From NCBI RefSeq assembly GCF_003334815.1, contig NZ_QOWO01000002.1: DNA of 64,000 nucleotides; one strand, written 5' to 3'. Made by a program: the position numbers and the translations under genes. A model generated the notes under the pieces. That model was not told where the DNA came from, did not search any database, and worked only from the letters and a program-made list of their open reading frames with translations. Below, piece by piece: positions 1 to 64,000 of this stretch (positions within the stretch are counted from its first letter, which is position 1; each line of letters starts with the position of its first letter). The stretch is from Escherichia coli. Its GTDB lineage: Bacteria > Pseudomonadota > Gammaproteobacteria > Enterobacterales > Enterobacteriaceae.

Positions 1-10499: not shown

Positions 10500-11633
10500 G
10501 TGAATGACGCTATCCCTCGCCCGCAGGCGAAAACCCGTAAGGCGCTGACGCCGCTATTAGAAATCCGCAACCTGACCAAATCCTACGATGGTCAACATGC
10601 GGTGGATGATGTCAGCCTGACCATCTACAAAGGTGAAATCTTCGCGCTGCTGGGCGCATCCGGCTGTGGCAAGTCCACGCTGCTGCGTATGCTGGCAGGT
10701 TTCGAACAACCTTCTGCCGGACAGATAATGCTTGATGGCGTCGATTTGTCACAGGTTCCGCCTTACCTGCGCCCCATCAATATGATGTTTCAGTCTTACG
10801 CGCTGTTTCCGCATATGACCGTGGAACAGAACATCGCTTTTGGCCTGAAACAGGACAAACTACCGAAAGCGGAAATTGCCAGCCGGGTCAATGAGATGCT
10901 CGGCCTGGTGCATATGCAGGAGTTCGCCAAACGCAAACCGCATCAGCTTTCCGGTGGTCAGCGACAACGTGTGGCCCTGGCCCGAAGCCTTGCGAAGCGC
11001 CCGAAACTATTACTGCTCGATGAGCCGATGGGCGCGCTGGATAAAAAGCTGCGTGACCGGATGCAGCTTGAAGTGGTGGATATTCTGGAGCGCGTCGGTG
11101 TGACTTGTGTGATGGTCACCCACGATCAGGAAGAGGCGATGACCATGGCGGGGCGCATCGCCATTATGAATCGTGGGAAATTTGTCCAGATTGGCGAACC
11201 GGAAGAGATCTACGAGCATCCGACTACCCGCTATAGCGCCGAATTTATTGGCTCGGTAAACGTCTTTGAAGGCGTACTCAAAGAGCGTCAGGAAGATGGC
11301 CTGGTGCTTGATTCGCCGGGGCTGGTGCATCCACTGAAAGTCGACGCGGATGCCTCGGTGGTCGATAACGTGCCGGTACATGTGGCGCTGCGCCCGGAAA
11401 AAATCATGCTTTGCGAAGAGCCGCCCGCCAATGGTTGTAACTTCGCGGTGGGGGAGGTGATACACATTGCCTATCTCGGCGATCTTTCGGTGTATCACGT
11501 TCGTCTGAAAAGTGGGCAGATGATTAGCGCCCAGCTACAAAACGCCCATCGTCATCGTAAAGGGTTACCGACCTGGGGCGACGAAGTGCGTTTGTGCTGG
11601 GAAGTGGACAGCTGTGTGGTGCTGACGGTTTAA
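10500..11633 (+). CDS. potG: Putrescine ABC transporter ATP-binding protein PotG
   Basis: GTG start giving MNDAIPRP...; Walker A GASGCGKST, ABC signature LSGGQRQR, Walker B LLLLDEP. Confidence 0.9.
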   Translation: MNDAIPRPQAKTRKALTPLLEIRNLTKSYDGQHAVDDVSLTIYKGEIFALLGASGCGKSTLLRMLAGFEQPSAGQIMLDGVDLSQVPPYLRPINMMFQSYALFPHMTVEQNIAFGLKQDKLPKAEIASRVNEMLGLVHMQEFAKRKPHQLSGGQRQRVALARSLAKRPKLLLLDEPMGALDKKLRDRMQLEVVDILERVGVTCVMVTHDQEEAMTMAGRIAIMNRGKFVQIGEPEEIYEHPTTRYSAEFIGSVNVFEGVLKERQEDGLVLDSPGLVHPLKVDADASVVDNVPVHVALRPEKIMLCEEPPANGCNFAVGEVIHIAYLGDLSVYHVRLKSGQMISAQLQNAHRHRKGLPTWGDEVRLCWEVDSCVVLTV

Positions 11634-11642
11634 GGAGCAAAG

Positions 11643-12596
11643 ATGAGTACACTTGAACCTGCTGCCCAGTCGAAACCGCCGGGCGGATTTAAGCTGTGGT
11701 TGTCGCAGCTGCAAATGAAGCATGGGCGCAAACTGGTCATTGCGTTGCCATATATCTGGTTGATCTTGCTGTTTCTGCTGCCATTTCTGATTGTCTTTAA
11801 AATAAGCCTGGCGGAGATGGCGCGCGCTATTCCACCTTATACCGAACTGATGGAGTGGGCTGACGGGCAACTGTCCATCACTCTTAATCTCGGTAATTTT
11901 CTGCAACTGACCGACGATCCGCTCTATTTCGATGCTTATCTCCAGTCGCTACAGGTGGCTGCGATTTCGACATTTTGCTGTTTACTGATCGGCTATCCGC
12001 TGGCGTGGGCGGTGGCGCACAGTAAGCCTTCGACCCGTAATATTTTATTACTACTGGTGATCCTGCCGTCGTGGACCTCGTTTCTGATCCGCGTTTATGC
12101 CTGGATGGGAATATTAAAAAACAACGGTGTGCTGAATAATTTTCTGCTGTGGCTGGGGGTTATCGATCAACCGCTGACCATTCTGCATACCAATCTGGCC
12201 GTTTATATCGGCATTGTTTACGCTTACGTGCCGTTTATGGTACTGCCGATTTATACCGCGTTGATTCGTATTGATTATTCGCTGGTGGAAGCAGCGCTGG
12301 ATCTCGGTGCACGACCGCTGAAAACGTTCTTTACTGTGATCGTGCCGCTGACTAAAGGTGGGATTATTGCCGGATCGATGCTGGTGTTTATCCCGGCTGT
12401 GGGCGAGTTTGTGATCCCGGAACTGCTCGGTGGCCCGGACAGCATCATGATCGGGCGCGTGCTATGGCAAGAGTTTTTCAATAACCGCGACTGGCCGGTG
12501 GCCTCGGCGGTAGCGATCATCATGTTGCTGCTGCTAATTGTGCCGATAATGTGGTTCCACAAACACCAGCAAAAAAGCGTGGGAGAACACGGATGA
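11643..12596 (+). CDS. potH: Putrescine ABC transporter permease PotH
   Basis: 317-aa polytopic membrane ORF; operon position. Confidence 0.95.
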   Translation: MSTLEPAAQSKPPGGFKLWLSQLQMKHGRKLVIALPYIWLILLFLLPFLIVFKISLAEMARAIPPYTELMEWADGQLSITLNLGNFLQLTDDPLYFDAYLQSLQVAAISTFCCLLIGYPLAWAVAHSKPSTRNILLLLVILPSWTSFLIRVYAWMGILKNNGVLNNFLLWLGVIDQPLTILHTNLAVYIGIVYAYVPFMVLPIYTALIRIDYSLVEAALDLGARPLKTFFTVIVPLTKGGIIAGSMLVFIPAVGEFVIPELLGGPDSIMIGRVLWQEFFNNRDWPVASAVAIIMLLLLIVPIMWFHKHQQKSVGEHG

Positions 12597-13438
12597 ATAA
12601 TTTACCGGTAGTTCGTTCGCCCTGGCGGATTGTGATTTTGCTGCTGGGCTTTACCTTTCTCTACGCGCCAATGCTGATGCTGGTTATCTATTCGTTTAAC
12701 AGCTCGAAGCTGGTGACGGTGTGGGCCGGCTGGTCAACGCGCTGGTATGGTGAGTTATTGCGCGATGACGCGATGATGAGTGCGGTTGGTTTAAGTCTGA
12801 CAATTGCGGCCTGTGCGGCGACGGCGGCGGCGATCCTCGGAACTATTGCGGCGGTGGTGCTGGTGCGCTTTGGCAGGTTTCGCGGATCAAATGGCTTTGC
12901 CTTTATGATCACCGCGCCGCTGGTAATGCCAGATGTCATCACGGGCTTGTCGCTGTTGTTATTATTCGTCGCGCTTGCTCATGCCATTGGCTGGCCTGCG
13001 GACCGCGGTATGCTCACCATCTGGCTGGCGCATGTCACTTTTTGTACGGCTTATGTGGCGGTCGTTATTTCTTCAAGATTGCGGGAACTGGATCGCTCGA
13101 TAGAAGAAGCAGCGATGGATCTCGGTGCGACGCCGCTGAAAGTGTTTTTCGTCATTACGCTACCGATGATCATGCCCGCGATCATTTCTGGCTGGTTACT
13201 GGCTTTTACTTTGTCGCTTGATGATCTGGTGATCGCCAGCTTTGTTTCCGGGCCGGGAGCCACCACGTTACCGATGCTGGTCTTTTCCAGCGTGCGGATG
13301 GGGGTGAATCCGGAAATCAACGCCCTGGCAACATTGATCCTCGGCGCGGTCGGAATTGTCGGATTTATCGCCTGGTATCTGATGGCTCGCGCAGAAAAAC
13401 AGCGGATACGCGACATCCAGCGTGCAAGACGTGGCTGA
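12593..13438 (+). CDS. potI: Putrescine ABC transporter permease PotI
   Basis: 281-aa ORF from ATG 12593, overlapping potH stop (ATGA); membrane protein. Confidence 0.9.
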   Translation: MNNLPVVRSPWRIVILLLGFTFLYAPMLMLVIYSFNSSKLVTVWAGWSTRWYGELLRDDAMMSAVGLSLTIAACAATAAAILGTIAAVVLVRFGRFRGSNGFAFMITAPLVMPDVITGLSLLLLFVALAHAIGWPADRGMLTIWLAHVTFCTAYVAVVISSRLRELDRSIEEAAMDLGATPLKVFFVITLPMIMPAIISGWLLAFTLSLDDLVIASFVSGPGATTLPMLVFSSVRMGVNPEINALATLILGAVGIVGFIAWYLMARAEKQRIRDIQRARRG

Positions 13439-13497
13439 AGACACTAAAATTTGCCAACCTGGCTACATAATGCCGCGCATGTCGCGGCATTGTTTTC

Positions 13498-13986
13498 ATG
13501 GAAGACGAAACGTTGGGATTTTTTAAGAAAACATCTTCATCTCATGCTCGCCTGAATGTGCCTGCGCTGGTGCAGGTGGCGGCGCTCGCCATTATTATGA
13601 TCCGTGGCCTCGACGTGCTGATGATTTTCAATACGCTGGGCGTGCGCGGTATTGGCGAGTTCATTCATCGCAGCGTACAAACCTGGAGTTTAACGCTGGT
13701 CTTTTTAAGCAGTCTGGTGCTGGTTTTCATTGAGATCTGGTGTGCGTTTTCACTGGTGAAAGGGCGTCGCTGGGCGCGCTGGCTATATCTGCTGACACAA
13801 ATCACCGCCGCAAGTTACTTGTGGGCGGCTTCGCTGGGGTACGGTTATCCGGAGCTGTTCAGCATTCCCGGTGAATCAAAACGTGAAATCTTCCATAGCC
13901 TGATGCTGCAGAAGCTGCCGGATATGCTCATCCTGATGCTGCTGTTCGTTCCCTCGACCAGTCGGCGGTTCTTCCAGTTGCAATAA
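13498..13986 (+). CDS. ybjO: Inner membrane protein YbjO (DUF2593)
   Basis: 162-aa hydrophobic ORF; synteny. Confidence 0.85.
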   Translation: MEDETLGFFKKTSSSHARLNVPALVQVAALAIIMIRGLDVLMIFNTLGVRGIGEFIHRSVQTWSLTLVFLSSLVLVFIEIWCAFSLVKGRRWARWLYLLTQITAASYLWAASLGYGYPELFSIPGESKREIFHSLMLQKLPDMLILMLLFVPSTSRRFFQLQ

Positions 13987-14026
13987 TGTGTATAATCGTC
14001 GCCCCTGATGATGTGAAGGTCAATGT

Positions 14027-15154
14027 ATGCAGTGCGCACTTTACGACGCGGGTCGCTGTCGTTCCTGTCAGTGGATAATGCAGCCGATTCCAGAGCAACT
14101 CTCCGCTAAAACCGCCGATCTTAAAAATCTGCTCGCCGACTTTCCGGTTGAGGAATGGTGCGCGCCGGTGTCAGGCCCGGAACAAGGGTTTCGTAATAAA
14201 GCCAAAATGGTGGTGAGTGGTAGCGTTGAAAAACCACTGCTCGGTATGCTGCATCGCGATGGCACACCAGAAGACCTTTGTGACTGCCCGCTTTATCCTG
14301 CCTCATTTGCGCCCGTTTTTGCGGCGCTAAAACCGTTTATCGCCCGAGCGGGGTTAACGCCCTACAACGTGGCGCGTAAGCGTGGCGAACTGAAATACAT
14401 TCTGCTGACTGAAAGCCAGAGTGATGGAGGCATGATGCTGCGCTTTGTACTGCGTTCTGATACCAAGCTGGCGCAACTGCGTAAGGCGCTGCCGTGGTTA
14501 CACGAACAACTACCGCAGCTGAAAGTTATTACCGTCAATATTCAGCCGGTACATATGGCGATTATGGAAGGGGAGACGGAGATCTACCTGACCGAACAAC
14601 AGGCACTGGCGGAGCGTTTTAATGACGTACCGCTGTGGATCCGTCCGCAAAGTTTCTTCCAGACTAATCCGGCGGTCGCCAGCCAGTTGTACGCCACCGC
14701 GCGCGACTGGGTACGACAGCTGCCGGTTAAACATATGTGGGATCTGTTCTGCGGTGTGGGGGGCTTTGGTTTACACTGCGCGACGCCTGACATGCAGTTA
14801 ACCGGGATCGAAATTGCATCAGAGGCCATTGCCTGTGCAAAGCAGTCAGCCGCTGAACTGGGCTTAACGCGTTTGCAATTTCAGGCGCTGGACTCCACTC
14901 AGTTTGCCACCGCTCAGGGGGATGTGCCGGAGCTGGTGCTGGTTAACCCGCCGCGCCGCGGCATTGGTAAACCGCTGTGTGATTATCTCTCAACGATGGC
15001 ACCGCGTTTTATCATCTACTCCAGCTGTAACGCCCAAACTATGGCGAAAGATATCCGCGAACTGCCTGGGTTTCGTATTGAACGGGTGCAGCTTTTCGAT
15101 ATGTTCCCGCATACCGCGCACTATGAAGTGCTGACGCTGCTGGTGAAGCAATAA
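14027..15154 (+). CDS. rlmC: 23S rRNA (uracil747-C5)-methyltransferase RlmC (RumB)
   Basis: 375-aa [20 protein letters not shown]... with N-terminal Cys cluster and SAM-MTase motifs. Confidence 0.95.
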
Positions 15155-15180
15155 AAAAGCCGCATGTGCGGCTTCAGATT
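15155..15180. terminator. Hairpin AGCCGCATGTGCGGCT with flanking A/T runs between rlmC and artJ
   Basis: Perfect 6-bp GC-rich stem; T-run follows on minus strand, A-run precedes on plus strand. Confidence 0.5.
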
Positions 15181-15204
15181 GCTGACAAAGTGCGCGTTGT
15201 TTAT

Positions 15205-15302
<98 letters not shown>

Positions 15303-15352
15303 AATTTTACCTTTGTCATCAGTCTCAAGCCGCGGTTGCGGCTTTCTGAATC

Positions 15353-16084
15353 TTACTGTGGGAACCACTGGTCACTGATTTTTTGATAAGTACCGTCAGC
15401 TTTAATTGCTGCCAGCGCGTTATTCAGTTTTTCCAGCAGGGCTTTGTTATCCGGACGTACAGCGATGCCCAGGCCGGTGCCAAAATATTGCGGATCGGTC
15501 ACTTTCTCAGTAGCAACACCAAGTTGTGGATTGGTTTTCAGCCATTCGTTTACCACCGCTGTGTCACCAAATACCCCATCAATACGACCATTTTTCAGAT
15601 CGATAAAGGCATTCTGATAACTGTCATAAGAGACAGTTTTCACTTCCGGGTGCTGATCCTGAATATATTTCTGGTGCGTAGTACCGTTTTCCATCCCAAT
15701 ACGTTTGCCTTTCAGATCGGCAAACGTTTTGTAGGTATCTTTTTTGGCAATCACGACGGCTGAGTTTTCATAGTAGGGCGTGGTAAACGATACCTGTTTG
15801 CTACGCTCCGGGGTGATATCCATACCGGAGATTACGGCGTCATATTTTCTGAATTTCAGGGACGGGATCAGGCTGTCGAACGCGTGATTAGTAAAAGTAC
15901 ATTCTGCCTGCATTTGTTTGCACAAGGCTTTTGCCAGATCGATATCAAAGCCGACAATCTCATTATTAGCACCTATAGATTCAAAGGGTGGATAGGTGGC
16001 TGAAACGCCAAAATTGATTTTCTCTGCGGCAGAAGCACCGAAAGTAAAGGAAGCAAGTAAAGCGGCAAGAACTAACTTTTTCAT
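15353..16084 (-). CDS. artJ: Arginine ABC transporter periplasmic binding protein ArtJ
   Basis: 243-aa ORF from ATG 16084 (MKKLVLAALLASFTFGASA signal peptide); paralogue of artI. Confidence 0.95.
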   Translation of the reverse strand: MKKLVLAALLASFTFGASAAEKINFGVSATYPPFESIGANNEIVGFDIDLAKALCKQMQAECTFTNHAFDSLIPSLKFRKYDAVISGMDITPERSKQVSFTTPYYENSAVVIAKKDTYKTFADLKGKRIGMENGTTHQKYIQDQHPEVKTVSYDSYQNAFIDLKNGRIDGVFGDTAVVNEWLKTNPQLGVATEKVTDPQYFGTGLGIAVRPDNKALLEKLNNALAAIKADGTYQKISDQWFPQ

Positions 16085-16153
16085 GATGGAACTCCCGTCT
16101 GTCAATCTTATGATTTTTGGCCGTGTCTGCGGCATGGGATAACAATGCCATCA

Positions 16154-16171
16154 AGTGAATTTATATGCAAT
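16154..16171. promoter_or_regulatory. ARG-box-like motif (putative ArgR operator) upstream of artJ
   Basis: GTGAATTTATATGCAATA resembles ARG box TGAAT-N4-ATTCA with one mismatch; 70-90 bp upstream of artJ start. Confidence 0.35.
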
Positions 16172-16193
16172 AAACATGATTAAATAATTTAAA

Positions 16194-16232
16194 TGAAATA
16201 AAAAAGACGGACAACTTAGTGGGTTGTCCGTC
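16194..16232 (-). terminator. Intrinsic terminator downstream of artM
   Basis: On minus strand hairpin GACGGACAAC...GTTGTCCGTC followed by TTTTTTATTT. Confidence 0.65.
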
Positions 16233-16255
16233 TTCATTATAAGAATTTATGCACT

Positions 16256-16346
16256 ATGTAGGCCGGATAAGGCGTCCCCGCCGCATCCGGCACAGGCACC
16301 GTGCTGATGTCTGATGCGACGCTGGCGCGTCTTATCAGACCTACAA
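16256..16346. repeat. REP/BIME element pair
   Basis: GTAGGCCGGATAAGGCGTCCCCGCCGCATCCGGCAC ... GATGCGACGCTGGCGCGTCTTATCAGACCTAC. Confidence 0.8.
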
Positions 16347-16374
16347 AACCCCCCGGCGAATGTACGCAGCCACA

Positions 16375-17043
16375 TTAATTTCGCCGTTCGAATGCCAGCG
16401 CTTTGCGCTCGATCAGACGCATCATCAGCGTCAGCAGGCCGTTAACGACCAGGTAAATAATCCCTGCCGCACCGAACACCATTACATCGTAGGTGCGTCC
16501 GTACAACAACTGGCTGTATCCCATCACTTCCATCAGCGTAATGGTGTATGCCAGAGAGGTACTTTTGAATACCAGCACCACTTCGTTGGAATAAGAAGAG
16601 AGCGAGCGTTTAAAGGCATACGGCAGCAGGATCGCCAGCGTATCTTTTTTGCTCATTCCCAGGGCGCTACAGGACTGCCACTGACCTTCCGGGATCGCAC
16701 GAATTGCACCGTAAAACAGCTGCGTGGTATACGCCGCACTATTCAGCGACAACGCAATCAGCGCACATAACCACGGTTCTGACAACAAATGCCACAGTGC
16801 CGGATACTCCTGCAAAGTCGGAAACTGGCCCGGCCCGTAATAAATCAGGAAGATCTGCACCAGCAGCGGCGTACCGGTAAACAGCGTGATATAACCCCGC
16901 ACCAGCCACACCAGCACCGGCGTTTTCAGCGTCAGGATGATGGTAAAAATCAATGCCAGAATCAGTGCCACAATCAGCGAGGCAACGGTTAGCGTCAGGC
17001 TGGTGTGTAGCCCTTTCATCAGTTCGGGTAAATACTCAAACAT
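16375..17043 (-). CDS. artM: Arginine ABC transporter permease ArtM
   Basis: 222-aa membrane ORF; start overlaps artQ stop. Confidence 0.95.
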   Translation of the reverse strand: MFEYLPELMKGLHTSLTLTVASLIVALILALIFTIILTLKTPVLVWLVRGYITLFTGTPLLVQIFLIYYGPGQFPTLQEYPALWHLLSEPWLCALIALSLNSAAYTTQLFYGAIRAIPEGQWQSCSALGMSKKDTLAILLPYAFKRSLSSYSNEVVLVFKSTSLAYTITLMEVMGYSQLLYGRTYDVMVFGAAGIIYLVVNGLLTLMMRLIERKALAFERRN

Positions 17044-17759
17044 TAGCTGGGCCTCCGCTCAAAACGTGTCGCGCGCAGGTCAATGCGTTTGAGAATGTAC
17101 TGACTGAGCAGGGTGATCACCAGGTAAATCGCCGCCGCCACAATGTACCAGGTAAATGGTTCCTGGGTACGAGTAGCGATGCTTTTTGTTTGCAGCATTA
17201 AATCATTCACACTAATCAAACTGACCAGCGCGGTATCTTTCAGCAGCACCAGCCACTGGTTACCGAGGCCAGGCAGCGCATGACGCCACATCTGCGGCAT
17301 CACCAGACGGAAAAAGATAGCCGATTTCGACAGCCCCAGCGCCTGACCAGACTCCCACTGACCCACCGGCACCGCTTTCAACGCGCCCCGAAGCGTTTGC
17401 GAGGCATAGGCGGCATACAGCAGTGACAGAGCGATGACACCACAAAGGAACGGGCTAACGTCGAAGTTCTCAATGTCCATCTGCACTGGGATCTGCACGA
17501 ACCCAAGATTGATAGTGAAGCCATCCGAAAGCGTCAGCAGCAGCTGCGAGGAGCCAAAATAGATAAACAGCACCACCAGAATTTCTGGCAGGCCACGCAG
17601 AATGGTTACCAGCGCTGAACCTGCCCACGCGACAGGACGCCATTTTGCCGACTCCCATACCGCAAAGAACATCGCCAGCGCCAGCCCGACAATCAATGCA
17701 CAAACGGCAAGGCCGACGGTCATCCCGGCGGCGCTTGCTAAAGGAAAAAATTCATTCAT
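17043..17759 (-). CDS. artQ: Arginine ABC transporter permease ArtQ
   Basis: 238-aa membrane ORF. Confidence 0.95.
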
Positions 17760-17765
17760 CAGGAA

Positions 17766-18497
17766 TTACTTCTGGAACCATTTGTTGTAGATGGTTTCGT
17801 AAGTGCCATCTTTCTTCACTTTTTCCAGCGCAGTGTTGAGTTTCTGCTGCAGCTCAGTGTTGCCCTGACGTACCGCGATGCCGAGGCCAGTGCCGAAGTA
17901 ATCTTTATCGGTCACTTTGTCGCCCACCGCCGCCAGTTTCGGGTTATCTTTCAGCCACTCAGTGACCACTGCGGTGTCACCGAAGACGCCGTCGATACGC
18001 CCGTTTTGCAGATCCAGTTTTGCGTTCTGGTAGCTGTCATACGGAACGGTAGTGATTTCCGGGTGCTTATCCATAATGAATTTCTGGTGTGTCGTCCCGT
18101 TCTGTACGCCGACTTTTTTGCCTTTCAGCTGATCAACACTGGTGTATTTGCCTTGCTGACCCACAAACAGGGCAGAGTTGTCATAGTACGGGGTGGTAAA
18201 CAGCACCTGCTTTTCACGCTCCGGAGTGATATCCATGCCCGCCATCACGGCTTCTACGCGACGGAATTTCAGGCTTGGGATCAGGCTGTCAAACGCCTGG
18301 TTAGAGAAAGTGCAGGTTGCATCAATCTCTTTACACAGCGCTTGTGCCAGGTCGACGTCAAAACCAACGATCTGGTTGTTTGCATCAATCGATTCAAACG
18401 GAGGATAGGAGGCTTCGGTAGCAAAACGAATGGTTTCGGCAGCTGTGGCGGAAAGACTAAAACCTGCAATTAACGCGGCAATCAGAACTTTTTTCAT
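17766..18497 (-). CDS. artI: Arginine ABC transporter periplasmic binding protein ArtI
   Basis: 243-aa ORF with signal peptide MKKVLIAALIAGFSLSATA; paralogous to artJ. Confidence 0.95.
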   Translation of the reverse strand: MKKVLIAALIAGFSLSATAAETIRFATEASYPPFESIDANNQIVGFDVDLAQALCKEIDATCTFSNQAFDSLIPSLKFRRVEAVMAGMDITPEREKQVLFTTPYYDNSALFVGQQGKYTSVDQLKGKKVGVQNGTTHQKFIMDKHPEITTVPYDSYQNAKLDLQNGRIDGVFGDTAVVTEWLKDNPKLAAVGDKVTDKDYFGTGLGIAVRQGNTELQQKLNTALEKVKKDGTYETIYNKWFQK

Positions 18498-18514
18498 TGT
18501 TGTTATCCCGAATC

Positions 18515-19243
18515 TTAGTGAGAGAGATAGTTTTTAAATGCTTCGGTTTGCGGCTCGGTAAAGCAGCTCGCGTCGCCTTGTTCTACGATATGACCATTTT
18601 CCATATACACCACTCGGCTGGCGGTTTTACGCGCCACTTCAACTTCGTGGGTGACGATCACCTGGGTAATATTCGTTTCTGCCAGCTCACGAATGATGCT
18701 GACGATTTGTGCCGTAATTTCCGGGTCCAGTGCGGCGGTCGGTTCATCGAACAGCAGTACCTGCGGTTCCATCATCAACGCACGGGCAATAGCAACACGC
18801 TGCTGCTGACCACCAGAAAGATGCAGCGGGTAACGATCGCTATAAGGTTTGAGACGCAGACGTTCCAGCAGTTTTTCTGCACGGGCCAGCGCCTGATCTT
18901 TACTCAACCCCAGTACACGGCAGGGCGCTTCAATCAGGTTTTGCTGCACGGTCAGATGCGGCCACAGGTTGTATTGCTGAAACACCATGCCAACGTTACG
19001 ACGCAAATCGCGAATCGCTTTGTCAGAGGGTGTTTTGGTGAAATCGAAATGGTTGCCTGCAATGTTGAGCGTACCGGAGCGCGGCATCTCAAGCAGATTG
19101 AGTACACGCAGCAGCGAGCTTTTACCCGCGCCGCTGGGGCCAAGTAACACCAGCGTTTCGCCCTGTGGGCAATCCAGCGTGATATCGAACAGCGCCTGAT
19201 GCGCGCCGTAGAAGCAATTAATGCCGTTTAATTGAATACTCAT
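18515..19243 (-). CDS. artP: Arginine ABC transporter ATP-binding protein ArtP
   Basis: 242-aa ORF from ATG 19243 ([13 protein letters not shown]...); Walker [10 protein letters not shown], signature LSGGQQQR. Confidence 0.95.
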
Positions 19244-19460
19244 TGACACTCGTATACTGGCAGTCTGATAGCTATTGAGGTCGAAGATAGTACCTTTGAC
19301 AGAATAATTATGCAATATTTCTGCTTTAAAAGTTAAAAGCAAAGCGCATTATTCAATAAACATAGCACAAAATAACGGGGGCGGTGGTCGGCGAGCATAA
19401 ATGTCGGCATTCCTCACGAAATGCCGGACAATTTACGGGGTTTATTGGTTGATCAAGGCG

Positions 19461-19976
19461 TTAGCGATTCTCGATGGACTGACGGAGCGTACCCGCCGTG
19501 GCATGAACGCTACCGCCTAAGTAACGCACATCGTCGATGACCCAACACTGGCCTTCCTGAATCATTAACACTTCATCCTGCCAACCCTGGTCACCCTGTT
19601 TGAGATCCACGCGCAATGGAATGTTACGGGCATCACGATTAGGGATAGTCGATGCACTGGCAACGTGGGCGCTATCTGGCAAGGTGGTTCGACTGGAGAA
19701 TGGATCGTTGGTCAGTAGTTCCCGATGGTTATTATCCCGGGAGGCATCGCTAAGCAGTGTCGCCAGTTTGTCGCTCAGATAAGGGCGCAAGGCGGTGATG
19801 TCGTTGCTGCGGTGCAAAATGCGGTAGTCATAAAATTGCTGGGCCACGTTATCCGGGCCTCCTTCAACGCAAGGACCACTGCGTGTGCCGTTATCTTTAT
19901 AAGCTGGAGTGACTGTGGTGCAGGCACTGAGGAGCAGTGCGCAGGGGATAAGCATTGTCAATTTGCTGTAGCGCAT
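19461..19976 (-). CDS. ybjP: Lipoprotein YbjP
   Basis: 171-aa ORF with lipobox LLSAC. Confidence 0.85.
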   Translation of the reverse strand: MRYSKLTMLIPCALLLSACTTVTPAYKDNGTRSGPCVEGGPDNVAQQFYDYRILHRSNDITALRPYLSDKLATLLSDASRDNNHRELLTNDPFSSRTTLPDSAHVASASTIPNRDARNIPLRVDLKQGDQGWQDEVLMIQEGQCWVIDDVRYLGGSVHATAGTLRQSIENR

Positions 19977-20101
19977 AATGATTTCCTTATAAGCGATCGC
20001 TCTGAAAGCGTTCTACGATAATAATGATATCCTTTCAATAATAGCGTATCAGTCTGATAATGCTTTTGAGATCGAAGGCTTAGCAAACAAGGAGATCGAT
20101 C

Positions 20102-20425
20102 ATGCAATTTTCTACAACCCCAACTCTGGAAGGCCAGACCATCGTTGAATATTGCGGTGTGGTGACCGGCGAAGCGATTTTAGGTGCCAATATTTTCCGT
20201 GATTTCTTTGCCGGTATCCGCGATATCGTTGGCGGACGTTCCGGTGCGTATGAAAAAGAACTGCGTAAAGCACGGGAGATCGCCTTTGAGGAATTAGGCT
20301 CCCAGGCGCGGGCGCTGGGGGCCGATGCCGTCGTCGGTATTGATATCGACTACGAAACGGTCGGGCAAAACGGCAGTATGCTGATGGTTAGCGTCAGCGG
20401 TACGGCGGTGAAAACGCGTCGATGA
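20102..20425 (+). CDS. ybjQ: UPF0145 family protein YbjQ
   Basis: 107-aa ORF; 4-bp overlap with amiD start. Confidence 0.85.
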
Positions 20426-21252
20426 GAAGATTCTTCTGGCTGGTCGCTGCCGCTCTGTTATTGGCAGGGTGTGCAGGCGAAAAAGGCATTGTCGAGAAAG
20501 AGGGATATCAGCTTGATACCCGACGCCAGGCGCAGGCGGCGTATCCGCGCATTAAAGTGCTGGTGATCCACTACACCGCAGATGATTTTGATAGCTCGCT
20601 GGCGACACTGACCGATAAGCAGGTCAGCTCGCATTATCTGGTCCCTGCGGTACCACCGCGATACAACGGTAAACCGCGCATCTGGCAACTGGTGCCGGAA
20701 CAAGAACTGGCCTGGCATGCGGGGATTAGCGCCTGGCGCGGGGCAACGCGCCTTAACGACACCTCTATTGGCATTGAGCTGGAAAACCGTGGCTGGCAAA
20801 AATCGGCCGGAGTGAAATATTTTGCCCCGTTTGAACCGGCACAGATTCAGGCGCTTATTCCACTGGCGAAAGATATTATTGCCCGTTATCACATCAAGCC
20901 GGAAAACGTAGTGGCACATGCGGATATCGCACCGCAGCGCAAAGACGATCCGGGGCCATTATTTCCCTGGCAGCAACTGGCGCAGCAGGGGATTGGTGCC
21001 TGGCCGGATGCGCAGCGGGTTAACTTTTACCTTGCCGGGCGCGCGCCGCACACACCGGTAGATACCGCGTCATTGCTGGAGCTTTTGGCGCGCTACGGTT
21101 ATGACGTTAAACCTGATATGACACCGCGCGAGCAGCGGCGCGTGATTATGGCATTCCAGATGCATTTCCGCCCGACGTTATATAACGGCGAAGCGGATGC
21201 AGAAACTCAGGCGATTGCCGAAGCATTGCTGGAGAAATACGGGCAGGATTAG
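20422..21252 (+). CDS. amiD: N-acetylmuramoyl-L-alanine amidase AmiD (lipoprotein, amidase_2 family)
   Basis: 276-aa ORF with lipobox LLAGCAG. Confidence 0.9.
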
Positions 21253-22262
21253 CGCGGCAGTTTTCCGTGGTCGCGTAGCCAGGCGGCAGTTTTCTCGATA
21301 CCTTCATCCAGGGTGATGACCGGCTGATAACCTAACTCTTCCTGCGCACGCGTAATATCCAGCGTAAAGTCAAAATTCAACTTGGAGACGCCGTAGTGGG
21401 TCAGCGGCGGCTCTTTTGCTGACTTGCGGCCTAAACGCTCCATGCTGCGGGCGATCATATCCAGCATCGGGTAGGGGACGGAACGAATACGACAGTCAAT
21501 ATTCAACTCGTCGATCAGCTTCTGCACGATGCTGCGCAGTGTGCGATGCTCGCCGTTGGTGATGTTGTACACACGCCCGGAAGGTAGCTTATCGCAGGCT
21601 TCCTGGCTTGCCAGCCACATTGCGTGCACGGCATTTTCATAGTAGGTCATATCGACCAGCGCACTGCCGCCATGCGGTAACAGAATACTGCCGTAGTGGT
21701 GCATCATATGCGCCAGACGGGGAATAAAGACTTTATCGTGCGGTCCGAACAGACTTTGTGGGCGCAGAATAGTAAAGCGCGTTTGTGGATTCGCCTGCGA
21801 AAGCATATTGATCACTTCTTCGCTGGCTGCTTTGCTGCGGGCAAACTCGTTGGCGAAGCGGTGAGGGCGAAAATCTTCTTTAATATCGCGATGGTGGTGA
21901 TAATCGAAGTACAGGGAGGGGGAAGAGATATGAATAAAGTTACGCACACCCCAGGCGACAGCCCATTCACCCAGGCGGCGAGTGGCGCGAACGTTAGCCA
22001 GATCGAAAGCCTGTTGTGTCCCCCAGGGTGAGGTAAAGCTGGAGCAGTGCCACAGCGTATCAATGCCCGCGAGCATCACTTTAGCTTGTGATGAAACCAG
22101 CTCGGTCAGATCCGCCGGAACAAACTCTGCGCCCATTTTTTCCAGCAATTTGCCCATTGCCTCGTTGCGACCGGTCGCTCGCACGCTGATGCCTTTCTGG
22201 CATAAAAACTCTACCGCGTTTCGACCTAAGCCGCTGGTGGCGCCGGTAACCAGTACCTTCAT
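21249..22262 (-). CDS. ybjS: NAD-dependent epimerase/dehydratase family protein YbjS
   Basis: 337-aa ORF from ATG 22262 ([17 protein letters not shown] Rossmann motif); ORF-track start 22325 is an extension. Confidence 0.85.
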
Positions 22263-22360
22263 ATCAATCCACTGTTGTTGAGAAAATAACGTGCGCATTC
22301 TTCCGTGATTTCCCCCATGATGCAATGGGAAACATGAAAGAATAACGCAGGTTTTGTCGA

Positions 22361-23791
22361 TTAATCTGTGCTTTGTTCTGCCAGTCTGGCGATTTGTTTT
22401 GCCATTCCGCGAAAAATAAACAGATGCGCGGGGATCATCAATAACCAGTAAAACAGCCCCGGCATACCGTGCGGATGCCAGAAAGCGCGGACATCGATAG
22501 TACGATAGTCGCCTTTATCTTCCAGGCTAAAACACAGTCGTCCCAGCCCCGGCGCTTTCATGCCAAATAACAACGTAAGTTGTTTTTCCGGTTCAACGAC
22601 AATCACTTTCCAGCTATCCACCGCATCGCCAGTCTGTAAATATTCGCGCTCCGGGCGGCCTTTCGCCAGCTTATGACCGATCGCGCGGTCCATCAACGCC
22701 CGTGTCTGCCACAAAATATTGCCAAAGAAATAACGCTCTTTACCGCCGATTTGGTTCACTACCTGCCATAAAGCAGCAAGGCTGGCGGACGTTTTAACGG
22801 TAAACCCCGCCTGTTTGGCAAAATAACCGTACTCCGGTCGCCAGCGGGCAAAGGCCTGAGCGTCGTAGCCCCAGTCGCTGGAGTTGACCAGTTTTTCCTC
22901 CTCTTTCAACGTGCTACGTACCGCGTCATCGAAAGCGATCAGCCGTTGTGGGATGAGTGCACGTAGCGCGGTATCATCCGCCAGCAGATCGTGTTTCAGC
23001 CCCTGAATCAACGCCCTGGCGGTGGTGGGCGGTACGGAAGTAATCACATTGAGAAACCACACCGAAATCCAGCGGGTGGGGAGGGGGATGGGGATCAACC
23101 AGCGGCGCTTACCGCTCACCGCCATAAAATGTTCAAACTGTTGCTGATAACTGAGCACCTCTGGTCCGGCGGCTTCGAAGATGCGGTGTTCGCTGGCCGG
23201 ATGATCTAACAACGCAACCAGATAGTGCAGCAAGTTTTCCAGCGCAATGGGCGTGGTGCGTGAACGAACCCAGCGCGGAGGCGTTAAGACTGGCAGGTTG
23301 TAGACCATATCGCGCATGACTTCGAACGCCGCGGAACCTGCGCCAACGATAATTCCGGCCCGCAGTTCGGTCACGGGTACATTCGCTTCACGCAGAATGT
23401 CCGCCGTAGCCTGACGAGCACGCAGATGATCCGACTGCTCATGTGGCGGGGCCTGCAACGAACTAAGAAAGATTAATTGCTTAACTGGTACTTCACGTAG
23501 CGCATCGCGGACGTTGAGAGCCACCTGGCGCTCCTGAGCGATAAAATCGCCGCCTTCGCCCATGCTGTGCACCAGAAAATAGACCGTATCGATATCCTGC
23601 AACAGGGCCGGTAGGTTATCCGGCCAGCTGAGATCGACTTTATGGCAACTGACGTTTGCCAGTTGCAGCTTTGCAAGCCTGTCGACATGACGTGCCGCCG
23701 CCAGGATCTGATGCCCTTGCTGGCTGAGTGTGCGCACCAGATGCTGACCAATGTAGCCACTGGCACCGAGAACTAAAATGCGTTGCGGCAC
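22361..23791 (-). CDS. ybjT: NAD(P)-binding protein YbjT
   Basis: GTG start at 23791 giving [19 protein letters not shown]; last gene of poxB-ltaE-ybjT cluster. Confidence 0.85.
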
Positions 23792-23801
23792 GTCTCTCTC
23801 C

Positions 23802-24803
23802 TTAACGCGCCAGGAATGCACGCCAGTGGGCGGCGACTTCCGCCAGTTGTTCGCGCGAGACGTCAAGATGCGTCACCAGGCGGACAATCGGCGAGGCGTT
23901 AATCAGCACGTTTCTCGCTTTCATGTATTCGCCTAACGCGGCAGCATTTTCTTCCCCGACGCGAACAAACAGCATATTGGTGTCCTGACGCATCACATCC
24001 GCGCCTGCTTCACGCAGCTGCTCCGCCATCCAGGCAGCGTTGTCGTGGTCTTCCTGCAAGCGCGCAACGTTATTTTTCAGGGCATATATCCCGGCGGCAG
24101 CCAGAATGCCGGACTGGCGCATCCCGCCACCTGTCATTTTCCGCCAGCGAATGGCACGTTTAATGTAATCACGATTACCGACGAGTAATGAACCGACTGG
24201 CGTCCCAAGACCTTTCGACAGGCAAATGGTGAACGAATCACAATATTGCGTGATCTCTTTCAGTTCGCAGCCGTAAGCCACCACGGCATTAAAGATGCGC
24301 GCACCGTCAACATGCAGCGCCAGATTGCGCTCGCGGGTAAATTCCCATGCTTCTTTCAGGTATTCCCGCGGCAACACTTTGCCGTTGTGGGTGTTTTCCA
24401 GACTGAGTAATTTGGTGCGGGCGAAATGGATATCGTCGGGTTTGATTTTCATCGCCACTTTATCCAGCGGTAGCGTGCCGTCGGCAGCCGCGTCTATGGG
24501 TTGCGGTTGAATACTGCCCAGCACCGCCGCGCCACCGGCTTCAAACAGATAGTTATGCGCGGCCTGACCGACAATATACTCTTCGCCGCGTTCGCAGTGA
24601 CTGAGCAGAGCGACCAGGTTGGCCTGAGTGCCGGTAGGCAGAAAAATGGCGGCTTCTTTACCGGAAAGCTCTGCTGCGTAGTCCTGCAGAGCATTAACGG
24701 TAGGGTCGTCTCCGTAAACGTCGTCCCCAACCGGGGCGGCCATCATCGCTTCGAGCATGGCGCGGCTTGGTCGGGTAACGGTATCACTGCGTAAATCAAT
24801 CAT
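23802..24803 (-). CDS. ltaE: Low-specificity L-threonine aldolase LtaE
   Basis: 333-aa [42 protein letters not shown]... Confidence 0.95.
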
Positions 24804-24839
24804 GGCATGTCCTTATTATGACGGGAAATGCCACCCTTT

Positions 24840-26558
24840 TTACCTTAGCCAGTTTGTTTTCGCCAGTTCGATCACTTCATCACCGCGTCCGCTGATGATT
24901 GCGCGCAGCATATACAGGCTGAAACCTTTGGCCTGTTCGAGTTTGATCTGCGGTGGAATGGCTAACTCTTCTTTGGCGACCACCACATCCACCAACACCG
25001 GACCGTCGATGGAGAAGGCGCGTTGCAGGGCTTCATCAACTTCAGACGCTTTTTCTACACGGATACCCGTAATGCCGCACGCTTCGGCAATGCGGGCAAA
25101 GTTTGTGTCGTGTAGTTCGGTGCCGTCAGTCAAATAGCCACCAGCTTTCATCTCCATCGCCACAAAGCCCAGCACGCTGTTGTTAAAGACGACAATTTTC
25201 ACTGGCAGTTTCATCTGCACTACTGAGAGGAAATCGCCCATCAACATGCTAAAACCGCCATCGCCGCACATGGCGACCACCTGACGTTCTGGCTCTGTCG
25301 CCTGCGCACCCAGCGCCTGCGGCATGGCGTTAGCCATCGAACCGTGGTTAAACGAACCTAACAGGCGACGCTTGCCGTTCATTTTTAGATAACGTGCCGC
25401 CCACACCGTTGGCGTACCAACGTCACAGGTGAAAATAGCGTCATCGGCGGCAAAATGACTAATTTGCTGCGCCAGATATTGCGGGTGAATGGCTTTCTCG
25501 CTCGGTTTAGCTAAATCGTCCAGCCCTTTGCGGGCGTCGCGGTAATCTTCCAGCGCTTTATCCAGAAACTTGCGATCGGCTTTTTCTTCCACCAATGGAA
25601 GCAATGCACGCAGAGTCGACTTGATATCGCCGACCAGTGCCATATCCACCTTGCTGTGAGCGCCGATGCTGGCTGGGTTGATATCAATCTGAATGATTTT
25701 GGCATCGGTCGGGTAGAAGGCGCGGTAGGGAAATTGCGTGCCGAGTAGCACTAACGTGTCGGCGTTCATCATGGTATGGAAACCTGACGAGAAGCCGATT
25801 AACCCGGTCATTCCAACATCATACGGATTATCGTATTCGACATGTTCTTTACCGCGCAGGGCATGAACAATAGGCGCTTTAATTTTCCCGGCAAACTCAA
25901 CTAACTCTTTATGCGCCCCCGCGCAGCCGCTGCCACACATCAGGGCGATATTGCTGGAATAACGCAGCAGTTGCGCCAGTTTGCGTAACTCTTCTTCTTC
26001 CGGCGTCACGACTGGTTGTGGCGCATGATACCAGTGCATGGTTGCCCCTTCTGGCGCAGGTTTTAACGCCACGTCGCCTGGTAACACGACAACCGAAACG
26101 CCACGGTTAAGCACCGCTTTGCGCATGGCAATCGCCAGTACTTGTGGGATCTGCTCCGGGCTGGAAACCAGCTCGCAATAGTGACTACATTCGCGGAATA
26201 GCTCTTGTGGGTGGGTTTCCTGGAAATAGCCGCTGCCAATTTCGCTGGAGGGAATATGAGCGGCAATCGCCAGTACCGGAACGTGATTGCGGTGGCAATC
26301 GAACAGGCCGTTGATTAAGTGCAGGTTGCCGGGGCCGCACGATCCGGCGCAGACCGCCAGTTCTCCGCTAAGTTGTGCTTCAGCGCCAGCGGCAAAGGCC
26401 GCCACTTCTTCGTGGCGGGTGGACATCCACTCGATGGTGCCCATGCGATTAAGACTGTCACTAAGACCGTTCAGAGAGTCGCCTGTGACTCCCCAGATGC
26501 GTTTCACCCCTGCCGATTCGAGTGTTTTGGCGATATAAGCTGCAACCGTTTGTTTCAT
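24840..26558 (-). CDS. poxB: Pyruvate oxidase (ubiquinone) PoxB
   Basis: 572-aa [35 protein letters not shown]...; TPP enzyme family. Confidence 0.95.
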
Positions 26559-26690
26559 GGTTCTCCATCTCCTGAATGTGATAACGGTAACAAGTTTAGT
26601 TCATCTGACGGAGGGGGAAGGGATGGGAGAGAAAGGAGGCACTAACGGTTAAATAGCCCGATGAAAGGAATATCATCGGGCATAAGGCGA

Positions 26691-27659
26691 TTATGCGAGA
26701 ACCAAATCCCCCTGCGGATGGCAGGAGCAGGCCAGTACGTAACCTTCAGCGATTTCGGCGTCGGTCAGCGTCATTGTGCTGCTCACCGTATATTCACCGG
26801 AAACCACTTTTGTCTTACAGCAGCCGCAAACACCCGCACGGCAGGCAGCGACAACCGGAACGTTATTGCTTTCCAGCGCCTCCAGTAGCGTGGTGCCAAC
26901 CGGGGCGTAAAATTCTCGTGCCGGTTGCAGTTTGGTGAATTTCAGACCGCTGGTCGCCGCTTCTGCTACTGGGGTGAAGAATTTCTCTTTAAAGAAACGC
27001 GTCACGCCGAGCGCTTTCACTTCCTGCTCTACCCAATCCATATACGGAGCCGGGCCGCAGGTCATCACGGTACGTGAAGCTAAGTCAGGTACACCTGCCA
27101 GCAGTTCGCGAGTGAGACGACCAGCGATAAAGCCTTCGGTAACGTTATTTTCTGCCACCAGCGTTACCGGATAGTTACGCCACTCATCGGCGAAAATAAC
27201 ATCCTGCGGCGTACGCACGTTGTAGATCACCCGCACATCGGCCTGTGGACGGTTCTTCGCAAGCCAGCGACGCATCGACATAATCGGCGTGACGCCGCAG
27301 CCTGCCGCCAGCAACAGGAATTTATCTTCTGCTTTATCGTCGCAGGTAAATTCCCCCATCGCGTCCGAAAGCCAGAGATAATCACCGCGTTTTACATCGC
27401 GCGTCAGCCACTGGGAGCCGACACCGTCATCAATCCGCCGCACGGTCAGGGTGATATATTCACTCACGCCTGGCGTGGAGGAAATGGTGTAAGCACGCAG
27501 CGTTTCCGCTGAGTTTCGCACGCTGACCAGTGCATATTGCCCGGCGCGATATGGGTAGTAATCGTGGCAAATCAGGGAAATCGTCCACACATCCGGCGTT
27601 TCTTGCGTAATGTGATGAACCTGCATCCGCCACGGGCATTGATTCGTTGGCATCGTCAT
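26691..27659 (-). CDS. hcr: NADH oxidoreductase Hcr (hybrid-cluster protein reductase)
   Basis: ORF from ATG 27659 (MTMPTNQCPW...); C-terminal 2Fe-2S Cys cluster. Confidence 0.9.
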   Translation of the reverse strand: MTMPTNQCPWRMQVHHITQETPDVWTISLICHDYYPYRAGQYALVSVRNSAETLRAYTISSTPGVSEYITLTVRRIDDGVGSQWLTRDVKRGDYLWLSDAMGEFTCDDKAEDKFLLLAAGCGVTPIMSMRRWLAKNRPQADVRVIYNVRTPQDVIFADEWRNYPVTLVAENNVTEGFIAGRLTRELLAGVPDLASRTVMTCGPAPYMDWVEQEVKALGVTRFFKEKFFTPVAEAATSGLKFTKLQPAREFYAPVGTTLLEALESNNVPVVAACRAGVCGCCKTKVVSGEYTVSSTMTLTDAEIAEGYVLACSCHPQGDLVLA

Positions 27660-27670
27660 CGACAAACTCC

Positions 27671-29323
27671 TTACGCGCTCAACAGTTGCTTCATGTCTTC
27701 TTCAACAGTGGTGATAGAACGCAGGCCGAATTTCTCGTTCAGCACCGCCAGCAGGTCTGGTGTCAGGAAACCAGGTGCAGTCGGGCCGGTGACGATATTT
27801 TTCACGCCCAGAGAAAGCAGCGTCAGCAGAATGACGATCGCTTTCTGTTCAAACCAGGAGAGCACCAGCGACAGCGGCAGATCGTTGACACCGCAGCCCA
27901 GTTTCTCTGCCAGAGTGACAGCCAGAATAATCGCTGAGTAAGCATCGTTACATTGACCTGCATCTACCAGACGCGGCAGACCTTCGATATCGCCAAACTC
28001 AAGTTTGTTAAAGCGATATTTACCACAGGCGAGGGTCAGGATCAGGCAGTCATCCGGCACGCTGGTGGCGAAATCGGTGAAGTAGTGGCGCTCGCCGCGT
28101 GCGCCGTCACAGCCACCAAGCAGGAAGATATGACGCAGTTTTTCACGGCTCACCAGATCAATCAGCGTATCAGCAGCGCCAAGCAGCGTCTGGCGACCAA
28201 AACCCACGGTGATAAGGTGCGGAATTTCGCTGTACGGGAAGCCTGCCATCTGTTGCGCCTGGGTGATAACCGCAGAGAAATCATCACCGTCCAGATGACG
28301 CACGCCAGGCCAGCCAACAATGCTGCGGGTCCAGATACGATCGTCATAAGCGCCTACGGTTGGGTCGATGATGCAGTTCGAGGTCATCACGATGGGGCCA
28401 GGGAAACGAGCGAACTCCACTTGCTGATTCTGCCAGCCGCTGCCGTAGTTACCGACCAGATGCTTGAATTTACGCAGCTCCGGGTAGCCATGCGCAGGCA
28501 GCATTTCGCCGTGGGTGTAGACATTAACGCCCGTGCCTTCGGTCTGTTCCAGCAGGTTGTAGAGATCTTTGAGATCGTGACCGGAAATCAGAATGCATTT
28601 ACCCGCCGTCGCTTTGACGTTGACCTGGGTTGGCGTCGGGTGACCGTATTTACCGGTTTCGCCTGCATCCAGAATGCTCATCACTTTGAAGTTCATCTGG
28701 CCGATTTCCATTGAACACTCAAGAAGCGCGTTCATATCGGCAGGCCAGGTCCCCAGCCACGCCATGATTTTATGGTACTGGGCATAAATATCGTTGTCGT
28801 ATTGACCGAGAACATGCGCGTGTTCCATATAGGCCGCCGCACCTTTCAGGCCATACAGGCACAGCAGACGCAGGCCGAGAATGTTTTCGCCAATCGCCGC
28901 TTTATCTTTGTTAGGGGTAAATTCTGCTGCCTGACGTTGCAGCTCGCCGAGATCGTCGCTCACCAGTTGCAGGTCAGCCATCGGGTTATCGACGCGCGCG
29001 TTGGCATCTACAGCCAGGCATTGCGCTTTCAGCGCCTCGCGCAGGGCAATCGCTTCACGAGCGTAGCCGACAATACGCGGAGAATCGAAGTTAACGTTGG
29101 TCAGGGTTGAGAAAAAGGCACGTGGCGCGAAGCTGTCAACATCGTGGTTGATGATGCCGTATTCACGCGCTTTTACCGCCCAGGCAGAAAGCCCTTGCAG
29201 CGCCGCGATGAGTAAATCCTGAAGGTCAGAAGTTTCCGCCGTTTTACCACACATCCCCTGCGCGTATGAGCAGCCGTTTCCTGCCGGAGTACGGATAGTT
29301 TGTTCACATTGCACACAAAACAT
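27671..29323 (-). CDS. hcp: Hybrid-cluster protein Hcp (hydroxylamine reductase/NO detox)
   Basis: ORF from ATG 29323 ([29 protein letters not shown]-terminal Cys motif). Confidence 0.95.
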
Positions 29324-29466
29324 GATCACACCTTTTAAAGTTATATTTAATATACATGTTTAAGGTTAAGACGCTTAACGCGGGGATAAAAGGGATTTTT
29401 CATGCAACTTTAAGGGAGATTGATTTAGCGCAATTTTGGCGGCAGGGATCTACCGCCAGAGAGGTA

Positions 29467-30366
29467 TTACGCAGAGAAAAAGGCGATGAGGATCGGCACT
29501 AACAGGCTAAGAATAAAACCGTGAACAATTGCCGCCGGGACCATATCCAGCCCGCCAGTACGTTGAAGAACGGGCAGGGTGAAATCCATTGATGTGGCAC
29601 CGCATAAGCCCAGTGCAGTAGAGCGGCTGCGGCGAATCAGCCCAGGGATCAACATAATAGCAATCAGTTCACGGGCCAGATCATTAAAAAACGCCGCGCT
29701 CCCGATTACCGGACCAAAAGATTCGGTCAATAAAATACCGGAAAGAGAATACCAGCCGAAACCGGAGGCCATTGCCAGCGCGGTATTGATGGGGAGATCA
29801 AGAATAAAGGCGTTAATTAAACCACCAATTAATGAACTGACAACCACCACCACGGCGACAATCATTCCCCGGCGATTAAGGACAATCTGCTTTAAGGTCA
29901 TGCCATTATTGCGCAACTGAATACCAACGAGGAAAAGTAGCAAAATTAACGTGTATTCACTGGCTTCGGTCGCGTGTTGTAAGAAAGCCAGTCCACTTAG
30001 ACCAATGGCAAAACCAATCACTACTACGCCGCACAGTTTTAGCGACTCCAGCGCCATCGCAATACGCGACGGGAGTTTTTCTTGCTGATGGTGGTTGCGC
30101 CACGGCAGGCCTCGCTCCAGCCACATCAGGGCGGCAATATTACACAGTAAAATAACGGTAATACTGACGGCAGAATAATGCAGAATCGCCAACAGGTTAC
30201 TGGCGAGGTTATCGAGAAACGCCAGACTGATACCCATAAAAAAGAGAATAAGGTAAACCATCCAGCTTAATAGCTGATTAATAACTTTTAACGCAGCTTG
30301 TTGGCGAAGCGGAATGAGGTAACCCACAATCAGGGGAACCAGAATGATTAACAGCCCAGAAAACAT
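29467..30366 (-). CDS. lysO: Lysine exporter LysO (YbjE)
   Basis: 299-aa membrane ORF from ATG 30366 (MFSGLLIILVPLIVGYL...); ORF-track start 30414 is an extension. Confidence 0.9.
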   Translation of the reverse strand: MFSGLLIILVPLIVGYLIPLRQQAALKVINQLLSWMVYLILFFMGISLAFLDNLASNLLAILHYSAVSITVILLCNIAALMWLERGLPWRNHHQQEKLPSRIAMALESLKLCGVVVIGFAIGLSGLAFLQHATEASEYTLILLLFLVGIQLRNNGMTLKQIVLNRRGMIVAVVVVVSSLIGGLINAFILDLPINTALAMASGFGWYSLSGILLTESFGPVIGSAAFFNDLARELIAIMLIPGLIRRSRSTALGLCGATSMDFTLPVLQRTGGLDMVPAAIVHGFILSLLVPILIAFFSA

Positions 30367-30539
30367 GAAAACCCAGTCCTTGCAAAGATGAAGTCGAAAT
30401 GCGCGATGACACACTACTGAAAGCGGAAGGACGAGTAAAGTTGCAATTAAAAGGAAATGTTATGCATAAGGAGCAGTAGAGTATTCGTTTTCATTTAAAG
30501 ATATTCTTGCGCTTTAATTACAAACTGCACCGATGTTGG

Positions 30540-30760
30540 TGGCGTCAAAATCGCCGAGGCGTTCCCTGAAGGCCGGGGCAGCCCACATGGATGTGGGCTG
30601 AGGGCGCGTTTTACAGGGATGTTACCTCGCGCCCGACCCGGTAGCCGTAAGGGATAAGTCGAGGGCACCGCGCAGCGGCGATTTTGTTCGCCAGAGCCCG
30701 GGGGTGCAGGGGGCGGCGGCGATTGGCCGCCCCCTGCGCGCTCCTTGCGCCAGTGGCAAT
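30540..30760. other. GC-rich hairpin-dense element in lysO-aqpZ intergenic region (possible structured leader or boxC-like repeat)
   Basis: Perfect 12-bp inverted repeat GCAGGGGGCGGC/GCCGCCCCCTGC (30706-30737), palindrome CAGCCCACAT/ATGTGGGCTG (30579-30600), stem GGGCGCG/CGCGCCC (30602-30634); sharply higher GC than flanks. Confidence 0.4.
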
Positions 30761-30820
30761 ATGTTGCTTAGCTCATGAAAGGAGCGCAACAAGATGATGA
30801 ATCAACATATAACAACATCT

Positions 30821-30850
30821 TAAAAAAAGGCCTGACATTACGCCAGGCCT
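30821..30850 (-). terminator. Intrinsic terminator of aqpZ
   Basis: On minus strand hairpin AGGCCTGGCG...CAGGCCT followed by TTTTTTTA. Confidence 0.65.
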
Positions 30851-30860
30851 TCTGCGTTAA

Positions 30861-31556
30861 TTAATCACGCTTTTCCAGCAGGGTCCGGTAAATCAGACCA
30901 CCGATAATGCCGCCGACAATTGGCACCACCCAGAAGAACCACAGTTGTTCTAATGCCCAGCCGCCCTGGAAGATAGCAACCGCGGTGCTGCGCGCCGGGT
31001 TAACAGAAGTGTTAGTCACCGGAATACTAATTAAGTGAATCAGGGTTAAGGCCAGACCAATAGCGATCGGCGCAAAACCTGCCGGCGCGAATTTGTCGGT
31101 TGCGCCGTGGATCACCAACAGGAAACCTGCACTCAATACCAGTTCAACTACCAGCGCGGAAAGCATGGAATAACCGCCTGGTGAATGCTCGCCATAACCG
31201 TTAGAAGCAAAACCGCTGGCTGCCGCGTCAAAACCCGTTTTACCACTGGCAATTAAATACAGCAGCGCCGCTGCAACAATACCGCCGACAACCTGGGCAA
31301 TTACGTAGCCAACGACTTCTTTTGCCGGAAAACGTCCGCCAGCCCATAAACCAATAGTGACCGCCGGGTTAAAATGACCACCAGAAATATGACCAACAGC
31401 AAAGGCCATCGTCAGAACGGTCAGACCGAACGCCAACGCCACGCCGGCAAAACCAATGCCTAATTCCGGGAAGCCTGCGGCCAGTACAGCACTACCACAG
31501 CCACCAAAAACAAGCCAGAAAGTACCAAAACATTCAGCTGCTAATTTTCTGAACAT
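30861..31556 (-). CDS. aqpZ: Aquaporin Z
   Basis: 231-aa ORF from ATG 31556 ([19 protein letters not shown]...); two NPA motifs ([14 protein letters not shown]). Confidence 0.95.
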
Positions 31557-31981
31557 ATCCACCTCAATTAAAAATTGACCCTGTGAAAAATATGGTCGTT
31601 TTATAGGGTCGTCGTAAAAAAGTGACGACGGAAATAATGCGCGGCTATTTTAAAAACGAAGGCGAGTCATTCACCAGATAAATAAATCCAGTAAATTTGA
31701 TTTAGGGCAACAGCGGGTTGCCCCATATAGTCATTTGTCTGATTGACAGTGTAGTGCACGCAAAAGATTTAATCCTTTAGGCGTAATAAAAAATAATTTA
31801 TCATGCTAATTATTTGATTTTGTTGTTTTTGCAGACTTATCAGCAAGAGGGAGTATAACGCGATTATTCGCTCATTTTTCAGACATTTGCCATGCTTAAA
31901 TGTGATGTCATCACGTATTAGCAAGGCCTTTCCCGTTATACTGCCAGCGTAAAGGATAAGTCACATATTTCTGGAGGGGAT

Positions 31982-33640
31982 ATGATTCTTGAGCGCGTTG
32001 AAATTGTGGGTTTTCGCGGTATCAACCGTTTGTCGTTGATGCTGGAACAAAACAACGTCCTGATTGGGGAAAACGCGTGGGGTAAATCCAGCTTGCTGGA
32101 CGCCTTAACTCTGCTGCTATCGCCAGAATCAGATCTCTACCATTTTGAGCGCGACGATTTCTGGTTCCCGCCGGGAGATATCAACGGGCGAGAACATCAT
32201 CTGCATATTATTTTGACCTTCCGCGAATCGCTGCCAGGCCGACATCGGGTTCGCCGTTATCGGCCGCTGGAAGCGTGCTGGACGCCATGCACCGATGGCT
32301 ATCACCGTATTTTTTATCGTCTGGAAGGGGAGAGTGCGGAAGACGGCAGCGTGATGACACTGCGCAGTTTTCTCGATAAAGACGGACATCCGATTGATGT
32401 CGAGGATATTAACGATCAGGCACGCCATCTGGTGCGTTTAATGCCGGTGCTGCGCTTGCGTGATGCCCGTTTTATGCGCCGTATTCGTAACGGCACGGTG
32501 CCAAATGTCCCTAATGTGGAAGTCACCGCGCGCCAGCTCGATTTCCTCGCCCGTGAGTTATCCTCACATCCGCAAAATCTCTCTGATGGGCAGATTCGTC
32601 AGGGACTTTCCGCAATGGTACAGCTGCTTGAGCATTATTTCTCTGAGCAGGGGGCCGGACAGGCGCGATATCGTTTAATGCGGCGGCGAGCCAGCAATGA
32701 GCAACGAAGCTGGCGCTATCTGGATATCATCAACCGGATGATTGACCGACCTGGTGGGCGCTCGTATCGGGTTATTTTGCTCGGCCTATTTGCTACTTTG
32801 TTGCAGGCAAAAGGCACATTGCGACTGGATAAAGACGCCCGTCCATTGTTGCTGATCGAAGATCCAGAAACCCGTTTACACCCCATTATGCTTTCAGTTG
32901 CCTGGCATCTGTTGAATCTTCTGCCATTGCAGCGCATTGCCACCACCAACTCGGGTGAGTTGCTTTCGTTAACGCCGGTAGAGCATGTTTGCCGACTGGT
33001 ACGTGAGTCCTCGCGCGTTGCCGCCTGGCGTCTGGGGCCGAGTGGCTTGAGTACCGAAGATAGCCGACGCATATCCTTTCACATTCGTTTTAACCGTCCG
33101 TCATCGCTGTTTGCACGCTGCTGGTTGCTGGTGGAAGGGGAAACGGAAACCTGGGTTATCAATGAACTGGCGCGTCAGTGCGGACATCATTTTGATGCCG
33201 AAGGGATCAAGGTCATTGAGTTTGCCCAGTCCGGGCTAAAGCCACTGGTTAAATTTGCCCGCCGAATGGGGATTGAATGGCATGTACTGGTCGATGGCGA
33301 TGAAGCAGGGAAGAAATATGCCGCTACGGTACGCAGCCTGTTGAATAACGATCGGGAAGCCGAACGAGAACATTTAACGGCGTTACCGGCGCTGGATATG
33401 GAACATTTTATGTATCGCCAGGGATTTTCCGATGTGTTCCACCGCATGGCGCAAATCCCGGAAAATGTACCGATGAATCTACGCAAAATTATCTCGAAAG
33501 CGATCCATCGCTCTTCCAAACCCGATCTTGCCATTGAAGTGGCAATGGAGGCAGGACGTCGTGGTGTGGACTCCGTACCGACGCTGCTGAAAAAAATGTT
33601 CTCACGCGTGCTGTGGCTGGCGCGCGGTCGCGCGGATTAA
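31982..33640 (+). CDS. ybjD: OLD-family ATP-dependent endonuclease YbjD (N-terminal ABC-like ATPase + C-terminal TOPRIM)
   Basis: 552-aa ORF; Walker A GENAWGKSS, Walker B LLLIEDPE, TOPRIM-like LVEGETE and HVLVDGDEAG motifs. Confidence 0.9.
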   Translation: MILERVEIVGFRGINRLSLMLEQNNVLIGENAWGKSSLLDALTLLLSPESDLYHFERDDFWFPPGDINGREHHLHIILTFRESLPGRHRVRRYRPLEACWTPCTDGYHRIFYRLEGESAEDGSVMTLRSFLDKDGHPIDVEDINDQARHLVRLMPVLRLRDARFMRRIRNGTVPNVPNVEVTARQLDFLARELSSHPQNLSDGQIRQGLSAMVQLLEHYFSEQGAGQARYRLMRRRASNEQRSWRYLDIINRMIDRPGGRSYRVILLGLFATLLQAKGTLRLDKDARPLLLIEDPETRLHPIMLSVAWHLLNLLPLQRIATTNSGELLSLTPVEHVCRLVRESSRVAAWRLGPSGLSTEDSRRISFHIRFNRPSSLFARCWLLVEGETETWVINELARQCGHHFDAEGIKVIEFAQSGLKPLVKFARRMGIEWHVLVDGDEAGKKYAATVRSLLNNDREAEREHLTALPALDMEHFMYRQGFSDVFHRMAQIPENVPMNLRKIISKAIHRSSKPDLAIEVAMEAGRRGVDSVPTLLKKMFSRVLWLARGRAD

Positions 33641-34629
33641 CCGCGAAACATCGTGGCCATTTGTGGCTGAATAGCGTCGAGCATCTCATAGCGCCGACGG
33701 TATTCAGCCCGTTTTTTACTGGCGATTTCGGCAATCTCTTTTCGTGCTATCTGTGCTGGAAGGCGGTAATGGCGTTCAGCATCACATACGCCGCCAACCG
33801 ATTCCCAGAAAGCGTTGTAATCAGCGTGGATCTTGCCTTCTTTATCGCGATAACGCAGGCTGCGGTAAATATGCGTTTCATTGCTGACGGCAATAATCTG
33901 CTCTACCTGCAAACGTTGGGCAAACAGACAGGCCGCTTCCATCACGAGGCGTTTGGGAAATAGCCCGTGGCAGGCTTTCGTCGCATTCTGGATTTCCTGA
34001 TGTGGAATTTCCCATTTTGCGCCTTGCAGTCCGCCAATAAACATCGTTCTTTTCCCCTGATATTCACACAGGGTAAACGTGATCTCTGCCAGAGGAATAC
34101 CTTCGCTGTTGCGGAACAGGATTGTGCTGTCACCTTCTTTATCCATTGAGATCATCATGGTCAGCTCAAGCGTGAACTGCTCGCCGTTTTTGCCTTCCAG
34201 CTTCGCCAGTTGCAGCCCGGGGGTATTCAAATATAAGCTGAATTCTTCCGCCGACATACATTCGCGGAGTAACGCATAATGGTAACGTAACGCCTCCAGC
34301 AATTGCTTACGGCTAAGATTCGCCGCAAGGTAAGGGCGATGCAGACGCACAGGCAGTCGCGGCTGGCGCGTTAACAATACATTGAGATTAGGCCAGTGGG
34401 AAAGTTCGTTCATCCACTCAACGCTTAAACGCGGCATAATCAACGAGCGCAGCAAAAATTTCTGGCGAAAACTACGGCGATGCCAGAATTTACCCGGCCG
34501 ACACTGTCCACGTGCCAGACTAAGAAAAAGTGACAGGCTGCTGAGAGATTCAGATGGCGTAAAGGTCCGTTCAGTTAGCTGCGACATATTCATGAAATCA
34601 ATGGTTATACATGGCGTCGATTTCACCAT
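33637..34629 (-). CDS. ybjX: DUF535/VirK-family protein YbjX
   Basis: 330-aa ORF from ATG 34629; convergent with ybjD, stop codons overlap by 4 nt. Confidence 0.85.
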   Translation of the reverse strand: MVKSTPCITIDFMNMSQLTERTFTPSESLSSLSLFLSLARGQCRPGKFWHRRSFRQKFLLRSLIMPRLSVEWMNELSHWPNLNVLLTRQPRLPVRLHRPYLAANLSRKQLLEALRYHYALLRECMSAEEFSLYLNTPGLQLAKLEGKNGEQFTLELTMMISMDKEGDSTILFRNSEGIPLAEITFTLCEYQGKRTMFIGGLQGAKWEIPHQEIQNATKACHGLFPKRLVMEAACLFAQRLQVEQIIAVSNETHIYRSLRYRDKEGKIHADYNAFWESVGGVCDAERHYRLPAQIARKEIAEIASKKRAEYRRRYEMLDAIQPQMATMFRG

Positions 34630-34743
34630 TGCGTATCTTAACCAAACATCAATAGTGTGATTACTAACGTAAATTTTAGGGTTTTGTTGATATTTCGTTG
34701 AAGTTAATGACCCGGATTGGCATATGGAGTATTCAGAAAATTT

Positions 34744-35859
34744 ATGAAAAAGCGGAAAACCGTGAAGAAGCGTTACGTTATTGCGCTGGTGATAGTCATC
34801 GCCGGACTGATTACGTTATGGAGAATTCTTAACGCACCCGTGCCGACTTATCAGACGCTGATTGTGCGCCCCGGTGATTTACAGCAAAGCGTGCTGGCGA
34901 CCGGAAAGCTGGACGCGCTGCGTAAGGTTGATGTGGGCGCGCAGGTCAGCGGTCAGTTGAAAACTCTGTCGGTGGCGATTGGCGATAAAGTAAAAAAAGA
35001 CCAGCTTTTAGGGGTTATTGATCCTGAACAGGCTGAAAACCAGATTAAGGAGGTCGAAGCAACGCTGATGGAGCTACGTGCGCAGCGGCAGCAGGCGGAA
35101 GCGGAGCTGAAACTGGCGCGGGTGACGTATTCCCGTCAGCAACGTCTGGCACAAACGAAGGCTGTTTCACAGCAGGATCTCGACACCGCCGCGACGGAGA
35201 TGGCTGTGAAACAGGCGCAAATTGGCACCATTGACGCGCAAATCAAGCGCAATCAGGCTTCTCTCGATACGGCTAAAACCAATCTCGATTACACTCGCAT
35301 CGTTGCCCCGATGGCCGGGGAAGTCACGCAAATCACCACTCTGCAAGGCCAGACGGTGATTGCCGCACAACAAGCACCGAACATTCTGACGCTGGCAGAT
35401 ATGAGCACCATGCTGGTAAAAGCGCAGGTTTCTGAAGCGGATGTAATCCACCTGAAGCCGGGGCAAAAAGCCTGGTTTACGGTGCTTGGCGATCCACTGA
35501 CGCGCTACGAGGGGCAAATCAAGGATGTACTACCGACGCCGGAAAAGGTTAACGACGCTATTTTCTATTACGCCCGTTTTGAAGTCCCCAACCCCAATGG
35601 TTTGCTGCGGCTGGATATGACTGCGCAAGTGCATATTCAGCTCACCGATGTGAAAAATGTGCTGACGATCCCTCTGTCGGCGTTAGGCGATCCGGTTGGC
35701 GATAATCGTTATAAAGTCAAATTGTTGCGTAATGGTGAAACACGCGAGCGTGAAGTGACGATTGGCGCACGTAACGATACCGATGTTGAGATTGTCAAAG
35801 GGCTTGAAGCGGGCGATGAAGTGGTGATTGGTGAGGCCAAACCAGGAGCTGCACAATGA
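34744..35859 (+). CDS. macA: Macrolide efflux periplasmic adaptor (MFP) MacA
   Basis: 371-aa ORF from ATG 34744 ([21 protein letters not shown]...); coiled-coil and lipoyl-like MFP domains. Confidence 0.95.
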
Positions 35860-37802
35860 CGCCTTTGCTCGAATTAAAGGATATTCGTCGCAGCTATCCT
35901 GCCGGTGATGAGCAGGTTGAGGTGCTGAAGGGCATCAGCCTCGATATTTATGCGGGTGAGATGATCGCGATTGTTGGCGCTTCGGGTTCCGGTAAATCGA
36001 CCCTGATGAATATTCTCGGCTGTCTGGATAAGGCCACCAGCGGCACCTATCGCGTCGCCGGTCAGGATGTTGCCACGCTGGACGCCGATGCGCTGGCGCA
36101 ACTGCGCCGCGAGCATTTCGGCTTTATTTTCCAGCGTTACCATTTGCTTTCGCATTTAACCGCCGAGCAGAACGTTGAAGTACCCGCCGTCTATGCTGGT
36201 CTTGAGCGGAAACAGCGACTGCTTCGTGCCCAGGAGTTGCTGCAACGGCTGGGGCTGGAAGACCGTACAGAGTATTATCCGGCACAGCTTTCGGGTGGTC
36301 AGCAACAGCGCGTCAGCATCGCGCGGGCATTGATGAACGGTGGTCAGGTAATTCTTGCCGATGAACCAACCGGCGCACTGGACAGCCATTCTGGCGAAGA
36401 GGTGATGGCGATCCTGCATCAGCTGCGCGATCGTGGGCATACGGTGATTATCGTCACCCACGATCCGCAGGTCGCTGCTCAGGCCGAGCGGGTGATCGAA
36501 ATTCGCGACGGCGAAATTGTGCGCAATCCTCCCGCCATTGAAAAAGTGAATGTTACTGGCGGGACGGAACCTGTTGTCAACACGGTGTCTGGCTGGCGGC
36601 AGTTTGTCAGCGGTTTTAACGAGGCGCTGACGATGGCATGGCGGGCGCTGGCAGCGAATAAAATGCGTACTTTACTGACCATGCTGGGGATTATTATCGG
36701 TATTGCGTCGGTGGTTTCCATTGTCGTGGTGGGTGACGCCGCCAAACAAATGGTGCTGGCGGATATTCGTTCTATTGGTACGAATACTATTGATGTCTAT
36801 CCCGGGAAAGATTTTGGCGATGACGATCCGCAATATCAGCAGGCGCTGAAGTACGACGACTTAATCGCCATCCAAAAACAACCGTGGGTCGCCTCAGCCA
36901 CACCTGCCGTCTCGCAAAACCTGCGCCTGCGTTATAACAATGTTGATGTTGCTGCCAGTGCCAATGGCGTGAGCGGCGATTATTTTAATGTCTATGGCAT
37001 GACCTTCAGTGAAGGAAACACCTTTAATCAGGAGCAGCTGAACGGTCGTGCGCAGGTCGTGGTTCTCGACAGTAATACTCGCCGCCAGCTTTTCCCCCAT
37101 AAAGCAGATGTGGTTGGCGAGGTGATTCTGGTCGGCAATATGCCCGCCAGAGTCATTGGTGTGGCGGAAGAAAAACAGTCGATGTTTGGTAGCAGTAAAG
37201 TGCTGCGTGTCTGGCTACCTTACAGCACGATGTCCGGGCGAGTTATGGGCCAGTCGTGGCTTAACTCCATTACTGTCAGGGTGAAAGAAGGATTTGACAG
37301 CGCCGAGGCGGAACAGCAACTCACGCGTTTACTTTCACTGCGCCACGGAAAGAAGGATTTCTTTACCTGGAACATGGACGGCGTCTTGAAAACTGTTGAA
37401 AAGACCACACGTACTTTACAACTGTTTCTGACGCTGGTGGCGGTGATTTCGCTGGTGGTGGGCGGTATTGGTGTAATGAATATTATGCTGGTGTCAGTGA
37501 CCGAGCGGACGCGGGAAATTGGCATTCGCATGGCTGTAGGTGCGCGAGCAAGCGATGTTTTGCAACAGTTCCTGATCGAAGCCGTACTGGTTTGCCTGGT
37601 CGGTGGCGCGTTGGGAATAACACTGTCACTGTTAATTGCTTTCACCTTGCAGCTTTTCTTACCCGGCTGGGAGATTGGTTTTTCACCGTTGGCGCTGCTG
37701 CTGGCGTTTCTCTGCTCGACGGTCACCGGGATTTTATTTGGCTGGTTACCCGCACGAAATGCGGCACGACTGGATCCAGTAGATGCTCTGGCACGAGAGT
37801 AA
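35856..37802 (+). CDS. macB: Macrolide ABC exporter MacB (fused ATPase-permease)
   Basis: 648-aa ORF; Walker [10 protein letters not shown], signature LSGGQQQR, C-terminal FtsX-like permease; 4-bp overlap with macA. Confidence 0.95.
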
Positions 37803-37810
37803 TTTTTGAG

Positions 37811-37845
37811 ATAAAAATGCCAGCCGATCGGGCTGGCATTTTGCC
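37811..37845. terminator. Bidirectional intrinsic terminator between macB and cspD
   Basis: Hairpin ATGCCAGCC-GATC-GGGCTGGCAT flanked by A-run upstream and T-run downstream. Confidence 0.65.
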
Positions 37846-37874
37846 TTTAGGATGTACACAATGAGACAGAAGAG

Positions 37875-38099
37875 CTATGCGACTGCCGCTTCTACTTCGA
37901 CGGGCACAATAACACTGGCGTGATTGCCTTTTGGCCCCTGGTGGACATCAAACTGAACGGATTGTCCAGCTTTTAGCGTTCTGTAACCATCCATCTGAAT
38001 GGTGGAATAATGAGCGAAAATATCTTCGCCGCCGCCTTCAGGGCAGATGAAACCAAACCCTTTGGCATTGTTGAACCACTTAACAGTACCCTTTTCCAT
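37875..38099 (-). CDS. cspD: Cold-shock-domain protein CspD (stationary-phase replication inhibitor)
   Basis: 74-aa ORF from ATG 38099 MEKGTVKWFNNAKGFGFI... Confidence 0.9.
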   Translation of the reverse strand: MEKGTVKWFNNAKGFGFICPEGGGEDIFAHYSTIQMDGYRTLKAGQSVQFDVHQGPKGNHASVIVPVEVEAAVA

Positions 38100-38421
38100 G
38101 CTTCGACATCCTTCGCAAATCTTATACAAGTAAGATGGAATAAACCGGGGTCAGAGAGGGGGCTGTTCAAAACCTCGCCAACTCTAGAAATACAATTTAG
38201 AGAATTAGGGCGAGCCGTCAAGCATTTGACAGGGGACAAGGGGCAGGTATGAATCAAAAATTTGAAGCAGTTAACGCTATTGACAGGAATGTGACAGATG
38301 TCGCTGATGCCAACGATAGATGATAGTTATCTATCATGTGGAGTAGATTGGTCAGGCAAATAAGCTCTTGTCAGCGGCAGGGCGTTCTGCCGATAACCGT
38401 AACCGAAGATGATAACTGACA

Positions 38422-38742
38422 ATGGGTAAAACGAACGACTGGCTGGACTTTGATCAACTGGCGGAAGAAAAAGTTCGCGACGCGCTAAAACCGCCATCTA
38501 TGTATAAAGTGATATTAGTCAATGATGATTACACTCCGATGGAGTTTGTTATTGACGTGTTACAAAAATTCTTTTCTTATGATGTAGAACGTGCAACGCA
38601 ATTGATGCTCGCTGTTCACTACCAGGGGAAGGCCATTTGCGGAGTCTTTACCGCCGAGGTTGCAGAAACCAAAGTGGCGATGGTGAACAAGTACGCGAGG
38701 GAGAATGAGCATCCATTGCTGTGTACGCTAGAAAAAGCCTGA
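38422..38742 (+). CDS. clpS: ClpA adaptor ClpS
   Basis: 106-aa [20 protein letters not shown]... Confidence 0.95.
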
Positions 38743-38772
38743 ATGCAGGCATAAAAATTGGGGGAGGTGCCT

Positions 38773-41049
38773 ATGCTCAATCAAGAACTGGAACTCAGTT
38801 TAAATATGGCTTTCGCCAGAGCGCGCGAGCACCGTCATGAGTTTATGACCGTCGAGCACTTGTTACTGGCGCTGCTCAGTAACCCATCTGCCCGGGAGGC
38901 GCTGGAAGCGTGTTCTGTGGATTTGGTTGCGCTCCGTCAGGAACTGGAAGCCTTTATTGAACAAACCACACCCGTTCTGCCTGCCAGTGAAGAGGAGCGC
39001 GACACACAGCCGACGCTGAGTTTTCAGCGTGTACTGCAACGTGCGGTCTTCCATGTCCAGTCCTCCGGTCGCAATGAGGTTACCGGTGCAAACGTTCTGG
39101 TCGCTATCTTTAGCGAACAGGAGTCGCAGGCGGCATATCTGTTGCGTAAACATGAAGTCAGCCGTCTCGATGTGGTGAACTTTATCTCTCATGGCACGCG
39201 TAAAGACGAGCCGACACAGTCTTCTGATCCTGGCAGCCAGCCAAACAGCGAAGAACAAGCTGGTGGGGAGGAACGTATGGAGAATTTCACGACGAACCTG
39301 AATCAGCTTGCGCGCGTGGGCGGAATCGACCCACTGATTGGTCGTGAGAAGGAGCTGGAGCGTGCTATTCAGGTTCTCTGCCGTCGCCGTAAAAACAACC
39401 CGCTGCTGGTGGGGGAATCTGGTGTCGGTAAAACCGCGATTGCGGAAGGTCTTGCCTGGCGAATTGTTCAGGGCGATGTGCCGGAAGTGATGGCTGACTG
39501 TACGATTTACTCTCTCGATATCGGTTCTCTGTTAGCGGGCACAAAATATCGCGGCGACTTTGAAAAACGTTTTAAAGCGTTGCTCAAGCAGCTGGAGCAG
39601 GACACTAACAGCATCCTGTTTATTGATGAGATCCACACCATTATCGGTGCGGGTGCAGCGTCTGGTGGTCAGGTCGATGCGGCTAACCTAATCAAACCGT
39701 TGCTCTCCAGCGGTAAAATTCGTGTAATTGGTTCGACAACCTATCAGGAGTTCAGCAACATTTTCGAGAAAGACCGTGCTCTGGCGCGTCGCTTCCAGAA
39801 AATTGATATTACTGAACCGTCGATCGAAGAAACTGTTCAAATCATCAATGGCCTGAAACCGAAGTATGAAGCGCACCACGACGTGCGTTATACCGCAAAA
39901 GCGGTGCGTGCGGCGGTAGAGCTGGCGGTGAAATACATTAACGATCGTCATCTGCCGGATAAAGCCATTGATGTTATCGACGAAGCGGGCGCTCGCGCAC
40001 GCCTGATGCCGGTAAGCAAACGCAAGAAAACCGTTAATGTGGCGGATATTGAGTCCGTGGTGGCCCGTATTGCACGCATTCCAGAGAAGAGTGTTTCTCA
40101 GAGTGATCGTGATACCCTGAAAAACCTCGGCGATCGCTTGAAAATGCTGGTCTTCGGTCAGGATAAAGCCATTGAGGCGCTGACTGAAGCCATTAAGATG
40201 GCGCGTGCAGGTTTAGGTCACGAACATAAACCGGTTGGTTCGTTCCTGTTTGCCGGCCCTACCGGGGTCGGGAAAACAGAGGTGACGGTACAGCTTTCGA
40301 AAGCTTTGGGCATTGAGCTTCTGCGCTTTGATATGTCCGAGTATATGGAACGCCATACCGTCAGCCGTCTTATTGGTGCGCCTCCGGGATACGTTGGTTT
40401 TGATCAGGGCGGTTTGCTGACTGATGCGGTCATCAAGCATCCACATGCGGTGCTGCTGCTGGACGAAATCGAGAAAGCGCACCCGGACGTGTTCAATATT
40501 CTGTTGCAGGTGATGGATAACGGTACGCTGACCGATAACAACGGACGCAAAGCAGACTTCCGTAACGTGGTGCTGGTGATGACCACCAACGCCGGGGTAC
40601 GGGAAACTGAGCGCAAATCCATTGGTCTTATCCACCAGGATAACAGCACCGATGCGATGGAAGAGATCAAGAAGATCTTTACACCGGAATTCCGTAACCG
40701 TCTCGACAACATTATCTGGTTTGATCATCTGTCAACCGACGTGATCCATCAGGTGGTGGATAAATTCATCGTCGAGTTGCAGGTTCAGCTGGATCAGAAA
40801 GGTGTTTCTCTGGAAGTGAGCCAGGAAGCGCGTAACTGGCTGGCCGAGAAAGGTTACGACCGGGCAATGGGCGCTCGTCCGATGGCGCGTGTCATCCAGG
40901 ACAACCTGAAAAAACCGCTCGCCAACGAACTGCTGTTTGGTTCGCTGGTGGACGGCGGTCAGGTCACCGTCGCGCTGGATAAAGAGAAAAATGAGCTGAC
41001 TTACGGATTCCAGAGTGCACAAAAGCACAAGGCGGAAGCAGCGCATTAA
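38773..41049 (+). CDS. clpA: ATP-dependent Clp protease ATPase subunit ClpA
   Basis: 758-aa ORF from ATG 38773 ([14 protein letters not shown]...); two AAA+ modules ([16 protein letters not shown]). Confidence 0.95.
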
Positions 41050-41073
41050 TCTGATTGTTAGGTAGGTTGGTCA

Positions 41074-41111
41074 AGTCCGTAATCTCGAAAGAGGTTACGG
41101 ACTTTTTGTTT
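41074..41111 (+). terminator. Intrinsic terminator of clpA
   Basis: Hairpin GTCCGTAA...TTACGGAC followed by TTTTTGTTT. Confidence 0.7.
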
Positions 41112-41261
41112 ATGGGGTGGAGGAGGTTCAGACCCTTTTTTTAATGATGATGGTAAGTTGTTGATAATTAGTGCTGCGGGAAGGTAAGGATAAAAAAGGG
41201 TGCTGCAGGAGAATGGGATGGTTTTGCTTTATTAACAACGGGCTAAACGTGTAGTATTTGA

Positions 41262-41349
41262 GTTCACTGCCGTACAGGCAGCTTAGAAATTCACAGGTAA
41301 CATACTCCACCCGCCCACCATGTTCACTGCCGTACAGACAGATAAAATG
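41262..41349 (+). CRISPR. Orphan type I-F CRISPR remnant: 2 repeats, 1 spacer, no cas genes
   Basis: 28-nt repeat GTTCACTGCCGTACAGGCAGCTTAGAAA (41262-41289), 32-nt spacer TTCACAGGTAACATACTCCACCCGCCCACCAT (41290-41321), degenerate terminal repeat GTTCACTGCCGTACAGACAGATAAAATG (41322-41349). Confidence 0.8.
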
Positions 41350-41350
41350 C

Positions 41351-41380
41351 GAAAAAAAAGCTCGCACTTTCGTACGAGCT
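41351..41380 (-). terminator. Intrinsic terminator downstream of serW
   Basis: On minus strand hairpin AGCTCG...CGAGCT followed by TTTTTTTTC. Confidence 0.65.
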
Positions 41381-41392
41381 CTTCTTTAAATA

Positions 41393-41480
41393 TGGCGGTG
41401 AGGGGGGGATTCGAACCCCCGATACGTTGCCGTATACACACTTTCCAGGCGTGCTCCTTCAGCCACTCGGACACCTCACC
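41393..41480 (-). tRNA. serW: tRNA-Ser (anticodon GGA)
   Basis: Reverse complement GGTGAGGTGTCCGAGTGGCTGAAGGAGCACGCCTGGAAAGTGTGTATACGGCAACGTATCGGGGGTTCGAATCCCCCCCTCACCGCCA; long variable arm, encoded CCA. Confidence 0.95.
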
Positions 41481-41666
41481 AAATTGTTTTGCTACCAAAC
41501 CTCATGGGTGGCAACGGGGCGCTACTATAGGGAGTTGGAGTAAAACGGTCAAGAAGAATTTTAATGATAATTATTGTTTGCTCATACTGTAAACAAGTTG
41601 TGCAGTATATCTACATCGAGACAAGTTACGGACTTATACTTCCAAAGTACTTCATACATATCACAA

Positions 41667-41692
41667 AATAAAAAGGCCGGTTAAACCGACCT
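41667..41692 (-). terminator. Intrinsic terminator of infA
   Basis: On minus strand hairpin GGTCGGTT-TAA-ACCGGCC followed by TTTTTATTTT. Confidence 0.55.
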
Positions 41693-41733
41693 TTTACTCG
41701 TTCTTTCTCTTCGCCCATCAGGCGGTAAAACAA

Positions 41734-41955
<222 letters not shown>

Positions 41956-42236
41956 ATCCTCTGGGGTATCACTACCGTAATTTGAACCGGCAAGATAATG
42001 CCGAAGTTCTGTAAATAAGTAAAGATTTGCGCGCTAAATCGCAACAAACAGGTTCGGCACATTACTCCGAAAACACACGGCTAAGCCGCACCAAAAGCGC
42101 AACGTATAAGGGAGCGGTGAGATAAACGATGGGCGTTACCTGACGCGAAAAATTCCTTATCGGCAGCGGGGTAATGAGCGTAACCAACTCTGCGACCGCA
42201 ATTATAACACTCTGGGGAGAAATGTGCCGAAAACAT

Positions 42237-42941
42237 TCATTCTTGTGGTGAAAACAAGCATCGTGGTACCCAGAAATTATTCGGCAATCGTCCGAGGCGC
42301 ATTTGATTGAGATAATTAAGGTAATCCCGGCGGGGAATTTCGCAGGCACCAAGCGATGCTGTGTGATCGTTAAGGACCTGGCAGTCGATAAGCTTACCGC
42401 CATGACCGATAAATTCCTCACAGAATACCAGAAGCGCCGTTTTAGACGCATTTTCCATCCGGCTGAACATGGACTCGCCACAAAATAGCGTTCCCTGGGC
42501 CACGCCGTACATACCGCCGACAAGCTCATCTTCACGCCAGACTTCAATGGCGTGGGCATGGCCGAGTTCGTGAAGGCGATGGTAGGCTTCGACCACGCCA
42601 CGCGTGATCCAGGTTCCTTCTTCGCGATCGCTGGCACAGCCTTCAATGACCTGACCAAAAGCGTAATTCATCGTGACACGATAGGGCGAGCGTTTATGAA
42701 ATCGCTTCATACTACGGCTGATATGCAGTGATTCTGGCCATAGCACCGCGCGGGGATCGGGCGACCACCAGAGGATGGGGTCGCCTGGAGAAAACTACGG
42801 AAAAATACCACGCTGGTAAGCCATTAACAGGCGCGCAGGGCTAAGATCGCCCCCAAGTGCCAGCAGGCCGTTAGGCTCACGTAATGCGCCTTCCGGGGAA
42901 GGGAAGGCTATTGAATGGCGAGAAAGCTGAACCAGGCGCAT
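42237..42941 (-). pseudogene. aat: Leucyl/phenylalanyl-tRNA-protein transferase (aat) interrupted by in-frame TAG at codon 49
   Basis: From ATG 42941 the frame reads [74 protein letters not shown]...; stop at 42795-42797 where a Trp codon is expected; rest of the 234-codon frame is intact. Confidence 0.8.
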
Positions 42942-42982
42942 GACCGCAAAACTCCACGCAAGTCGGATCGTTCAATAATAGC

Positions 42983-44704
42983 TTACAAACCCTGCTTGAA
43001 CTGGTAATAACGCCCCTGTCTGGCAAGCAGTTCTGCGTGAGTACCTTGCTCAATAATTTGCCCGTTGTCCATCACTATTATTTGTTGGAAACGAGAGAGT
43101 CCGCGAAGTCGATGGGTGACCATTAACACCGTTTTCTCACGCATCATTTCTGCAAGCAATTCAAGGATCTGGCTTTCGGTTGTGGCATCTAAGCCTTCGG
43201 TAGGTTCATCCAGCAACACCAGTGGCGCATCATGTAACAGCGCACGGGCGATAGCCAGACGGCGCAGTTCACCACCGGAGAGCTGGCGTCCGCCTTCACC
43301 TAACCAACTGTTGAGACCTGCATCCTCGAGCAGCTTTTCCAGGCCAACGCGACGCAAGATCTCCGACAGAGCCTCATCACTACTGCCAGGCGAGGCGAGT
43401 AAAAGATTATCACGCAGCGTGGCGCTAAACAGATGCACTCGCTGAGGAACAACGCTGATGGTCTGTCGTAGAGCCGCTTCATTCAGGCTGGCTATGGGGC
43501 TATCGTTAAGCAAAATCTCGCCCTGTTGCGGGTCCCATGCGCGGGTCAGCAGTTGTAACAGTGTTGATTTGCCGCATCCGGTTCGCCCGAGAATCGCTAT
43601 ATGTTCCCCGGCGTTTACCTGAAGAGAAATCCCTTTAAGTGCCTGTTGAGATTGCTCCGGATAAGTGAACTGAACATCCCGTAACGTCAGCGAAACGCGA
43701 TCGGCAACACGAGTTTGGGTATCAGGAAAGGTGACCTCCGGTTTTTGATCCGTTAAGTCAGAGATACGTACGGCAGAGGCAATGACTTGCCCCAGATGCT
43801 GAAATGCACCCGTTACTGGTGCCAGTGCTTCAAACGCGGCTAACGCGCAGAAGACAAACAGGGCAATTAACGCGCCGGGTTGAGCATTGCCGCCAACGCC
43901 GCCAGACGCCATCCACAGCATCAGGATCACCGCTAACGCGCCAATGAGCAGCATTATCGCTTGCGACAATGCGGTCAGTTCAGATTGACGGCGTTGCGCT
44001 TCCAGCCATTGAATTTCTGTATTCTCTAGTTGCGTGCGATAACGATCGCTGGCACCAAAAATGGTCAGCTCAGCTTGCCCTTGCAGCCAGGCCGTCAGTT
44101 GTTGGCGATACTGTCCGCGAAGATGAGTCAGATTTTGCCCGGTGCTTTTTCCCGCACGATAAAACAGCGGTGGCATCAAGAAAAGCGTCAGTAACATAAT
44201 GCCGCCCAGCGTAAAGGCGAGGGTGAAATCAAGGAAACTTAACCCGATTGTCACCACCATAATCACCACAAAAGCGCCCACCAGCGGCGAGATAACGCGC
44301 AGGTAAAGATGATCGAGCGTATCAACATCCGCCACCACGCGATTGAGCAATTCGCCCTGACGATAGCGCGCCAGTCCGGCAGGGGAGAGGGGCAGCAATT
44401 TGCTGAAGGTGTAAATGCGCAGATGCTGCAACACGCGGAAAGTCGCGTCGTGACTTACCAGACGTTCAAAATAGCGCCCGGCAGTACGGGTGATTGCTGC
44501 GCCACGCACGCCCGCAGCGGGTAGCATATAGTTGAAGCTGTACAGTCCGGCAACCCCCGCAACCGCTGAGGCCGAGAGGAACCAGCCGGAAAGTGTCAAC
44601 AGACCGATACTGGCGAGCAGCGTCACAATTGCCAGCACAATACCAAGACTTAACATCCATTTATGACGTTTATACAGTGCCAGATAGGGTAGCAAAGCGC
44701 GCAT
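42983..44704 (-). CDS. cydC: Cysteine/glutathione ABC exporter subunit CydC
   Basis: 573-aa ORF, N-terminal TMD + C-terminal ABC ATPase (GRTGCGKST); abuts cydD stop. Confidence 0.95.
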   Translation of the reverse strand: MRALLPYLALYKRHKWMLSLGIVLAIVTLLASIGLLTLSGWFLSASAVAGVAGLYSFNYMLPAAGVRGAAITRTAGRYFERLVSHDATFRVLQHLRIYTFSKLLPLSPAGLARYRQGELLNRVVADVDTLDHLYLRVISPLVGAFVVIMVVTIGLSFLDFTLAFTLGGIMLLTLFLMPPLFYRAGKSTGQNLTHLRGQYRQQLTAWLQGQAELTIFGASDRYRTQLENTEIQWLEAQRRQSELTALSQAIMLLIGALAVILMLWMASGGVGGNAQPGALIALFVFCALAAFEALAPVTGAFQHLGQVIASAVRISDLTDQKPEVTFPDTQTRVADRVSLTLRDVQFTYPEQSQQALKGISLQVNAGEHIAILGRTGCGKSTLLQLLTRAWDPQQGEILLNDSPIASLNEAALRQTISVVPQRVHLFSATLRDNLLLASPGSSDEALSEILRRVGLEKLLEDAGLNSWLGEGGRQLSGGELRRLAIARALLHDAPLVLLDEPTEGLDATTESQILELLAEMMREKTVLMVTHRLRGLSRFQQIIVMDNGQIIEQGTHAELLARQGRYYQFKQGL

Positions 44705-46471
44705 TTAAATCTCCTCCTGACGATGGGCCAGTAATGTGGCGAATGGGCCACCAGCCACACTTAATTCCGCGTAACGTCCTTGCTCAATAATCCGGCCATC
44801 CTGCATAACCCAAATGACATCCCAGTCAGCAAGATCTTCTAACTGGTGGGTGACCATTAACGTTGTCTGGCGCAGAGAGGCGGCATTCAGCGCCTCCATT
44901 ACGCGCTGTTCACTGTGAGCATCAAGGCTGGCAGCGGGTTCATCCAACAGTAATAGCGAACAGGGATTTAGTAACGCACGGGCCACCGCCACGCGCTGCG
45001 CCTGCCCCACGGAAAGGCGGGCAGCCTGGTCGCCAACAGGCGTATCAACGCCTTGTGGGAGGAGCGGTAGAAACTCGCTGACCCAGGCGTTATCCAGCGC
45101 TGCTTGTAATTCTTGTTCGCTGGCATCAGGTCGCGCCAGTAGTACGTTATCCCGCAATGTTGCTGCCGGTAATTGTGGGTTTTGCCCAACCCAGGAGAGA
45201 TGTTTACGCCATGATTCTGGTGATAAATCGCGTAATTCTATCCCGTTGATTCGTAGCGATCCCTGATATGAGAGAAAACCAGAAAGCGCGTTCAGCAGTG
45301 AGCTTTTACCTGAACCGCTGCGACCAACCAACACCGCACGTTGGCCTGCTGGCAAAGTAAAGTTCAGCGGTCCGGCCAGCGTTTTACCTTCCGGCGACGT
45401 GATAAACAGCTCCTCGGCCTCAATGGTCACCGGATCGGTCGATGCTAATTCCGCCTCACCACGTTGCGGATGGGCGAGCGGGGTTTCCATAAACGTTTTC
45501 AGACTGTCAGCTGCGCCAACAGCCTGGGCTTTAGCATGATAAAACGTACCGAGATCGCGTAATGGCTGGAAAAACTCTGGCGCAAGGATCAGGGCCAGAA
45601 AACCCGCAGCCAGCGTCACACCGGTATCGTAGTGACCAAAATCCAGCTCGCCGAGATAGGAAAAACCAAAGTAGACCGCCACCAGAGCAATTGACAGCGA
45701 GGTAAAAAATTCGAGAATGCCGGAGGATAAAAACGCCAGCCGTAGCACTTCCATTGTCCGTTGGCGGAAATCTTCCGAAGCAGAACGAATACTTTCAATT
45801 TCAGCTTCACCACGACCAAAAATACGCAATGTTTCCATGCCGCGCAGGCGATCGAGGAAATGCCCACTTAAGCGAGCAAGAGCGAGAAAGTTACGTCGGT
45901 TAGCATCGGCAGCCCCCATTCCAACCAGCGCCATAAACAACGGAATTAACGGTGCAGTGCCCAGCAGAATGAGCGCCGCAGCCCAGTTAGAGGGGAAGAT
46001 TGCCACCACAATCAGCAACGGCACCGACACTGCCAGCGCCATTTGCGGCAGATAGCGTGCATAGTAATCATGCATATCGTCAATTTGCTCGAGTACCAGC
46101 GTCGCCCAGCTCCCCGCAGGTTTACCCTGAATCCACGCTGGCCCTGCTTGTTGCAGACGGTCGAGAACCTGACGGCGGATGGCAAAGCGGATATGCTGCC
46201 CGGCGTGATAACCCACCCGTTCGCGTAACCAGACCACCCATGCGCGCAGTACAAAGGTCAGAACCAGTAACGTAAAGGGAAGCAGCAGGGCTTCACGGGG
46301 AATATTCTCCATAATCATATGTTGCAGAATTCGCGCCATGAACCAGGCCTGGGCAATGATCAATATGCCGCTCACAAAGCCCAGCAGACGAGAAATATTC
46401 AGCCAACGTTGGGAGATGACGCTTTGCTGTTTTAACCAGCGGGTTAACTCTTTTTGACGAGATTTATTCAT
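44705..46471 (-). CDS. cydD: Cysteine/glutathione ABC exporter subunit CydD
   Basis: 588-aa ORF, TMD + ABC ATPase (GRSGSGKSS). Confidence 0.95.
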   Translation of the reverse strand: MNKSRQKELTRWLKQQSVISQRWLNISRLLGFVSGILIIAQAWFMARILQHMIMENIPREALLLPFTLLVLTFVLRAWVVWLRERVGYHAGQHIRFAIRRQVLDRLQQAGPAWIQGKPAGSWATLVLEQIDDMHDYYARYLPQMALAVSVPLLIVVAIFPSNWAAALILLGTAPLIPLFMALVGMGAADANRRNFLALARLSGHFLDRLRGMETLRIFGRGEAEIESIRSASEDFRQRTMEVLRLAFLSSGILEFFTSLSIALVAVYFGFSYLGELDFGHYDTGVTLAAGFLALILAPEFFQPLRDLGTFYHAKAQAVGAADSLKTFMETPLAHPQRGEAELASTDPVTIEAEELFITSPEGKTLAGPLNFTLPAGQRAVLVGRSGSGKSSLLNALSGFLSYQGSLRINGIELRDLSPESWRKHLSWVGQNPQLPAATLRDNVLLARPDASEQELQAALDNAWVSEFLPLLPQGVDTPVGDQAARLSVGQAQRVAVARALLNPCSLLLLDEPAASLDAHSEQRVMEALNAASLRQTTLMVTHQLEDLADWDVIWVMQDGRIIEQGRYAELSVAGGPFATLLAHRQEEI

Positions 46472-46527
46472 TGCACGCTTAGCAGGTGAGTTATCAGAAT
46501 TATTTGCAGAGCAATGTTACAACGGGG

Positions 46528-46566
46528 AAAAAATAAAGGCGACCCATAGTCGCATGGTGTCGCCTT
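46528..46566 (-). terminator. Intrinsic terminator of trxB
   Basis: On minus strand hairpin GGCGACACCATGCGACTATGGGTCGCC followed by TTTATTTTTT. Confidence 0.65.
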
Positions 46567-46593
46567 CTTTACTTTTGTTACTGATTTGTAAAA

Positions 46594-47676
<1,083 letters not shown>

Positions 47677-48103
47677 TCAAATTCTCCCGTCATTATCACC
47701 TCTGCTACTTAAATTTCCCGCTTTATAAGCCGATTAAATGATGAATAAACGCCCCTGTTAATGAATATCTGGCATGTTGTACTAAAAATCGATGTTTTGC
47801 TTTGACAATCCCCTGGTGTTTTGCGAAAACATTCGAGGAAGAAAAAAAACAGTATTCTTATATGCGCATAACCATGCATGTAAATACCATGTTTACCGTG
47901 CTAGTGAAATCTACGTATGGCGTGGACAGACGCCATTCGTGATGTCGATAGCTGCCACAAGGCAACGGTCTTCTCACCGTAGACCCAGGCATTGCGCGCC
48001 GTGAATCTTCATGATTTCGGTCTATCGTGACGGGTAGCGACTCTGAACAGTGATGTTTCAGGGTCAGACAGGAGTAGGGAAGGAATACAGAGAGACAATA
48101 ATA

Positions 48104-48598
48104 ATGGTAGATAGCAAGAAGCGCCCTGGCAAAGATCTCGACCGTATCGATCGTAACATTCTTAATGAGTTGCAAAAGGATGGGCGTATTTCTAACGTCG
48201 AGCTTTCTAAACGTGTGGGACTTTCCCCAACGCCGTGCCTTGAGCGTGTGCGTCGGCTGGAAAGACAAGGGTTTATTCAGGGCTATACGGCGCTGCTTAA
48301 CCCCCATTATCTGGATGCATCACTTCTGGTATTCGTTGAGATTACTCTGAATCGTGGCGCACCGGATGTGTTTGAACAATTCAATACCGCTGTACAAAAA
48401 CTTGAAGAAATTCAGGAGTGTCATTTAGTATCCGGTGATTTCGACTACCTGTTGAAAACACGCGTGCCGGATATGTCAGCCTACCGTAAGTTGCTGGGGG
48501 AAACCCTGCTGCGTCTGCCTGGCGTCAATGACACACGGACATACGTTGTTATGGAAGAAGTCAAGCAGAGTAATCGTCTGGTTATTAAGACGCGCTAA
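48104..48598 (+). CDS. lrp: Leucine-responsive regulatory protein Lrp
   Basis: 164-aa ORF from ATG 48104 (MVDSKKRPGKDLDRIDRNILNELQKDGRISNVELSKRVGLSPTPCLERVRRLE...). Confidence 0.95.
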   Translation: MVDSKKRPGKDLDRIDRNILNELQKDGRISNVELSKRVGLSPTPCLERVRRLERQGFIQGYTALLNPHYLDASLLVFVEITLNRGAPDVFEQFNTAVQKLEEIQECHLVSGDFDYLLKTRVPDMSAYRKLLGETLLRLPGVNDTRTYVVMEEVKQSNRLVIKTR

Positions 48599-48636
48599 CA
48601 CGGAACAGGTGCAAAATCGGCGTATTTTGATTACAC

Positions 48637-48656
48637 TCCTGTTAATCCATACAGCA
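48637..48656 (+). promoter_or_regulatory. LexA (SOS) box upstream of ftsK (dinH promoter)
   Basis: CTGT-N8-ACAG with exact spacing: TCCTGTTAATCCATACAGCA, ~80 bp upstream of ftsK start. Confidence 0.6.
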
Positions 48657-48732
48657 ACAGTACTGGGGTAACCTGGTACTGTTGTCCGTTTTAGCATCGG
48701 GCAGGAAAAGCCTGTAACCTGGAGAGCCTTTC

Positions 48733-51700
48733 TTGAGCCAGGAATACACTGAAGACAAAGAAGTCACATTGACAAAGTTAAGTAGCGGCCGCCGCCTTCT
48801 GGAGGCGTTGCTGATCCTTATTGTCCTGTTTGCCGTCTGGTTGATGGCTGCCTTACTAAGCTTTAACCCTTCGGACCCCAGCTGGTCGCAAACGGCCTGG
48901 CATGAACCTATCCATAATTTAGGTGGGATGCCCGGTGCGTGGTTGGCAGATACGCTGTTCTTTATTTTTGGCGTGATGGCTTACACCATTCCCGTCATTA
49001 TTGTCGGCGGTTGTTGGTTTGCCTGGCGTCATCAGTCCAGCGACGAATACATTGATTATTTTGCCGTTTCGCTACGCATCATTGGCGTTTTGGCGCTCAT
49101 CCTTACCTCCTGTGGTCTGGCGGCAATCAACGCTGACGATATCTGGTATTTTGCCTCCGGTGGCGTCATTGGCAGCTTACTAAGCACTACGCTACAACCA
49201 CTGCTACACAGTAGCGGGGGAACTATTGCGCTGCTCTGCGTTTGGGCAGCGGGCCTGACGTTGTTCACCGGTTGGTCATGGGTGACCATTGCTGAAAAAC
49301 TCGGCGGCTGGATTTTAAACATTCTCACCTTCGCCAGTAATCGTACCCGTCGCGATGATACCTGGGTCGATGAAGATGAGTATGAAGACGACGAAGAGTA
49401 TGAAGATGAAAATCACGGCAAACAGCATGAATCACGCCGTGCCCGTATTCTTCGCGGCGCGCTAGCGCGTCGTAAACGGTTGGCGGAAAAATTCATTAAT
49501 CCGATGGGGCGGCAAACAGACGCTGCGTTGTTCTCCGGTAAGCGGATGGATGATGACGAAGAGATTACCTACACTGCACGCGGTGTGGCTGCCGACCCGG
49601 ACGACGTCCTATTTTCGGGCAATCGTGCAACGCAGCCAGAATATGACGAATACGATCCATTATTAAACGGTGCGCCAATTACCGAACCTGTCGCTGTAGC
49701 AGCTGCTGCTACCACGGCGACACAAAGCTGGGCTGCGCCGGTTGAACCTGTGACTCAGACGCCGCCTGTTGCCTCTGTTGATGTTCCACCTGCGCAACCT
49801 ACAGTAGCCTGGCAGCCTGTACCGGGTCCACAAACGGGAGAGCCGGTTATTGCTCCTGCACCGGAAGGTTACCCACAGCAGTCACAATATGCGCAGCCTG
49901 CAGTGCAATATAATGAGCCGCTGCAACAACCAGTACAGCCGCAGCAGCCGTATTATGCACCTGCAGCTGAACAACCTGCGCAACAGCCGTATTATGCCCC
50001 TGCGCCAGAACAACCGGTGGCAGGTAACGCCTGGCAAGCCGAAGAGCAGCAATCCACTTTTGCTCCACAGTCTACATACCAGACTGAGCAAACTTATCAG
50101 CAGCCAGCCGCTCAGGAGCCGTTGTACCAACAGCCGCAACCCGTTGAACAGCAGCCTGTTGTGGAGCCTGAACCCGTTGTAGAAGAGACAAAACCCGCGC
50201 GTCCGCCGCTTTACTACTTTGAAGAAGTTGAAGAGAAGCGAGCCCGTGAACGTGAACAACTTGCGGCCTGGTATCAACCGATTCCAGAACCGGTTAAAGA
50301 ACCAGAACCGATCAAATCTTCGCTGAAAGCACCTTCTGTTGCAGCAGTACCTCCAGTAGAAGCCGCTGCCGCTGTTTCCCCGCTGGCATCTGGCGTGAAA
50401 AAAGCGACACTGGCGACGGGGGCTGCCGCAACCGTTGCCGCGCCAGTCTTCAGTCTGGCAAATAGCGGTGGACCGCGTCCTCAGGTCAAAGAGGGGATTG
50501 GTCCGCAGTTGCCACGACCGAAACGTATCCGCGTGCCAACTCGTCGTGAACTGGCGTCTTACGGTATTAAGCTGCCCTCACAGCGTGCGGCGGAAGAAAA
50601 AGCCCGTGAAGCCCAGCGCAATCAGTACGATTCTGGCGATCAGTACAACGATGATGAAATCGATGCGATGCAGCAGGATGAACTGGCACGTCAGTTCGCC
50701 CAGACACAGCAGCAACGCTATGGCGAACAGTATCAACATGATGTGCCCGTAAACGCAGAAGATGCAGATGCTGCGGCAGAGGCTGAACTGGCTCGTCAGT
50801 TTGCGCAAACTCAACAACAACGTTATTCCGGCGAACAACCGGCTGGGGCGAATCCGTTCTCGCTGGATGATTTTGAATTTTCGCCAATGAAAGCGTTGCT
50901 GGATGATGGTCCACACGAACCGTTGTTTACGCCAATTGTTGAACCTGTACAGCAGCCGCAACAACCGGTTGCACCGCAGCAGCAATATCAGCAGCCGCAA
51001 CAACCAGTTCCGCCGCAGCCGCAGTATCAGCAGCCACAACAGCCGGTTGCGCCGCAGCCACAATATCAGCAGCCGCAACAACCGGTTGCGCCACAGCAGC
51101 AATATCAGCAGCCGCAACAACCGGTTGCGCCGCAGCAGCAGTATCAGCAGCCACAACAGCCAGTTGCGCCACAACCGCAGGATACCCTGCTTCATCCGCT
51201 GTTGATGCGTAATGGCGACAGCCGTCCGTTGCATAAACCGACGACGCCGCTGCCTTCTCTGGATTTGCTGACACCGCCGCCGAGCGAAGTGGAGCCGGTA
51301 GATACCTTTGCGCTTGAACAAATGGCTCGCCTGGTGGAAGCGCGTCTGGCTGATTTCCGTATTAAAGCCGATGTCGTCAATTACTCTCCGGGGCCGGTTA
51401 TCACTCGCTTTGAATTGAACCTGGCACCGGGCGTAAAAGCGGCGCGCATTTCTAACTTGTCACGGGACCTTGCCCGTTCACTTTCGACGGTGGCGGTGCG
51501 TGTCGTTGAAGTTATTCCTGGCAAACCCTATGTAGGTCTGGAGTTACCGAATAAAAAACGACAAACCGTTTATCTGCGCGAAGTTTTGGATAACGCCAAA
51601 TTCCGCGATAATCCGTCGCCATTAACCGTGGTGCTGGGTAAAGATATCGCCGGTGAGCCGGTGGTTGCCGATCTGGCGAAAATGCCGCACTTGTTGGTTG

Positions 51701-52722
51701 CGGGGACTACCGGTTCCGGTAAATCTGTCGGTGTGAACGCGATGATCCTGAGCATGCTTTATAAAGCACAGCCAGAAGATGTGCGTTTCATCATGATCGA
51801 CCCGAAAATGCTGGAGCTTTCGGTTTATGAAGGCATTCCGCATCTGTTAACGGAAGTCGTTACTGATATGAAAGATGCCGCCAACGCGCTGCGCTGGTGT
51901 GTTAACGAGATGGAGCGTCGGTATAAACTGATGTCTGCGCTGGGTGTGCGTAATCTGGCGGGTTATAACGAAAAAATTGCTGAAGCCGATCGCATGATGC
52001 GTCCGATTCCAGACCCGTACTGGAAGCCGGGTGACAGTATGGATGCCCAGCATCCGGTGCTGAAAAAAGAACCATACATTGTGGTGTTGGTTGACGAATT
52101 TGCCGACCTGATGATGACGGTAGGTAAAAAAGTGGAAGAGCTGATAGCACGTCTGGCGCAAAAAGCCCGTGCCGCGGGTATCCACCTCGTACTGGCAACT
52201 CAGCGTCCATCGGTTGATGTTATTACTGGTCTGATTAAAGCGAATATTCCGACCCGTATCGCCTTTACCGTATCCAGTAAGATTGACTCACGTACCATTC
52301 TTGATCAGGCTGGCGCGGAATCACTGCTGGGTATGGGGGATATGCTCTACTCTGGGCCGAACTCCACGTTGCCGGTACGTGTCCATGGTGCTTTTGTTCG
52401 CGATCAGGAAGTTCATGCCGTGGTGCAGGACTGGAAAGCGCGTGGTCGCCCACAGTATGTTGATGGCATCACCTCCGACAGCGAAAGCGAAGGTGGTGCG
52501 GGTGGTTTCGATGGCGCTGAAGAACTGGATCCGTTGTTCGATCAGGCGGTGCAGTTTGTCACTGAAAAACGCAAAGCGTCAATTTCTGGCGTACAGCGTC
52601 AGTTCCGCATTGGTTATAACCGTGCAGCGCGTATTATCGAACAGATGGAAGCGCAGGGGATTGTCAGCGAACAGGGGCACAACGGTAATCGTGAAGTGCT
52701 GGCCCCACCGCCGTTTGACTAA
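48733..52722 (+). CDS. ftsK: DNA translocase FtsK
   Basis: 1329-aa ORF (TTG start); N-terminal membrane domain, Pro/Gln-rich linker, C-terminal motor with Walker A GTTGSGKS and gamma domain. Confidence 0.95.
50951..51181 (+). repeat. In-frame 39-bp tandem repeats (~6 copies) in the ftsK linker
   Basis: Repeated CAGCAGCCGCAACAACCGGTTGCGCCGCAGC(A/C)GCA(A/G)TAT units with point variants, encoding [10 protein letters not shown](Q/P)QY. Confidence 0.85.
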
Positions 52723-52734
52723 CTAATGCATCGT

Positions 52735-52770
52735 ATGCCGGATAAGGCGCGGTAGCGTCGCATCCGGCAC
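52735..52770. repeat. REP element downstream of ftsK
   Basis: ATGCCGGATAAGGCGCGGTAGCGTCGCATCCGGCAC. Confidence 0.7.
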
Positions 52771-52880
52771 TCTATCAACTGAAAATTCAGTATTTTCTTC
52801 TTTCCTCAAGCTGATTATTAGCCTGGAATAGAGAGTAGAGGGAACTCCCGATCGGGAGTGACGTAATTTGAGGAATAATG

Positions 52881-53492
52881 ATGAAAAAAATTGCCATCAC
52901 CTGTGCATTACTCTCAAGCTTAGTAGCAAGCAGCGTTTGGGCTGATGCCGCAAGCGATCTGAAAAGCCGCCTGGATAAAGTCAGCAGCTTCCACGCCAGC
53001 TTCACACAAAAAGTGACTGACGGTAGCGGCGCGGCGGTGCAGGAAGGTCAGGGCGATCTGTGGGTGAAACGTCCAAACTTATTCAACTGGCATATGACAC
53101 AACCTGATGAAAGCATTCTGGTTTCTGACGGTAAAACACTGTGGTTCTATAACCCGTTCGTTGAGCAAGCTACGGCAACCTGGCTGAAAGATGCCACCGG
53201 TAATACGCCGTTTATGCTGATTGCCCGCAACCAGTCCAGCGACTGGCAGCAGTACAATATCAAACAGAATGGCGATGACTTTGTCCTGACGCCGAAAGCC
53301 AGCAATGGCAATCTGAAGCAGTTCACCATTAACGTGGGACGTGATGGCACAATCCATCAGTTTAGCGCGGTGGAGCAGGACGATCAGCGCAGCAGTTATC
53401 AACTGAAATCCCAGCAAAATGGGGCTGTGGATGCAGCGAAATTTACCTTCACCCCGCCGCAAGGCGTCACGGTAGATGATCAACGTAAGTAG
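52881..53492 (+). CDS. lolA: Outer-membrane lipoprotein carrier protein LolA
   Basis: 203-aa ORF with signal peptide [21 protein letters not shown]. Confidence 0.95.
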
Positions 53493-53502
53493 AGGCACCT
53501 GA

Positions 53503-54846
53503 GTGAGCAATCTGTCGCTCGATTTTTCGGATAATACTTTTCAACCTCTGGCCGCGCGTATGCGGCCAGAAAATTTAGCACAGTATATCGGCCAGCAACA
53601 TTTGCTGGCTGCGGGGAAGCCGTTGCCGCGCGCTATCGAAGCCGGGCATTTACATTCTATGATCCTCTGGGGGCCGCCGGGTACCGGCAAAACAACTCTC
53701 GCTGAAGTGATTGCCCGCTATGCGAACGCTGATGTGGAACGTATTTCTGCCGTCACCTCTGGCGTGAAAGAGATTCGCGAGGCGATCGAGCGCGCCCGGC
53801 AAAACCGCAATGAAGGTCGCCGCACTATTCTTTTTGTTGACGAAGTTCACCGTTTCAACAAAAGCCAGCAGGATGCATTTCTGCCACATATTGAAGACGG
53901 CACCATCACTTTTATTGGCGCAACCACTGAAAACCCGTCGTTTGAGCTTAATTCGGCACTGCTTTCCCGTGCCCGTGTCTATCTGTTGAAATCCCTGAGT
54001 ACAGAGGATATTGAGCAAGTACTAACTCAGGCGATGGAAGACAAAACCCGTGGCTATGGTGGTCAGGATATTGTTCTGCCAGATGAAACACGACGCGCCA
54101 TTGCTGAACTGGTGAATGGCGACGCGCGCCGGGCGTTAAATACGCTGGAAATGATGGCGGATATGGCCGAAGTCGATGATAGCGGTAAGCGGGTCCTGAA
54201 GCCTGAATTACTGACCGAAATCGCCGGTGAACGTAGCGCCCGCTTTGATAACAAAGGCGATCGCTTTTACGATCTGATTTCCGCACTGCATAAGTCGGTA
54301 CGTGGTAGCGCACCCGATGCGGCGCTGTACTGGTATGCGCGAATTATTACCGCTGGTGGCGATCCGTTATATGTCGCGCGTCGCTGTCTGGCGATTGCGT
54401 CTGAAGACGTCGGTAATGCCGATCCACGGGCGATGCAGGTGGCAATTGCGGCCTGGGATTGCTTTACTCGCGTTGGCCCGGCGGAAGGTGAACGCGCCAT
54501 TGCTCAGGCGATTGTTTACCTGGCCTGCGCGCCAAAAAGCAACGCTGTCTACACTGCGTTTAAAGCCGCGCTGGCCGATGCTCGCGAACGCCCGGATTAT
54601 GACGTGCCGGTTCATTTGCGTAATGCGCCGACGAAATTAATGAAGGAAATGGGCTACGGGCAGGAATATCGTTACGCTCATGATGAAGCAAACGCTTATG
54701 CTGCCGGTGAGGTTTACTTCCCGCCGGAAATAGCACAAACACGCTATTATTTCCCGACAAACAGGGGCCTTGAAGGCAAGATTGGCGAAAAGCTCGCCTG
54801 GCTGGCTGAACAGGATCAAAATAGCCCCATAAAACGCTACCGTTAA
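53503..54846 (+). CDS. rarA: Replication-associated recombination protein RarA (MgsA/YcaJ), AAA+ ATPase
   Basis: 447-aa ORF, GTG start; Walker [10 protein letters not shown], Walker B ILFVDEVH. Confidence 0.95.
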
Positions 54847-54915
54847 TGTTATCGTTGCGGTAATGTTGTTACTGTATCCCTGTGGTCGCAGGCTGTGGCC
54901 ACATCTCCCATTTAA

Positions 54916-56229
<1,314 letters not shown>

Positions 56230-56249
56230 TACCCAATTTTTCTGAATCT

Positions 56250-56277
56250 AAAAAGCGCCTGCGGGCGCTTTTTTTGT
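56250..56277 (+). terminator. Intrinsic terminator of serS
   Basis: Hairpin AGCGCCTGCGGGCGCT followed by TTTTTTTG. Confidence 0.75.
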
Positions 56278-56283
56278 CTCCCT

Positions 56284-56297
56284 TTGATACCGAACAA
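56284..56297 (+). promoter_or_regulatory. FNR binding site of the dmsABC promoter
   Basis: TTGATACCGAACAA matches TTGAT-N4-ATCAA at 9/10 positions upstream of anaerobically expressed dmsA. Confidence 0.55.
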
Positions 56298-56467
56298 TAA
56301 TTACTCCTCACTTACACGTAATACTACTTTCGAGTGAAAATCTACCTATCTCTTTGATTTTCAAATTATTCGATGTATACAAGCCTATATAGCGAACTGC
56401 TATAGAAATAATTACACAATACGGTTTGTTACTGGAATCAATCGTGAGCAAGCTTGAGTGAGCCATT

Positions 56468-58912
56468 ATGAAAACGAAAATCCCTGATGCGGTATTGGCT
56501 GCTGAGGTGAGTCGCCGTGGTTTGGTAAAAACGACAGCGATCGGCGGCCTGGCAATGGCCAGCAGCGCATTAACATTACCTTTTAGTCGGATTGCGCACG
56601 CTGTCGATAGCGCCATTCCAACAAAATCAGACGAAAAGGTTATCTGGAGCGCCTGTACAGTTAACTGTGGTAGTCGCTGCCCGCTACGTATGCACGTCGT
56701 GGACGGTGAAATCAAATATGTCGAAACGGACAATACCGGCGATGACAATTACGACGGCCTGCACCAGGTTCGCGCCTGCCTGCGTGGGCGTTCCATGCGT
56801 CGCCGTGTCTACAATCCGGACCGCCTGAAATATCCGATGAAACGAGTCGGGGCGCGCGGTGAAGGCAAATTCGAGCGCATTAGCTGGGAAGAAGCCTACG
56901 ACATCATCGCGACCAATATGCAGCGCCTGATCAAAGAGTACGGCAACGAGTCTATCTATCTGAACTATGGCACCGGTACGCTGGGCGGCACCATGACCCG
57001 CTCCTGGCCGCCGGGAAATACCCTGGTCGCGCGGCTGATGAACTGCTGCGGCGGCTATCTGAACCATTACGGCGACTACTCCTCCGCGCAAATTGCGGAA
57101 GGTTTGAACTATACCTACGGCGGCTGGGCAGATGGCAACAGCCCGTCGGATATCGAAAACAGTAAGCTGGTAGTGCTGTTTGGTAATAACCCTGGCGAAA
57201 CGCGAATGAGTGGCGGTGGGGTGACTTACTATCTTGAACAGGCACGCCAGAAATCTAATGCCCGCATGATCATCATCGATCCGCGCTATACCGACACCGG
57301 TGCCGGGCGCGAAGATGAGTGGATCCCTATTCGTCCGGGAACAGATGCCGCACTGGTTAACGGTCTGGCGTACGTCATGATCACTGAAAACCTGGTGGAT
57401 CAGGCATTCCTCGATAAATATTGCGTTGGCTACGATGAGAAAACCCTGCCAGCCAGTGCGCCGAAAAATGGCCACTATAAAGCTTATATTCTGGGTGAAG
57501 GGCCAGATGGCGTGGCTAAAACGCCGGAATGGGCCTCGCAAATCACTGGTGTTCCGGCAGACAAAATCATCAAATTGGCTCGTGAAATCGGTAGTACCAA
57601 ACCGGCGTTTATCAGCCAGGGATGGGGCCCGCAGCGTCACGCTAACGGTGAAATCGCAACCCGTGCTATCTCGATGCTGGCGATTCTGACCGGTAACGTT
57701 GGTATTAACGGAGGCAACAGCGGCGCGCGTGAAGGTTCATACAGCTTACCGTTTGTCCGTATGCCGACCTTGGAAAACCCGATCCAGACCAGCATTTCGA
57801 TGTTTATGTGGACCGATGCCATTGAACGTGGCCCGGAAATGACGGCGCTGCGTGATGGTGTACGCGGGAAAGATAAGCTGGATGTGCCGATCAAAATGAT
57901 CTGGAACTATGCCGGTAACTGCCTGATTAACCAGCATTCTGAAATCAACCGTACCCATGAAATCCTTCAGGATGATAAGAAGTGCGAGCTGATTGTGGTT
58001 ATCGACTGCCACATGACCTCATCGGCGAAATATGCTGACATCCTGCTGCCTGACTGCACCGCTTCCGAACAGATGGACTTTGCGCTGGATGCATCCTGCG
58101 GGAATATGTCTTACGTGATTTTCAACGATCAGGTGATTAAACCGCGCTTTGAATGTAAGACCATCTATGAAATGACCAGCGAACTGGCAAAACGTCTTGG
58201 CGTTGAGCAACAGTTTACTGAAGGCCGTACCCAGGAAGAGTGGATGCGGCATCTGTATGCCCAGTCGCGGGAAGCGATTCCTGAACTGCCAACGTTTGAA
58301 GAGTTCCGCAAGCAGGGGATCTTTAAAAAGCGCGACCCACAAGGGCATCACGTTGCTTATAAAGCCTTCCGTGAAGATCCGCAGGCAAACCCACTGACTA
58401 CGCCATCGGGCAAAATTGAGATTTATTCGCAGGCGCTGGCTGACATTGCCGCTACCTGGGAATTGCCTGAAGGCGATGTGATCGATCCACTGCCGATCTA
58501 CACGCCGGGCTTTGAAAGTTATCAGGATCCGCTGAACAAACAGTATCCGCTGCAGCTTACAGGTTTCCACTATAAATCTCGCGTTCACTCAACTTACGGC
58601 AACGTTGATGTGCTGAAAGCGGCTTGCCGTCAGGAAATGTGGATCAACCCGCTTGATGCCCAAAAACGCGGTATCCACAACGGCGATAAAGTCAGGATCT
58701 TTAACGATCGTGGTGAGGTTCATATTGAGGCGAAAGTGACGCCACGAATGATGCCGGGTGTGGTCGCACTGGGTGAAGGTGCCTGGTATGACCCGGATGC
58801 AAAACGTGTCGATAAGGGTGGTTGTATTAACGTACTGACCACTCAACGTCCGTCTCCTCTCGCTAAGGGGAATCCGTCACATACAAACCTTGTTCAGGTT
58901 GAAAAGGTGTAA
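56468..58912 (+). CDS. dmsA: Anaerobic DMSO reductase catalytic subunit DmsA (molybdopterin, Tat signal)
   Basis: 814-aa ORF; twin-arginine motif SRRGLVK in signal peptide; N-terminal Cys cluster CTVNCGSRC. Confidence 0.95.
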   Translation: MKTKIPDAVLAAEVSRRGLVKTTAIGGLAMASSALTLPFSRIAHAVDSAIPTKSDEKVIWSACTVNCGSRCPLRMHVVDGEIKYVETDNTGDDNYDGLHQVRACLRGRSMRRRVYNPDRLKYPMKRVGARGEGKFERISWEEAYDIIATNMQRLIKEYGNESIYLNYGTGTLGGTMTRSWPPGNTLVARLMNCCGGYLNHYGDYSSAQIAEGLNYTYGGWADGNSPSDIENSKLVVLFGNNPGETRMSGGGVTYYLEQARQKSNARMIIIDPRYTDTGAGREDEWIPIRPGTDAALVNGLAYVMITENLVDQAFLDKYCVGYDEKTLPASAPKNGHYKAYILGEGPDGVAKTPEWASQITGVPADKIIKLAREIGSTKPAFISQGWGPQRHANGEIATRAISMLAILTGNVGINGGNSGAREGSYSLPFVRMPTLENPIQTSISMFMWTDAIERGPEMTALRDGVRGKDKLDVPIKMIWNYAGNCLINQHSEINRTHEILQDDKKCELIVVIDCHMTSSAKYADILLPDCTASEQMDFALDASCGNMSYVIFNDQVIKPRFECKTIYEMTSELAKRLGVEQQFTEGRTQEEWMRHLYAQSREAIPELPTFEEFRKQGIFKKRDPQGHHVAYKAFREDPQANPLTTPSGKIEIYSQALADIAATWELPEGDVIDPLPIYTPGFESYQDPLNKQYPLQLTGFHYKSRVHSTYGNVDVLKAACRQEMWINPLDAQKRGIHNGDKVRIFNDRGEVHIEAKVTPRMMPGVVALGEGAWYDPDAKRVDKGGCINVLTTQRPSPLAKGNPSHTNLVQVEKV

Positions 58913-58922
58913 GGAGTAACCG

Positions 58923-59540
58923 ATGACAACCCAGTATGGATTTTTTATTGATTCCAGCCGTTGCACCGGTTGCAAAACCTGCGAGCTGGCCTGTAAAGAC
59001 TACAAAGATTTGACGCCAGAAGTCAGCTTCCGCCGCATTTATGAATATGCTGGCGGCGACTGGCAGGAAGATAACGGTGTCTGGCACCAGAACGTGTTTG
59101 CCTACTATCTGTCGATTTCATGTAACCACTGCGAAGATCCGGCTTGTACTAAAGTCTGCCCGAGCGGTGCGATGCATAAACGTGAAGATGGTTTTGTTGT
59201 GGTCGATGAAGATGTGTGCATTGGCTGCCGCTACTGCCATATGGCTTGCCCGTATGGCGCACCGCAATATAACGAAACGAAAGGCCATATGACCAAATGC
59301 GATGGTTGTTATGACCGTGTTGCGGAGGGTAAAAAGCCGATCTGTGTTGAATCTTGTCCGCTGCGGGCGCTGGATTTCGGCCCTATCGACGAGCTGCGTA
59401 AAAAACATGGCGATCTGGCGGCCGTTGCGCCGTTGCCGCGAGCTCACTTTACCAAACCGAATATTGTGATCAAACCCAATGCCAATAGCCGCCCGACCGG
59501 GGATACCACTGGCTATCTGGCAAACCCGAAGGAGGTGTGA
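58923..59540 (+). CDS. dmsB: DMSO reductase iron-sulfur subunit DmsB
   Basis: 205-aa ORF with four CxxCxxCxxxCP ferredoxin motifs. Confidence 0.95.
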   Translation: MTTQYGFFIDSSRCTGCKTCELACKDYKDLTPEVSFRRIYEYAGGDWQEDNGVWHQNVFAYYLSISCNHCEDPACTKVCPSGAMHKREDGFVVVDEDVCIGCRYCHMACPYGAPQYNETKGHMTKCDGCYDRVAEGKKPICVESCPLRALDFGPIDELRKKHGDLAAVAPLPRAHFTKPNIVIKPNANSRPTGDTTGYLANPKEV

Positions 59541-59541
59541 G

Positions 59542-60405
59542 ATGGGAAGTGGATGGCATGAATGGCCGCTGATGATCTTCACGGTCTTCGGGCAATGTGT
59601 AGCAGGTGGTTTTATCGTTCTGGCTTTGGCGCTGCTCAAAGGCGACCTGCGAGCAGAAGCCCAGCAGCGTGTTATCGCCTGCATGTTTGGTTTATGGGTG
59701 CTGATGGGCATTGGCTTTATCGCCTCTATGCTCCATCTTGGTTCACCAATGCGCGCTTTTAACTCGCTCAACCGGGTAGGGGCTTCAGCACTCAGTAACG
59801 AAATCGCCAGCGGTTCGATCTTTTTTGCCGTAGGCGGCATCGGCTGGTTGCTGGCAATGCTGAAAAAGCTGTCACCGGCATTGCGTACGCTGTGGCTGAT
59901 AGTGACGATGGTTCTTGGCGTCATCTTTGTCTGGATGATGGTGCGTGTGTATAACAGCATTGATACCGTTCCGACCTGGTACAGCATCTGGACGCCGATG
60001 GGCTTCTTCCTGACGATGTTTATGGGCGGCCCGTTACTGGGTTACCTGTTGTTGAGTCTGGCTGGCGTCGATGGCTGGGCGATGCGTCTGCTGCCAGCAA
60101 TTTCTGTACTGGCACTGGTAGTGAGTGGCGTGGTGTCAGTGATGCAGGGCGCAGAGCTGGCGACTATTCATAGTTCTGTGCAGCAGGCCGCAGCGCTGGT
60201 GCCGGACTATGGTGCGCTGATGTCCTGGCGGATCGTGCTTTTGGCCGTTGCCCTGTGCTTGTGGATTGCACCACAGCTAAAAGGTTATCAGCCTGCGGTT
60301 CCGCTACTTTCTGTATCATTCATTCTGCTTCTGGCAGGGGAATTAATCGGTCGCGGCGTATTCTATGGTTTGCATATGACCGTGGGGATGGCCGTCGCAA
60401 GCTAA
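59542..60405 (+). CDS. dmsC: DMSO reductase membrane anchor subunit DmsC
   Basis: 287-aa polytopic ORF from ATG 59542 (MGSGWHEWPLMIFTVFGQ...) just after dmsB stop. Confidence 0.9.
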   Translation: MGSGWHEWPLMIFTVFGQCVAGGFIVLALALLKGDLRAEAQQRVIACMFGLWVLMGIGFIASMLHLGSPMRAFNSLNRVGASALSNEIASGSIFFAVGGIGWLLAMLKKLSPALRTLWLIVTMVLGVIFVWMMVRVYNSIDTVPTWYSIWTPMGFFLTMFMGGPLLGYLLLSLAGVDGWAMRLLPAISVLALVVSGVVSVMQGAELATIHSSVQQAAALVPDYGALMSWRIVLLAVALCLWIAPQLKGYQPAVPLLSVSFILLLAGELIGRGVFYGLHMTVGMAVAS

Positions 60406-60411
60406 TCATAA

Positions 60412-60445
60412 CAACCGGGGTTTCGGCCCCGGTTCTCTTTTATTT
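60412..60445. terminator. Bidirectional terminator between dmsC and ycaC
   Basis: Hairpin AACCGGGGTTTCGGCCCCGGTT followed by CTCTTTTATTTC. Confidence 0.65.
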
Positions 60446-61066
60446 CTGCTTCGTTAACGTGTCATAACTGGTCATCAAATTACGATAATCAGGAATGTGG
60501 TTAGAGAACAACGTCGCCAGTCCTTCAATATCATTACGCCAGTCGCGATGCAGCTCGCACGCCACGCCGAACCATGTCATCAATTGCGCACCAGCTTGCG
60601 ACAAGCGATCCCATGCCGAATGCCGGGTAATTTCATTAAAGGTCCCTGACGCGTCAGTCACGACAAAGACGTCAAACCCTTCTTCAATGGCTGAAAGCGC
60701 CGGGAATGCCACGCAAACTTCGGTTACCACACCGGCAATAATTAACTGTTTTTTACCTGTCGCTTTGACAGCTTTTACAAAATCTTCGTTATCCCAGGCG
60801 TTAATATTTCCCGGGCGAGCAATGTAAGGTGTATCGGGGAATTGTGCTTTCAGTTCTGGAACTAATGGGCCGTTAGGACCGGTTTCAAAACTGGTGGTAA
60901 GAATAGTTGGTAAGTTGAAATACTTAGCCAGGTCACCCAGCGCCAGCACGTTATTTTTAAACTTATCGGGTTCGATATCCCGTACAAGGGAAAGTAAACC
61001 AGCCTGGTGATCAACAAGCAAAACGGCAGCATCATTTTTATCAAGACGAACATACGGTTTGGTCAT
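60440..61066 (-). CDS. ycaC: Isochorismatase-family hydrolase YcaC
   Basis: 208-aa ORF MTKPYVRLDKNDAAVLLVDHQAGL... Confidence 0.9.
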   Translation of the reverse strand: MTKPYVRLDKNDAAVLLVDHQAGLLSLVRDIEPDKFKNNVLALGDLAKYFNLPTILTTSFETGPNGPLVPELKAQFPDTPYIARPGNINAWDNEDFVKAVKATGKKQLIIAGVVTEVCVAFPALSAIEEGFDVFVVTDASGTFNEITRHSAWDRLSQAGAQLMTWFGVACELHRDWRNDIEGLATLFSNHIPDYRNLMTSYDTLTKQK

Positions 61067-61379
61067 CCTCTTCTCCTTTCGAGAGTCAGTGGTACGTCTG
61101 AAATCGATCAGACGCGATGCATTGCTCTGAAAGCATAGACGGGAAATATGAGTTTGCTGTGACCATGAAATTTTTCGACTGAACGAAGCGTATGAAATTT
61201 GTGTTAGTTCAATAAAAACAATCAGATGAGACTAATCATCTCTTCAGCATTAGCGTTATGAATGAGTAATATAAATCGATAATACCGCCGCTGGGATATC
61301 GCGTATTTTCACCCATTGACAATGTTTTTGGCGGTGGCATGATGCGCATGAAATTTGAACTTCCTCACGGTTTTAATTC

Positions 61380-62528
61380 ATGTCCACGTATACCCAGCCT
61401 GTCATGCTTTTGCTGTCTGGCCTGCTTTTGTTGACTCTGGCGATTGCGGTGTTAAATACACTCGTGCCGCTTTGGCTCGCCCAGGAACACATGTCCACAT
61501 GGCAGGTAGGCGTTGTCAGCTCATCCTATTTTACCGGCAACCTTGTCGGTACATTGCTGACAGGGTATGTCATTAAGCGCATTGGCTTTAACCGCAGCTA
61601 TTATCTGGCCTCCTTCATTTTTGCCGCTGGCTGTGCCGGCCTTGGCCTGATGATTGGATTCTGGAGCTGGTTGGCTTGGCGTTTTGTCGCGGGCGTCGGC
61701 TGTGCCATGATTTGGGTGGTTGTTGAGAGCGCGCTGATGTGCAGTGGGACGTCACGTAACCGTGGGCGTTTGCTTGCTGCGTATATGATGGTTTATTACG
61801 TGGGAACGTTTTTAGGCCAGTTACTGGTCAGCAAAGTTTCAACCGAGCTGATGTCCGTATTGCCGTGGGTTACAGGTTTGACGTTGGCAGGGATCTTACC
61901 GCTGTTGTTTACGCGTGTGCTGAATCAGCAGGCTGAAAACCATGATTCGACGTCAATTACGTCAATGCTAAAACTCCGTCAGGCGCGGCTTGGCGTGAAT
62001 GGCTGCATTATCTCAGGAATCGTTCTGGGATCTCTATATGGCCTGATGCCGCTGTACCTCAATCACAAAGGGGTGAGCAATGCCAGCATTGGTTTCTGGA
62101 TGGCGGTACTGGTCAGTGCGGGTATCCTTGGACAATGGCCGATTGGACGTCTGGCGGATAAGTTTGGTCGACTGCTGGTGTTGCGTGTTCAGGTCTTTGT
62201 CGTCATTCTCGGCAGTATCGCGATGCTTAGCCAGGCGGCGATGGCCCCAGCGTTATTCATCCTCGGTGCCGCTGGCTTTACGCTATATCCGGTGGCGATG
62301 GCATGGGCTTGCGAGAAAGTTGAACATCATCAACTGGTGGCGATGAACCAGGCCTTACTGTTGAGCTATACTGTGGGAAGTCTGCTTGGCCCGTCATTTA
62401 CCGCTATGCTAATGCAGAATTTCTCCGATAATTTATTGTTTATCATGATCGCCAGCGTATCGTTTATCTATTTGCTGATGCTGCTGCGCAACGCCGGTCA
62501 TACGCCGAAACCCGTTGCTCACGTGTAA
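61380..62528 (+). CDS. ycaD: MFS transporter YcaD
   Basis: 382-aa 12-TM-like ORF. Confidence 0.9.
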
Positions 62529-62538
62529 ATGAATTCAA

Positions 62539-62580
62539 GCAGAGTGTGAACTTACTGTTTCACACTCTGCTTTTTTGTTT
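62539..62580 (+). terminator. Intrinsic terminator of ycaD
   Basis: Hairpin GCAGAGTGTGAA...TTCACACTCTGC followed by TTTTTTG. Confidence 0.75.
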
Positions 62581-62737
62581 CTTCTATCTGACTTGCTTTA
62601 TTCCAAATTTTATTCGTTTAAAAATAAAATGTGCAGCAGGTTATAATTTTGCATTTCGCTATTTCCGCACTTCTTATTTGCCGCGCATAATCCCTCGTTT
62701 TACAGATGCCCCTTTAATTTTGGCGAAGGATTTGTCT

Positions 62738-64000
62738 ATGGCTGGGAATGTTCAGGAAAAACAGTTGCGATGGTACAACATTGCGCTGATGTCTTTTATC
62801 ACTGTCTGGGGTTTTGGCAACGTTGTTAATAACTATGCCAACCAGGGGCTGGTGGTTGTTTTTTCATGGGTGTTTATCTTTGCACTCTATTTCACACCTT
62901 ATGCGCTAATTGTTGGTCAGTTAGGCTCGACCTTCAAAGATGGGAAGGGCGGGGTCAGTACCTGGATTAAACACACGATGGGACCCGGACTGGCTTATCT
63001 CGCCGCGTGGACCTACTGGGTGGTGCATATTCCCTATCTGGCACAAAAACCCCAGGCAATTCTGATTGCGCTCGGTTGGGCGATGAAAGGCGACGGTTCG
63101 CTAATCAAAGAATATTCAGTCGTAGCGTTACAGGGGTTAACGCTGGTGCTGTTTATCTTCTTTATGTGGGTTGCTTCACGCGGTATGAAATCGCTGAAAA
63201 TCGTCGGTTCTGTGGCAGGGATTGCTATGTTTGTTATGTCGCTCCTGTATGTGGCGATGGCGGTAACCGCGCCTGCAATTACTGAAGTGCATATTGCGAC
63301 CACAAACATTACCTGGGAAACGTTCATTCCTCATATCGACTTTACCTACATTACCACTATTTCAATGCTGGTTTTCGCGGTTGGCGGAGCAGAGAAGATT
63401 TCTCCTTACGTTAATCAAACGCGCAACCCAGGAAAAGAATTTCCAAAAGGGATGTTATGCCTGGCGGTGATGGTTGCGGTTTGTGCCATTCTGGGCTCGC
63501 TGGCGATGGGGATGATGTTTGATTCGCGTAATATCCCGGATGACTTAATGACCAACGGTCAGTATTACGCCTTTCAGAAGCTGGGCGAGTATTACAACAT
63601 GGGTAATACTTTAATGGTGATTTACGCCATTGCGAATACCCTGGGACAAGTAGCGGCGCTGGTATTCTCGATTGATGCCCCGCTTAAAGTGCTATTAGGT
63701 GATGCTGACAGCAAATATATTCCAGCCAGTTTATGTCGTACCAACGCTTCTGGTACGCCCGTTAATGGCTATTTTCTGACCCTGGTACTGGTGGCGATTC
63801 TGATTATGCTGCCGACTCTCGGCATTGGTGATATGAACAATCTCTATAAATGGCTGTTGAACCTTAATTCGGTAGTGATGCCGCTGCGTTATTTATGGGT
63901 ATTTGTTGCATTTATTGCAGTCGTTCGCTTGGCGCAGAAATATAAACCAGAATATGTCTTTATTCGTAATAAGCCTCTGGCAATGACCGTCGGGATTTGG
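62738..64000 (+). CDS. ycaM: Putative APC-family amino acid transporter YcaM, N-terminal part (3' end outside window)
   Basis: Open frame from ATG 62738 (MAGNVQEKQLRWYNIALMSFITVWGFGNVVNNYANQGLVVVFSWVF...) to window end with no stop; absent from ORF track only because it lacks a stop inside the window. Confidence 0.85.
   Translation, partial: MAGNVQEKQLRWYNIALMSFITVWGFGNVVNNYANQGLVVVFSWVFIFALYFTPYALIVGQLGSTFKDGKGGVSTWIKHTMGPGLAYLAAWTYWVVHIPYLAQKPQAILIALGWAMKGDGSLIKEYSVVALQGLTLVLFIFFMWVASRGMKSLKIVGSVAGIAMFVMSLLYVAMAVTAPAITEVHIATTNITWETFIPHIDFTYITTISMLVFAVGGAEKISPYVNQTRNPGKEFPKGMLCLAVMVAVCAILGSLAMGMMFDSRNIPDDLMTNGQYYAFQKLGEYYNMGNTLMVIYAIANTLGQVAALVFSIDAPLKVLLGDADSKYIPASLCRTNASGTPVNGYFLTLVLVAILIMLPTLGIGDMNNLYKWLLNLNSVVMPLRYLWVFVAFIAVVRLAQKYKPEYVFIRNKPLAMTVGIW

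Follow-up and report, generated by a model that had tools for sequence, protein, structure and literature searches.

The artPIQM-artJ locus of Escherichia coli K-12: paralogous periplasmic binding proteins and a two-box ArgR operator upstream of artJ

The locus described here is artPIQM-artJ of E. coli K-12, a well-studied arginine uptake locus. It carries two paralogous binding-protein genes, one of which, artJ, is separately promoted under a two-box ArgR operator; we put the probability of this reading as a whole at about 95%. The window (the whole stretch of DNA analysed, 64 kb) is 100% identical to E. coli K-12 MG1655, and a window position equals the NC_000913.3 position minus 884,491. 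The locus thus matches the K-12 third periplasmic arginine transport system (b0864-b0860) in its genes, operator design, terminator and REP elements. Work published between 1993 and 2019 had already described the art locus and its paralogues, the operator bound by ArgR and how artJ and artPIQM differ in their regulation (Wissenbach et al. 1993, 1995; Caldara et al. 2007; Torres Montaguth et al. 2019). The value of the present analysis is one of validation: a reading made from sequence alone placed an experimentally characterised operator in its correct 18-bp register. In addition, the cross-genus footprint independently charts the two ARG boxes, the promoter with its extended -10 and the terminator at the level of sequence.

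Genes and paralogous binding proteins

The locus comprises five genes, at positions that agree with the MG1655 RefSeq annotation:

15353-16084, minus strand: artJ (RefSeq MG1655 annotation, ATG start at 16084; NCBIfam ArtJ_Ecoli equivalog, 535.3 bits, cut-off 510)
16375-17043, minus strand: artM, permease, last gene in artPIQM (NCBIfam NF008336, 423.6 bits, cut-off 248)
17043-17759, minus strand: artQ, permease (NCBIfam NF008337, 468 bits, cut-off 277)
17766-18497, minus strand: artI, periplasmic binding protein (NCBIfam ArtI_Ecoli equivalog, 536.9 bits, cut-off 522)
18515-19243, minus strand: artP, arginine ABC transporter ATP-binding subunit (RefSeq; NCBIfam equivalog NF008338, 502.7 bits, cut-off 369)

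All five proteins score above their NCBIfam equivalog cut-offs, as components of a polar amino acid ABC importer with SBP_bac_3 binding proteins, and the artJ product is the high-affinity arginine-specific periplasmic binding protein. Two longer reading frames, one starting with TTG at 19342 for artP and a 260-aa frame starting at 16135 for artJ, were rejected, as both differ from the annotated starts.

The original prediction that artJ and artI are paralogues was borne out by pairwise comparison, in which 156 of 241 residues were identical (65%, E = 2e-125). ArtJ falls short of the ArtI equivalog cut-off and ArtI of the ArtJ cut-off; the two proteins therefore belong to separate orthologue groups. 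ArtI is still named 'putative' in NC_000913.3 (K-12 RefSeq), a label which suggests that what it truly binds or does may yet be in question. No structure of E. coli ArtI or ArtJ exists; the nearest is that of STM4351 (2y7i).

The ArgR operator and promoter of artJ

Four elements map upstream of the artJ start codon:

16175-16192, minus strand: promoter-distal, degenerate ARG box, TTAAATTATTTAATCATG, 3 bp upstream of the proximal box
16154-16171, minus strand: promoter-proximal ARG box, ATTGCATATAAATTCACT, one mismatch to consensus
16142-16170, minus strand: predicted artJ promoter, with -35 TTGCAT (16170-16165), a 17-bp spacer and extended -10 TGgCATTGT (16150-16142)
16091-16114, minus strand: conserved artJ 5' UTR block that contains the Shine-Dalgarno sequence, ATCATAAGATTGACAGACGGGAG, with 1.48 bits per column among the sampled genera

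The proximal box had been flagged as an ARG-box-like motif. The window reads AGTGAATTTATATGCAAT at 16154-16171, which is the canonical 18-bp register and differs at one position from the consensus WNTGAATWWWWATTCANW; the string quoted for it, GTGAATTTATATGCAATA, lies at 16155-16172 and was thus off by 1 nt. The flagged box is real, although only one of the two boxes had been seen. It is the sole one-mismatch site in the 64 kb, where 0.04 would be expected by chance. The runner-up, with two mismatches, is at 19299-19316 upstream of artP. At three mismatches or fewer the window contains seven ARG-box-like sites against 6.9 expected by chance, so that only these two sites stand out. A partner box downstream of the proximal box (16150-16133) was rejected, with about nine mismatches by eye.

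According to the published description, the ArgR hexamer, with arginine bound, recognises a pair of 18-bp ARG boxes that lie 3 bp apart and overlap the -35 element of artJ (PMC6640053, summarising Caldara 2007). The two boxes as mapped here would span 16154-16192, or 900,645-900,683 in NC_000913.3. Taken together with our own placement of the boxes and their conservation, this review-level description identifies the flagged motif as the half of the published artJ operator nearer the promoter; the observation is for that reason correct but ordinary. Among other published sources, a supplement gives artJ as an ArgR regulon member without site sequences (PMC5343134), and the main text of a ChIP-exo study names no art genes (Cho 2015, PMC4381063).

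Is the proximal box conserved as an ArgR site, or merely as part of a promoter? We compared 79 Enterobacteriaceae ArtJ loci with that of E. coli (80 sequences). The proximal box has at most three mismatches in all 80 sequences and none or one in 57; it carries 1.75 bits of information per column, whereas the flanking columns, which are not conserved, carry 0.7-0.8. The distal box has five mismatches in E. coli and two to six in the other sequences, with a conserved core, AAATAnTTAnnCAT, at 1.29 bits per column; the two boxes are 3 bp apart in 80/80 sequences. The -35 hexamer, TTGCAT or TTGAAT, lies inside the proximal box throughout, 17 bp from the extended -10 (TGnCATTGT) in every case. This -10 reads TGGCATTGT in 56 sequences and is a close variant in the remainder (1.74 bits per column).

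Part of the proximal-box conservation could therefore be attributable to the -35 hexamer alone, since promoter function by itself would conserve 6 of the 18 positions. Extended to the whole motif, this argument makes it an AT-rich -35/UP region whose likeness to an ARG box is incidental, with ArgR acting elsewhere or indirectly, as the chance-level count of sites at up to three mismatches might also suggest. We consider this very unlikely: conservation runs through the full 18-mer, with the AAATTCA half outside the -35 hexamer included, and extends to the second box and the invariant spacer; a one-mismatch site is itself rare at the frequency given above; and direct ArgR binding at PartJ with repression in vitro, in which ArgR sterically excludes RNA polymerase, has been reported (PMC6640053). 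The artJ site is thus best read as one half of a genuine ArgR operator.

We infer the artJ promoter hexamers from this conservation pattern, and a transcription start near 16135 (about 900,626 in NC_000913.3). A simple promoter scan of the sequence missed the artJ promoter, as CATTGT makes a poor -10 unless its TG extension is counted. At artP, the control region lies just beyond the 15353-19243 segment considered originally:

19287-19337, minus strand: artP control region, with a distal ARG box at 19337-19320 and a proximal ARG box at 19316-19299 (ATTGCATAATTATTCTGT)
19287-19315, minus strand: artP promoter, with -35 TTGCAT (19315-19310) and -10 TACTAT (19292-19287)

The artJ -35 hexamer has the same register within its ARG box as that of artP, where an ArgR-bound pair of boxes 3 bp apart likewise overlaps the -35 (PMC6640053). 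We placed the artP transcription start at about 19277 by comparing the published reporter primers and a 76% G+C stretch at -96 to -116 (PMC6640053) with the sequence. A different artP hexamer pair, returned by the same promoter scan that missed the artJ promoter, would put the ARG box over the -10; it was rejected because it conflicts both with the published overlap of box and -35 and with the primer-derived start site.

The art operators resemble the canonical ArgR operators (argCBH/argE, argF, argI and carAB P2) in that a pair of imperfect 18-bp palindromes, separated by 3 bp, overlaps promoter elements, with arginine as corepressor. They differ in controlling uptake, whereas the canonical operators control biosynthesis, and in the marked degeneracy of the distal box.

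Terminator and REP elements around artJ

The spacers on either side of artJ contain the following elements:

16258-16344: BIME of two inverted REP units in the artPIQM 3' UTR (REPs 16309-16344 and 16258-16291, from REP core matches)
16196-16235, minus strand: intrinsic terminator of artPIQM (13-bp stem, 7-nt loop, T run)
15156-15345: second BIME, in the artJ-rlmC spacer beyond the segment considered originally (REPs 15205-15238 and 15274-15302)

REP/BIME elements were recognised as imperfect palindromes of some 35 nt that lie outside genes and have a conserved ...CTTATC(C/A)GGCCTAC end, arranged in inverted pairs and repeated genome-wide. The four REP cores form two inverted pairs, against 0.41 matches to the core pattern expected by chance across the window, and a 4.4-kb query from the locus matched at least 40 places in most E. 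coli genomes. The original prediction placed two REP/BIME clusters and a terminator between artM and artJ. The terminator is there, together with a single BIME; the second BIME lies downstream of artJ. 'Two clusters' is right only if it means two REP units, because one BIME separates artM and artJ.

The artM-artJ BIME (quoted under the EcoCyc-style name REP83a-b in PMC10100675) shares inverted and direct repeats with the downstream REP pair and matches the REP-derived Rfam family naRNA4 at 16261-16341 (75.5 bits). REP cores in this spacer occurred in five of six Escherichia loci and two Citrobacter loci, and in no others among the sampled enterobacterial loci; the spacer is also longer in Escherichia, at about 290 nt, than elsewhere, where the median is 180 nt. 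The comparison thus shows the BIME to be an insertion restricted by lineage and largely confined to Escherichia. The second BIME is flanked by a 35-nt inverted repeat bearing two GC hairpins; on the minus strand, the one at 15175-15156 carries a T run. Its linker (15239-15281) matches the REP-derived Rfam family ES036, and the artJ-rlmC spacer as a whole folds with a dG of -92.8 (z -7.9).

The artPIQM terminator consists of a stem at 16235-16203 followed by TTTTTTATTT, with a dG of -21.1 kcal/mol (z = -8.65). When aligned, most other genera have a GC-rich stem and a T run here as well, but the stem differs in sequence, with changes on both of its sides; a few genera (Atlantibacter, Franconibacter) show no obvious hairpin in the alignment.

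Some read-through from artM into artJ is possible. REPs can stabilise mRNA, the art genes are co-oriented, and artM is directly upstream of artJ in all 78 evaluable enterobacterial loci, which would suit an artPIQMJ operon with artJ as its fifth gene, expressed mainly by read-through, and with intergenic elements that only modulate mRNA stability. The genes were indeed originally named artPIQMJ, as in the title of Wissenbach 1993. Such an arrangement is extremely unlikely as the main route to artJ: the strong terminator separates artM from artJ, with a hairpin and T run found there in most genera, and a conserved promoter and operator follow directly downstream. Moreover, PartJ-lacZ fusions are active and separately regulated (PMC6640053), and artJ and artI are repressed to different extents (PMC8050422). 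Separate promotion of artJ, as predicted, agrees with the published description of artPIQM and artJ as distinct sigma-70 transcription units (PMC6640053, citing Wissenbach 1995 and Caldara 2007).

Divergent regulation of the two binding proteins

The proposal that duplication was accompanied by regulatory divergence also finds support in published data: (i) PartJ is about 9-fold more repressible than PartP (PMC6640053); (ii) Lrp represses PartP, not PartJ (PMC6640053); and (iii) arginine lowers artJ expression 11-14-fold and artI 3.4-fold (PMC8050422). Within the ArgR regulon, artPIQM is listed as a core member, artJ as a taxon-specific one (PMC5343134).

How may the locus work? Gene identities, paralogy, the positions and conservation of the boxes, the terminator and the REPs were established by our analysis; ArgR binding, repression and the Lrp effect enter as reported in the literature. 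The locus encodes one ABC importer, made of the ArtQ and ArtM permeases and the ArtP ATPase, together with the two paralogous periplasmic binding proteins. artPIQM is transcribed from PartP into an mRNA that crosses the REP pair and ends at the terminator. About 70 nt further on, artJ transcription would begin at a separate sigma-70 promoter that has an extended -10, its -35 hexamer lying within the proximal of the two closely spaced boxes. With arginine in plentiful supply, the arginine-bound ArgR hexamer occupies both artJ boxes and keeps RNA polymerase out by steric hindrance, which shuts off synthesis of the high-affinity arginine-binding protein. The operator at PartP has the same register; Lrp also represses there, in competition with ArgR, so that the two paralogues respond differently.

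A similar design is found in argT-hisJQMP of E. coli and Salmonella, where two tandem paralogous binding proteins, each with its own promoter and differently regulated, likewise serve a single ABC importer. The identity between HisJ and ArgT is 70%, compared with 65% for ArtJ and ArtI, and hisJ has ARG boxes as the art promoters do (PMC6640053). The hisJ boxes, however, lie further upstream and act by a different repression mechanism, and argT has a sigma-54/NtrC promoter without ArgR regulation, whereas both art paralogues are ArgR-controlled.

Finally, artJ may be subject to a further, so far undescribed layer of post-transcriptional control by GcvB through its 5' UTR, a possibility which we regard as rather unlikely. 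The UTR block around the Shine-Dalgarno sequence (16114-16091) is conserved across the sampled Enterobacteriaceae. Whole-molecule RNAduplex of GcvB against the E. coli artJ UTR was not significant (44/300 shuffles were as good) and gave unrealistically long duplexes; exact complementary stretches were counted in its place. The core of the block, GACAGACGGG/GACAGACAGG, is complementary to GcvB nt 153-162, as a perfect 10-mer in about 10 loci and with one G.U pair in E. coli. Another 11 loci have a complement of at least 10 nt to the GcvB R1 seed, slightly further upstream. If GcvB does repress artJ translation, control by an sRNA would be a further difference between the two binding-protein paralogues.

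Gene content of the art locus

A megablast search matched the 15100–19500 segment at 100% identity along its full length to E. coli K-12 MG1655 among other strains; of 5426 complete E. coli genomes, 5401 cover at least 80% of this query (NC_000913.3 position minus 884,491 gives the window position). The locus consists of one importer operon and a separately promoted gene for a paralogous binding protein, with a terminator between them. RefSeq annotates the following genes, and the span 15353–19243 is bounded exactly by the artJ stop codon and the artP start codon:

plus strand, rlmC
15353–16084, minus strand, artJ
16375–17043, minus strand, artM
17043–17759, minus strand, artQ
17766–18497, minus strand, artI
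18515–19243, minus strand, artP
minus strand, ybjP

A mechanical ORF list extends artJ to 16135 and artP to 19342, but neither position is the annotated start. ArtJ, ArtI, ArtM, ArtQ and ArtP all passed their curated NCBIfam equivalog cut-offs, with ArtJ falling below the ArtI cut-off and ArtI below that of ArtJ. Pairwise comparison of ArtJ and ArtI gave 65% identity over 241 residues without gaps and, together with the independent regulation of a fusion to the artJ promoter (PartJ), supports the original prediction of a separately promoted paralogue.

Names for ArtI disagree: NC_000913.3 labels it "putative ABC transporter periplasmic binding protein" and PGAP an arginine-binding protein, while PMC6640053 gives arginine and ornithine as its ligands. 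Neither E. coli ArtI nor E. coli ArtJ had a structure in the PDB, the nearest entry being Salmonella STM4351 (2y7i). Multicopy overexpression of artJ was reported to suppress the temperature sensitivity of lapC190 and delta-lapD with a modest rise in LpxC, which would connect this arginine-binding protein with the control of LPS (PMC10607373).

ARG boxes at the artJ and artP promoters

At 16154–16171, where an ARG-box-like motif had been predicted upstream of artJ, the plus strand reads AGTGAATTTATATGCAAT (ATTGCATATAAATTCACT in artJ orientation). In canonical register this differs from the consensus WNTGAATWWWWATTCANW by one mismatch and is the sole such site in the 64-kb window (0.04 expected from shuffles). 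Both the resemblance and the coordinates were correct; the quoted string was one base off, lying at 16155–16172. Allowing two mismatches added one site, 19299–19316, close upstream of artP; with three, the count in the window equalled chance. Above-chance ARG boxes in the window are only the two before the art promoters.

The primers of a published reporter fragment (−195 to +26) place the artP +1 at about 19277, in agreement with the published "76% G+C stretch from −96 to −116", as 19393–19373 holds 16 G+C in 21 positions. Since ATTGCATA opens both boxes, the artJ promoter elements were read off in the register of the artP box:

19337–19320, minus strand, degenerate second artP box, 4 mismatches, 3 bp upstream of the proximal box
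19316–19299, minus strand, artP proximal box, ATTGCATAATTATTCTGT, about −39 to −22
19315–19310, minus strand, artP −35 TTGCAT, inside the proximal box, TACTAT 17 bp downstream
16192–16175, minus strand, degenerate second artJ box, TTAAATTATTTAATCATG, 5 mismatches, 3 bp upstream of the proximal box
16170–16165, minus strand, artJ −35 TTGCAT in the artP register, then a 17-bp spacer
16150–16142, minus strand, artJ extended −10 TGgCATTGT, 17 bp beyond the −35

The artJ operator thus comprises two ARG boxes, with the −35 hexamer within the proximal one. From this layout we infer a transcription start near 16135 and the exact −10 hexamer. As mapped from sequence, the layout matches the published description: Torres Montaguth et al. 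2019 (PMC6640053), summarising Caldara et al. 2007 from the same group, describe artJ, artPIQM and hisJQMP as having ArgR-regulated sigma-70 promoters, the ArgR sites of artJ and artP as overlapping the −35 "to the same extent", and ArgR at PartJ as acting by steric exclusion of RNA polymerase. Comparative genomics places artPIQM in the core of the ArgR regulon and lists artJ among its taxon-specific members (PMC5343134).

Is the artJ box a mere −35/UP region? A scan of species-representative genomes with ArtJ gave 80 loci (83–97% protein identity; 79 with sufficient upstream sequence) from Escherichia, Salmonella, Citrobacter, Klebsiella, Raoultella, Enterobacter, Kosakonia, Kluyvera, Buttiauxella, Atlantibacter, Cedecea, Trabulsiella, Yokenella, Franconibacter and others, and 163 nt upstream of the artJ ATG were aligned (n = 80, including the window). 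The proximal box had 0, 1, 2 or 3 mismatches in 15, 42, 20 and 3 sequences; the 3-bp gap between boxes, a TTGCAT or TTGAAT −35 and the 17-bp spacer were each found in 80/80, and the extended −10 was TGGCATTGT in 56/80, the others being close variants.

Mean information in bits per column (n = 80)
proximal box, 1.75
extended −10, 1.74
distal box, 1.29
directly flanking columns, 0.7–0.8

The AAATTCA half of the proximal box is also conserved though it lies outside the −35 hexamer, which argues that conservation covers more than promoter function. With the whole box conserved, the operator spacing invariant and ArgR binding published, a mere −35/UP region is unlikely.

According to the literature, arginine-bound ArgR occupies the artJ operator and shuts out RNA polymerase, and Lrp represses only the artP promoter (PartP), additionally and competitively, which explains why the two promoters differ in repressibility. 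The predicted regulatory divergence of the paralogues finds support in the roughly 3-fold Lrp repression of PartP with PartJ unaffected (PMC6640053), and in changes with arginine of −11.4 and −14.3-fold for artJ versus −3.4-fold for artI (review table, PMC8050422).

Terminator and repeats around artJ

On the minus strand, the artM stop (16375) is followed by a REP, an inverted REP, a hairpin and a T run:

16344–16309, first REP
16291–16258, REP of opposite orientation
16235–16203, minus strand, terminator hairpin, 13-bp stem, then T run
15205–15238 and 15274–15302, second REP pair, in the gap from artJ to the convergent rlmC, beyond the span 15353–19243

The predicted terminator between artPIQM and artJ is therefore present (dG −21.1 kcal/mol, z −8.65). 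The "two REP/BIME clusters" placed there hold as two REP units and not as clusters, the second pair lying downstream of artJ. In the alignment, a GC-rich stem and T run are kept at the terminator position in most other genera with differing stem sequences; no obvious hairpin stands there in a small number, Atlantibacter and Franconibacter among them. Given this terminator and the separate regulation of the PartJ fusion, artJ is unlikely to be expressed chiefly by read-through from artM, its direct upstream neighbour in 78/78 evaluable loci, though some read-through may occur.

Between artM and artJ, the spacer length is 180 nt at the median and about 290 nt in Escherichia, and REP cores occur in this spacer only in 5/6 Escherichia and 2 Citrobacter loci. 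Thus, the BIME is a lineage-restricted insertion in the artPIQM 3′ UTR. Its match to the REP-derived Rfam family naRNA4 denotes repeat-family membership, not a proven locus function.

The artJ–rlmC spacer (15156–15345) forms in its entirety a quasi-palindrome some 190 nt long (minus-strand RNA fold −92.8 kcal/mol, z −7.9), in which a 35-nt inverted repeat (15156–15190 and 15311–15345, 83% complementary), with a GC hairpin in each arm, flanks the REP pair; the linker that separates the two REPs (15239–15281) is matched by Rfam ES036. Downstream of artJ, only the hairpin 15175–15156 has a minus-strand T run, and it probably ends the artJ mRNA.

The artJ 5′ UTR and other window features

The finding as a whole is established knowledge in a model organism; the only unexplored thread seen at the locus is a 5′ UTR block with complementarity to the sRNA GcvB. 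This block, ATCATAAGATTGACAGACGGGAG, surrounds the Shine-Dalgarno (within 16091–16132, minus strand) and is conserved at 1.48 bits per column in the Enterobacteriaceae sampled. Complementarity to GcvB nt 153–162 lies in its GACAGACGGG/GACAGACAGG: about 10 loci match perfectly over 10 nt, and E. coli, with one G.U pair, gave a duplex no better than shuffles. A further eleven loci have CACAACAUCA-type complements (10–13 nt) to the GcvB R1 seed. No paper describing artJ as a target of GcvB turned up in a literature search, and GcvB acting on this UTR is a candidate and a weak lead.

Elsewhere, 41262–41349 holds an orphan type I-F CRISPR remnant beside a tRNA gene (41396–41480, minus strand), in which a perfect repeat GTTCACTGCCGTACAGGCAGCTTAGAAA (41262–41289) is separated by a 32-nt spacer from a second, degenerate one (41322–41349); this is the known cas-less K-12 array between clpA and infA. 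Rfam gathering-score matches to the sRNAs RybB (3486–3564, minus strand, 105 bits) and STnc130 (56243–56377, minus strand, 140 bits) look ordinary and bear no relation to the art locus.

Follow-up and report, generated by a model that had tools for sequence, protein, structure and literature searches.

We found that the 143-bp intergenic region between lysO and hcp in this Escherichia coli genome is, with a probability that we put at about 95%, the regulatory region of the hcp-hcr operon, in which FNR activates transcription, NarL/NarP provide an additional input and NsrR represses until the repression is relieved by nitric oxide (NO). The products of the operon are the hybrid cluster protein, which is an NO reductase, and the NADH reductase of that protein. 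Its promoter is a well-studied case of joint control by oxygen (FNR), nitrate/nitrite (NarL/NarP) and NO (NsrR) and is in routine use for reporting intracellular NO; the primary promoter-dissection papers for hcp are Filenko 2005, Filenko 2007, Chismon 2010 and Partridge 2009. The first-pass annotation of the window (i.e., the whole stretch of 64,000 nucleotides that was analysed) had attributed two motifs upstream of hcp to anaerobic (FNR) and nitrosative-stress (NsrR) control, and both assignments agree base for base with published sites. Letter for letter, the two motifs are the already characterised FNR and NsrR sites of this promoter, with no difference between the motif strings and the published ones, meaning that the regulation is known and that the result carries little weight as a discovery. 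Its value is rather in showing that such a first reading is able to pick genuine regulatory sites out of bare sequence; our analysis adds to this their precise positions, their statistics and a survey of how the hcp promoter sites are conserved across 85 species.

The hcp locus and its FNR and NsrR sites

We used a 401-bp query centred on the promoter region, which matched 5,425 out of 5,426 complete E. coli genomes with 95-100% identity and beneath which the annotated genes were lysO and hcp. The gene order around the promoter is poxB, hcr, hcp, lysO (ybjE), aqpZ and ybjD. The start codon of hcp, an ATG on the minus strand at 29321-29323 (read 29323-29321), was taken from the list of open reading frames and from the RefSeq annotation of the identical E. 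coli sequence; it is preceded by a Shine-Dalgarno sequence (AAGG, 29334-29331, minus strand), and the stop codon of lysO (29469-29467, minus strand) marks the far end of the intergenic region. Given that hcp is encoded on the minus strand and that both motifs lie within the lysO-hcp intergenic region, they are to be read on the minus strand. A scan of positions 28800-30000 against Rfam, with E-values up to 1, matched no family. For comparisons between species we searched one genome per species for the N-terminus of Hcp by means of a degenerate pattern (MFCVQCEQT) and obtained 120 loci. Of these, 85 belonged to Enterobacterales and had enough upstream sequence; all counts out of 85 given below refer to them.

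The first of the two motifs had been described as an FNR-like site at 29420-29433, and TTGATTTAGCGCAA is found there exactly (minus strand; TTGCGCTAAATCAA when read on the hcp strand), with its centre at 29426.5, i.e., 103 nt upstream of the hcp ATG. Table S6 of Myers 2013 (PMC3688515) has the same string as its hcp entry, where it is associated with a ChIP-seq peak and has a PatSer score of 13.11 and an ln P of -11.6, which passes the published threshold of -10.75. In that study the FNR peak at hcp was observed both by ChIP-seq and by ChIP-chip, and Table 1 of the same paper places the site at -72.5 from the transcript start and lists hcp-hcr as directly activated by FNR.

The second motif had been described as an AT-rich block, AAAGTTATATTTAATATACATGTTTAA, at 29337-29363. 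This block is present exactly and holds the NsrR operator, but the operator itself occupies 29338-29360, so that the block exceeds it by 1 nt on one side and by 3 nt on the other. The operator is an 11-1-11 inverted repeat, AAGTTATATTT-A-ATATACATGTT, for which no strand is assigned (on the hcp strand it reads AACATGTATAT-T-AAATATAACTT, 29360-29338); in other words, two AAGATGCATTT-like 11-mers in inverted orientation are separated by a 1-bp spacer, and the centre of the repeat lies 25.5 nt upstream of the hcp ATG. It is the same string as AAGTTATATTTAATATACATGTT, the hcp NsrR site in Table 4 of Mehta 2015 (PMC5320621), which is ChIP-seq positive, has an ln P of -23.87 and is second only to ytfE among the predictions in the CFT073 genome. 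In the same study, the NsrR ChIP-seq signal peaked 22 nt from the start codon of hcp, and nitrate induced hcp 43.7-fold in CFT073 (Mehta 2015, PMC5320621).

The regulatory effects at hcp to which we refer are taken from these and other published studies. Specifically, an nsrR mutation in Salmonella raises hcp mRNA 284-fold (PMC2884951), a Phcp::lacZ fusion serves as a standard reporter of NsrR and NO (PMC9052748), and both the FNR and the NsrR box were first predicted from an alignment of eight enterobacteria (Rodionov 2005, PMC1274295).

Probable core promoter, upstream elements and proposed mechanism

Combining the published position of the FNR site (-72.5) with its centre at 29426.5 would place the hcp transcript start at around 29354, leaving a leader of about 31 nt. 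The NsrR operator would then span approximately -6 to +17, covering the start point together with the 5' half of the leader. The earlier placement of the AT-rich block in the leader upstream of hcp therefore needs extending more than correcting: it agrees with the part that lies in the leader but leaves out the probable overlap with the start point. A putative -10 hexamer, TAACCT, is located at 29363-29368 (minus strand, read 29368-29363), 8 nt upstream of the likely start; its positions T29368, A29367 and T29363 are conserved at 100%, 98% and 91%, respectively, whereas the three bases between them are variable, giving a TAnnnT pattern. Further upstream lies a conserved A-tract/T-tract, AAAAATCCCTTTTAT (29386-29400, minus strand; approximately -46 to -32), with a column identity of 74% vs 36% in the spacer at 29369-29385. 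This tract contains a putative weak -35 element (TTTTAT, 29391-29386, minus strand), which would be separated from the -10 hexamer by a 17-bp spacer, and it may act as a docking region for the C-terminal domain of the RNA polymerase alpha subunit. Scans of positions 29250-29550 detected no sigma-70 consensus promoter, as would be expected for an activator-dependent promoter, and no intrinsic terminator.

One could also explain this weak core by assuming that the hcp promoter is transcribed by the alternative sigma factor sigma-E, in which case FNR and NsrR would act on a holoenzyme other than that of sigma-70. Myers 2013 (PMC3688515) observed no sigma-70 ChIP enrichment at hcp-hcr and cited a report of sigma-E dependence, and the core that we detected, in place of a consensus sigma-70 promoter, consists of no more than a TAnnnT -10 element together with a -35 that is very weak. 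By contrast, the conserved T-A-n-n-n-T lies at the right distance from the likely start, and FNR-dependent promoters normally have weak core elements; moreover, repression by NsrR in the nitrate-free medium used in that study would itself erase the polymerase signal, and we tentatively attribute the missing sigma-70 peak to this repression. Considering this, we regard transcription by sigma-E as improbable.

The intergenic region also contains a third potential input, which the first-pass annotation had overlooked, namely a candidate NarL/NarP site of the 7-2-7 type (TACCTCT-CT-GGCGGTA) at 29451-29466 (minus strand; 29466-29451 on the hcp strand). It has 2 mismatches to TACYYMTNNAKRRGTA, i.e., 12 out of 14 positions match two inverted TACYYMT heptamers with a 2-bp spacer. 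The candidate adjoins the lysO stop codon. It is centred at 29458.5, which would be -104.5 with the transcript starting at 29354, and the NarL/NarP position given in Filenko 2005 and Chismon 2010 reportedly agrees with this. Matches to the NarL/NarP consensus with up to 2 mismatches numbered 4 in the window against 2.4 expected, which is not significant alone, and conservation of the candidate is only moderate, with a column identity of 68% vs 63.5% in the remaining intergenic columns. NarP sites and a dependence of the hcp promoter on NarL/NarP have been described previously (Rodionov 2005, PMC1274295). A literature search on the control of hcp by OxyR yielded no statement on a binding site.

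Taken together as a regulatory region controlled by FNR, NarL/NarP and NsrR, these elements suggest the following mechanism. Without oxygen, a [4Fe-4S] FNR dimer would bind TTGCGCTAAATCAA at -72.5 and act as a class I activator of a weak sigma-70 promoter with TAACCT as its -10 element and a poor -35, while phospho-NarL or phospho-NarP, bound to the 7-2-7 site at -104.5, would supply the nitrate/nitrite input. A [4Fe-4S] NsrR dimer on the 11-1-11 repeat (approximately -6 to +17) would physically block RNA polymerase, either at formation of the open complex or at exit from it, until NO nitrosylates the NsrR cluster, upon which NsrR would come off the DNA and hcp-hcr would be derepressed. With activation by FNR and repression by NsrR combined in this way, the operon would be on only when conditions are anaerobic and NO is present. 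In this scheme, the placing of FNR as a class I activator and the occlusion of the polymerase by NsrR are modelled on what is established for class I activation by FNR/CRP and for repressors of the Rrf2 family.

Two further elements lie in the same region. One is a 9-bp stem with a 4-nt loop (TGGCGGTAG-ATCC-CTGCCGCCA, 29437-29458, minus strand, read 29458-29437), which may be a stem-loop or a palindrome. Its start lies 9 nt past the stop codon of lysO and its end 4 nt short of the FNR site, and it shares sequence with the promoter-proximal heptamer of the NarL/NarP candidate. As RNA it folds at -21.7 kcal/mol (z = -6.2). The stem is retained across 22 enterobacterial genera, among which the loop varies, and 94% of cells pair. 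Covariation is minimal, and as the stems hardly vary, RNA structure and DNA palindrome are not separable from these data. The tail (AAAAUU) has no U-tract, meaning that the hairpin is not a canonical terminator; it could be a structure of the lysO 3' end, an insulator or a protein site. The other element is an NsrR-like 11-mer, AAGTTGCATGA (29401-29411, minus strand, read 29411-29401; approximately -57 to -47), located between the FNR site and the -35 element and scoring 9.6 bits. At this position 9 of the 85 loci, including Yersinia, have AAGTTGCATTA (13.2 bits), an 11-mer which was also found under the hcp ChIP peak in CFT073 (Mehta 2015, PMC5320621). An NsrR-like half-site was present here in only around 25 out of 85 Enterobacterales loci, i.e., about a quarter, which rules it out as a general feature of hcp promoters. 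We think it unlikely, even if worth stating, that the hairpin is a functional element of its own or that the lineage-restricted half-site serves as a second operator. Were this the case, the hairpin would be either an atypical terminator or 3'-end protector insulating hcp from lysO read-through or the site of a further regulator, and the half-site would be a second operator at -57 to -47, keeping FNR from contacting the alpha subunit of the polymerase.

Statistical strength and conservation of the two sites

We quantified both sites by the weight-matrix scan that the first-pass annotation had proposed, leaving the sites in question out of the matrices. The FNR matrix was built from 61 ChIP-seq-associated sites in Table S6 of Myers 2013 without the hcp and aqpZ/ybjD sites, and the NsrR matrix, which is symmetric, was built from the 25 other distinct sites in Table 4 of Mehta 2015 without the hcp site. 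The NsrR operator scored 26.2 bits (13.3 and 12.7 bits for its two halves) and was the best match in the 64-kb window, the runner-up being an 18.1-bit match 50 bp upstream within the hcp promoter itself. From the exact score distribution, 26.2 bits are expected 2.7e-5 times per 64 kb and, at intergenic composition, 9e-7 times per 143 bp. Among random 64-kb sequences from a first-order Markov model, 1 out of 300 reached 26.24 bits in a first run and none out of 400 did so in a rerun with a new seed (maximum 25.3 bits); the significance of the operator rests on the exact calculation and not on these 700 simulations, in which 1 reached the score. The FNR site scored 12.9 bits, third in the window and within the range of its training sites (11.8-21.5 bits), a score that chance should produce about once in 64 kb but only 0.0065 times in an intergenic region of 143 bp. 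A consensus search allowing up to 2 mismatches found 46 FNR matches in the window vs 32 expected, which is near chance. The FNR sequence match on its own is therefore weak, and it is where the site lies, how well it is conserved and what ChIP-seq has shown in the literature that lead us to take it as real.

The conservation of both sites was evident in all 85 Enterobacterales loci. Specifically, upstream of the hcp ATG each locus had both an FNR-type site (10.8 bits or more, at a distance of 100-111 nt) and an NsrR-type site (20 bits or more, at a distance of 23.5-32.5 nt). The distance between the centres of the two sites was 77.5 bp in 51 out of 85 loci and between 76.5 and 79.5 bp in 80 out of 85, with a full range of 72.5-83.5 bp. 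In an alignment of 86 distinct Enterobacterales sequences, column identity was 96% for the FNR site and 87% for the NsrR site, compared with 36% for the promoter spacer (29369-29385) and 63.5% for the remaining intergenic columns. The TTG and ATCAA columns of the FNR site were invariant in these sequences, and within the NsrR site the conserved columns were those of the two 11-mers, with the central and degenerate positions varying.

The hcp loci of Aeromonas (L008, L015, L030 and L041 among others) contain a perfect FNR site, TTGATCTGCATCAA (TTGAT-N4-ATCAA), 108 nt from the ATG, but at the proximal position they show no NsrR-type repeat and have AACAGACAACTGAAATGTCCAAT instead, which reaches at most 7 bits; the exception is A. 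schubertii (L020), with 14.4 bits at the NsrR position. This suggests, as far as sequence comparison goes, that hcp in Aeromonas is under the control of a different NO-responsive regulator, or of none. In Shewanella, the repeat found where the NsrR operator would lie is divergent.

These data bear on the possibility that the FNR-like 14-mer is a chance match and that the anaerobic induction of hcp is indirect or acts via another site. As far as the window as a whole is concerned, a 12.9-bit match is unremarkable (roughly one per 64 kb), the excess of consensus matches is small (46 vs 32), and equally good matches occur within the coding sequences of clpS and macA. The odds are very different for the intergenic region, where only 0.0065 such matches are expected and where the site coincides with a published FNR ChIP-seq peak (Myers 2013, PMC3688515); a chance match would, furthermore, be expected neither to keep the TTG and ATCAA columns invariant in 86 distinct sequences, nor to hold a near-constant distance to the NsrR operator, nor to recur as a perfect TTGAT-N4-ATCAA at the same position in Aeromonas. 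We thus consider a chance match highly improbable. No more credible is the idea that the AT-rich block is a feature of composition (a discriminator, translation enhancer or nucleoid-protein site) and no specific NsrR operator, since its location over the start point and leader, where AT-richness is common, and the 39% G+C of the intergenic region are outweighed by an expectation of 9e-7 even at that composition, by conservation that follows the two 11-mers and not the central or degenerate positions, by the published ChIP-seq evidence for NsrR (Mehta 2015, PMC5320621) and by the 284-fold rise of hcp upon loss of nsrR in Salmonella (PMC2884951).

Several other matches were found in the window. 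The top match of the FNR matrix (14.0 bits) is TTGATTTAGGGCAA at 31697-31710, in the intergenic region between aqpZ and ybjD, which is identical to the hcp FNR site at 13 out of 14 positions and is likewise located at a ChIP-seq peak (Myers 2013, PMC3688515); a NarL-like 7-2-7 match lies 74 bp from it, at 31770-31785. Among NsrR-like 23-mers, ATGTTGTACTAAAAATCGATGTT at 47774-47796, which lies between trxB and lrp, is the NsrR site that Table 4 of Mehta 2015 (PMC5320621) gives for trxB. Another, AAGTTGCAATTAAAAGGAAATGT at 30438-30460 (16.1 bits), precedes the start codon of lysO by 72-94 nt; this 23-mer is absent from the list of NsrR sites in Mehta 2015 and may be a chance match. A third, at 3616-3638 (17.2 bits), lies between the 3' ends of convergent open reading frames (2903-3469 on the plus strand and 3644-5329 on the minus strand), where no promoter is expected, and is therefore probably due to chance.

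Comparison with known regulatory systems

The closest known system is the hcp-hcr promoter of E. coli K-12, which is the same locus, with both motif strings as published and with the same order of genes (poxB-hcr-hcp-lysO). The comparison with CFT073 reveals one difference, in that the upstream NsrR-like half-site is AAGTTGCATGA here and is listed as AAGTTGCATTA there (Mehta 2015, PMC5320621). The NsrR operators of ytfE and hmp have the same 11-1-11 architecture (of the AAGATGCATTT-N-AAATGCATCTT type) and, as the hcp repeat probably does, lie across elements of the core promoter; the hcp repeat differs from that of ytfE at 6 out of 22 positions. Unlike ytfE and hmp in this comparison, hcp combines NsrR with an upstream FNR site of probable class I type. 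At hmp, FNR acts as a repressor. In Myers 2013 (PMC3688515), the glyA/hmp entry for FNR is given as a predicted site without a ChIP-seq peak.

With respect to FNR, hcp resembles class I FNR/CRP promoters, whose activator sites are centred at -61.5, -71.5/-72.5 or -82.5: its FNR site, at the published -72.5, would be positioned one helical turn upstream of -61.5, and it shares with them a weak core and an A/T-rich stretch between the activator and the -35 element. Most FNR-activated promoters are of class II, with the site at -41.5, and the -72.5 position at hcp represents a rarer arrangement (Myers 2013, PMC3688515).

Follow-up and report, generated by a model that had tools for sequence, protein, structure and literature searches.

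The GC-rich hairpin block between lysO and aqpZ of Escherichia coli is the dispersed repeat TRIP1a, identical to the replication risk sequence RRS-lysO

The GC-rich, hairpin-dense block that lies between lysO and aqpZ of Escherichia coli is TRIP1a, the lysO-proximal copy of the E. coli repeat TRIP1, and is identical to the element described elsewhere as RRS-lysO; as such, it is already known. The block was analysed in a window of 64,000 nucleotides (contig NZ_QOWO01000002.1 of assembly GCF_003334815.1), meaning the whole stretch of DNA to which the coordinates given here refer unless another record is named. Having a name, a literature and an experimentally supported function at the level of DNA, the block is not a new riboregulator of lysO, and the explanation as a whole, namely that TRIP1a/RRS-lysO acts as DNA and not as a regulator of lysO, is considered very probable.

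Location, extent and folding of the block

The gene order hcp-lysO-aqpZ-ybjD, taken from the open reading frames of the window, is that of the K-12 locus. The spacer between the two minus-strand genes, the lysO coding region being bounded at 30366 and the aqpZ stop lying at 30861, covers 30367-30860, the 494 bp given in an earlier note made from the sequence alone. As that note described, the block is GC-rich in an AT-rich spacer (65% GC versus 37% in the remainder), and the three inverted repeats are found at the positions claimed, with perfect stems of 12 bp (30706-30717/30726-30737) and 10 bp (30579-30588/30591-30600) and a third stem of 7 bp (30602-30608/30628-30634). The extent proposed there, 30540-30760, proved too small: comparison of paralogous and orthologous copies places the repeat at about 30525-30790, 266 bp, which adds an outer 11-bp stem (30546-30556/30676-30686) and a third hairpin (30738-30746/30779-30787). 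These boundaries derive from the alignment of copies from other loci and, given the ORF coordinates, agree with the published position of TRIP1a, a 266-bp unit placed 158 bp upstream of the start of ybjE (lysO) and 70 bp downstream of the aqpZ stop (PMC10888264), that is, exactly 30525-30790. Folded as RNA, the plus strand reaches a minimum free energy of -143.4 kcal/mol (z = -5.1; 0 of 200 shuffles equally stable) and the minus strand -131.1 kcal/mol (z = -4.8 versus shuffles). The parts of the unit are listed in Table 1, where the end points of the RRS core are an estimate accurate to a few bases, based on the 222-bp definition in PMC10592627 and PMC10287960.

Table 1. Parts of the TRIP1a unit, and RNA or repeat matches elsewhere in the window
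Feature	Position	Strand	Evidence or remark
Whole TRIP1a repeat unit, 266 bp	30525-30790	+	plus strand is the G-rich 'RRS-G4' strand
RRS core, ~222 bp, near-identical to the inverted dusC copy	30536-30757	+	alignment with K-12 TRIP1c
Domain 1, multi-branch, TwoAYGGAY-like; long closing stem around two hairpins	30545-30687	+	RF01731 match, covariance model R1, covariation
Closing stem, 5' arm CAAAATCGCCG, partner CGGCGATTTTG at 30676-30686	30546-30556	+	sequence, minimum free energy fold, consensus helix 1
Hairpin 1, CAGCCCACAT/ATGTGGGCTG, apical ACAUGGAUGU at 30585-30594	30579-30600	+	inverted-repeat search; covariation
Hairpin 2, GGGCGCG...CGCGCCC, apical ACAGGGAUGU at 30613-30622	30602-30634	+	inverted-repeat search; covariation
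Published G-quadruplex-forming motif GGGGGTGCAGGGGGCGGCGG	30700-30719	+	exact match; G4Hunter 1.84
Domain 2, 12-bp perfect hairpin GCAGGGGGCGGC/GCCGCCCCCTGC	30706-30737	+	inverted-repeat search
Domain 3, hairpin GCGCTCCTT/AAGGAGCGC around a variable ~32-nt loop	30738-30787	+	inverted-repeat search; helix 12 covariation
RybB	3486-3564	-	Rfam match
STnc130	56243-56377	-	Rfam match
naRNA4, REP-derived	16261-16341	+	Rfam match
ES036	15239-15281	+	Rfam match

Identity with TRIP1a and RRS-lysO

The identification rests on the match of the window to the lysO-aqpZ region of K-12, on boundaries equal to the published position, on the inverted copy at dusC, on the deletion in the putP-efeU copy and on the G-quadruplex (G4) motif. 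The TRIP1 repeats of E. coli K-12 were named in the intergenic-repeat survey of Rudd 1999 and are described in Li et al. 2024 (PMC10888264), where the other members are TRIP1b (putP, internally deleted in K-12), TRIP1c (dusC/yohI), TRIP1d (alx-sstT) and TRIP1e, and where TRIP1 is viewed as a recombination substrate and a possible non-coding RNA. The comparison with TRIP1e was dropped, the candidate locus (L033) appearing to be the dusC copy (its flanking ORF of 315 aa has the size of DusC); K-12 has ybaQ between ybaP and copA.

The term RRS, 'replication risk sequence', comes from the Cox and Goodman laboratories (Pham et al. 2023, PMC10287960; Pham et al. 2024, PMC10592627; Kusi-Appauh et al. 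2026, PMC13308219) and denotes the 222-bp core of the lysO and dusC copies, which are inverted relative to each other and lie each ~650 kb from dif. According to these three papers, RRS stop Pol I, II and IV in vitro and also hinder Pol III in vivo; wherever they are placed, they yield lagging-strand gaps of up to 2 kb bound by RecA and SSB; deletion of both needs a compensating amplification; at least one copy is conditionally essential; and RRS affect supercoiling genome-wide. Both RRS carry the G4 motif GGGGGTGCAGGGGGCGGCGG on the lagging-strand template (PMC10592627), the complementary strand also provokes gaps, less often (2026 preprint, PMC13308219), and the lysO and dusC copies are conserved in position across enterobacteria (PMC10287960). 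The TRIP1 paper mentions neither RRS nor other genera, and Rfam and TwoAYGGAY are absent from it as well as from the main RRS paper.

Copies in E. coli and in other genomes

The search for other copies, which the earlier note had put forward as the means of separating a dispersed repeat from a regulatory RNA specific to lysO, clearly favoured the dispersed repeat, with copies at unrelated loci and in both orientations relative to the neighbouring genes. By blastn, each of the 5426 complete E. coli genomes contains the block, with 3 places per genome as the median and 10 as the maximum; the 3 places in K-12, lying at 914.9 kb, 1081 kb and 2229 kb, are lysO-aqpZ, putP-efeU, which has the published internal deletion, and the dusC side, and some E. 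coli strains carry an additional copy in the alx-sstT spacer. The K-12 dusC copy, TRIP1c, begins 43-50 bp downstream of dusC (dusC/yohP); it occupies 2229122-2229388 on the opposite strand, in the other replichore, and is in the alignment nearly identical to the TRIP1a of the window across ~220 bp. The block was also found in Klebsiella and Citrobacter records; a chromosome of Klebsiella pneumoniae that is filed as a plasmid has about 13 places, and Enterobacter sp. ENT03 has 7. In a pattern scan of one genome per species, the element was recovered from Escherichia spp., Klebsiella, Enterobacter, Leclercia, Pluralibacter, Pseudescherichia, Pseudocitrobacter, Atlantibacter and Silvania; the lysO and dusC copies hold fixed positions across the Escherichia species.

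All E. coli copies are singlets. In the doublets of other genera, the partner, detected with a covariance model of domain 1, is a diverged second copy, inverted and 70-290 nt from the first. In Enterobacter sp. ENT03, the doublet at L021:7992-8634 (also at L019, L020 and L022-L025) consists of diverged units, one on the minus and one on the plus strand, with ~130 nt between their 5' ends, and similar TRIP1/TwoAYGGAY-type doublets were seen at Leclercia, Pseudescherichia, Pseudocitrobacter and Atlantibacter loci. In K. pneumoniae strain 176, near-identical tandem copies (L005:2552-2849 and 2989-3286), 437 bp apart, occupy a convergent spacer between a mechanosensitive-channel gene and pcaC.

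The matches of the pattern scan beyond Enterobacteriaceae (Clostridia, CPR, alpha-proteobacteria and others) were discarded as chance, being of low GC or coding-like and giving no TwoAYGGAY hit at the Rfam thresholds. Sequence of the enterobacterial TRIP1 type was encountered in two Firmicutes assemblies, 'Bacillus' (L073, Bacillus sp. EB106-08-02-XG196; a 583-nt contig with coverage 0.7) and 'Sporobacter' (L064, a Sporobacter termitidis MAG), and its presence there is most likely contamination. Among 50,697 phage records, 0 copies were found, the only viral match being one IMG/VR contig, and carriage by plasmids was likewise rejected, the 'plasmid' matches being chromosomes or chromosomal fragments filed as plasmids and all typed as non-mobilisable. 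A 42-kb 'plasmid' of E. coli Z1323HEC0475 (L002, NZ_CP148327.1) holds the chromosomal segment macA-ybjX-ybjD-aqpZ-lysO-hcp-hcr-poxB; its aqpZ-lysO spacer measures 321 bp, so that about 170 bp of TRIP1a are absent.

The alx-sstT spacer was considered as a filled versus empty site from which the ends of the element and a target duplication might be read; the comparison is not clean, K-12 having a different repeat-like sequence there. In place of TRIP1d, the K-12 spacer (L011:2047-2444, compared with L009:2408-3022) holds ~150 bp of unrelated sequence of the CCCTCTCCC...GGGTGAGGG type, which resembles another GC-rich repeat, and the spacer seems to be a hot spot that receives different repeats in different strains rather than a simple filled or empty site. 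In some RefSeq records a 100-aa 'hypothetical protein' is annotated over TRIP1d (L010:2516-2818); given the covarying stems, this ORF is probably spurious.

A conserved fold across the family

Sixty copies from about ten genera were aligned and a consensus structure was derived with RNAalifold. The consensus has 50 pairs, in 21 of which both sides have changed, a number reached in 0 of 500 shuffles; paired cells amount to 98.2% in the observed alignment versus 89.8% in column shuffles and about 40% when the partners are slid by 1-3 columns. Since AAAATCGC, ATGGATG and GCGATTTT were fixed by the search pattern, their invariance is meaningless, and that of the closing stem, partly fixed in the same way, carries no evidence either; neither the covarying stems nor the CA.GGA.G of loop 2 had been part of that selection. 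In domain 1, which the covariance model built here (R1) matches at 161.8 bits, hairpin 1 (helix 5) shows compensatory changes in 5 of 8 pairs and hairpin 2 shows them in helices 6-8, its loop keeping the GGA and the flanking CA and G invariant in the 60 copies, though these lie outside the search pattern. In domain 2, where the G-rich 5' arm overlaps the G4 motif, helices 9-11 covary between genera and the 5' arm is in every case the G-rich one, and in domain 3, helix 12 has compensatory changes in three pairs (GCGCTCC/GGAGCGC versus ACGTTCAC/GTGAACG). All stems covary over the 60 copies, and the fold is under selection.

The plus strand folds more stably than the minus strand in 59 of the 60 copies, with a mean advantage of 11.8 kcal/mol. 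On the pairs predicted for the plus strand, G:T wobbles stand against A:C mismatches at 165 versus 12; if the pairs predicted from the two strands are pooled, which makes for a fairer count, the figures are 179 versus 93.

Relation to TwoAYGGAY

In the Rfam and covariance search that the earlier note had proposed, covariation is strong, as described above, and the sole Rfam match is TwoAYGGAY (RF01731), on the plus strand and below threshold. The match of the window, at 30545-30684, scores 30.6 bits (E = 0.05), below the gathering score of 43, and a different E. coli copy scores 33.1 bits; homologues from Pluralibacter gergoviae, which align with the window copy over the whole unit, exceed the threshold with 51.9 and 46.3 bits. 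TwoAYGGAY is defined by two AYGGAY loops closed by a stem P1 that is often very long (Weinberg et al. 2010, PMC2864571). The long stem of the P1 type is present in the window, the outer 11 bp being extended by further pairs; loop 1, AUGGAU, fits AYGGAY, and in loop 2, AGGGAU, the second base is a purine; other copies have AUGGAU or ACGGAC as loop 2. The original TwoAYGGAY alignment includes multi-copy elements of Psychromonas ingrahamii with ACAUGGAUGU and ACAGGGACGU loops; the motif was reported in gamma-proteobacteria, Clostridiales and the human gut, and was graded by its authors as only 'probably' an RNA (PMC2864571).

Replication strand, G-quadruplex and proposed mechanism

The GC skew of the whole window is +0.029, i.e., the plus strand has leading-strand composition, and the gene order is that of the K-12 right replichore; together, these make the plus strand the lagging-strand template, in agreement with the RRS papers. 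In the explanation favoured here, when the helicase unwinds this template, the G-rich plus strand folds into a G-quadruplex at 30700-30719 and presumably also into a very stable three-domain hairpin structure; the lagging-strand polymerase stops, disengages and restarts downstream, and the resulting gap of up to 2 kb is filled by SSB and RecA. In the proposal of the RRS authors, the transient gap would act at the edge of the Ter macrodomain as a valve for topological relief. Within this explanation, the polymerase block, the gaps, the conditional essentiality and the effects on supercoiling are the work of others, and the identity, copy number, boundaries, strand and conserved fold were established here. 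The hairpin fold would add to the polymerase block beside the G4, and the relief valve is likewise a presumed function; the gaps provoked from the complementary strand (PMC13308219) fit a contribution of the hairpins, since both strands can form them.

The family as a whole sets bounds to this mechanism. The canonical G3+N1-7 quadruplex pattern was abandoned in favour of G4Hunter, as it matches almost no copy and misses even the published RRS G4. At this site, about 48 of 62 copies reach a G4Hunter score of 1.4 or more and about 12 stay below 1.2, so that a high G4 propensity is usual, not universal. Across genera, the G-rich strand is not biased towards the lagging-strand template (24 versus 25 loci, judged by the GC skew of the flanks, a noisy proxy), and the positions of the E. 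coli putP and alx copies, set against K-12 replichore geometry, would put their G-rich strand on the leading-strand template. On these grounds, the triggering of gaps may be confined to the two conserved Escherichia copies and may not be what maintains the family. That the results on gaps, essentiality and topology all come from one group of laboratories also counts against the mechanism.

Alternative explanations

A selfish, non-autonomous mobile repeat of the MITE- or REPIN-like kind, which landed harmlessly downstream of aqpZ, whose hairpins serve a mobilisation enzyme and which has no function for the host, is an unlikely account of the block, even if the family bears several marks of proliferation. 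Copy number differs among strains and genera; the copies lie mostly beside gene 3' ends (of 47 copies placed by a heuristic ORF call, 27 sit between convergent genes and 3 between divergent genes); head-to-head doublets occur at about 20 of 67 loci, and a stretch of about 470-650 bp of such a doublet recurs at 7 loci of Enterobacter sp. ENT03 with 90-94% identity; in K. pneumoniae, two copies stand in tandem. Against these stand the lysO and dusC copies, which are fixed in position in Escherichia species and, according to the literature, in enterobacteria, and the published result that deletion of both is tolerated only with compensation; in addition, neither terminal inverted repeats nor a target duplication could be found, no transposase partner came to light, and no copy lies on phages or on genuine mobilisable plasmids. 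At L100, two inverted copies stand 1 kb apart, the sole pair so widely spaced; the 168-aa ORF that they enclose, flanked by entD- and fepA-like genes, was rejected as an autonomous partner because it shows no obvious transposase character. A selfish origin is compatible with later domestication, and rivals the main explanation only in the form that denies a function.

It must be regarded as quite improbable that the block works chiefly as a structured non-coding RNA of the TwoAYGGAY kind, which could capture a CsrA dimer, either as a sponge or in cis from within neighbouring mRNAs. In domain 1, read as plus-strand RNA, the adjacent apical ACAUGGAUGU and ACAGGGAUGU fit the reported binding consensus of CsrA/RsmE, A/U-C-A-N-G-G-A-N-G-U/A (Dubey 2005; Schubert 2007), and the reported range of TwoAYGGAY (gamma-proteobacteria, Clostridiales, human gut) fits lineages that have CsrA. 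The only Rfam match in the region, on the plus strand, with Pluralibacter homologues that pass the gathering score, points the same way, as do the strong covariation, the GGA of loop 2, invariant without selection by the search pattern, and the excess of G:T over A:C on the plus strand; folded single-strand DNA, however, would likewise give covariation and tolerance of G:T. At lysO-aqpZ, moreover, the plus strand is antisense to both neighbours, and where the neighbouring genes are co-directional, the unit runs the same way as the genes in 7 cases across the family and the opposite way in 10, with no orientation bias. The independent sRNA that the earlier note had offered as an option finds no support: a consensus scan of 30300-30900 showed no promoter or terminator, neither signal is conserved with the unit, the flanks differ between copies, and the K-12 annotation has no feature at the block. 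In the published E. coli CsrA CLIP-seq gene table, dusC and ybjE are marked 'No' in all four yes/no columns, assumed to include the CLIP calls, and the published CLIP tables give no support for CsrA binding in vivo.

Very improbable is a structured 5' leader of lysO, or a 3' UTR or terminator region of aqpZ, acting in cis on the minus strand: the location would suit it, since the unit lies 158 bp upstream of lysO and in the path of any read-through, about 31 bp beyond the terminator hairpin of aqpZ (30827-30851), but the TRIP1 unit adjoins unrelated genes (putP/efeU, dusC/yohP, alx/sstT and many more) in both orientations and Rfam returns no riboswitch or leader family, only the subthreshold TwoAYGGAY, for which reasons a leader or riboswitch is rejected; besides, a 158-bp AT-rich stretch with room for a promoter is left between the unit and lysO, and the minus strand folds worse in 59 of 60 copies.

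Among the options originally offered for the block (leader, sRNA or boxC-type dispersed repeat), the multi-locus copies thus uphold the dispersed repeat, though not one of the boxC type, and the leader and the sRNA find no support. The boxC element reportedly (Blattner 1997) has a short unit of ~56 bp and about 30 copies in K-12, a description that sets it apart from a unit of 266 bp with 3 places in that genome. The earlier exclusion of a REP element was correct: the fold is a three-domain multi-branch, and the REP-derived Rfam model naRNA4 is silent here and matches true REPs elsewhere in the window.

Other features of the window

The remaining Rfam matches of Table 1 are unrelated to TRIP1a. 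A single CRISPR-DR4 repeat above the Rfam threshold was noticed at 41262-41289 (plus strand), near a tRNA at 41396-41480 (minus strand) and with no surrounding array in the Rfam table; it is presumably the known type I-F CRISPR remnant found near clpA-infA-serW in strains that lack those cas genes. Among the chance matches of the pattern scan, one in an Erysipelotrichaceae MAG (L032:3219-3910) carries three tandem matches to the cow-rumen-1 RNA (RF02946), ~300 nt apart.

Implications

The identification of the block as TRIP1a/RRS-lysO links literatures that do not cite one another, namely those on TRIP1, RRS and TwoAYGGAY, and brings data from the family to bear on the RRS model: every stem covaries, the G4 propensity is incompletely conserved, no strand bias is seen by the proxy used, and in other genera doublets multiply. 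These data suggest the hairpin fold, beside the G4, as a candidate for the polymerase block, and they raise the question of whether the RRS function is ancestral or an exaptation specific to Escherichia. It is tentatively proposed, as a possibility somewhat short of even, that TRIP1/RRS is the Escherichia branch of TwoAYGGAY (RF01731), a proliferating multi-domain repeat with a head-to-head doublet, comparable to a REPIN, as its replicating form; that the position-fixed RRS of E. coli are domesticated singlets; and that selection across genera acts not on the G4 alone but on the single-strand fold as a whole, both invariant GGA loops included, a fold that some protein recognises as single-strand DNA or as RNA. 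If this were true, the orphan TwoAYGGAY motif would gain its first experimentally characterised members, and RRS would be an exapted selfish element.

Comparison with known systems

Between the TRIP1 of PMC10888264 and the block of the window there is no sequence-level difference, and the paralogues at putP-efeU, dusC-yohP and alx-sstT are the same. The RRS papers treat RRS as a pair of conserved elements, to which some species add further copies, and do not discuss a covarying three-domain fold, a link to TwoAYGGAY or doublets. New relative to the TRIP1 and RRS papers are, accordingly, the TwoAYGGAY architecture of the 5' domain, the covariation of all stems and the head-to-head doublets in other genera.

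TwoAYGGAY elements share with the block the long closing stem, two hairpins with GGA loops joined by AG, and multiple copies within genomes; they differ in that the enterobacterial unit has two more 3' hairpins beyond the Rfam model. With the CsrA-sequestering RNAs of the CsrB/RsmZ type, which have several GGA motifs in hairpin loops and bind CsrA in vivo, the block may be compared for its two consensus-like GGA loops, against which stand the 'No' entries of dusC and ybjE in the CLIP-seq gene table. REP, BIME and REPIN elements are, like the TRIP1 family, GC-rich structured intergenic repeats which lie mostly at the 3' ends of genes and form inverted doublets that multiply within genomes, and BIME-2 elements have a topological role, as is proposed for a block of the RRS type. 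REP units are imperfect palindromes of ~35-40 bp, clustered, present in hundreds of copies and tied to RAYT transposases, whereas the TRIP1 unit has 266 bp, is multi-branched, occurs in 1-13 copies and has no known enzyme. Finally, the pilE-associated G-quadruplex of Neisseria gonorrhoeae, cited by the RRS authors as the only analogue, likewise forms on one strand and gives rise to a programmed single-strand discontinuity; it differs in driving pilin antigenic variation at a single locus, and is not a dispersed, structured repeat of 266 bp.

What the first reader, a model, noticed from the sequence alone, without database searches (positions are those of the whole stretch)
30794..30823. Nine-codon ORF with strong Shine-Dalgarno just downstream of the GC-rich block
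AAAGGAG (30778-30784) is followed 9 nt later by ATG ATG AAT CAA CAT ATA ACA ACA TCT TAA (MMNQHITTS) on the plus strand, ending just before the aqpZ terminator hairpin. It could be a leader-peptide-like element or chance, and no plus-strand promoter is evident.
Basis: seen in the sequence. Interest (0 to 1): 0.2.

Follow-up and report, generated by a model that had tools for sequence, protein, structure and literature searches.

The report
Incidental mini-ORF at TRIP1a/RRS repeat edge
The nine-codon reading frame is really there, but its ribosome-binding motif is the conserved end of a known E. coli repeat (TRIP1a, also called RRS-lysO) and the frame is not conserved, so it is most likely an ordinary, weakly translated by-product and not a regulatory leader peptide.

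Summary
The string is confirmed: AAAGGAG at 30778-30784, a 9-nt spacer, then ATG ATG AAT CAA CAT ATA ACA ACA TCT TAA at 30794-30823, ending 5 nt before the aqpZ terminator stem. The window here is identical to E. coli K-12 MG1655.

The "GC-rich block" is a published repeat: TRIP1a (Rudd 1999; Li 2024), also called RRS-lysO. RRS-lysO is a G-quadruplex "replication risk sequence" that acts at the DNA level (Pham 2024).

The "Shine-Dalgarno" is the right-terminal motif GGAGCGCAAC of that repeat family. It is invariant in all eight aligned copies, whatever lies next to them. The ATG sits 3 nt beyond this terminus. At other copies and alleles the sequence that follows gives ORFs of 2, 3, 5, 7, 9, 12 or 27 codons, or no start codon at all.

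At this locus the frame reads:
- MMNQHITTS in 66% of 5,426 complete E. coli genomes;
- MINQHITTY in E. albertii;
- MNQYI in another allele;
- nothing where the repeat is inverted, or in Citrobacter, Klebsiella-type and Atlantibacter loci.

Published retapamulin profiling in BL21 lists this start at 2.2 RPM (about 14 reads), so weak initiation probably happens. Nothing lies downstream on the plus strand to regulate. Verdict: known element, incidental non-conserved ORF, low interest.

The parts
30794..30823 (+). Nine-codon ORF MMNQHITTS plus its stop codon (the finding)
   Evidence: Read directly. Identical in K-12. Listed as a Ribo-RET putative start in BL21 at 2.22 RPM. Not annotated in NC_000913.3 or in any RefSeq row listed for these searches.
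30778..30784 (+). AAAGGAG SD-like motif; part of the conserved right-terminal motif (A/C)AGGAGCGCAAC of the TRIP1/RRS repeats
   Evidence: GGAGCGCAAC is invariant in 8 aligned copies from the loci of TRIP1a, b, c and d. It is also present in most Escherichia and Pseudocitrobacter copies; one has GGAGTGCAAC and one copy is cut off by a contig end. In the consensus fold the GGAG lies in the loop just 5' of the stem arm GCGCA.
30525..30790 (+). TRIP1a repeat (K-12 915016-915281), which is the 'GC-rich block'
   Evidence: Coordinates from Li et al. 2024, converted with the window-to-K-12 offset 884491. Multi-copy in E. coli: median 3 places per genome. Highly structured: z = -7.2 on the plus strand.
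30534..30800 (+). 'Extended RRS-lysO' as cloned by Pham et al. (168-434 bp upstream of lysO); the core RRS is 30534-30755
   Evidence: with the lysO ATG at window 30366. The extended fragment includes the SD and the first 7 nt of the ORF.
30700..30719 (+). G-quadruplex motif GGGGGTGCAGGGGGCGGCGG of the RRS
   Evidence: Motif quoted and located in the sequence. At 0.915 Mb the plus strand is the lagging-strand template, as that paper states.
30581..30621 (+). Two hairpin loops, ACAUGGAUGU and UACAGGGAUGU (TwoAYGGAY-like core)
   Evidence: Rfam RF01731 match at 30545-30684: 30.6 bits against a gathering score of 43, E = 0.05. Stems show compensatory changes while the loops stay fixed.
30822..30849 (-). 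aqpZ intrinsic terminator (stem 30829-30849, U-tract 30822-30828 on the minus strand)
   Evidence: Read and called the apparent aqpZ terminator. It was not picked up by the simple scan. It is absent from alleles that carry the inverted repeat.

Best explanation
The ORF is an incidental junction product at the aqpZ-proximal edge of the TRIP1a / RRS-lysO repeat.

Shown:
- The AAAGGAG belongs to the repeat's conserved terminal motif (A/C)AGGAGCGCAAC. That motif is kept at every TRIP1 locus examined, because it is part of the folded repeat (it abuts the terminal stem TGCGC/GCGCA) and not because it serves a gene.
- The ATG lies 3 nt past the conserved terminus, in a poorly conserved flank.
- The nine codons are whatever that flank happens to spell before the A-run of the aqpZ terminator supplies a TAA.

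Inferred:
- A low-level plus-strand transcript, antisense to lysO and aqpZ, crosses the repeat.
- Ribosomes occasionally initiate on the SD-like motif plus AUG, which would account for the weak Ribo-RET peak in BL21.
- They translate nine codons and terminate. The peptide and the act of translating it have no selected function.

The biologically meaningful object here is the repeat itself. [quoted passage not shown]
For: (1) Identity of the block. The region is 100% identical to K-12. TRIP1a is 915016-915281. RRS-lysO is 168-389/434 bp upstream of lysO, and TRIP1 and RRS are stated to be the same element.

(2) The SD is a repeat motif. GGAGCGCAAC is invariant in 8 copies at four loci and in most further copies from Escherichia species and Pseudocitrobacter.

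(3) What follows the motif differs:
- MMNQHITTS (a, K-12)
- a 27-aa ORF running antisense into dusC (c, O157)
- MRD (c, K-12)
- ML (Pseudocitrobacter)
- MLNTHIELKISL or MLSSQIE (inverted a)
- MNQYI (another forward allele)
- no start codon (b, d and the L033 copy); in b the two ATGs are CTG.

(4) Population and phylogeny.
- The 81-nt SD+ORF+terminator segment is in 3,574 of 5,426 complete E. coli genomes.
- 442 genomes carry the repeat inverted, without the ORF body and without the K-12 terminator hairpin.
- E. albertii has MINQHITTY, and both nucleotide changes are non-synonymous.
- Citrobacter freundii, a Klebsiella-type locus and Atlantibacter keep ybjD-aqpZ-lysO-hcp synteny but have 268-, 115- and 123-bp spacers with no repeat and no ORF.

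(5) No regulatory target: the plus strand downstream is antisense aqpZ.

(6) An SD+ATG of this kind is expected about 7.5 times per window by chance.

(7) Weak initiation. The BL21 Ribo-RET peak is 2.22 RPM, against 51.3 RPM for the neighbouring ybjD start. The same study concludes that most such sORFs are not under purifying selection.
Against: A retapamulin peak does exist, so the site is not silent.

Several independent TRIP1 contexts have an ATG 6-12 nt after the GGAG: a forward, a inverted, c in both orientations, and Pseudocitrobacter. That is more than one would naively expect. The forward and inverted alleles at this locus can also be aligned codon for codon over M-x-N-x-H-I. This leaves some room for selection on initiation as such.

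In the consensus fold the GGAG is left unpaired in a loop, which is compatible with an accessible ribosome-binding site.

I could not see Table S3 of Stringer et al. (start plus stop evidence) or any MG1655 data set.
Confidence: 0.8

Rival explanations
1. Functional micro-ORF or leader. Translation of the nine codons on a plus-strand transcript ends 5 nt before the hairpin that is also the aqpZ terminator. A terminating ribosome would melt the hairpin's 5' arm and allow antisense read-through into aqpZ, or otherwise tune convergent transcription. That would make it an attenuator-like switch.
For: The geometry fits: the stop is at 30821-30823 and the stem starts at 30829. There is a weak Ribo-RET start peak. 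The GGAG is unpaired in the consensus fold.
Against: There is no co-directional downstream gene. On the plus strand the hairpin is followed by TTCTGCGTT, a poor U-tract, so there is little termination to relieve. The peptide has no regulatory codon run. The ORF is 5 codons, altered, or absent in other alleles and species, and a third of E. coli genomes lack it. Inverted alleles lack both the ORF and the hairpin while aqpZ and lysO remain in place.
Confidence: 0.04
2. The GGAG is a functional RNA motif of a transcribed TRIP1 RNA of the TwoAYGGAY class. It could be a further GGA site for CsrA alongside the two GGA-loop hairpins, or an exposed ribosome-docking end. The ORF body itself would be irrelevant.
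For: TwoAYGGAY matches: 30.6 bits here, 29.6-33.1 bits at three other copies, and 49.2 bits (above the gathering score of 43) for a diverged paralogue next to the Pseudocitrobacter copy. The loops ACAUGGAUGU and UACAGGGAUGU resemble the CsrA SELEX consensus (my recollection of it: RUACARGGAUGU). TwoAYGGAY was proposed to bind CsrA. There are compensatory stem changes with fixed loops, and the fold is better on the sense strand: -111.5 against -96.7 kcal/mol, with 6 against 17 broken pair cells.
Against: No transcript or promoter has been shown. E. coli CsrA CLIP tables report nothing for ybjE or dusC, although those tables are gene-centred. The structural signal is equally explained by folding of single-stranded DNA on the lagging-strand template, which is the published mechanism. 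The diverged Pseudocitrobacter paralogue has TATTGCGCAA instead of GGAGCGCAA, so the GGAG is not a family-wide feature.
Confidence: 0.1
3. The ORF is not translated at all. The BL21 Ribo-RET call is a false positive and the ORF is a pure sequence coincidence.
For: The list of putative starts has an estimated FDR of 11.7%, and this peak is near the bottom of the range: 2.22 RPM, about 14 reads at 0.159 RPM per read. No promoter was found. The repeat is strongly folded.
Against: The peak sits at the expected 14-nt offset from an ATG that has a strong SD at good spacing. A second plus-strand peak 450 nt upstream (1.43 RPM) suggests that a plus-strand transcript exists.
Confidence: 0.06

Closest known systems
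TRIP1 repeats (Rudd 1999; Li et al. 2024), also called Replication Risk Sequences RRS-lysO / RRS-dusC (Pham et al., NAR 2024)
   Same: Window 30525-30790 is TRIP1a itself, with identical sequence and coordinates. The SD-like motif is the repeat's conserved terminus, and the 'extended RRS' fragment used experimentally (30534-30800) contains the SD and the first ATG.
   Different: The ORF body (30801-30823) lies outside the repeat as defined. None of the three TRIP1/RRS papers I read describes a coding or ribosome-binding feature.
Pervasively translated, non-conserved sORFs of E. coli (Stringer, Smith, Mangano and Wade 2021; Ribo-RET / Ribo-Api)
   Same: It is very short and intergenic, has a weak retapamulin start peak, shows no sign of purifying selection, and is lineage-restricted. 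This exact ORF is a row in their Table S1.
   Different: I could not verify that it is among their 397 'novel ORFs' with both start and stop evidence, because Table S3 was not available.
Transcription-attenuation leader peptides (thrL, trpL, pheL, etc.)
   Same: A short ORF with a strong SD that ends just before a terminator hairpin.
   Different: There is no downstream co-directional operon, no regulatory codon run and no alternative antiterminator pairing. The hairpin belongs to the convergent gene aqpZ. The ORF is not conserved.
TwoAYGGAY RNA motif (Rfam RF01731; Weinberg 2010; CsrA-binding proposal by Gardner and Eldai 2015)
   Same: The left half of TRIP1a has the same layout: an outer stem enclosing two hairpins with GGA-containing loops. 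A diverged neighbouring paralogue in Pseudocitrobacter scores above the family threshold.
   Different: The E. coli copies score below the gathering threshold. The second loop is AGGGAU or AAGGAC, not AYGGAY. TRIP1 has an additional G4/GC-hairpin domain and a published DNA-level role. The mini-ORF is not part of the motif.

Membership tests
Leader peptide / transcription attenuator | ORF lies upstream of, and is co-directional with, the gene(s) it regulates | tested here: not met
   Downstream on the plus strand is antisense aqpZ (30861-31556, minus strand). The next plus-strand gene, ybjD, starts at 31982.
Leader peptide / transcription attenuator | Intrinsic terminator on the same strand directly after the ORF, with an alternative antiterminator pairing | tested here: not met
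   The hairpin at 30829-30849 has its U-tract on the minus strand. On the plus strand it is followed by TTCTGCGTT. The scan reported no terminator-like site. No alternative pairing is evident in the folds.
Leader peptide / transcription attenuator | Run of codons for the sensed amino acid, or a known arrest motif | tested here: not met
   MMNQHITTS has only two adjacent Thr codons. I did not run a library search for arrest peptides.
Leader peptide / transcription attenuator | Conservation of the frame in related species | tested here: not met
   MINQHITTY in E. albertii; MNQYI in another allele; absent from inverted alleles and from Citrobacter, Klebsiella-type and Atlantibacter loci.
TRIP1 / RRS repeat | Sequence identity with the published TRIP1a / RRS-lysO coordinates | tested here: met
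   The window is identical to K-12.
TRIP1 / RRS repeat | Several copies per E. coli genome at fixed intergenic loci (aqpZ/lysO, dusC/yohP, putP/efeU, alx/sstT) | tested here: met
TRIP1 / RRS repeat | G4 motif GGGGGTGCAGGGGGCGGCGG on the sense strand | tested here: met
   Present at 30700-30719 on the plus strand.
TRIP1 / RRS repeat | Causes post-replication gaps and RecA/SSB loading | not testable with these tools
   This is an experimental result of Pham et al..
TwoAYGGAY RNA (RF01731) | Covariance-model score at or above the gathering threshold (43 bits) | tested here: not met
   30.6 bits here and 29.6-33.1 bits for three other copies. Only a diverged paralogue in Pseudocitrobacter reaches 49.2 bits.
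TwoAYGGAY RNA (RF01731) | Two hairpins with AYGGAY terminal loops | tested here: inconclusive
   The first loop, AUGGAU, is invariant wherever that hairpin is present. The second is AGGGAU, AAGGAC or A-GGAC.
Experimentally supported small protein gene | Ribosome start-site peak with retapamulin or Onc112 | tested here: met
   From the literature: BL21 IERF at 920003 (+), 2.22 RPM, ATG at 919989. The signal is weak, and the start list has an FDR of 11.7%.
Experimentally supported small protein gene | Matching stop-codon peak, tagged-protein detection, or annotation | not testable with these tools
   Table S3 was truncated in the held copy and the other papers are not held. The ORF is not annotated in NC_000913.3 or in the RefSeq rows listed.

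The most novel reading that the evidence does not exclude
The TRIP1/RRS sense strand is also expressed as a structured RNA of the TwoAYGGAY class, and the conserved 3' end (exposed GGAG plus a nearby AUG) is a real ribosome- or CsrA-docking site. Ribosome loading on the terminal micro-ORF, or CsrA binding to the GGA loops, would then modulate RNA, R-loop or G4 formation at the repeat. That would link translation or carbon-storage signalling to the repeat's effect on replication and chromosome topology at the Ter macrodomain borders. In this reading the ORF's sequence is irrelevant but its start is functional.
Probability: 0.05. Interest if true: 0.55.

Novelty: already known. Interest (0 to 1): 0.1.

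Why it matters
It matters little for the ORF itself. The result removes a candidate leader peptide or small protein from consideration and shows why it looks convincing: a strong SD-like motif that is really the conserved end of a repeat.

More generally, it is a cautionary example for small-ORF calling. Repeat termini can carry SD-like sequences that seed short, weakly translated, non-selected ORFs at each insertion site.

A by-product is that three separate literatures appear to describe the same family of elements: TRIP1 (1999, 2024), RRS (2024) and the gamma-proteobacterial TwoAYGGAY motif (2010, 2015). This may help people working on RRS function.

Tried and rejected
- Empty-site search. 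A query made of the two flanks joined without the repeat found no E. coli genome with an unoccupied site. The ancestral state had to be inferred from Citrobacter and other genera.

- Ribosome-profiling sources. The published versions of Stringer 2022, Weaver 2019 and Meydan 2019 are not held. The Weaver preprint has no supplements held. Stringer Table S3 is truncated. Only the Ribo-RET start list could be used.

- CsrA CLIP-seq supplements (Potts 2017). There was nothing for ybjE or dusC, and no hit for aqpZ, yohP or TRIP1. The tables are gene-centred, so this is weak negative evidence.

- Promoter/terminator scan of 30300-31000. It found nothing on either strand, not even the obvious aqpZ terminator, so it is uninformative.

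- The 19-mer scan of species-representative genomes. It returned mostly chance matches; the three Megasphaera loci gave no BLAST match beyond the 19-mer. Only Escherichia species, Pseudocitrobacter and a few tiny contigs that look like contamination are real TRIP1.

- The anti-SD idea. I considered that the SD is sequestered by GCGCTCCTT (30738-30746). The alignment-level fold instead pairs CUCCU with GGGGG and closes the terminal hairpin with TGCGC/GCGCA, supported by one compensatory change in L045. I did not rely on the anti-SD idea.

- The 29-aa ORF at 30775-30864 in another frame. It has no SD and runs into aqpZ antisense, so I did not pursue it.

Full report
**1. Observation**

The sequence is as described.
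- AAAGGAG is at 30778-30784, followed by a 9-nt spacer.
- The ORF is ATG ATG AAT CAA CAT ATA ACA ACA TCT TAA at 30794-30823.
- The stop codon overlaps the A-run 30822-30828. On the minus strand this A-run is the U-tract of the aqpZ terminator, whose stem is at 30829-30849. The aqpZ stop codon ends at 30861.

The surrounding genes are hcp, lysO (ybjE) and aqpZ on the minus strand, and ybjD on the plus strand. The region is base-for-base identical to E. coli K-12 MG1655, with K-12 coordinate = window + 884491. The ORF is therefore at 915285-915314.

No feature is annotated between lysO and aqpZ in NC_000913.3, nor under the match in any RefSeq genome row I saw.

As a pattern it is not unusual. 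AGGAG-N5-10-ATG occurs 15 times in the window against 7.5 +/- 2.7 in shuffles. Eight sense codons in a row are more likely than not.

**2. What the GC-rich block is**

A 501-nt query around the site matched every one of 5,426 complete E. coli genomes, at a median of 3 places per genome and up to 9. The repeated part is window ~30499-30801. A second copy lies between yohP and dusC.

The literature identifies this as the TRIP1 repeat family.
- TRIP1a is K-12 915016-915281, which is window 30525-30790.
- TRIP1b lies at putP/efeU and TRIP1c at dusC/yohP. TRIP1d (alx/sstT) and TRIP1e (copA/ybaP) occur in other strains.
- The function was unknown apart from mediating rearrangements (Li et al. 2024, PMC10888264).

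The same elements are the "Replication Risk Sequences" RRS-lysO and RRS-dusC of Pham et al. (NAR 2024, PMC11194060).
- They are GC-rich repeats about 650 kb either side of dif.
- Their G4 motif GGGGGTGCAGGGGGCGGCGG (window 30700-30719, plus strand) lies on the lagging-strand template.
- It stalls polymerases, triggers post-replication gaps with RecA/SSB loading, and affects genome-wide supercoiling.
- At least one RRS is needed unless a 200-kb region is amplified.

Their core RRS-lysO (168-389 bp upstream of lysO) is window 30534-30755. Their "extended" fragment (168-434 bp) is 30534-30800, which contains the SD and the first ATG.

**3. The SD belongs to the repeat, and the ORF body does not**

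I aligned eight copies: a forward, a inverted, another forward a allele, two deleted forms, c in both orientations, and d.
- GGAGCGCAAC is invariant in all eight.
- Similarity decays immediately afterwards.

What follows the motif differs between copies and alleles.

| Copy or allele | What follows GGAGCGCAAC |
|---|---|
| a, K-12 | MMNQHITTS |
| c, O157 orientation | a 27-aa ORF that runs antisense into the dusC coding end, so its conservation is borrowed |
| c, K-12 orientation | MRD |
| Pseudocitrobacter | ML |
| a inverted (facing lysO) | MLNTHIELKISL or MLSSQIE |
| another forward a allele | MNQYI |
| b, d and the L033 copy | no start codon; in b both ATGs are CTG |

A diverged paralogue next to the Pseudocitrobacter copy keeps GCGCAA but has TATT in place of GGAG.

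In the RNAalifold consensus of 18 copies, the terminal hairpin is closed by TGCGC/GCGCA. One compensatory G-C to A-U change in L045 supports this stem. The GGAG sits in the loop immediately 5' of the 3' arm.

The motif is therefore conserved as part of the folded repeat. It is not conserved as the ribosome-binding site of a conserved gene.

**4. Conservation of the frame**

Within E. coli:
- The 81-nt SD+ORF+terminator segment is present at >=95% identity in 3,574 of 5,426 complete genomes, or 66%.
- 442 genomes have the repeat inverted at this locus. These include O157:H7. They lack the ORF body and also lack the K-12-type aqpZ hairpin.
- Other alleles have internal deletions of the repeat, or the MNQYI variant.

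Across Escherichia:
- Escherichia sp. E1V33 has the identical ORF.
- E. albertii has MINQHITTY, and both nucleotide differences are non-synonymous.

Across genera:
- AqpZ homologues were traced to contigs with conserved ybjD-aqpZ-lysO-hcp synteny.
- The aqpZ-lysO spacer is 268 bp in Citrobacter freundii, where an ERIC-like element (my own reading of the sequence) sits in place of TRIP1. It is 115 bp in a Klebsiella-type locus and 123 bp in Atlantibacter.
- None of these loci has TRIP1, the SD or the ORF.
- Comparison with Citrobacter indicates that roughly 30464-30818 is an insertion relative to the ancestral spacer.

A 19-mer scan of 100,044 species-representative genomes found true TRIP1 only in Escherichia species and Pseudocitrobacter. 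A few tiny contigs with matches look like contamination.

**5. Ribosome data**

Table S1 of Stringer, Smith, Mangano and Wade (bioRxiv 10.1101/2021.07.02.450978) lists a BL21 Ribo-RET peak:
- position 920003 (+), 2.22 RPM, 14 nt downstream of ATG 919989;
- stop codon TAA at 920018, ATGATGAATCAACATATAACAACATCTTAA, MMNQHITTS*.

The neighbouring rows fix the locus. The ybjD start follows 1,187 nt later at 51.3 RPM. An antisense-lysO start lies 450 nt earlier at 1.43 RPM.

Coverage values are multiples of 0.159 RPM, so 2.22 RPM is about 14 reads. The list of 7,936 putative starts has an estimated FDR of 11.7%.

The authors conclude that most such sORFs are not under purifying selection. I could not see Table S3 (start plus stop evidence) or any MG1655 data set.

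So weak initiation is likely, and function is not indicated.

**6. Mechanism**

The best-supported account:
- The repeat contributes an SD-like motif.
- The flank contributes an ATG at good spacing.
- The A-run of the convergent terminator contributes the stop.
- A low-level plus-strand transcript allows occasional initiation. This is inferred from the two weak plus-strand Ribo-RET peaks, since no promoter was found.

There is nothing downstream on that strand to regulate. On the plus strand the hairpin has a poor U-tract. The leader-peptide reading therefore fails on target, terminator, codon content and conservation.

Residual doubt comes from two things. An ATG recurs 6-12 nt after the GGAG in several contexts. 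And the GGAG is unpaired in the consensus fold.

**7. Side finding on the repeat**

The left half of TRIP1a matches Rfam TwoAYGGAY (RF01731).
- The score is 30.6 bits here, against a gathering score of 43.
- Three other copies score 29.6-33.1 bits.
- A diverged paralogue lying head-to-head with the Pseudocitrobacter copy scores 49.2 bits, above threshold.

The hairpin stems show compensatory substitutions while the GGA loops stay fixed. The fold is better on the G4/sense strand: -111.5 against -96.7 kcal/mol, with 6 against 17 broken pair cells.

TwoAYGGAY was proposed to bind CsrA. E. coli CLIP tables gave no support for that here.

The structural signal fits folding of the single-stranded lagging-strand template, which is the published RRS mechanism, as well as it fits an RNA. 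None of the seven TwoAYGGAY papers listed is a TRIP1/RRS paper, and neither of the two papers listed for TRIP1 appears among those seven.

**8. Verdict**

- The element it abuts is already known, and the ORF's start is already in a published start-site list.
- Interest is low.

Noticed in passing
window 30545-30684 (+); L034 2218-2281 (+) and 1854-2135 (-): The TRIP1/RRS repeat looks like a gamma-proteobacterial relative of the Rfam TwoAYGGAY motif. E. coli copies score 29.6-33 bits, below the threshold of 43. A diverged paralogue lying head-to-head with the Pseudocitrobacter faecalis copy scores 49.2 bits. None of the seven TwoAYGGAY papers listed is a TRIP1/RRS paper, and neither of the two papers listed for TRIP1 appears among them.
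   Followed up: partly
window 30581-30590, 30611-30621, ~30648-30657, 30778-30784 (+): Four conserved GGA motifs lie on the sense strand. Two of them sit in hairpin loops that closely match the CsrA SELEX consensus (as I recall it, RUACARGGAUGU). CsrA CLIP tables gave no signal for the neighbouring genes.
   Followed up: partly
L003 2501-2804 versus L007 916-1187; L009/L010/L013 versus window 30499-30801: TRIP1a and TRIP1c each occur in both orientations between the same flanking genes in different E. coli lineages. In the two O157:H7 genomes examined (one locus each), both repeats are flipped relative to K-12, which would put the G4 on the leading-strand template. The flanks of the two a alleles look only roughly similar by eye, which suggests old alleles and not a recent flip. 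Pham et al. report that artificially inverted RRS no longer give gap peaks.
   Followed up: partly
L009 1580-1634, L010, L013 (inverted-repeat alleles): Alleles with the inverted repeat have no K-12-type aqpZ terminator hairpin. aqpZ would then read directly into the sense strand of the repeat, which may itself act as the 3' end or terminator.
   Followed up: no
L010 745-1104: aqpZ is annotated as a pseudogene (internal stop) in E. coli O157:H7 strain F8092B.
   Followed up: no
window 30344-30391 (+), antisense to the lysO start: The same Ribo-RET table lists a 15-codon plus-strand ORF (MINSPENMKTQSLQR, 1.43 RPM) overlapping the lysO start codon in antisense. This hints at a plus-strand transcript that begins inside or upstream of the lysO 5' end and may run through the repeat.
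   Followed up: no
L107 2197-2464 (Citrobacter freundii aqpZ-lysO spacer): Citrobacter carries what looks like an ERIC/IRU-type palindromic element at the position where Escherichia has TRIP1a, so this spacer seems to be a recurrent landing site for repeats. The ERIC identification is by eye and was not tested.
   Followed up: no
Genome-contig scan: Pham et al. describe RRS as highly conserved among enterobacteria. My exact 19-mer scan found it only in Escherichia species and Pseudocitrobacter, and the syntenic spacer in Citrobacter, a Klebsiella-type locus and Atlantibacter lacks it. Diverged copies could have been missed by an exact-match scan.
   Followed up: partly
L005 (strain S1-KEN-05-A), L011 (GF130), L103: Natural internal deletions of the repeat remove one or both GGA-loop hairpins while keeping both termini. 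This resembles the partial form TRIP1b.
   Followed up: no

Follow-up and report, generated by a model that had tools for sequence, protein, structure and literature searches.

ybjD of Escherichia coli encodes a stand-alone OLD-family ATPase/Toprim protein and is a syntenic core gene of the Enterobacterales

The ybjD gene of Escherichia coli encodes a stand-alone ATPase/Toprim nuclease of the OLD family, and it belongs to the core genome of the Enterobacterales, where it is inherited vertically and kept under strong purifying selection. These properties, together with a weak promoter that the gene probably has of its own, favor a native role in low-level DNA surveillance or maintenance over one in accessory immunity, and we put the probability of this reading at about three in four. 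The nuclease and ATPase roles are assigned by analogy with the OLD proteins of Thermus and Burkholderia and with GajA. The identification itself is already known: YbjD was the seed query for OLD homologues in Schiltz et al. 2019 (PMC6755086), the gene was partly characterized and named as a Class 1 OLD, oldB (product OldB), in a May 2026 microPublication by Atahualpa et al. (PMC13261556), and RefSeq annotates it as "ATP-dependent endonuclease". What is new here are comparative-genomic and structural observations that extend beyond these two papers.

The window, i.e. the whole 64 kb stretch of DNA that was analyzed, is a K-12-like core region extending from mdfA to ycaD, with the genes around ybjD in the same order as in K-12. 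The ybjD coding sequence (positions 31982–33640, plus strand; 552 codons and a TAA stop) is supported by the list of open reading frames, Pfam, PADLOC and the RefSeq annotation, and contains all of the motifs quoted in an initial annotation of the sequence. It starts with ATG, preceded by a Shine-Dalgarno sequence, GGAGG, at 31973–31977, has a native GC content, and matches the RefSeq ybjD of E. coli strain 720632 at 100% identity; published ybjD primers (PMC13261556) match both ends of the gene in the window. The colinear RefSeq record annotates no further defense-type gene, and the initial description of ybjD as the sole defense-like gene in the window thus holds by annotation; PADLOC was applied to ybjD and three neighbors, with the remainder judged by annotation rather than by HMM. 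Neither a helicase nor a reverse transcriptase is annotated in the 64 kb. The immediate neighbors are aqpZ and ybjX, and a GajB helicase is absent next to ybjD in all 82 Enterobacterales loci, which bears out the earlier statement that there is no adjoining helicase partner.

The aqpZ-ybjD intergenic region (31557–31981), previously described as an AT-rich stretch of ~420 bp, measures 425 nt and has a GC content of 37.4%, compared with 51.6% for the window; published strains use it as a neutral site for integration. It contains no Rfam families, and a search of 30300–35000 gave nothing beyond a single sub-threshold TwoAYGGAY match. Cross-genus alignment reveals a sole conserved block upstream of ybjD, the hexamer TATACT (31937–31942, plus strand), 39 nt upstream of the ATG, which is a candidate −10 element of a promoter belonging to ybjD. 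TATA[AC]T is present 28–59 nt upstream of ybjD in 73 of 82 Enterobacterales loci, where shuffled sequences would give 1.65. There is no good −35 element, and a scan with the sigma-70 consensus calls no promoter upstream of ybjD, TATACT included.

The N-terminal region of YbjD (aa 1–375; 31982–33106) corresponds to Pfam DUF2813 and is an ABC-type ATPase. The Walker A motif or P-loop, GENAWGKSS (aa 29–37; 32066–32092), includes K35, a position occupied by Lys in 108 and Arg in 10 members of a 122-sequence family alignment. In the AF2 model the ATPase is interrupted at aa ~177–277 (32510–32812) by a helical insertion, the counterpart of the OLD dimerization domain, with helices at residues 177–195, 202–220, 242–255 and 260–277 and low-confidence loops at 163–176 and 223–242; by analogy with Thermus OLD and GajA we infer a role in dimerization. 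Walker B (LLLIEDPE, aa 289–296) and a D-loop-like histidine lie within LLLIEDPETRLHP (32846–32884), with E293 shared by 109 and H300 by 120 of the 122 family sequences; the Glu-to-His spacing of 7 is the same as for E276 and H283 of Thermus OLD. The H-loop position, TTNS (32942–32953), aligns with 'STHSPELL' of GajA and carries Asn323 in place of the His of GajA and canonical ABC ATPases; the column counts in the family alignment are N78, H19, Q13 and Y9. Both of the relatives linked to GajB (L101 and P0264) have the His, and the idea this raised was rejected because other His-type representatives (P0161, P0213 and P0217) are stand-alone genes.

The Toprim domain (aa 376–472; 33107–33397; PF20469, E=7.8e-16) contains the motifs LVEGETE (aa 383–389) and VDGDEAG (aa 437–443), from which the presumed ligands of metal A (E385, D438 and D440) and metal B (E389 and D472, with E474) are assigned by analogy with the Thermus and Burkholderia OLDs. 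In family alignments of 62 to 122 members E385, E389, D440 and E474 never vary, D438 and D472 are shared by at least 96% of sequences, and the catalytic residues stay unchanged across YbjD orthologues of 28–90% identity. The Walker A, Walker B and two Toprim-like acidic motifs reported initially are thus all present, and loss of the catalytic Toprim residues, which had been named as grounds for withdrawing the assignment, is not seen. The protein ends in a C-terminal helical bundle (aa 473–552; 33398–33637), with four helices at aa 473–547 following the Toprim core in the AF2 model. The bundle carries an invariant S-K513-P motif, a Class 2-type feature; K513 is found in 121 of 122 family sequences, and its position and invariance suggest that it is the equivalent of Burkholderia K562.

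Database searches agree with these assignments. Pfam returns DUF2813 (3.5e-160) and OLD-like_TOPRIM, as well as AAA_15, AAA_29 and SMC_N; the best PADLOC match is GajA model PDLC00094 (6.8e-80), accompanied by many further GajA models and by Old (1.9e-24); and the YbjD family profile finds Thermus OLD (7.9e-22) and GajA (2e-20) among PDB sequences. The membership proposed at the outset is therefore upheld, in that OLD, AAA_15 and Toprim HMMs all match, and so is the proposed likeness in architecture to P2 Old and GajA, since the AlphaFold model resembles GajA, Thermus OLD and the retron Eco8 OLD in structure comparisons. The head is also structurally similar to SMC, Rad50, RecF and RecN, and 164 residues of the C-terminal region superpose on the Class 2 Burkholderia structure 6nk8_B at 2.3 Å. 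YbjD thus has the Walker A/B ATPase, the Toprim acidic ligands and the fold that characterize OLD proteins.

Its class is less simply stated. Class 1 is defined by genomic context, and as a single gene with no conserved partner ybjD belongs there; its Toprim is not of the compact kind, free of C-terminal helices and with a catalytic Arg, that Thermus OLD has. YbjD is therefore Class 1 by context with a C-terminal region of the Class 2 (GajA/Burkholderia) type, which refines the initial description as a class-1-like single-gene OLD. The Thermus scotoductus OLD (Class 1, PDB 6P74) is likewise a stand-alone gene whose product has an ABC ATPase with a dimerization insertion followed by Toprim, the same Walker B Glu to D-loop His spacing, and equivalent acidic residues for metals A and B, but at the position corresponding to its Arg (R487, +7) YbjD has an invariant Gly, G481, in addition to K513 in the helical bundle. 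GajA (Class 2) has the same domain order, and a GajA model gives the best profile match to YbjD, but Gabija GajA is part of a defense island with an adjacent co-oriented GajB, a UvrD/PcrA-like helicase, whereas ybjD is a core chromosomal gene with no such neighbor. P2 Old, with about 18% identity to YbjD, also combines the OLD ATPase and Toprim in a single gene, but it comes from a prophage, is lethal to recBC cells and cleaves tRNA, unlike chromosomal, core YbjD with its Toprim-independent phenotypes (PMC13261556). The reverse transcriptase and msr/msd RNA that adjoin the Class 3 OLD of retron Eco8 are missing near ybjD. In Class 4 PARIS systems the ATPase (AriA) and the Toprim/DUF4435 protein (AriB) are encoded by separate genes; in YbjD both parts are on one polypeptide, the AriA model covers just aa 1–51, and there is no AriB-like neighbor.

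The distribution of ybjD is that of a core gene. Of 5426 complete E. coli genomes, 5425 carry it with an intact reading frame, and some 45 Enterobacterales genera retain the order hcp-lysO-[aqpZ]-ybjD-[ybjX]-macAB. When E. coli is compared with Salmonella, ybjD has a dN/dS of 0.040, similar to that of hcr, lysO and macB, and orthologues with 40–45% identity occur in Vibrionales and Aeromonadales. Carriage by phages or plasmids was considered and rejected: there is no real match in INPHARED, only two of 2.9 million IMG/VR viral contigs match, and the apparent 'plasmid' matches are mislabelled chromosomes or chromids. One of the two viral contigs is E. coli ybjD itself and the other (L101) encodes a true GajA of a real Gabija system beside an Hma gene, 31% identical to YbjD over its full length. 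PHROG 4747 strongly matches YbjD. Phages and plasmids are essentially free of the gene. In both L101 and P0264 a GajB gene lies immediately downstream, and in 10 of the 12 genomic contexts inspected for distant members of the YbjD family, the gene stands by itself amid ordinary genes. A neighbor-joining tree of 122 family members is star-like and does not separate the two directions of descent between the YbjD clade and Gabija.

Downstream, ybjD converges with ybjX (VirK/DUF535; 33637–34593, minus strand; Pfam DUF535 E=1.4e-102), and the two coding sequences overlap tail-to-tail by 4 nt (33637–33640), as noted initially, with their stop codons, both TAA, having 2 nt in common. We considered whether the two genes form a functional unit coupled through this overlap as an excludon. 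Of the 61 loci having an adjacent ybjX, 51 show the identical 4-nt overlap, RNA-seq lists the pair as a convergent excludon (PMC12288877), and an intergenic terminator is impossible, the sole terminator-like hairpins being inside the opposite gene. However, an adjacent convergent ybjX is missing from 21 of 82 loci with enough downstream sequence, 19 of them without any copy in the locus, with Klebsiella, Raoultella, Proteus and Pectobacterium among the genera concerned; ybjD also persists without it in Vibrio, Salinivibrio and Aeromonas, and in Yersinia the two genes are separated by 136 nt. Moreover, YbjX evolves about four times faster (dN/dS 0.15, versus 0.04 for YbjD) and matches no PADLOC defense model. 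Because of its repeated loss and fast evolution, ybjX was rejected as a partner, and a coupled unit is improbable; both ybjX and aqpZ are dispensable, variably present neighbors of ybjD.

In the published experiments ybjD is expressed and induction of YbjD reduces the number of Bas18 and Bas20 plaques and the size of T7-like phage plaques, effects that are weak and seen at a non-toxic inducer level (PMC13261556). These phenotypes need the ATPase domain, and the K35A mutant is more toxic, which is reminiscent of ATP-inhibited GajA; neither the anti-phage effect nor the toxicity requires Toprim, so the nuclease may be irrelevant to both. The effect is independent of RecBC, YbjD, unlike P2 Old, does not kill a recBC(ts) strain, and a ybjD knockout leaves susceptibility unchanged across the phages tested (PMC13261556). 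In the searchable literature there is no YbjD biochemistry and no DNA-repair, DNA-damage or growth phenotype on record, and nothing further was found under DUF2813 or b0876.

From these elements a working model can be assembled. YbjD would oligomerize through its helical insertion, with ATP bound at K35 keeping it restrained, as the greater toxicity of K35A suggests. Because Asn323 stands in for the H-loop His, ATP is probably hydrolyzed slowly. The Toprim domain would cleave or nick DNA by two-metal catalysis, with E385, D438 and D440 predicted to hold metal A, E389, D472 and E474 metal B, and K513 contributing, by analogy with characterized OLDs. Expressed from its own putative weak promoter, YbjD would act in constitutive low-level DNA surveillance or maintenance, and phage restriction upon overexpression would be one read-out of this activity.

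Several other accounts of its function can be given. YbjD could be a genuine single-gene anti-phage system, selected to sense infection and then stop the phage or kill the cell, as the restriction at non-toxic induction suggests; its nearest characterized relatives (GajA, P2 Old, Vc OLD and retron Eco8) are all defense proteins, and the GajA of a real Gabija system is among its homologues. We consider this unlikely, given that the phenotype requires plasmid induction, is independent of an invariant nuclease site, and has no counterpart in the knockout. Defense genes are usually patchy and located in islands, whereas ybjD is strictly core, syntenic and vertically inherited, with no copies on phages or plasmids, although core status may be compatible with an immune role. 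That YbjD is instead a housekeeping enzyme of DNA metabolism (repair, recombination, replication restart or chromosome maintenance), its phage effects being an overexpression side effect of a DNA-binding ATPase head, has a chance a little short of even. Its conservation resembles that of neighboring housekeeping genes, its nuclease site is invariant yet dispensable for the overexpression phenotype, its head is of the SMC/Rad50/RecF/RecN type, most of the distant relatives examined sit among ordinary genes, and a role in the cell cycle is reported for an archaeal OLD, Cran1 (cited in PMC13261556). Set against this, ybjD is non-essential and lacks a recorded damage or growth phenotype, no LexA-type or other informative regulatory site is seen upstream by eye, and the experimentally characterized bacterial OLDs are all defensive.

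It is very improbable that ybjD is the inert remnant of a Gabija system whose GajB helicase has been lost. The best PADLOC matches are GajA models, the C-terminal region is Class 2-type, and two relatives are paired with GajB, but the selection data contradict this account, with a dN/dS of 0.040, an intact frame in all but one of the E. coli genomes and invariant catalytic residues in distant orthologues; furthermore, the gene is expressed and most of the family is stand-alone. The initial annotation had allowed that a housekeeping role was equally possible, and this caveat is strengthened by the core status, synteny and strong purifying selection, features that point to a housekeeping or domesticated role. 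We tentatively propose, at rather less than even odds, that the YbjD clade represents a 'domesticated' offshoot of a lineage that also yielded a Gabija GajA subfamily, and that it became fixed as a core gene in Enterobacterales, Vibrionales and Aeromonadales, with the invariant Toprim serving endogenous DNA maintenance or surveillance and not the Toprim-independent phage effect of overexpression.

If the domesticated-branch reading is true, stand-alone OLDs would be far commoner than the 0.45% of genomes reported via defense-finding tools, because core copies such as ybjD are not counted. The comparative picture also sharpens the question of what stand-alone OLDs are for. In its behavior ybjD stands out as a fixed core gene, unlike a mobile phage-defense gene, and there is a mismatch between an invariant nuclease site in a strictly core gene and a phage phenotype that needs neither the nuclease nor the native copy, which argues that YbjD has a real function still to be discovered, and E. 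coli is genetically easy to work with in looking for it.

The ybjD gene is a 552-codon open reading frame on the forward strand (31982–33640) with an ATG start and a GGAGG Shine-Dalgarno sequence (31973–31977, +), and its product contains all four motifs that the initial annotation had attributed to it: GENAWGKSS (residues 29–37), LLLIEDPE (289–296), LVEGETE (383–389) and VDGDEAG (437–443). The convergent ybjX coding sequence ends at 33637, so that 4 nt are common to both coding sequences as claimed (the TAA stops have 2 nt in common), and its proposed VirK/DUF535 membership is borne out by Pfam (DUF535, E=1.4e-102). The stretch separating ybjD from the start of aqpZ (31557–31981) is AT-rich as described (37.4% GC versus 51.6% for the window), with a length of 425 nt rather than ~420 bp; corrections of this kind are cosmetic only and the observation is confirmed. 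A 2-kb segment carrying ybjD matches E. coli strain 720632 with 100% identity, and in that strain "ybjD: ATP-dependent endonuclease" adjoins "ybjX: VirK/YbjX family protein". Positions 2–56271 are colinear with this strain and are followed by K-12-like dmsABC, ycaC and ycaD, and the window thus represents the core mdfA–ycaD region of the E. coli chromosome.

Strain 720632 (examined as locus L096, 1–7730) has a P2-like prophage remnant with tail genes, ogr and hok downstream of serS, where the window runs directly into dmsABC from 56272; this strain-variable insertion point lies just outside the region of the ybjD finding. A short tandem repeat array is present inside the ftsK linker-coding region (50950–51180), as seen from self-offset BLAST matches of 87–94% identity at ~39-nt shifts. 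Between lysO and aqpZ, a GC-rich segment (30500–30800; 60–64% GC) matches the Rfam family TwoAYGGAY RNA below threshold (30.6 bits, gathering score 43; E=0.067) and looks more like REP-type extragenic repeats.

The proposed OLD-family identity (ATPase plus TOPRIM) is upheld by profile and structure comparisons. Pfam matches include DUF2813 at residues 1–375 (3.5e-160), OLD-like_TOPRIM at 376–440 (7.8e-16), and AAA_15, AAA_29 and SMC_N in the P-loop region; PADLOC identifies GajA models, of which PDLC00094 scores best (6.8e-80), as well as the Old model (1.9e-24). NCBIfam has no equivalog for YbjD, whose similarity there to MADS3, RecF, PtuA and Eco8 is confined to the N-terminal P-loop. A 62-sequence family profile matches the solved structures of Thermus scotoductus OLD (7.9e-22) and GajA (2e-20), and an AlphaFold2 model built on the same alignment is confident (pLDDT 87, pTM 0.85), with Foldseek matches to GajA (1e-18), Thermus OLD (1e-16) and retron Eco8 OLD (1e-14). 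Because of these Pfam, PADLOC, family-profile, AlphaFold2 and Foldseek results, we regard OLD membership as secure, with very little room for doubt.

The feature is real and the OLD reading correct, yet already known. A survey of OLD homologues by Schiltz et al. 2019 (PMC6755086) was seeded with YbjD, the E. coli K12 OLD homolog eco:b0876, and a whole paper on ybjD (microPublication, May 2026; PMC13261556) assigns it to Class 1 by genomic context, finds it to be expressed and proposes the name oldB. In that study the Keio ybjD knockout has unchanged phage sensitivity, and arabinose-induced YbjD lowers plaquing of Bas18 and Bas20 and gives smaller plaques of the T7-like phages Bas64–68. This phage phenotype is unaltered by Toprim deletion or acidic-residue mutation, is lost upon ATPase-domain deletion, and is retained by K35A with higher toxicity; recBC(ts) cells are not killed by YbjD, unlike by P2 Old. 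The ybjD-ybjX pair is likewise already listed as a convergent excludon by ExcludonFinder (PMC12288877).

OLD classes are assigned from genomic context, which makes YbjD Class 1, but its modelled C-terminal region is structurally of the Class 2 type, with four helices (473–547) predicted after the Toprim core. Thermus OLD is without a C-terminal helical bundle and uses R487, whereas YbjD has an invariant G481 at that position and an invariant lysine, K513, within the bundle. Among defence relatives, a Gabija subfamily comes closest. A viral contig (L101; IMG/VR UViG_3300021604_000070, 135–7131) encodes a compact defence cluster in which HmaC (PADLOC E=0) lies 5' of GajA, and GajB (PDLC00114, 8e-266) directly 3' with a 4-nt overlap; no defence-system relative found is closer to YbjD than this GajA, which is 31% identical to it and matches PDLC00094 over its whole length (3.9e-228). 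The relative P0264 is 57% identical to the L101 GajA and also has a GajB fragment downstream. Ten other non-enterobacterial contexts (Vibrio, Salinivibrio, P0144, P0155, P0211, P0174, P0146, P0161, P0213 and P0217) are all stand-alone among ordinary genes, and the DUF2813 clade is thus mostly stand-alone with a Gabija-linked twig; the direction between these states is not polarised by the star-like neighbour-joining tree of 122 family members. Giant metagenomic relatives of 1,000–1,867 aa (P0150, P0162, P0163, P0165, P0175, P0196, L098:392–4360 and others) have a several-hundred-residue insertion after the P-loop, perhaps a coiled coil, that splits the DUF2813 ATPase, with the OLD-like Toprim kept; the L098 gene is two genes away from a DNA polymerase I gene.

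Residue conservation was assessed in alignments of 62 and 122 members, 28–90% identical to YbjD. The catalytic TOPRIM residues are conserved: all 62 sequences of the smaller set share E385, G386, E387, E389, D440, E474 and P514, and in the larger set E385 and D440 remain invariant, with E389, E474 and K513 each in 121 of 122, D438 in 120 and D472 in 117. By analogy with Thermus OLD (metal A: E377, D431, D433; metal B: D381, S478, E480) and Burkholderia OLD (E400, D455, D457; E404, T506, E508; K562), these form a putative two-metal site and catalytic lysine. The ATPase motifs are somewhat less strict among the 122 sequences, with K in 108 and R in 10 at the K35 position, E293 in 109 and the D-loop-like H300 in 120. 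The H-loop His of GajA ("STHSPELL") aligns with an Asn in YbjD (family: Asn 78/122, His 19, Gln 13, Tyr 9).

The ybjD segment is present in single copy at ≥95% nucleotide identity in 5425 of 5426 complete E. coli genomes. Protein identity drops along the host phylogeny, from ~90% in Salmonella/Citrobacter to 86% in Klebsiella, 64% in Yersinia/Serratia, 56% in Proteus, 45% in Aeromonas and 40–43% in Vibrio/Photobacterium/Salinivibrio. A one-genome-per-species scan recovers at least 501 relatives, the best 80 of which span ~45 Enterobacterales genera; in those loci the order hcp-lysO-(aqpZ)-ybjD-(ybjX)-macA-macB is kept, with ybjD constant and aqpZ and ybjX variable. Between E. coli and Salmonella (89.9% amino-acid identity) its dN/dS, from an in-house Nei-Gojobori script, is 0.040, similar to hcr (0.054), lysO (0.044) and macB (0.049), and its GC content and GC3 are native. 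INPHARED contains no real match, and the 2.9 million IMG/VR contigs yield two loci with relatives, one being the E. coli gene itself. Thus ybjD is not mobile, and this profile marks it as a housekeeping rather than an accessory defence gene. We infer that the published DefenseFinder figure for Class 1 OLDs, 0.45% of genomes, evidently leaves out the YbjD clade.

Matches labelled as plasmids bear the wrong label and come from chromosomes, chromids or fragments of chromosomes. Four E. coli 'plasmid' records (NZ_CP134387.1, NZ_CP148399.1, NZ_CP148584.1 and NZ_CP148327.1), 42–88 kb long and with ybjD-ybjX at 99.5–99.6% protein identity, are probably mis-assigned chromosomal fragments; the complete-genome search likewise gives 6 places on E. 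coli 'plasmids', and several multi-megabase PLSDB 'plasmids' are clearly chromosomes. YbjD also matches phrog_4747, a PHROG family of unknown function (4.6e-116), although deposited phage genomes contain no relative. One possible origin of this family is predicted prophages whose boundaries take in chromosomal genes similar to ybjD.

The same 4-nt tail-to-tail overlap occurs in 51 of 61 loci with an adjacent ybjX, and a partnership of the two genes was considered. The adjacent convergent copy is missing in 21 of the 82 Enterobacterales loci with enough downstream sequence, 19 of which have no ybjX copy in the locus, and ybjX has no PADLOC match. Loci without it include Klebsiella, Raoultella, Proteus and Pectobacterium, and likewise Vibrio, Salinivibrio and Aeromonas. 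The partner reading is essentially excluded. The ybjX gene (33637–34593, -) is fast-evolving (dN/dS 0.151 and 57% amino-acid identity between E. coli and Salmonella), YbjX identity across genera is 44–76% (loci L016–L095), and it is repeatedly lost. Given the overlap, the two transcripts must collide, and terminator-like hairpins are found only inside the opposite gene; transcriptional interference between them is plausible to some extent, though it cannot be essential. In cathelicidin-treated uropathogenic E. coli, ybjD is up-regulated along with arnF, a signal of either sense transcription or read-through from ybjX.

On the other side, aqpZ (30861–31556) is a variable neighbour: Salmonella, Yersinia, some Kosakonia/Enterobacter and others (L008, L002, L042, L050 and L061–L063) have none between lysO and ybjD, so only genomes with aqpZ have the AT-rich 425-nt spacer; the Salmonella lysO-ybjD spacer is 201 nt. 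Upstream conservation is limited to the Shine-Dalgarno sequence and TATACT (31937–31942). Of 82 loci, 73 have TATA[AC]T 28–59 nt before the ATG versus 1.65 expected from shuffles, a count that reflects conservation rather than independent evidence as the loci are related. No -35 is recognisable, which suggests a candidate weak constitutive promoter of ybjD's own.

We favor, with a probability of about three in four, YbjD being an OLD enzyme with a core-gene surveillance or maintenance role. It would be an oligomeric ABC-ATPase/Toprim enzyme that ATP binding may restrain, K35A being the more toxic form (PMC13261556), with hydrolysis probably slow because the H-loop residue is Asn, and its Toprim-plus-helical C-terminal region would cut nucleic acid by two-metal catalysis. 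The conservation described here argues for a selected function in chromosomal DNA surveillance or DNA maintenance, and the weak phage restriction published for over-expression may stem from the ATPase head binding DNA. A primarily housekeeping role, which the initial annotation had deemed equally possible from the conserved core context, fits the near-universal presence, kept synteny and low dN/dS, and we hold it tentatively, at somewhat under even odds. A primarily defensive role would accommodate the reduced plaquing and the Gabija relative; the knockout is unchanged in phage sensitivity and the gene is immobile, and we consider this role somewhat less likely than the housekeeping one. An inert relic, at a dN/dS of 0.040, is essentially excluded.

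Only one contrast offers a lead of some worth: the gene is core and its nuclease site invariant, whereas neither the nuclease nor the native copy is required for the published phenotype. As judged from the alignments, the part of YbjD dispensable for the published over-expression phenotype is that under the tightest constraint, and in our reading a native function of YbjD, so far unobserved, would therefore use the nuclease.

What the first reader, a model, noticed from the sequence alone, without database searches (positions are those of the whole stretch)
41112..41733. serW tRNA neighbourhood is unoccupied: no integrase, att duplication or island
tRNA-Ser genes are common integration sites, and this locus hosts I-F CRISPR-Cas in other strains. 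Here the tRNA is flanked only by the CRISPR remnant and infA, and I see no direct repeat of the tRNA 3' end downstream. This implies either a lost or never-acquired cassette, and a clean landing site.
Basis: partly seen in the sequence, partly recalled or inferred. Interest (0 to 1): 0.2.

Follow-up and report, generated by a model that had tools for sequence, protein, structure and literature searches.

The report
Empty serW site, orphan CRISPR remnant
The stretch between clpA and infA is the ordinary E. coli K-12 arrangement: an intact, unoccupied tRNA-Ser (serW) integration site beside a two-repeat CRISPR leftover whose single spacer matches cas1 of the CRISPR-Cas system found here in other strains, all of which is already described.

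Summary
The window is collinear with E. coli K-12 (13 SNPs and 1 indel over 64 kb), and the clpA-infA interval is 100% identical to K-12. serW (tRNA-Ser GGA, 41393-41480, minus strand) is intact. The 14-nt attachment core TGGCGGTGAGGGGG occurs once. There is no integrase or Cas fragment and no island. Positive controls show what occupancy looks like: strain TB354 has a ~43-kb ter/cah island with a P4-type integrase and two extra core copies, and E. coli C has three core copies.

The I-F CRISPR-Cas cassette does not use serW as an attachment site. In I-F strains serW lies inside the cassette, with arrays on both sides and no integrase. The remnant's only spacer matches cas1f (30/32, CC PAM). 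This is the published "anti-cas" orphan array, so the site is not a neutral landing pad for that cassette. For OI-43/SRL-type islands the attB is intact, but their excision is scar-free, so past occupancy cannot be excluded.

Among 5,426 complete genomes, 4,423 have the interval contiguous, 241 carry cas1f, and at least 282 carry an island at serW. About 1,030 carry tRNA-3'/RtT-like duplications, a class that overlaps the other three. The feature is already known and of low interest.

The parts
38773..41049 (+). clpA (left core-genome flank)
   Evidence: K-12 annotation mapped onto the window (window = L003 + 20699); ORF list
41073..41104 (+). clpA intrinsic terminator hairpin followed by a T run
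   Evidence: 14-bp stem
41105..41261 (+). A/T-rich leader of the orphan I-F CRISPR array
   Evidence: About 96% identical to the leader preceding the full array in I-F strain L004 (6541-6931) and in ST131. No sigma-70 consensus match on the + strand in the simple scan
41262..41289 (+). CRISPR repeat 1, canonical type I-F (GTTCACTGCCGTACAGGCAGCTTAGAAA)
   Evidence: Rfam CRISPR-DR4, 50.1 bits against gathering score 35; hairpin -8.6 kcal/mol
41290..41321 (+). Single 32-nt spacer matching cas1f (anti-cas spacer)
   Evidence: 30/32 identical to L004 7711-7680 inside cas1f, preceded by the CC PAM. 29/32 to a second cas1f allele. tblastn Cas1f residues 33-43
41322..41349 (+). Terminal, degenerate repeat 2 (GTTCACTGCCGTACAGACAGATAAAATG). 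A G>A change at 41338 weakens the Cas6f hairpin
   Evidence: Fold -1.4 against -8.6 kcal/mol for the O157/ST131 allele with G
41352..41387 (-). serW intrinsic terminator
   Evidence: 16-bp stem, T8
41393..41480 (-). serW, tRNA-Ser(GGA), intact
   Evidence: annotated tRNA-Ser in K-12
41393..41406 (+). 14-nt attachment core TGGCGGTGAGGGGG (last 14 nt of serW), single copy, so an unoccupied attB
   Evidence: Core derived from the TB354 island junctions. Identical to the published OI-43/OI-48/SRL-PAI direct repeat (PMC3064760). Single copy in the window
41524..41552 (-). serW promoter-like site (TTGACC, 17 nt spacer, TATAGT)
   Evidence: 10/12 match; consensus match only, function inferred
41562..41669 (.). 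108-nt segment specific to the cas-less haplotype. In I-F strains a 759-nt leader plus second CRISPR array replaces it
   Evidence: Homology breakpoints against L004. No repeat remnant and no significant similarity to the I-F leader/array
41671..41695 (-). infA intrinsic terminator
41734..41952 (-). infA (right core-genome flank)

Best explanation
This is the standard cas-less haplotype of the E. coli clpA-serW-infA locus, called 'CRISPR-III' (array CRISPR4.1-2 in the Mojica nomenclature, CRISPR3 in Touchon and Rocha), as found in K-12. serW is a free-standing tRNA gene with its own promoter and terminator. Its last 14 nt form an intact, single-copy attB for the P4-type integrase of the OI-43/OI-48/SRL-PAI island family, and no island is present. 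Between clpA and serW lies an orphan two-repeat type I-F array with a leader. Its only spacer is derived from cas1f of the I-F system that occupies this locus in about 4% of strains. Without Cas6f and the Csy proteins the array is inert. If an I-F cas operon enters the cell, the crRNA would direct the incoming Csy complex and Cas2/3 against the incoming cas1f. This is the published 'anti-cas' behaviour and is inferred here, not shown. The I-F cassette is exchanged as a whole allele that includes serW, by homologous recombination in clpA and infA, not by att-site integration.
For: Shown here. The interval is 100% identical to K-12 and the whole window is collinear with K-12. There is one tRNA, one att core, two I-F repeats and no integrase or Cas fragments. 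The spacer matches cas1f at 30/32 with the CC PAM. The O157:H7 allele is 31/32, and the ST131 allele carries a different single spacer with a 28-nt exact match to cas3f. The two I-F-positive loci examined lack this spacer in their arrays. The I-F locus layout is clpA-array-cas1f..cas6f-serW-leader/array-infA without an integrase, and its serW segment is diverged. Occupied control TB354 has int plus 14-nt direct repeats. From the literature: anti-CRISPR spacers against Cas1/Cas3/Csy2 occur in all strains lacking Ypest (I-F) cas genes (PMC2886076). Native orphan arrays interfere with plasmids carrying I-F cas genes (Almendros 2016, as summarised in PMC8616872). The locus is defined in PMC3903273. 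The 14-bp direct repeat and precise excision of OI-43 at serW are in PMC3064760.
Against: Three features argue against the K-12 allele being an effective guard. The spacer mismatches both cas1f alleles examined at position 4, which is in the seed, and also at position 6. The terminal repeat carries G>A at 41338, which drops the predicted Cas6f hairpin from -8.6 to -1.4 kcal/mol. No promoter consensus was found on the + strand of the leader. Only 64 kb of the genome is visible, so I-F cas genes elsewhere are not formally excluded. Mutual exclusion of spacer and cas genes was checked directly in only two I-F strains.
Confidence: 0.9

Rival explanations
1. The site was once occupied by an OI-43/SRL-type island that excised by site-specific recombination, restoring a clean serW. 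On this reading 'unoccupied' is a secondary state.
For: Excision of OI-43 between the 14-bp direct repeats is precise and frequent, about 1.8e-3 per cell, and regenerates an intact serW (PMC3064760). The integrase family is present in 1,268 of 5,426 genomes.
Against: Nothing in the sequence points to it. There is no extra core copy, no RtT-like unit and no island DNA. The clean state is the majority state and is identical across K-12 and other strains. By its nature this hypothesis leaves no trace.
Confidence: 0.08
2. The two-repeat array is only a decaying relic of a lost I-F system and has no present function in this K-12-type allele.
For: Compared with the O157:H7 allele, the K-12 allele has one more spacer mismatch to cas1f and a stem-breaking G>A in the terminal repeat. 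There is a seed-position mismatch to both cas1f alleles tested. No promoter consensus was found in the leader.
Against: The exact 88-nt repeat-spacer-repeat is retained in 1,423 genomes, and near-identical versions in 2,338 of 5,426. Independent alleles also carry cas-targeting spacers, such as ST131 against cas3f. The literature reports conservation beyond expectation and experimental interference by native orphan arrays (PMC2886076; PMC8616872).
Confidence: 0.3
3. History variant A: the lineage had I-F cas genes and lost them after acquiring a self-targeting cas1f spacer (proposed by Diez-Villasenor et al. 2010, as cited in PMC2886076).
For: A cas1f-derived spacer with the correct PAM implies that I-F adaptation took place in a cell holding cas1f DNA. 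The leader and first repeat are shared with cas-bearing alleles.
Against: No deletion junction can be traced. The sequence after repeat 2 is not homologous to the sequence downstream of cas6f, and the second array is replaced by unrelated DNA rather than truncated. Touchon and Rocha argue that the cas-less form is ancestral and widespread while the cas-bearing form is monophyletic.
Confidence: 0.3
4. History variant B: a cas-less anti-cas array was inherited or transferred as such, and this lineage never held I-F cas genes at this locus (Touchon and Rocha 2010).
For: The cas-less form is found in most genomes and branches (PMC2886076). The two haplotypes differ by two replacements plus raised divergence around serW, as expected for old alleles exchanged by flank recombination.
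Against: It still requires an I-F-bearing donor in which the spacer was acquired. It cannot be separated from variant A using one sequence.
Confidence: 0.5

Closest known systems
Orphan 'anti-cas' type I-F array of E. coli (CRISPR-III locus, CRISPR4.1-2; CRISPR3 of Touchon and Rocha 2010; Almendros et al. 2016)
   Same: Same locus (clpA to tRNA-Ser), same repeat, same leader, a one-spacer array, a spacer matching cas1f with the CC PAM, and no cas genes nearby. The sequence is identical to K-12.
   Different: Nothing material differs. The K-12-type allele has a weakened terminal-repeat hairpin and one more mismatch than the O157:H7 allele.
OI-43 / OI-48 (tellurite-resistance and adherence island) and SRL-PAI integration at serW/serX
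   Same: The target is present: the last 14 nt of serW, TGGCGGTGAGGGGG, identical to the published direct repeat.
   Different: There is no island, no P4-family integrase and no second core copy. This is the empty attB, not an integrated element.
Complete type I-F CRISPR-Cas locus of E. coli (e.g. FDAARGOS_1295, NU14)
   Same: Same chromosomal position, leader and repeat family.
   Different: It lacks cas1f, cas3f, csy1-3 and cas6f and the second leader plus array between serW and infA. The serW allele differs by a compensatory T-stem pair.
tyrT-type RtT tandem repeats (tRNA 3' end plus RtT element)
   Same: In E. coli C, Z142-4 and TB354 the serW downstream region carries units of about 178 nt (core copies 177-178 nt apart), each made of the tRNA 3' 19 nt, an RtT-like element and a terminator copy.
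   Different: They are absent from the window, where Rfam finds no RtT hit and the core is single-copy.

Membership tests
Orphan type I-F CRISPR array with anti-cas spacer (E. coli CRISPR-III / CRISPR4.1-2) | Two or more type I-F repeats at 60-nt periodicity | tested here: met
   Repeats at 41262 and 41322, 60 nt apart; Rfam CRISPR-DR4, 50.1 bits against gathering score 35
Orphan type I-F CRISPR array with anti-cas spacer (E. coli CRISPR-III / CRISPR4.1-2) | Located between clpA and tRNA-Ser/infA with the conserved leader | tested here: met
Orphan type I-F CRISPR array with anti-cas spacer (E. coli CRISPR-III / CRISPR4.1-2) | Spacer matches a cognate I-F cas gene next to the CC PAM | tested here: met
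   30/32 match to cas1f with a 5' CC
Orphan type I-F CRISPR array with anti-cas spacer (E. coli CRISPR-III / CRISPR4.1-2) | No I-F cas genes in the genome | tested here: inconclusive
   None in the 64-kb window, and K-12 is known to lack them, but the rest of this genome is not available
Orphan type I-F CRISPR array with anti-cas spacer (E. coli CRISPR-III / CRISPR4.1-2) | Array is transcribed and interferes with incoming I-F cas DNA | not testable with these tools
   Known only from the literature (PMC8616872 summarising Almendros 2016). The K-12 allele has a weakened terminal hairpin
tRNA-integrated genomic island (OI-43/OI-48/SRL-PAI family) at serW | P4-family tyrosine integrase at one island end | tested here: not met
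   tblastn with the TB354 integrase gives a best E of 0.05 (noise); no integrase in the annotation
tRNA-integrated genomic island (OI-43/OI-48/SRL-PAI family) at serW | Flanking 14-bp direct repeats TGGCGGTGAGGGGG (serW plus cryptic ser'W) | tested here: not met
   One copy only. The TB354 control has the repeats
tRNA-integrated genomic island (OI-43/OI-48/SRL-PAI family) at serW | Block of accessory genes between clpA and serW | tested here: not met
   The spacer is 343 nt and identical to K-12
Complete type I-F CRISPR-Cas system | cas1f, cas3f, csy1-3 and cas6f operon | tested here: not met
Unoccupied attB of the serW/serX island integrase | Intact tRNA with a single, unaltered 14-nt core | tested here: met
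   core as in PMC3064760
Unoccupied attB of the serW/serX island integrase | Competence for integration | not testable with these tools
   Requires an integration assay

The most novel reading that the evidence does not exclude
The K-12-type allele of the orphan array, shared exactly by 1,423 complete genomes, may have lost its guard function. A stem-breaking G>A in the terminal repeat and a second mismatch to cas1f distinguish it from the O157:H7 allele. If so, these lineages would be permissive for re-acquiring type I-F CRISPR-Cas, and the anti-cas array would be decaying rather than selected in phylogroup A.
Probability: 0.25. Interest if true: 0.2.

Novelty: already known. Interest (0 to 1): 0.08.

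Why it matters
It matters little beyond correct annotation. It documents that this genome has the empty serW attB, which is useful for placing OI-43/SRL-type islands or attB-based constructs. It also shows that the 'CRISPR remnant' is the described anti-cas1 orphan array, which could hinder introducing E. coli I-F cas genes into this background. The population counts give a current picture of how the locus is used: about 4% I-F, at least 5% islands and about 19% tRNA-3'/RtT duplications.

Tried and rejected
(1) Short direct repeats flank the array-plus-serW module: D15 (41085-41104 vs 41616-41635, 17/20) and D10 (41139-41166 vs 41559-41586, 71%). They are not collinear and do not lie at the homology breakpoints with the I-F haplotype. 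Matches of this quality are expected a few times in 11 kb. I treated them as chance and could not exclude an ancient duplication of half the clpA terminator.

(2) I searched for a relic of the second I-F array or leader between serW and infA. The best repeat match was 14/28, no better than shuffles, and the local alignment to the I-F leader/array scored 25 against a shuffle maximum of 30. Nothing is there.

(3) I tried to trace a cas deletion junction by comparing the sequence after repeat 2 with the sequence downstream of cas6f. No convincing homology was found.

(4) The first count of RtT-type units was confounded by the similar units downstream of serX. I replaced it with a junction-specific query.

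(5) The Almendros 2016 Nature Microbiology paper is not in the library. Its content is cited only through the review PMC8616872.

(6) Weak Rfam hits overlapping serW (sX4, Thr_leader, plastid psbI-rps4) are far below their gathering scores and were dismissed.

Full report
**What is at the coordinates**

The window is E. coli K-12-like. It aligns end to end with K-12 strain BZKR3G40 from mdfA to ycaM, with 13 substitutions and one 1-nt indel. The segment 40700-42100 is 100% identical to K-12 and to several other strains.

The reported interval 41112-41733 is the clpA-infA intergenic region. It contains the following elements, in order:
- the clpA stop at 41049 and the clpA terminator at 41073-41104;
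- an A/T-rich CRISPR leader;
- a canonical type I-F repeat at 41262-41289 (Rfam CRISPR-DR4, 50.1 bits);
- a 32-nt spacer at 41290-41321;
- a degenerate terminal repeat at 41322-41349;
- the serW terminator at 41387-41352 on the minus strand;
- serW, tRNA-Ser(GGA), at 41480-41393 on the minus strand;
- a promoter-like site at 41552-41524;
- the infA terminator at 41695-41671, then infA at 41952-41734.

**Checking the negative observation**

Because serW is on the minus strand, its 3' end faces clpA. Anything integrated at the tRNA 3' end would lie between serW and clpA, which is where the CRISPR remnant sits.
- No tRNA substring longer than 11 nt recurs anywhere in the 64 kb.
- The 19-nt 3' end with up to 3 mismatches occurs once, against 0.01 expected by chance.
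- The 14-nt core TGGCGGTGAGGGGG occurs once.
- tblastn with the serW/serX island integrase and with five I-F Cas proteins gives only noise. The one exception is Cas1f residues 33-43 hitting the spacer.
- The K-12 annotation across the whole window lists no integrase or transposase.

Absence of a duplicate is what chance predicts, so I used positive controls. The same 14-mer search finds 3 copies in E. coli C and in Z142-4, and 2+1 copies in TB354.

**What occupancy looks like elsewhere**

I found three kinds of occupied state.

1. Integrase-borne island. In TB354 a block of about 43 kb lies between clpA and serW. It carries a tyrosine integrase, IS elements, an autotransporter, the ter cluster, cah and CP4-type toxin-antitoxin genes. 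Its junctions give the core TGGCGGTGAGGGGG. This is identical to the published 14-bp direct repeats of OI-43 (serW), OI-48 (serX) and the Shigella SRL-PAI. Those islands carry a P4-family integrase and excise precisely, restoring intact serW (PMC3064760).

2. Type I-F CRISPR-Cas. In FDAARGOS_1295 the order is clpA, leader plus array, cas1f, cas3f, csy1, csy2, csy3, cas6f, serW, leader plus second array, infA. serW is therefore inside the CRISPR-Cas locus, and no integrase is present. The serW segment is only 95.7% identical to the window, against 99.8% for infA. It carries a compensatory T-stem change that also alters the att core. This matches the published view that the locus is replaced by recombination in conserved flanks (PMC2886076; PMC3903273).

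3. Tandem tRNA-3'/RtT-like units. In E. coli C, Z142-4 and TB354, serW is followed by units that repeat every 177-178 nt. Each unit holds the tRNA 3' 19 nt, an RtT-like element and a terminator copy.

**Population frequencies in 5,426 complete RefSeq genomes**

| State or feature | Genomes |
|---|---|
| Interval contiguous with the window's (at least 80% of a 1.4-kb query in one place) | 4,423 (81.5%) |
| cas1f present | 241 (4.4%) |
| Island integrase family present (at serW or serX) | 1,268 |
| Island end joined to the serW-specific flank | 282 (5.2%, lower bound for this island family) |
| Terminator / tRNA-3' / RtT junction downstream of serW | about 1,030 (19%) |
| Exact or near-exact repeat-spacer-repeat of the window | 2,338 (43%), of which 1,423 identical |

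The RtT class overlaps the other classes. These are summary counts from BLAST coverage classes, not a curated per-genome classification. The collection is also biased towards clinical isolates.

**The remnant is the known anti-cas array**

The window's single spacer matches cas1f of the I-F strain at 30/32. The protospacer is preceded by CC, the I-F PAM. A second cas1f allele matches 29/32 with the same PAM. The O157:H7 allele of the spacer is 31/32. ST131 has the same two-repeat array with a different spacer, which has a 28-nt exact match to cas3f.

Touchon and Rocha (2010) described exactly this: short clpS-tRNASer arrays whose spacers match Cas1, Cas3 or Csy2 in every genome that lacks those cas genes. 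They proposed these as 'anti-CRISPR'. Almendros et al. (2016) then showed that native orphan arrays interfere with plasmids carrying I-F cas genes (summarised in PMC8616872).

**How it most likely works**

Shown here: an intact single-copy attB, an orphan array with a cas1f-derived spacer and correct PAM, and no cas or integrase genes in the window.

Inferred from the literature: the array is transcribed from its leader and is inert without Cas6f and the Csy proteins. If a cognate I-F operon enters, it is loaded and targets that operon's cas1f, giving interference or priming.

Caveats specific to this allele:
- There is a mismatch at seed position 4 and another at position 6.
- G>A at 41338 breaks the second base pair of the terminal-repeat hairpin that Cas6f binds. 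The predicted stability falls from -8.6 to -1.4 kcal/mol.
- No sigma-70 consensus was found on the + strand of the leader.

The K-12-type allele may therefore be a weaker guard than the O157:H7 or ST131 alleles.

The factual statements are right. 'Lost or never-acquired' cannot be settled from one sequence. The cas1f-derived spacer shows that I-F adaptation occurred in an ancestor or donor. However, no deletion junction is traceable, and the second array is replaced rather than truncated. The literature is divided between loss after self-targeting and an ancestral cas-less array.

'Clean landing site' is right for OI-43/SRL-type islands, with the caveat that scar-free excision makes past occupancy invisible. 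It is wrong in mechanism for the I-F cassette, which does not use serW as an att site and is the very target of the resident spacer.

**Verdict**

The feature is real, ordinary and already described: the K-12 state of a well-studied polymorphic locus. Interest is low.

Noticed in passing
window 42796 (aat, minus strand, codon 49): aat (leucyl/phenylalanyl-tRNA-protein transferase) carries a premature amber stop, TGG>TAG (W49*), plus S131A at 42551. None of the 5,426 complete E. coli genomes matches 42200-43000 at 100%; the best has 1 mismatch and K-12 strains have 2. The gene is probably inactive unless an amber suppressor is present.
   Followed up: partly
window 1-64000: The window differs from K-12 BZKR3G40 by 13 substitutions and one 1-nt indel (6232). 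Of the 10 in 20700-62100, eight are non-synonymous or nonsense (macA A222T, macB V37I, aat S131A, aat W49*, cydC Q385L, ftsK I6T, rarA A104E) or intergenic. This is more than between typical K-12 lab derivatives. I did not resolve which changes belong to the reference strain.
   Followed up: partly
L001 15691-16045 (E. coli C); L005; L006 26623-26813 (TB354): Downstream of serW these strains carry one or two tandem units repeating every 177-178 nt. Each holds the last 19 nt of the tRNA, an element annotated as RtT sRNA and a copy of the serW terminator, like the tyrT rtT repeats. About 1,030 of 5,426 genomes have this junction at serW. Similar units lie at serX in K-12-type genomes.
   Followed up: partly
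L004 16041-16128 (serW in I-F strain FDAARGOS_1295): The serW allele linked to the I-F cassette has a compensatory T-stem change (GAGGCGGGG...CCCCGGAT against GAGGGGGGG...CCCCCGAT). As a result the 14-nt island att core has one mismatch and no exact copy exists in that locus. Whether this affects island integration is unknown.
   Followed up: no
L007 691-722 (ST131 strain 2822): The ST131 cas-less allele has the same two-repeat array but a different single spacer, which has a 28-nt exact match inside cas3f of the I-F system. Its terminal repeat keeps an intact hairpin.
   Followed up: yes
window 41338: G>A in the terminal CRISPR repeat is specific to the K-12/E. coli C/TB354/S43 allele. It disrupts the Cas6f hairpin (-1.4 against -8.6 kcal/mol). 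The O157:H7 and ST131 alleles have G.
   Followed up: yes
window 41085-41104 and 41616-41635: A 20-nt direct repeat (17/20, sharing GTTACGGACTT) links the 3' half of the clpA terminator to a site between the serW promoter and the infA terminator, so it brackets the leader-array-serW module. It is probably chance, but both copies lie in one 700-nt intergenic region.
   Followed up: partly
window 37811-38204 (minus strand): A sub-threshold Rfam match to the cspA thermoregulator (41.6 bits against gathering score 78) overlaps cspD and its 5' region. This is expected paralogue similarity.
   Followed up: no
window 50950-51180 (ftsK): Internal tandem repetition within ftsK: self-matches of about 87-94% offset by 39 and 78 nt. 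This corresponds to the known repetitive linker region of ftsK.
   Followed up: no
L004 13430-14353: In the I-F strain FDAARGOS_1295, csy2 is annotated as a pseudogene with an internal stop, so that I-F system may itself be defective.
   Followed up: no

Follow-up and report, generated by a model that had tools for sequence, protein, structure and literature searches.

The interval between clpA and infA is where type I-F CRISPR-Cas loci sit in Escherichia coli, and cas-less strains carry a single orphan array in it. Diez-Villasenor is said to have described this orphan array in 2010 and to have outlined a scenario in which a self-targeting cas1 spacer drove the loss of the cas operon. According to Touchon and Rocha (2010; PMC2886076), who named it CRISPR3, the array is present in all non-B2 E. 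coli, its spacers match only Cas1, Cas3 and Csy2 of the Ypest (I-F) system, and all cas-less CRISPR3 arrays hold anti-cas spacers. These authors proposed that the array bars invasion by cognate cas systems, and argued that recombination between repeats should readily delete spacers. Almendros 2014 (PMC3903273) refers to the locus as CRISPR-III and to the single array of cas-less strains as CRISPR4.1-2. In Almendros 2016, as reviewed by members of that group in PMC8616872 and PMC5972030, native orphan arrays were constitutively expressed, interfered with plasmids carrying the full cas-F set and triggered primed acquisition of plasmid spacers.

Here, we followed up a preliminary description, made from the sequence alone, of a short repeat-spacer unit in a 64,000-nt stretch of E. 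coli DNA (hereafter the window). This feature, at 41262-41349, is the CRISPR4.1-2 orphan I-F array, the CRISPR3 of Touchon and Rocha, and is already known. We consider it very probable that, as the orphan I-F array of a cas-F-less E. coli, it acts as a barrier to I-F re-acquisition. Computed here were its identity, its orthology to CRISPR4.1, the lack of cas genes in the window and the cas1f target beside its PAM; its function is taken from published native arrays. The preliminary description had stated that orphan arrays at this site are reported to carry anti-cas spacers, which the published record bears out (PMC2886076, PMC8616872, PMC5972030), and the spacer studied here is likewise directed against cas1f.

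The array and its surroundings

The array and the features around it are the following (positions are those of the window).

38773..41049, + strand: clpA, the upstream core gene (ORF 38758-41049)
41073-41104, + strand: clpA intrinsic terminator, a hairpin of 14 pairs followed by the T-run TTTGTTTATG (terminator scan)
41105-41261, + strand: CRISPR4.1-type leader, 157 nt, AT-rich
41262-41289, + strand: repeat 1, a perfect 28-nt type I-F (CRISPR4) repeat, GTTCACTGCCGTACAGGCAGCTTAGAAA
41290-41321, + strand: 32-nt anti-cas1 spacer, TTCACAGGTAACATACTCCACCCGCCCACCAT
41322-41349, + strand: repeat 2, a degenerate terminal repeat, GTTCACTGCCGTACAGACAGATAAAATG
41352-41387, - strand: serW terminator hairpin (terminator scan), two bases past repeat 2
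41393-41480, - strand: serW, tRNA-Ser(GGA) (ARAGORN and the Rfam tRNA model)
41734-41952, - strand: infA (ORF list)

The array spans 88 nt and consists of repeat 1, one spacer and repeat 2; a direct-repeat search places the two repeat copies 60 nt apart, start to start, and 60 is also the periodicity of I-F arrays (PMC3506596). Repeat 1 matches the Rfam family CRISPR-DR4 (RF01317), which corresponds to Kunin repeat cluster 4, over its full length (1-28/28, + strand) with 50.1 bits against a gathering threshold of 35 and with E = 8.5e-9 for a search of the whole window; the repeat family is represented in Rfam. Moreover, it is identical to the repeats of strains UM146, 503440 and E69, whose true arrays adjoin cas1f and comprise 16-36 repeats. 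Repeat 2 scores only 20 bits with the same model, below gathering, and is therefore regarded as degenerate, a sub-threshold score being just what is expected of a degenerate terminal repeat. Within the 64-kb window, the 20-nt core of the repeat is found at two places only, one matching perfectly and one with a single mismatch, and two core matches were seen in none of 100 shuffles of the window. The presence of only these two adjacent copies in the window speaks against the possibility, raised in the preliminary description, that they are part of a different dispersed repeat.

Repeat 1 contains the Cas6f hairpin CUGCC-GUACA-GGCAG, with a 5-bp stem, a 5-nt loop and a predicted folding energy of -8.6 kcal/mol, as well as the 8-nt 5' handle CUUAGAAA. 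The last eight bases of repeat 2 differ, reading ATAAAATG instead of CTTAGAAA, and a second change lies within the hairpin stem, where a G-to-A substitution at repeat position 17 (G17A) turns the central C-G pair of the 5-bp stem into a C-A mismatch; the predicted hairpin of repeat 2 has -1.4 kcal/mol, versus -8.6 for repeat 1. Cas6f requires the hairpin of the terminal repeat to generate the crRNA 3' end, and it is the first 20 nt of repeat 2 that would make this 3' hairpin. Judging from the predicted folds, G17A may lower the crRNA yield. The 3' end ATAAAATG is common to all six sampled cas-less arrays, the window included, and G17A is found in the window, ST2350 and YZ22PE106 and not in O157-like or B2 lineages. 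The initial reading of two I-F repeats around a 32-nt spacer (41290-41321), the second repeat being degenerate at its 3' end, thus holds by both the RF01317 matches and the sequence itself, with the refinement that repeat 2 is altered in its stem as well.

Upstream of the array, the clpA start at 38773 was inferred from the 2,277-nt clpA annotated in UM146, to whose clpS-clpA region the window is 98% identical. The clpA terminator, which folds at -21.9 kcal/mol (z = -6.0), sets clpA transcription apart from the CRISPR leader. This leader was correctly singled out as AT-rich, with a GC content of 40% compared to 52% for the window, and is presumed to hold the array promoter and the spacer-integration signals; on its + strand, a simple consensus promoter scan detected no strong sigma-70 consensus at threshold. 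Its sequence agrees with that of the cas-positive strains at 149 of 158 positions (UM146) and 157 of 159 positions (503440, whose CRISPR4.1 leader differs from it at only 2 of the 159 aligned positions), and the ~150 nt adjoining the repeat scarcely vary among 7 lineages. Downstream, the array, lying between clpA and serW, does end beside the serW terminator, as first noted, with the terminator (41352-41387) two bases away. This terminator folds at -21.3 kcal/mol on the - strand and at -9.4 kcal/mol on the + strand, and the latter form, although a weaker hairpin, may also end the array transcript, as far as folding models go. Elsewhere in the window, four sRNA families score above gathering, namely RybB (3486-3564, - strand), STnc130 (56243-56377, - strand), the REP-derived naRNA4 (16261-16341, + strand) and ES036 (15239-15281, + strand). 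Sub-threshold Rfam matches to sX4, Thr_leader and Plastid-psbl-rps4 were dismissed, as they are driven by the tRNA and the terminator.

A tblastn search of the 64-kb window with the six I-F Cas proteins found none of the genes cas1f, cas3f, csy1, csy2, csy3 and cas6f, in agreement with the preliminary description; the only notable match was to the spacer, whose translation is an 11-residue Cas1f peptide. Since the window holds no I-F cas gene, the array is an orphan. It is also missing from the annotation, just as the preliminary description had noted that the ORF track misses it: among the matches listed, RefSeq has nothing over it in the exact-match genomes, and RefSeq/PGAP thus leaves this two-repeat array unannotated in those exact-match genomes that were inspected.

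Relation to cas-positive loci

That the clpA-infA interval is the site of I-F loci in other E. coli was confirmed in UM146 and 503440. In UM146, the interval contains, in this order, CRISPR4.1, cas1f-cas3f-csy1-csy2-csy3-cas6f, serW and CRISPR4.2, and strain 503440 shares this layout and additionally carries an IS100, which sits between CRISPR4.2 and serW (1569-3370 of the extracted locus). The csy2 gene of UM146 has an internal stop, and its I-F system may be defective. UM146 also carries a ~10-kb satellite-/PICI-like island (2915-12680 of the extracted locus) that is missing from the window; it is inserted between yljB and clpS, at a junction corresponding to near window 38337, and encodes an integrase, an HTH regulator, an Icd-like protein, a primase, an SSB, a major capsid protein, a head decoration protein and a small terminase.

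The window and UM146 are collinear over the stretch running from clpS to the end of repeat 1, leader included (98% identity), and this collinearity ends at base 41290; homology restarts at 41354, just ahead of the serW terminator. Because the leader and repeat 1 are collinear with CRISPR4.1 and homology stops at 41290, the array is the orthologue of CRISPR4.1 minus everything downstream. On the other side of serW, ~100 nt past the tRNA gene are homologous to UM146 and are followed by 89 nt (41581-41669) in place of the 679-nt CRISPR4.2 leader/array, before homology resumes at 41670 ahead of infA. By comparison with UM146, therefore, the CRISPR4.2 array between serW and infA and most of its leader are absent from the window. 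At 41616-41635, the sequence is similar to the 3' arm of the clpA terminator (17/20), with an E-value at chance level. Direct repeats linking the leader and the clpA terminator to the serW-infA region were considered as possible leader duplicates and rejected, being short and non-collinear, with chance-level E-values.

The spacer, its target and other cas-less lineages

The preliminary description had considered the single spacer worth matching. Searches against I-F cas genes, phages and plasmids gave cas1f as its sole target, flanked by the correct PAM, and no meaningful phage or plasmid match. The 32-mer matches 2,579 E. coli genomes: it is identical in 1,433, at the array locus and unannotated, and has one mismatch in 888, mainly as the O157-type variant TTCACTGG..., whereas the remaining ~258 matches are mainly inside cas1f. 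In UM146, the protospacer is located on the antisense strand of cas1f (16990-17021 of the extracted locus), matches the spacer at 30/32 positions, with mismatches at positions 4 and 6, and has 5'-CC directly upstream; the E. coli I-F PAM is CC on the spacer-identical strand, which equals GG on the target strand (PMC3506596). The protospacer is preceded by taCC in UM146, where it begins with TTCGCTGG, by taCC in 503440 as well, and by tgCC in E69, where it begins with TTCACTGG. Altogether, cas1f was found in 241 cas-positive genomes, 202 of which have the two-mismatch allele (30/32) and 39 a three-mismatch allele (29/32), every time with the match on the antisense strand and adjoining CC. When the exact spacer in its cas1f context was used as a 76-nt query, a perfect protospacer was found in none of these 241 cas1f genes from 5,426 complete E. 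coli genomes, the best match being 74/76.

The closest cas1f allele came from a pattern scan (TTCNCNGG...) of one genome per species, covering ~100,000 species, which returned two loci, the cas1f gene of E. coli E69 and a metagenome-assembled contig with the same E. coli array. In E69 (CP089930.1; cas1f at 69-1058, - strand, and protospacer at 924-955, in coordinates of the extracted locus), the protospacer, CC followed by TTCACTGGTAACATACTCCACCCGCCCACCAT, agrees with the window spacer at 31/32 positions and differs at position 6 only. Among the cas1f alleles found, this one alone has a protospacer identical to the O157-type spacer, and none of the 5,426 complete RefSeq E. coli genomes contains the E69-type allele. 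The E69 Cas1f is 94% identical to that of UM146 and its gene lies beside an array of the same repeat with at least 36 repeats; the E69 I-F system is a divergent one. With these two loci only, the scan gave no evidence for a spacer originating from another genus. A phage or plasmid origin was likewise rejected, as blastn (word size 11, E up to 10) returned no meaningful match, giving only 17 nt in phage Lw1, attributable to chance, and 22/25 in a cas1f on a Vitreoscilla plasmid. The metagenome-assembled contig, assigned to 'Proteobacteria bacterium B43T3L14' (JADFJT010000085.1), contains at 850-1400 the clpA 3' end, the leader, the array and most of serW, is near-identical to the window there and diverges at the serW 5' end (about 1338). 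It is probably E. coli contamination or a chimera, or else an island junction at serW.

In the Csy complex, the Cas7f thumbs block pairing at every sixth position (bioRxiv 10.1101/453720). As the only mismatch to E69 falls on the non-pairing position 6, recognition of the E69-type cas1f allele by the window spacer should be essentially that of a full match. The common E. coli cas1f allele combines a mismatch at seed position 4 with one at the non-pairing position 6, and direct interference against it would probably be weakened by the position-4 seed mismatch, with priming as the main route. In the I-F system of E. coli, targets mismatched in the seed can still prime adaptation (PMC4678832). 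The codon at the variant site is AGT (Ser) in the O157-type spacer and E69, synonymous with AGC in UM146, and TGT in the window spacer. From this, we infer that the O157-type form probably represents the spacer as first acquired, and that the K-12-type form has a later, targeting-silent substitution at position 6.

Of the 5,426 complete E. coli genomes, 1,399, K-12-type laboratory strains among them, carry exactly this 88-nt sequence, and variants at 95-99% identity are present in 923 further genomes, the 88-nt unit being found at a median of 1 and a maximum of 2 places per genome. The 651-nt array region is matched in all genomes (5,426/5,426), with K-12-type laboratory strains at 100%. A few genomes have two array places and one plasmid record holds an array copy; these plasmid or duplicate copies could be captured chromosomal segments or assembly duplications. 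In some strains, including BLR(DE3), the clpA-infA interval has an extra segment annotated as 'RtT sRNA', which suggests a REP/RtT-like element inserted beside the array or serW.

Comparison of the locus across E. coli genomes, for which the arrays of five other cas-less strains were set beside that of the window, revealed different spacers, all of them against cas1f or cas3f. An O157-like strain carries the one-mismatch variant of the window spacer. In an ST131-like B2 strain, the spacer is directed against cas3f (1 mismatch, CC PAM); Nissle (EcN) has a different anti-cas3f spacer (3 mismatches) and ST2350 a third one (1 mismatch, CC PAM). YZ22PE106 has three, of which two are directed against cas3f and the other is a deleted, 28-nt version of the anti-cas1f spacer. 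The seven spacers counted for these six arrays have cas1f or cas3f as their best match, with 1-5 mismatches, and a CC PAM is present at 5/7 of the protospacers.

Proposed function and comparison with known systems

By analogy with the published native arrays, the array would be transcribed constitutively and would remain inert while I-F Cas proteins are absent. Should an I-F cas operon arrive horizontally, its own Cas6f would process the resident transcript, cutting after the hairpins of repeats 1 and 2 and releasing a crRNA that consists of the CUUAGAAA handle, the 32-nt spacer and the 3' hairpin GUUCACUGCCGUACAGACAG. The incoming Csy complex would load this crRNA and bind the cas1f protospacer beside its CC PAM on the incoming DNA, which Cas2/3 would then degrade, and imperfect matches would also prime the uptake of further spacers from the invading DNA. 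In sum, this would amount to a barrier against regaining a working I-F system.

Two readings that dispense with CRISPR function altogether deserve practically no credence. The unit might be no CRISPR at all and instead a REP/BIME or other repeat, or a part of the serW terminator, the clpA 3' UTR or a small ORF, given that there are two copies only, the second of them degenerate, and that mechanical ORFs overlap the region (41128-41367, - strand; 41258-41389 and 41320-41592, + strand). Yet repeat 1 fits RF01317 over its full length and is identical to the repeats of true arrays adjoining cas1f, the window has no third copy, the 88-nt unit occurs once per genome (median), and RefSeq has no CDS at this place among the genomes listed. 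The 32-nt interval is swapped wholesale between lineages for unrelated cas-derived sequences, with the repeats constant, something that neither a conserved ORF nor a conserved structural element would permit. The same exchange bears on the equally improbable reading of the unit as a Cas-independent regulatory RNA, either antisense to the serW terminator or 3' trailer or acting in trans on a host gene. The array is convergent with serW, read-through into the terminator is possible (+ strand hairpin -9.4 kcal/mol) and a sub-threshold Rfam match to sX4 overlaps the region (27.6 bits versus a gathering threshold of 70). However, no near-match of the spacer was found in E. coli genomes beyond the arrays and cas1f, and, because unrelated spacers occupy the same place in different lineages, no conserved antisense or trans target is possible.

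Loss of function is a more serious consideration. One version holds that the array is a neutral relic, left after a self-targeting cas1 spacer drove the cas loss or after the system decayed, and now functionless and eroding. Two derived changes relative to the O157-type array, namely G17A and the spacer substitution, would fit this, as would the mismatch in the seed to all cas1f genes of the 5,426 complete genomes, the lack of a consensus promoter in the leader (+ strand scan) and the reduction of the array to the minimum of one spacer. We nevertheless hold it improbable. The spacer substitution hit position 6, the sole non-pairing site of the seed region, just as purifying selection on targeting would allow; the spacers kept in independent cas-less lineages all target cas1f or cas3f despite their easy deletion by repeat recombination; the leader shows the same degree of conservation as in cas-positive strains; and native orphan arrays interfere and prime in published experiments, as summarised in PMC8616872 and PMC5972030. 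A narrower version confines the decay to the K-12-type allele, carried by about a quarter of sequenced E. coli, in which G17A would block Cas6f processing of the sole crRNA and leave a functionally decayed anti-cas array. This we regard as rather doubtful, if somewhat less so. Were it true, the K-12-type lineages would have lost the barrier and become receptive to I-F acquisition, whereas O157-type strains, with their intact hairpin and a spacer equal to the E69 protospacer, would keep it, amounting to a polymorphism in 'immunity against immunity'. A barrier array, still able to act on incoming I-F systems, remains our preferred reading.

As a discovery, the array carries little weight, since the locus, its distribution, the cas-matching spacers and the mechanism have been in print since 2010 and the experiment since 2016. 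Mildly new, at the level of sequence comparison, would be G17A, the position-6 substitution relative to the O157-type spacer, and the O157-type protospacer being exact in E69 only and in 0/5,426 complete genomes. Its broader interest is that an array kept to destroy incoming CRISPR-Cas systems would exemplify selection against adaptive immunity in a species dependent on horizontal gene transfer.

The cas-positive I-F systems of E. coli share the repeat, leader, chromosomal site and PAM with the window array. They have six cas genes between a long CRISPR4.1 and CRISPR4.2, and their spacers mostly match plasmids, whereas the window lacks the cas operon, CRISPR4.2 and most of its leader, and its sole spacer is directed against cas1f. 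Isolated I-F arrays of Pseudomonas aeruginosa (PMC13142298) are likewise without adjacent cas genes and usable by cognate Cas proteins in trans; those arrays, however, coexist with a resident cas operon and target mobile elements, whereas the window array targets the incoming cas operon and would act only once that operon has entered the cell. The closest match is CRISPR4.1-2/CRISPR3, with the anti-cas array of Almendros 2016 (Nat Microbiol 1:16081), which occupies the same clpA-infA site beside serW. It shares with the window the 28-nt type 4 repeat, the 32-nt spacer, the conserved leader and the modified terminal repeat, as well as the lack of cas-F genes and a spacer matching the Ypest/I-F cas1. 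Between this array and that of the window there is no substantive difference, the allele details (G17A and the position-6 substitution) being minor and perhaps already in print.
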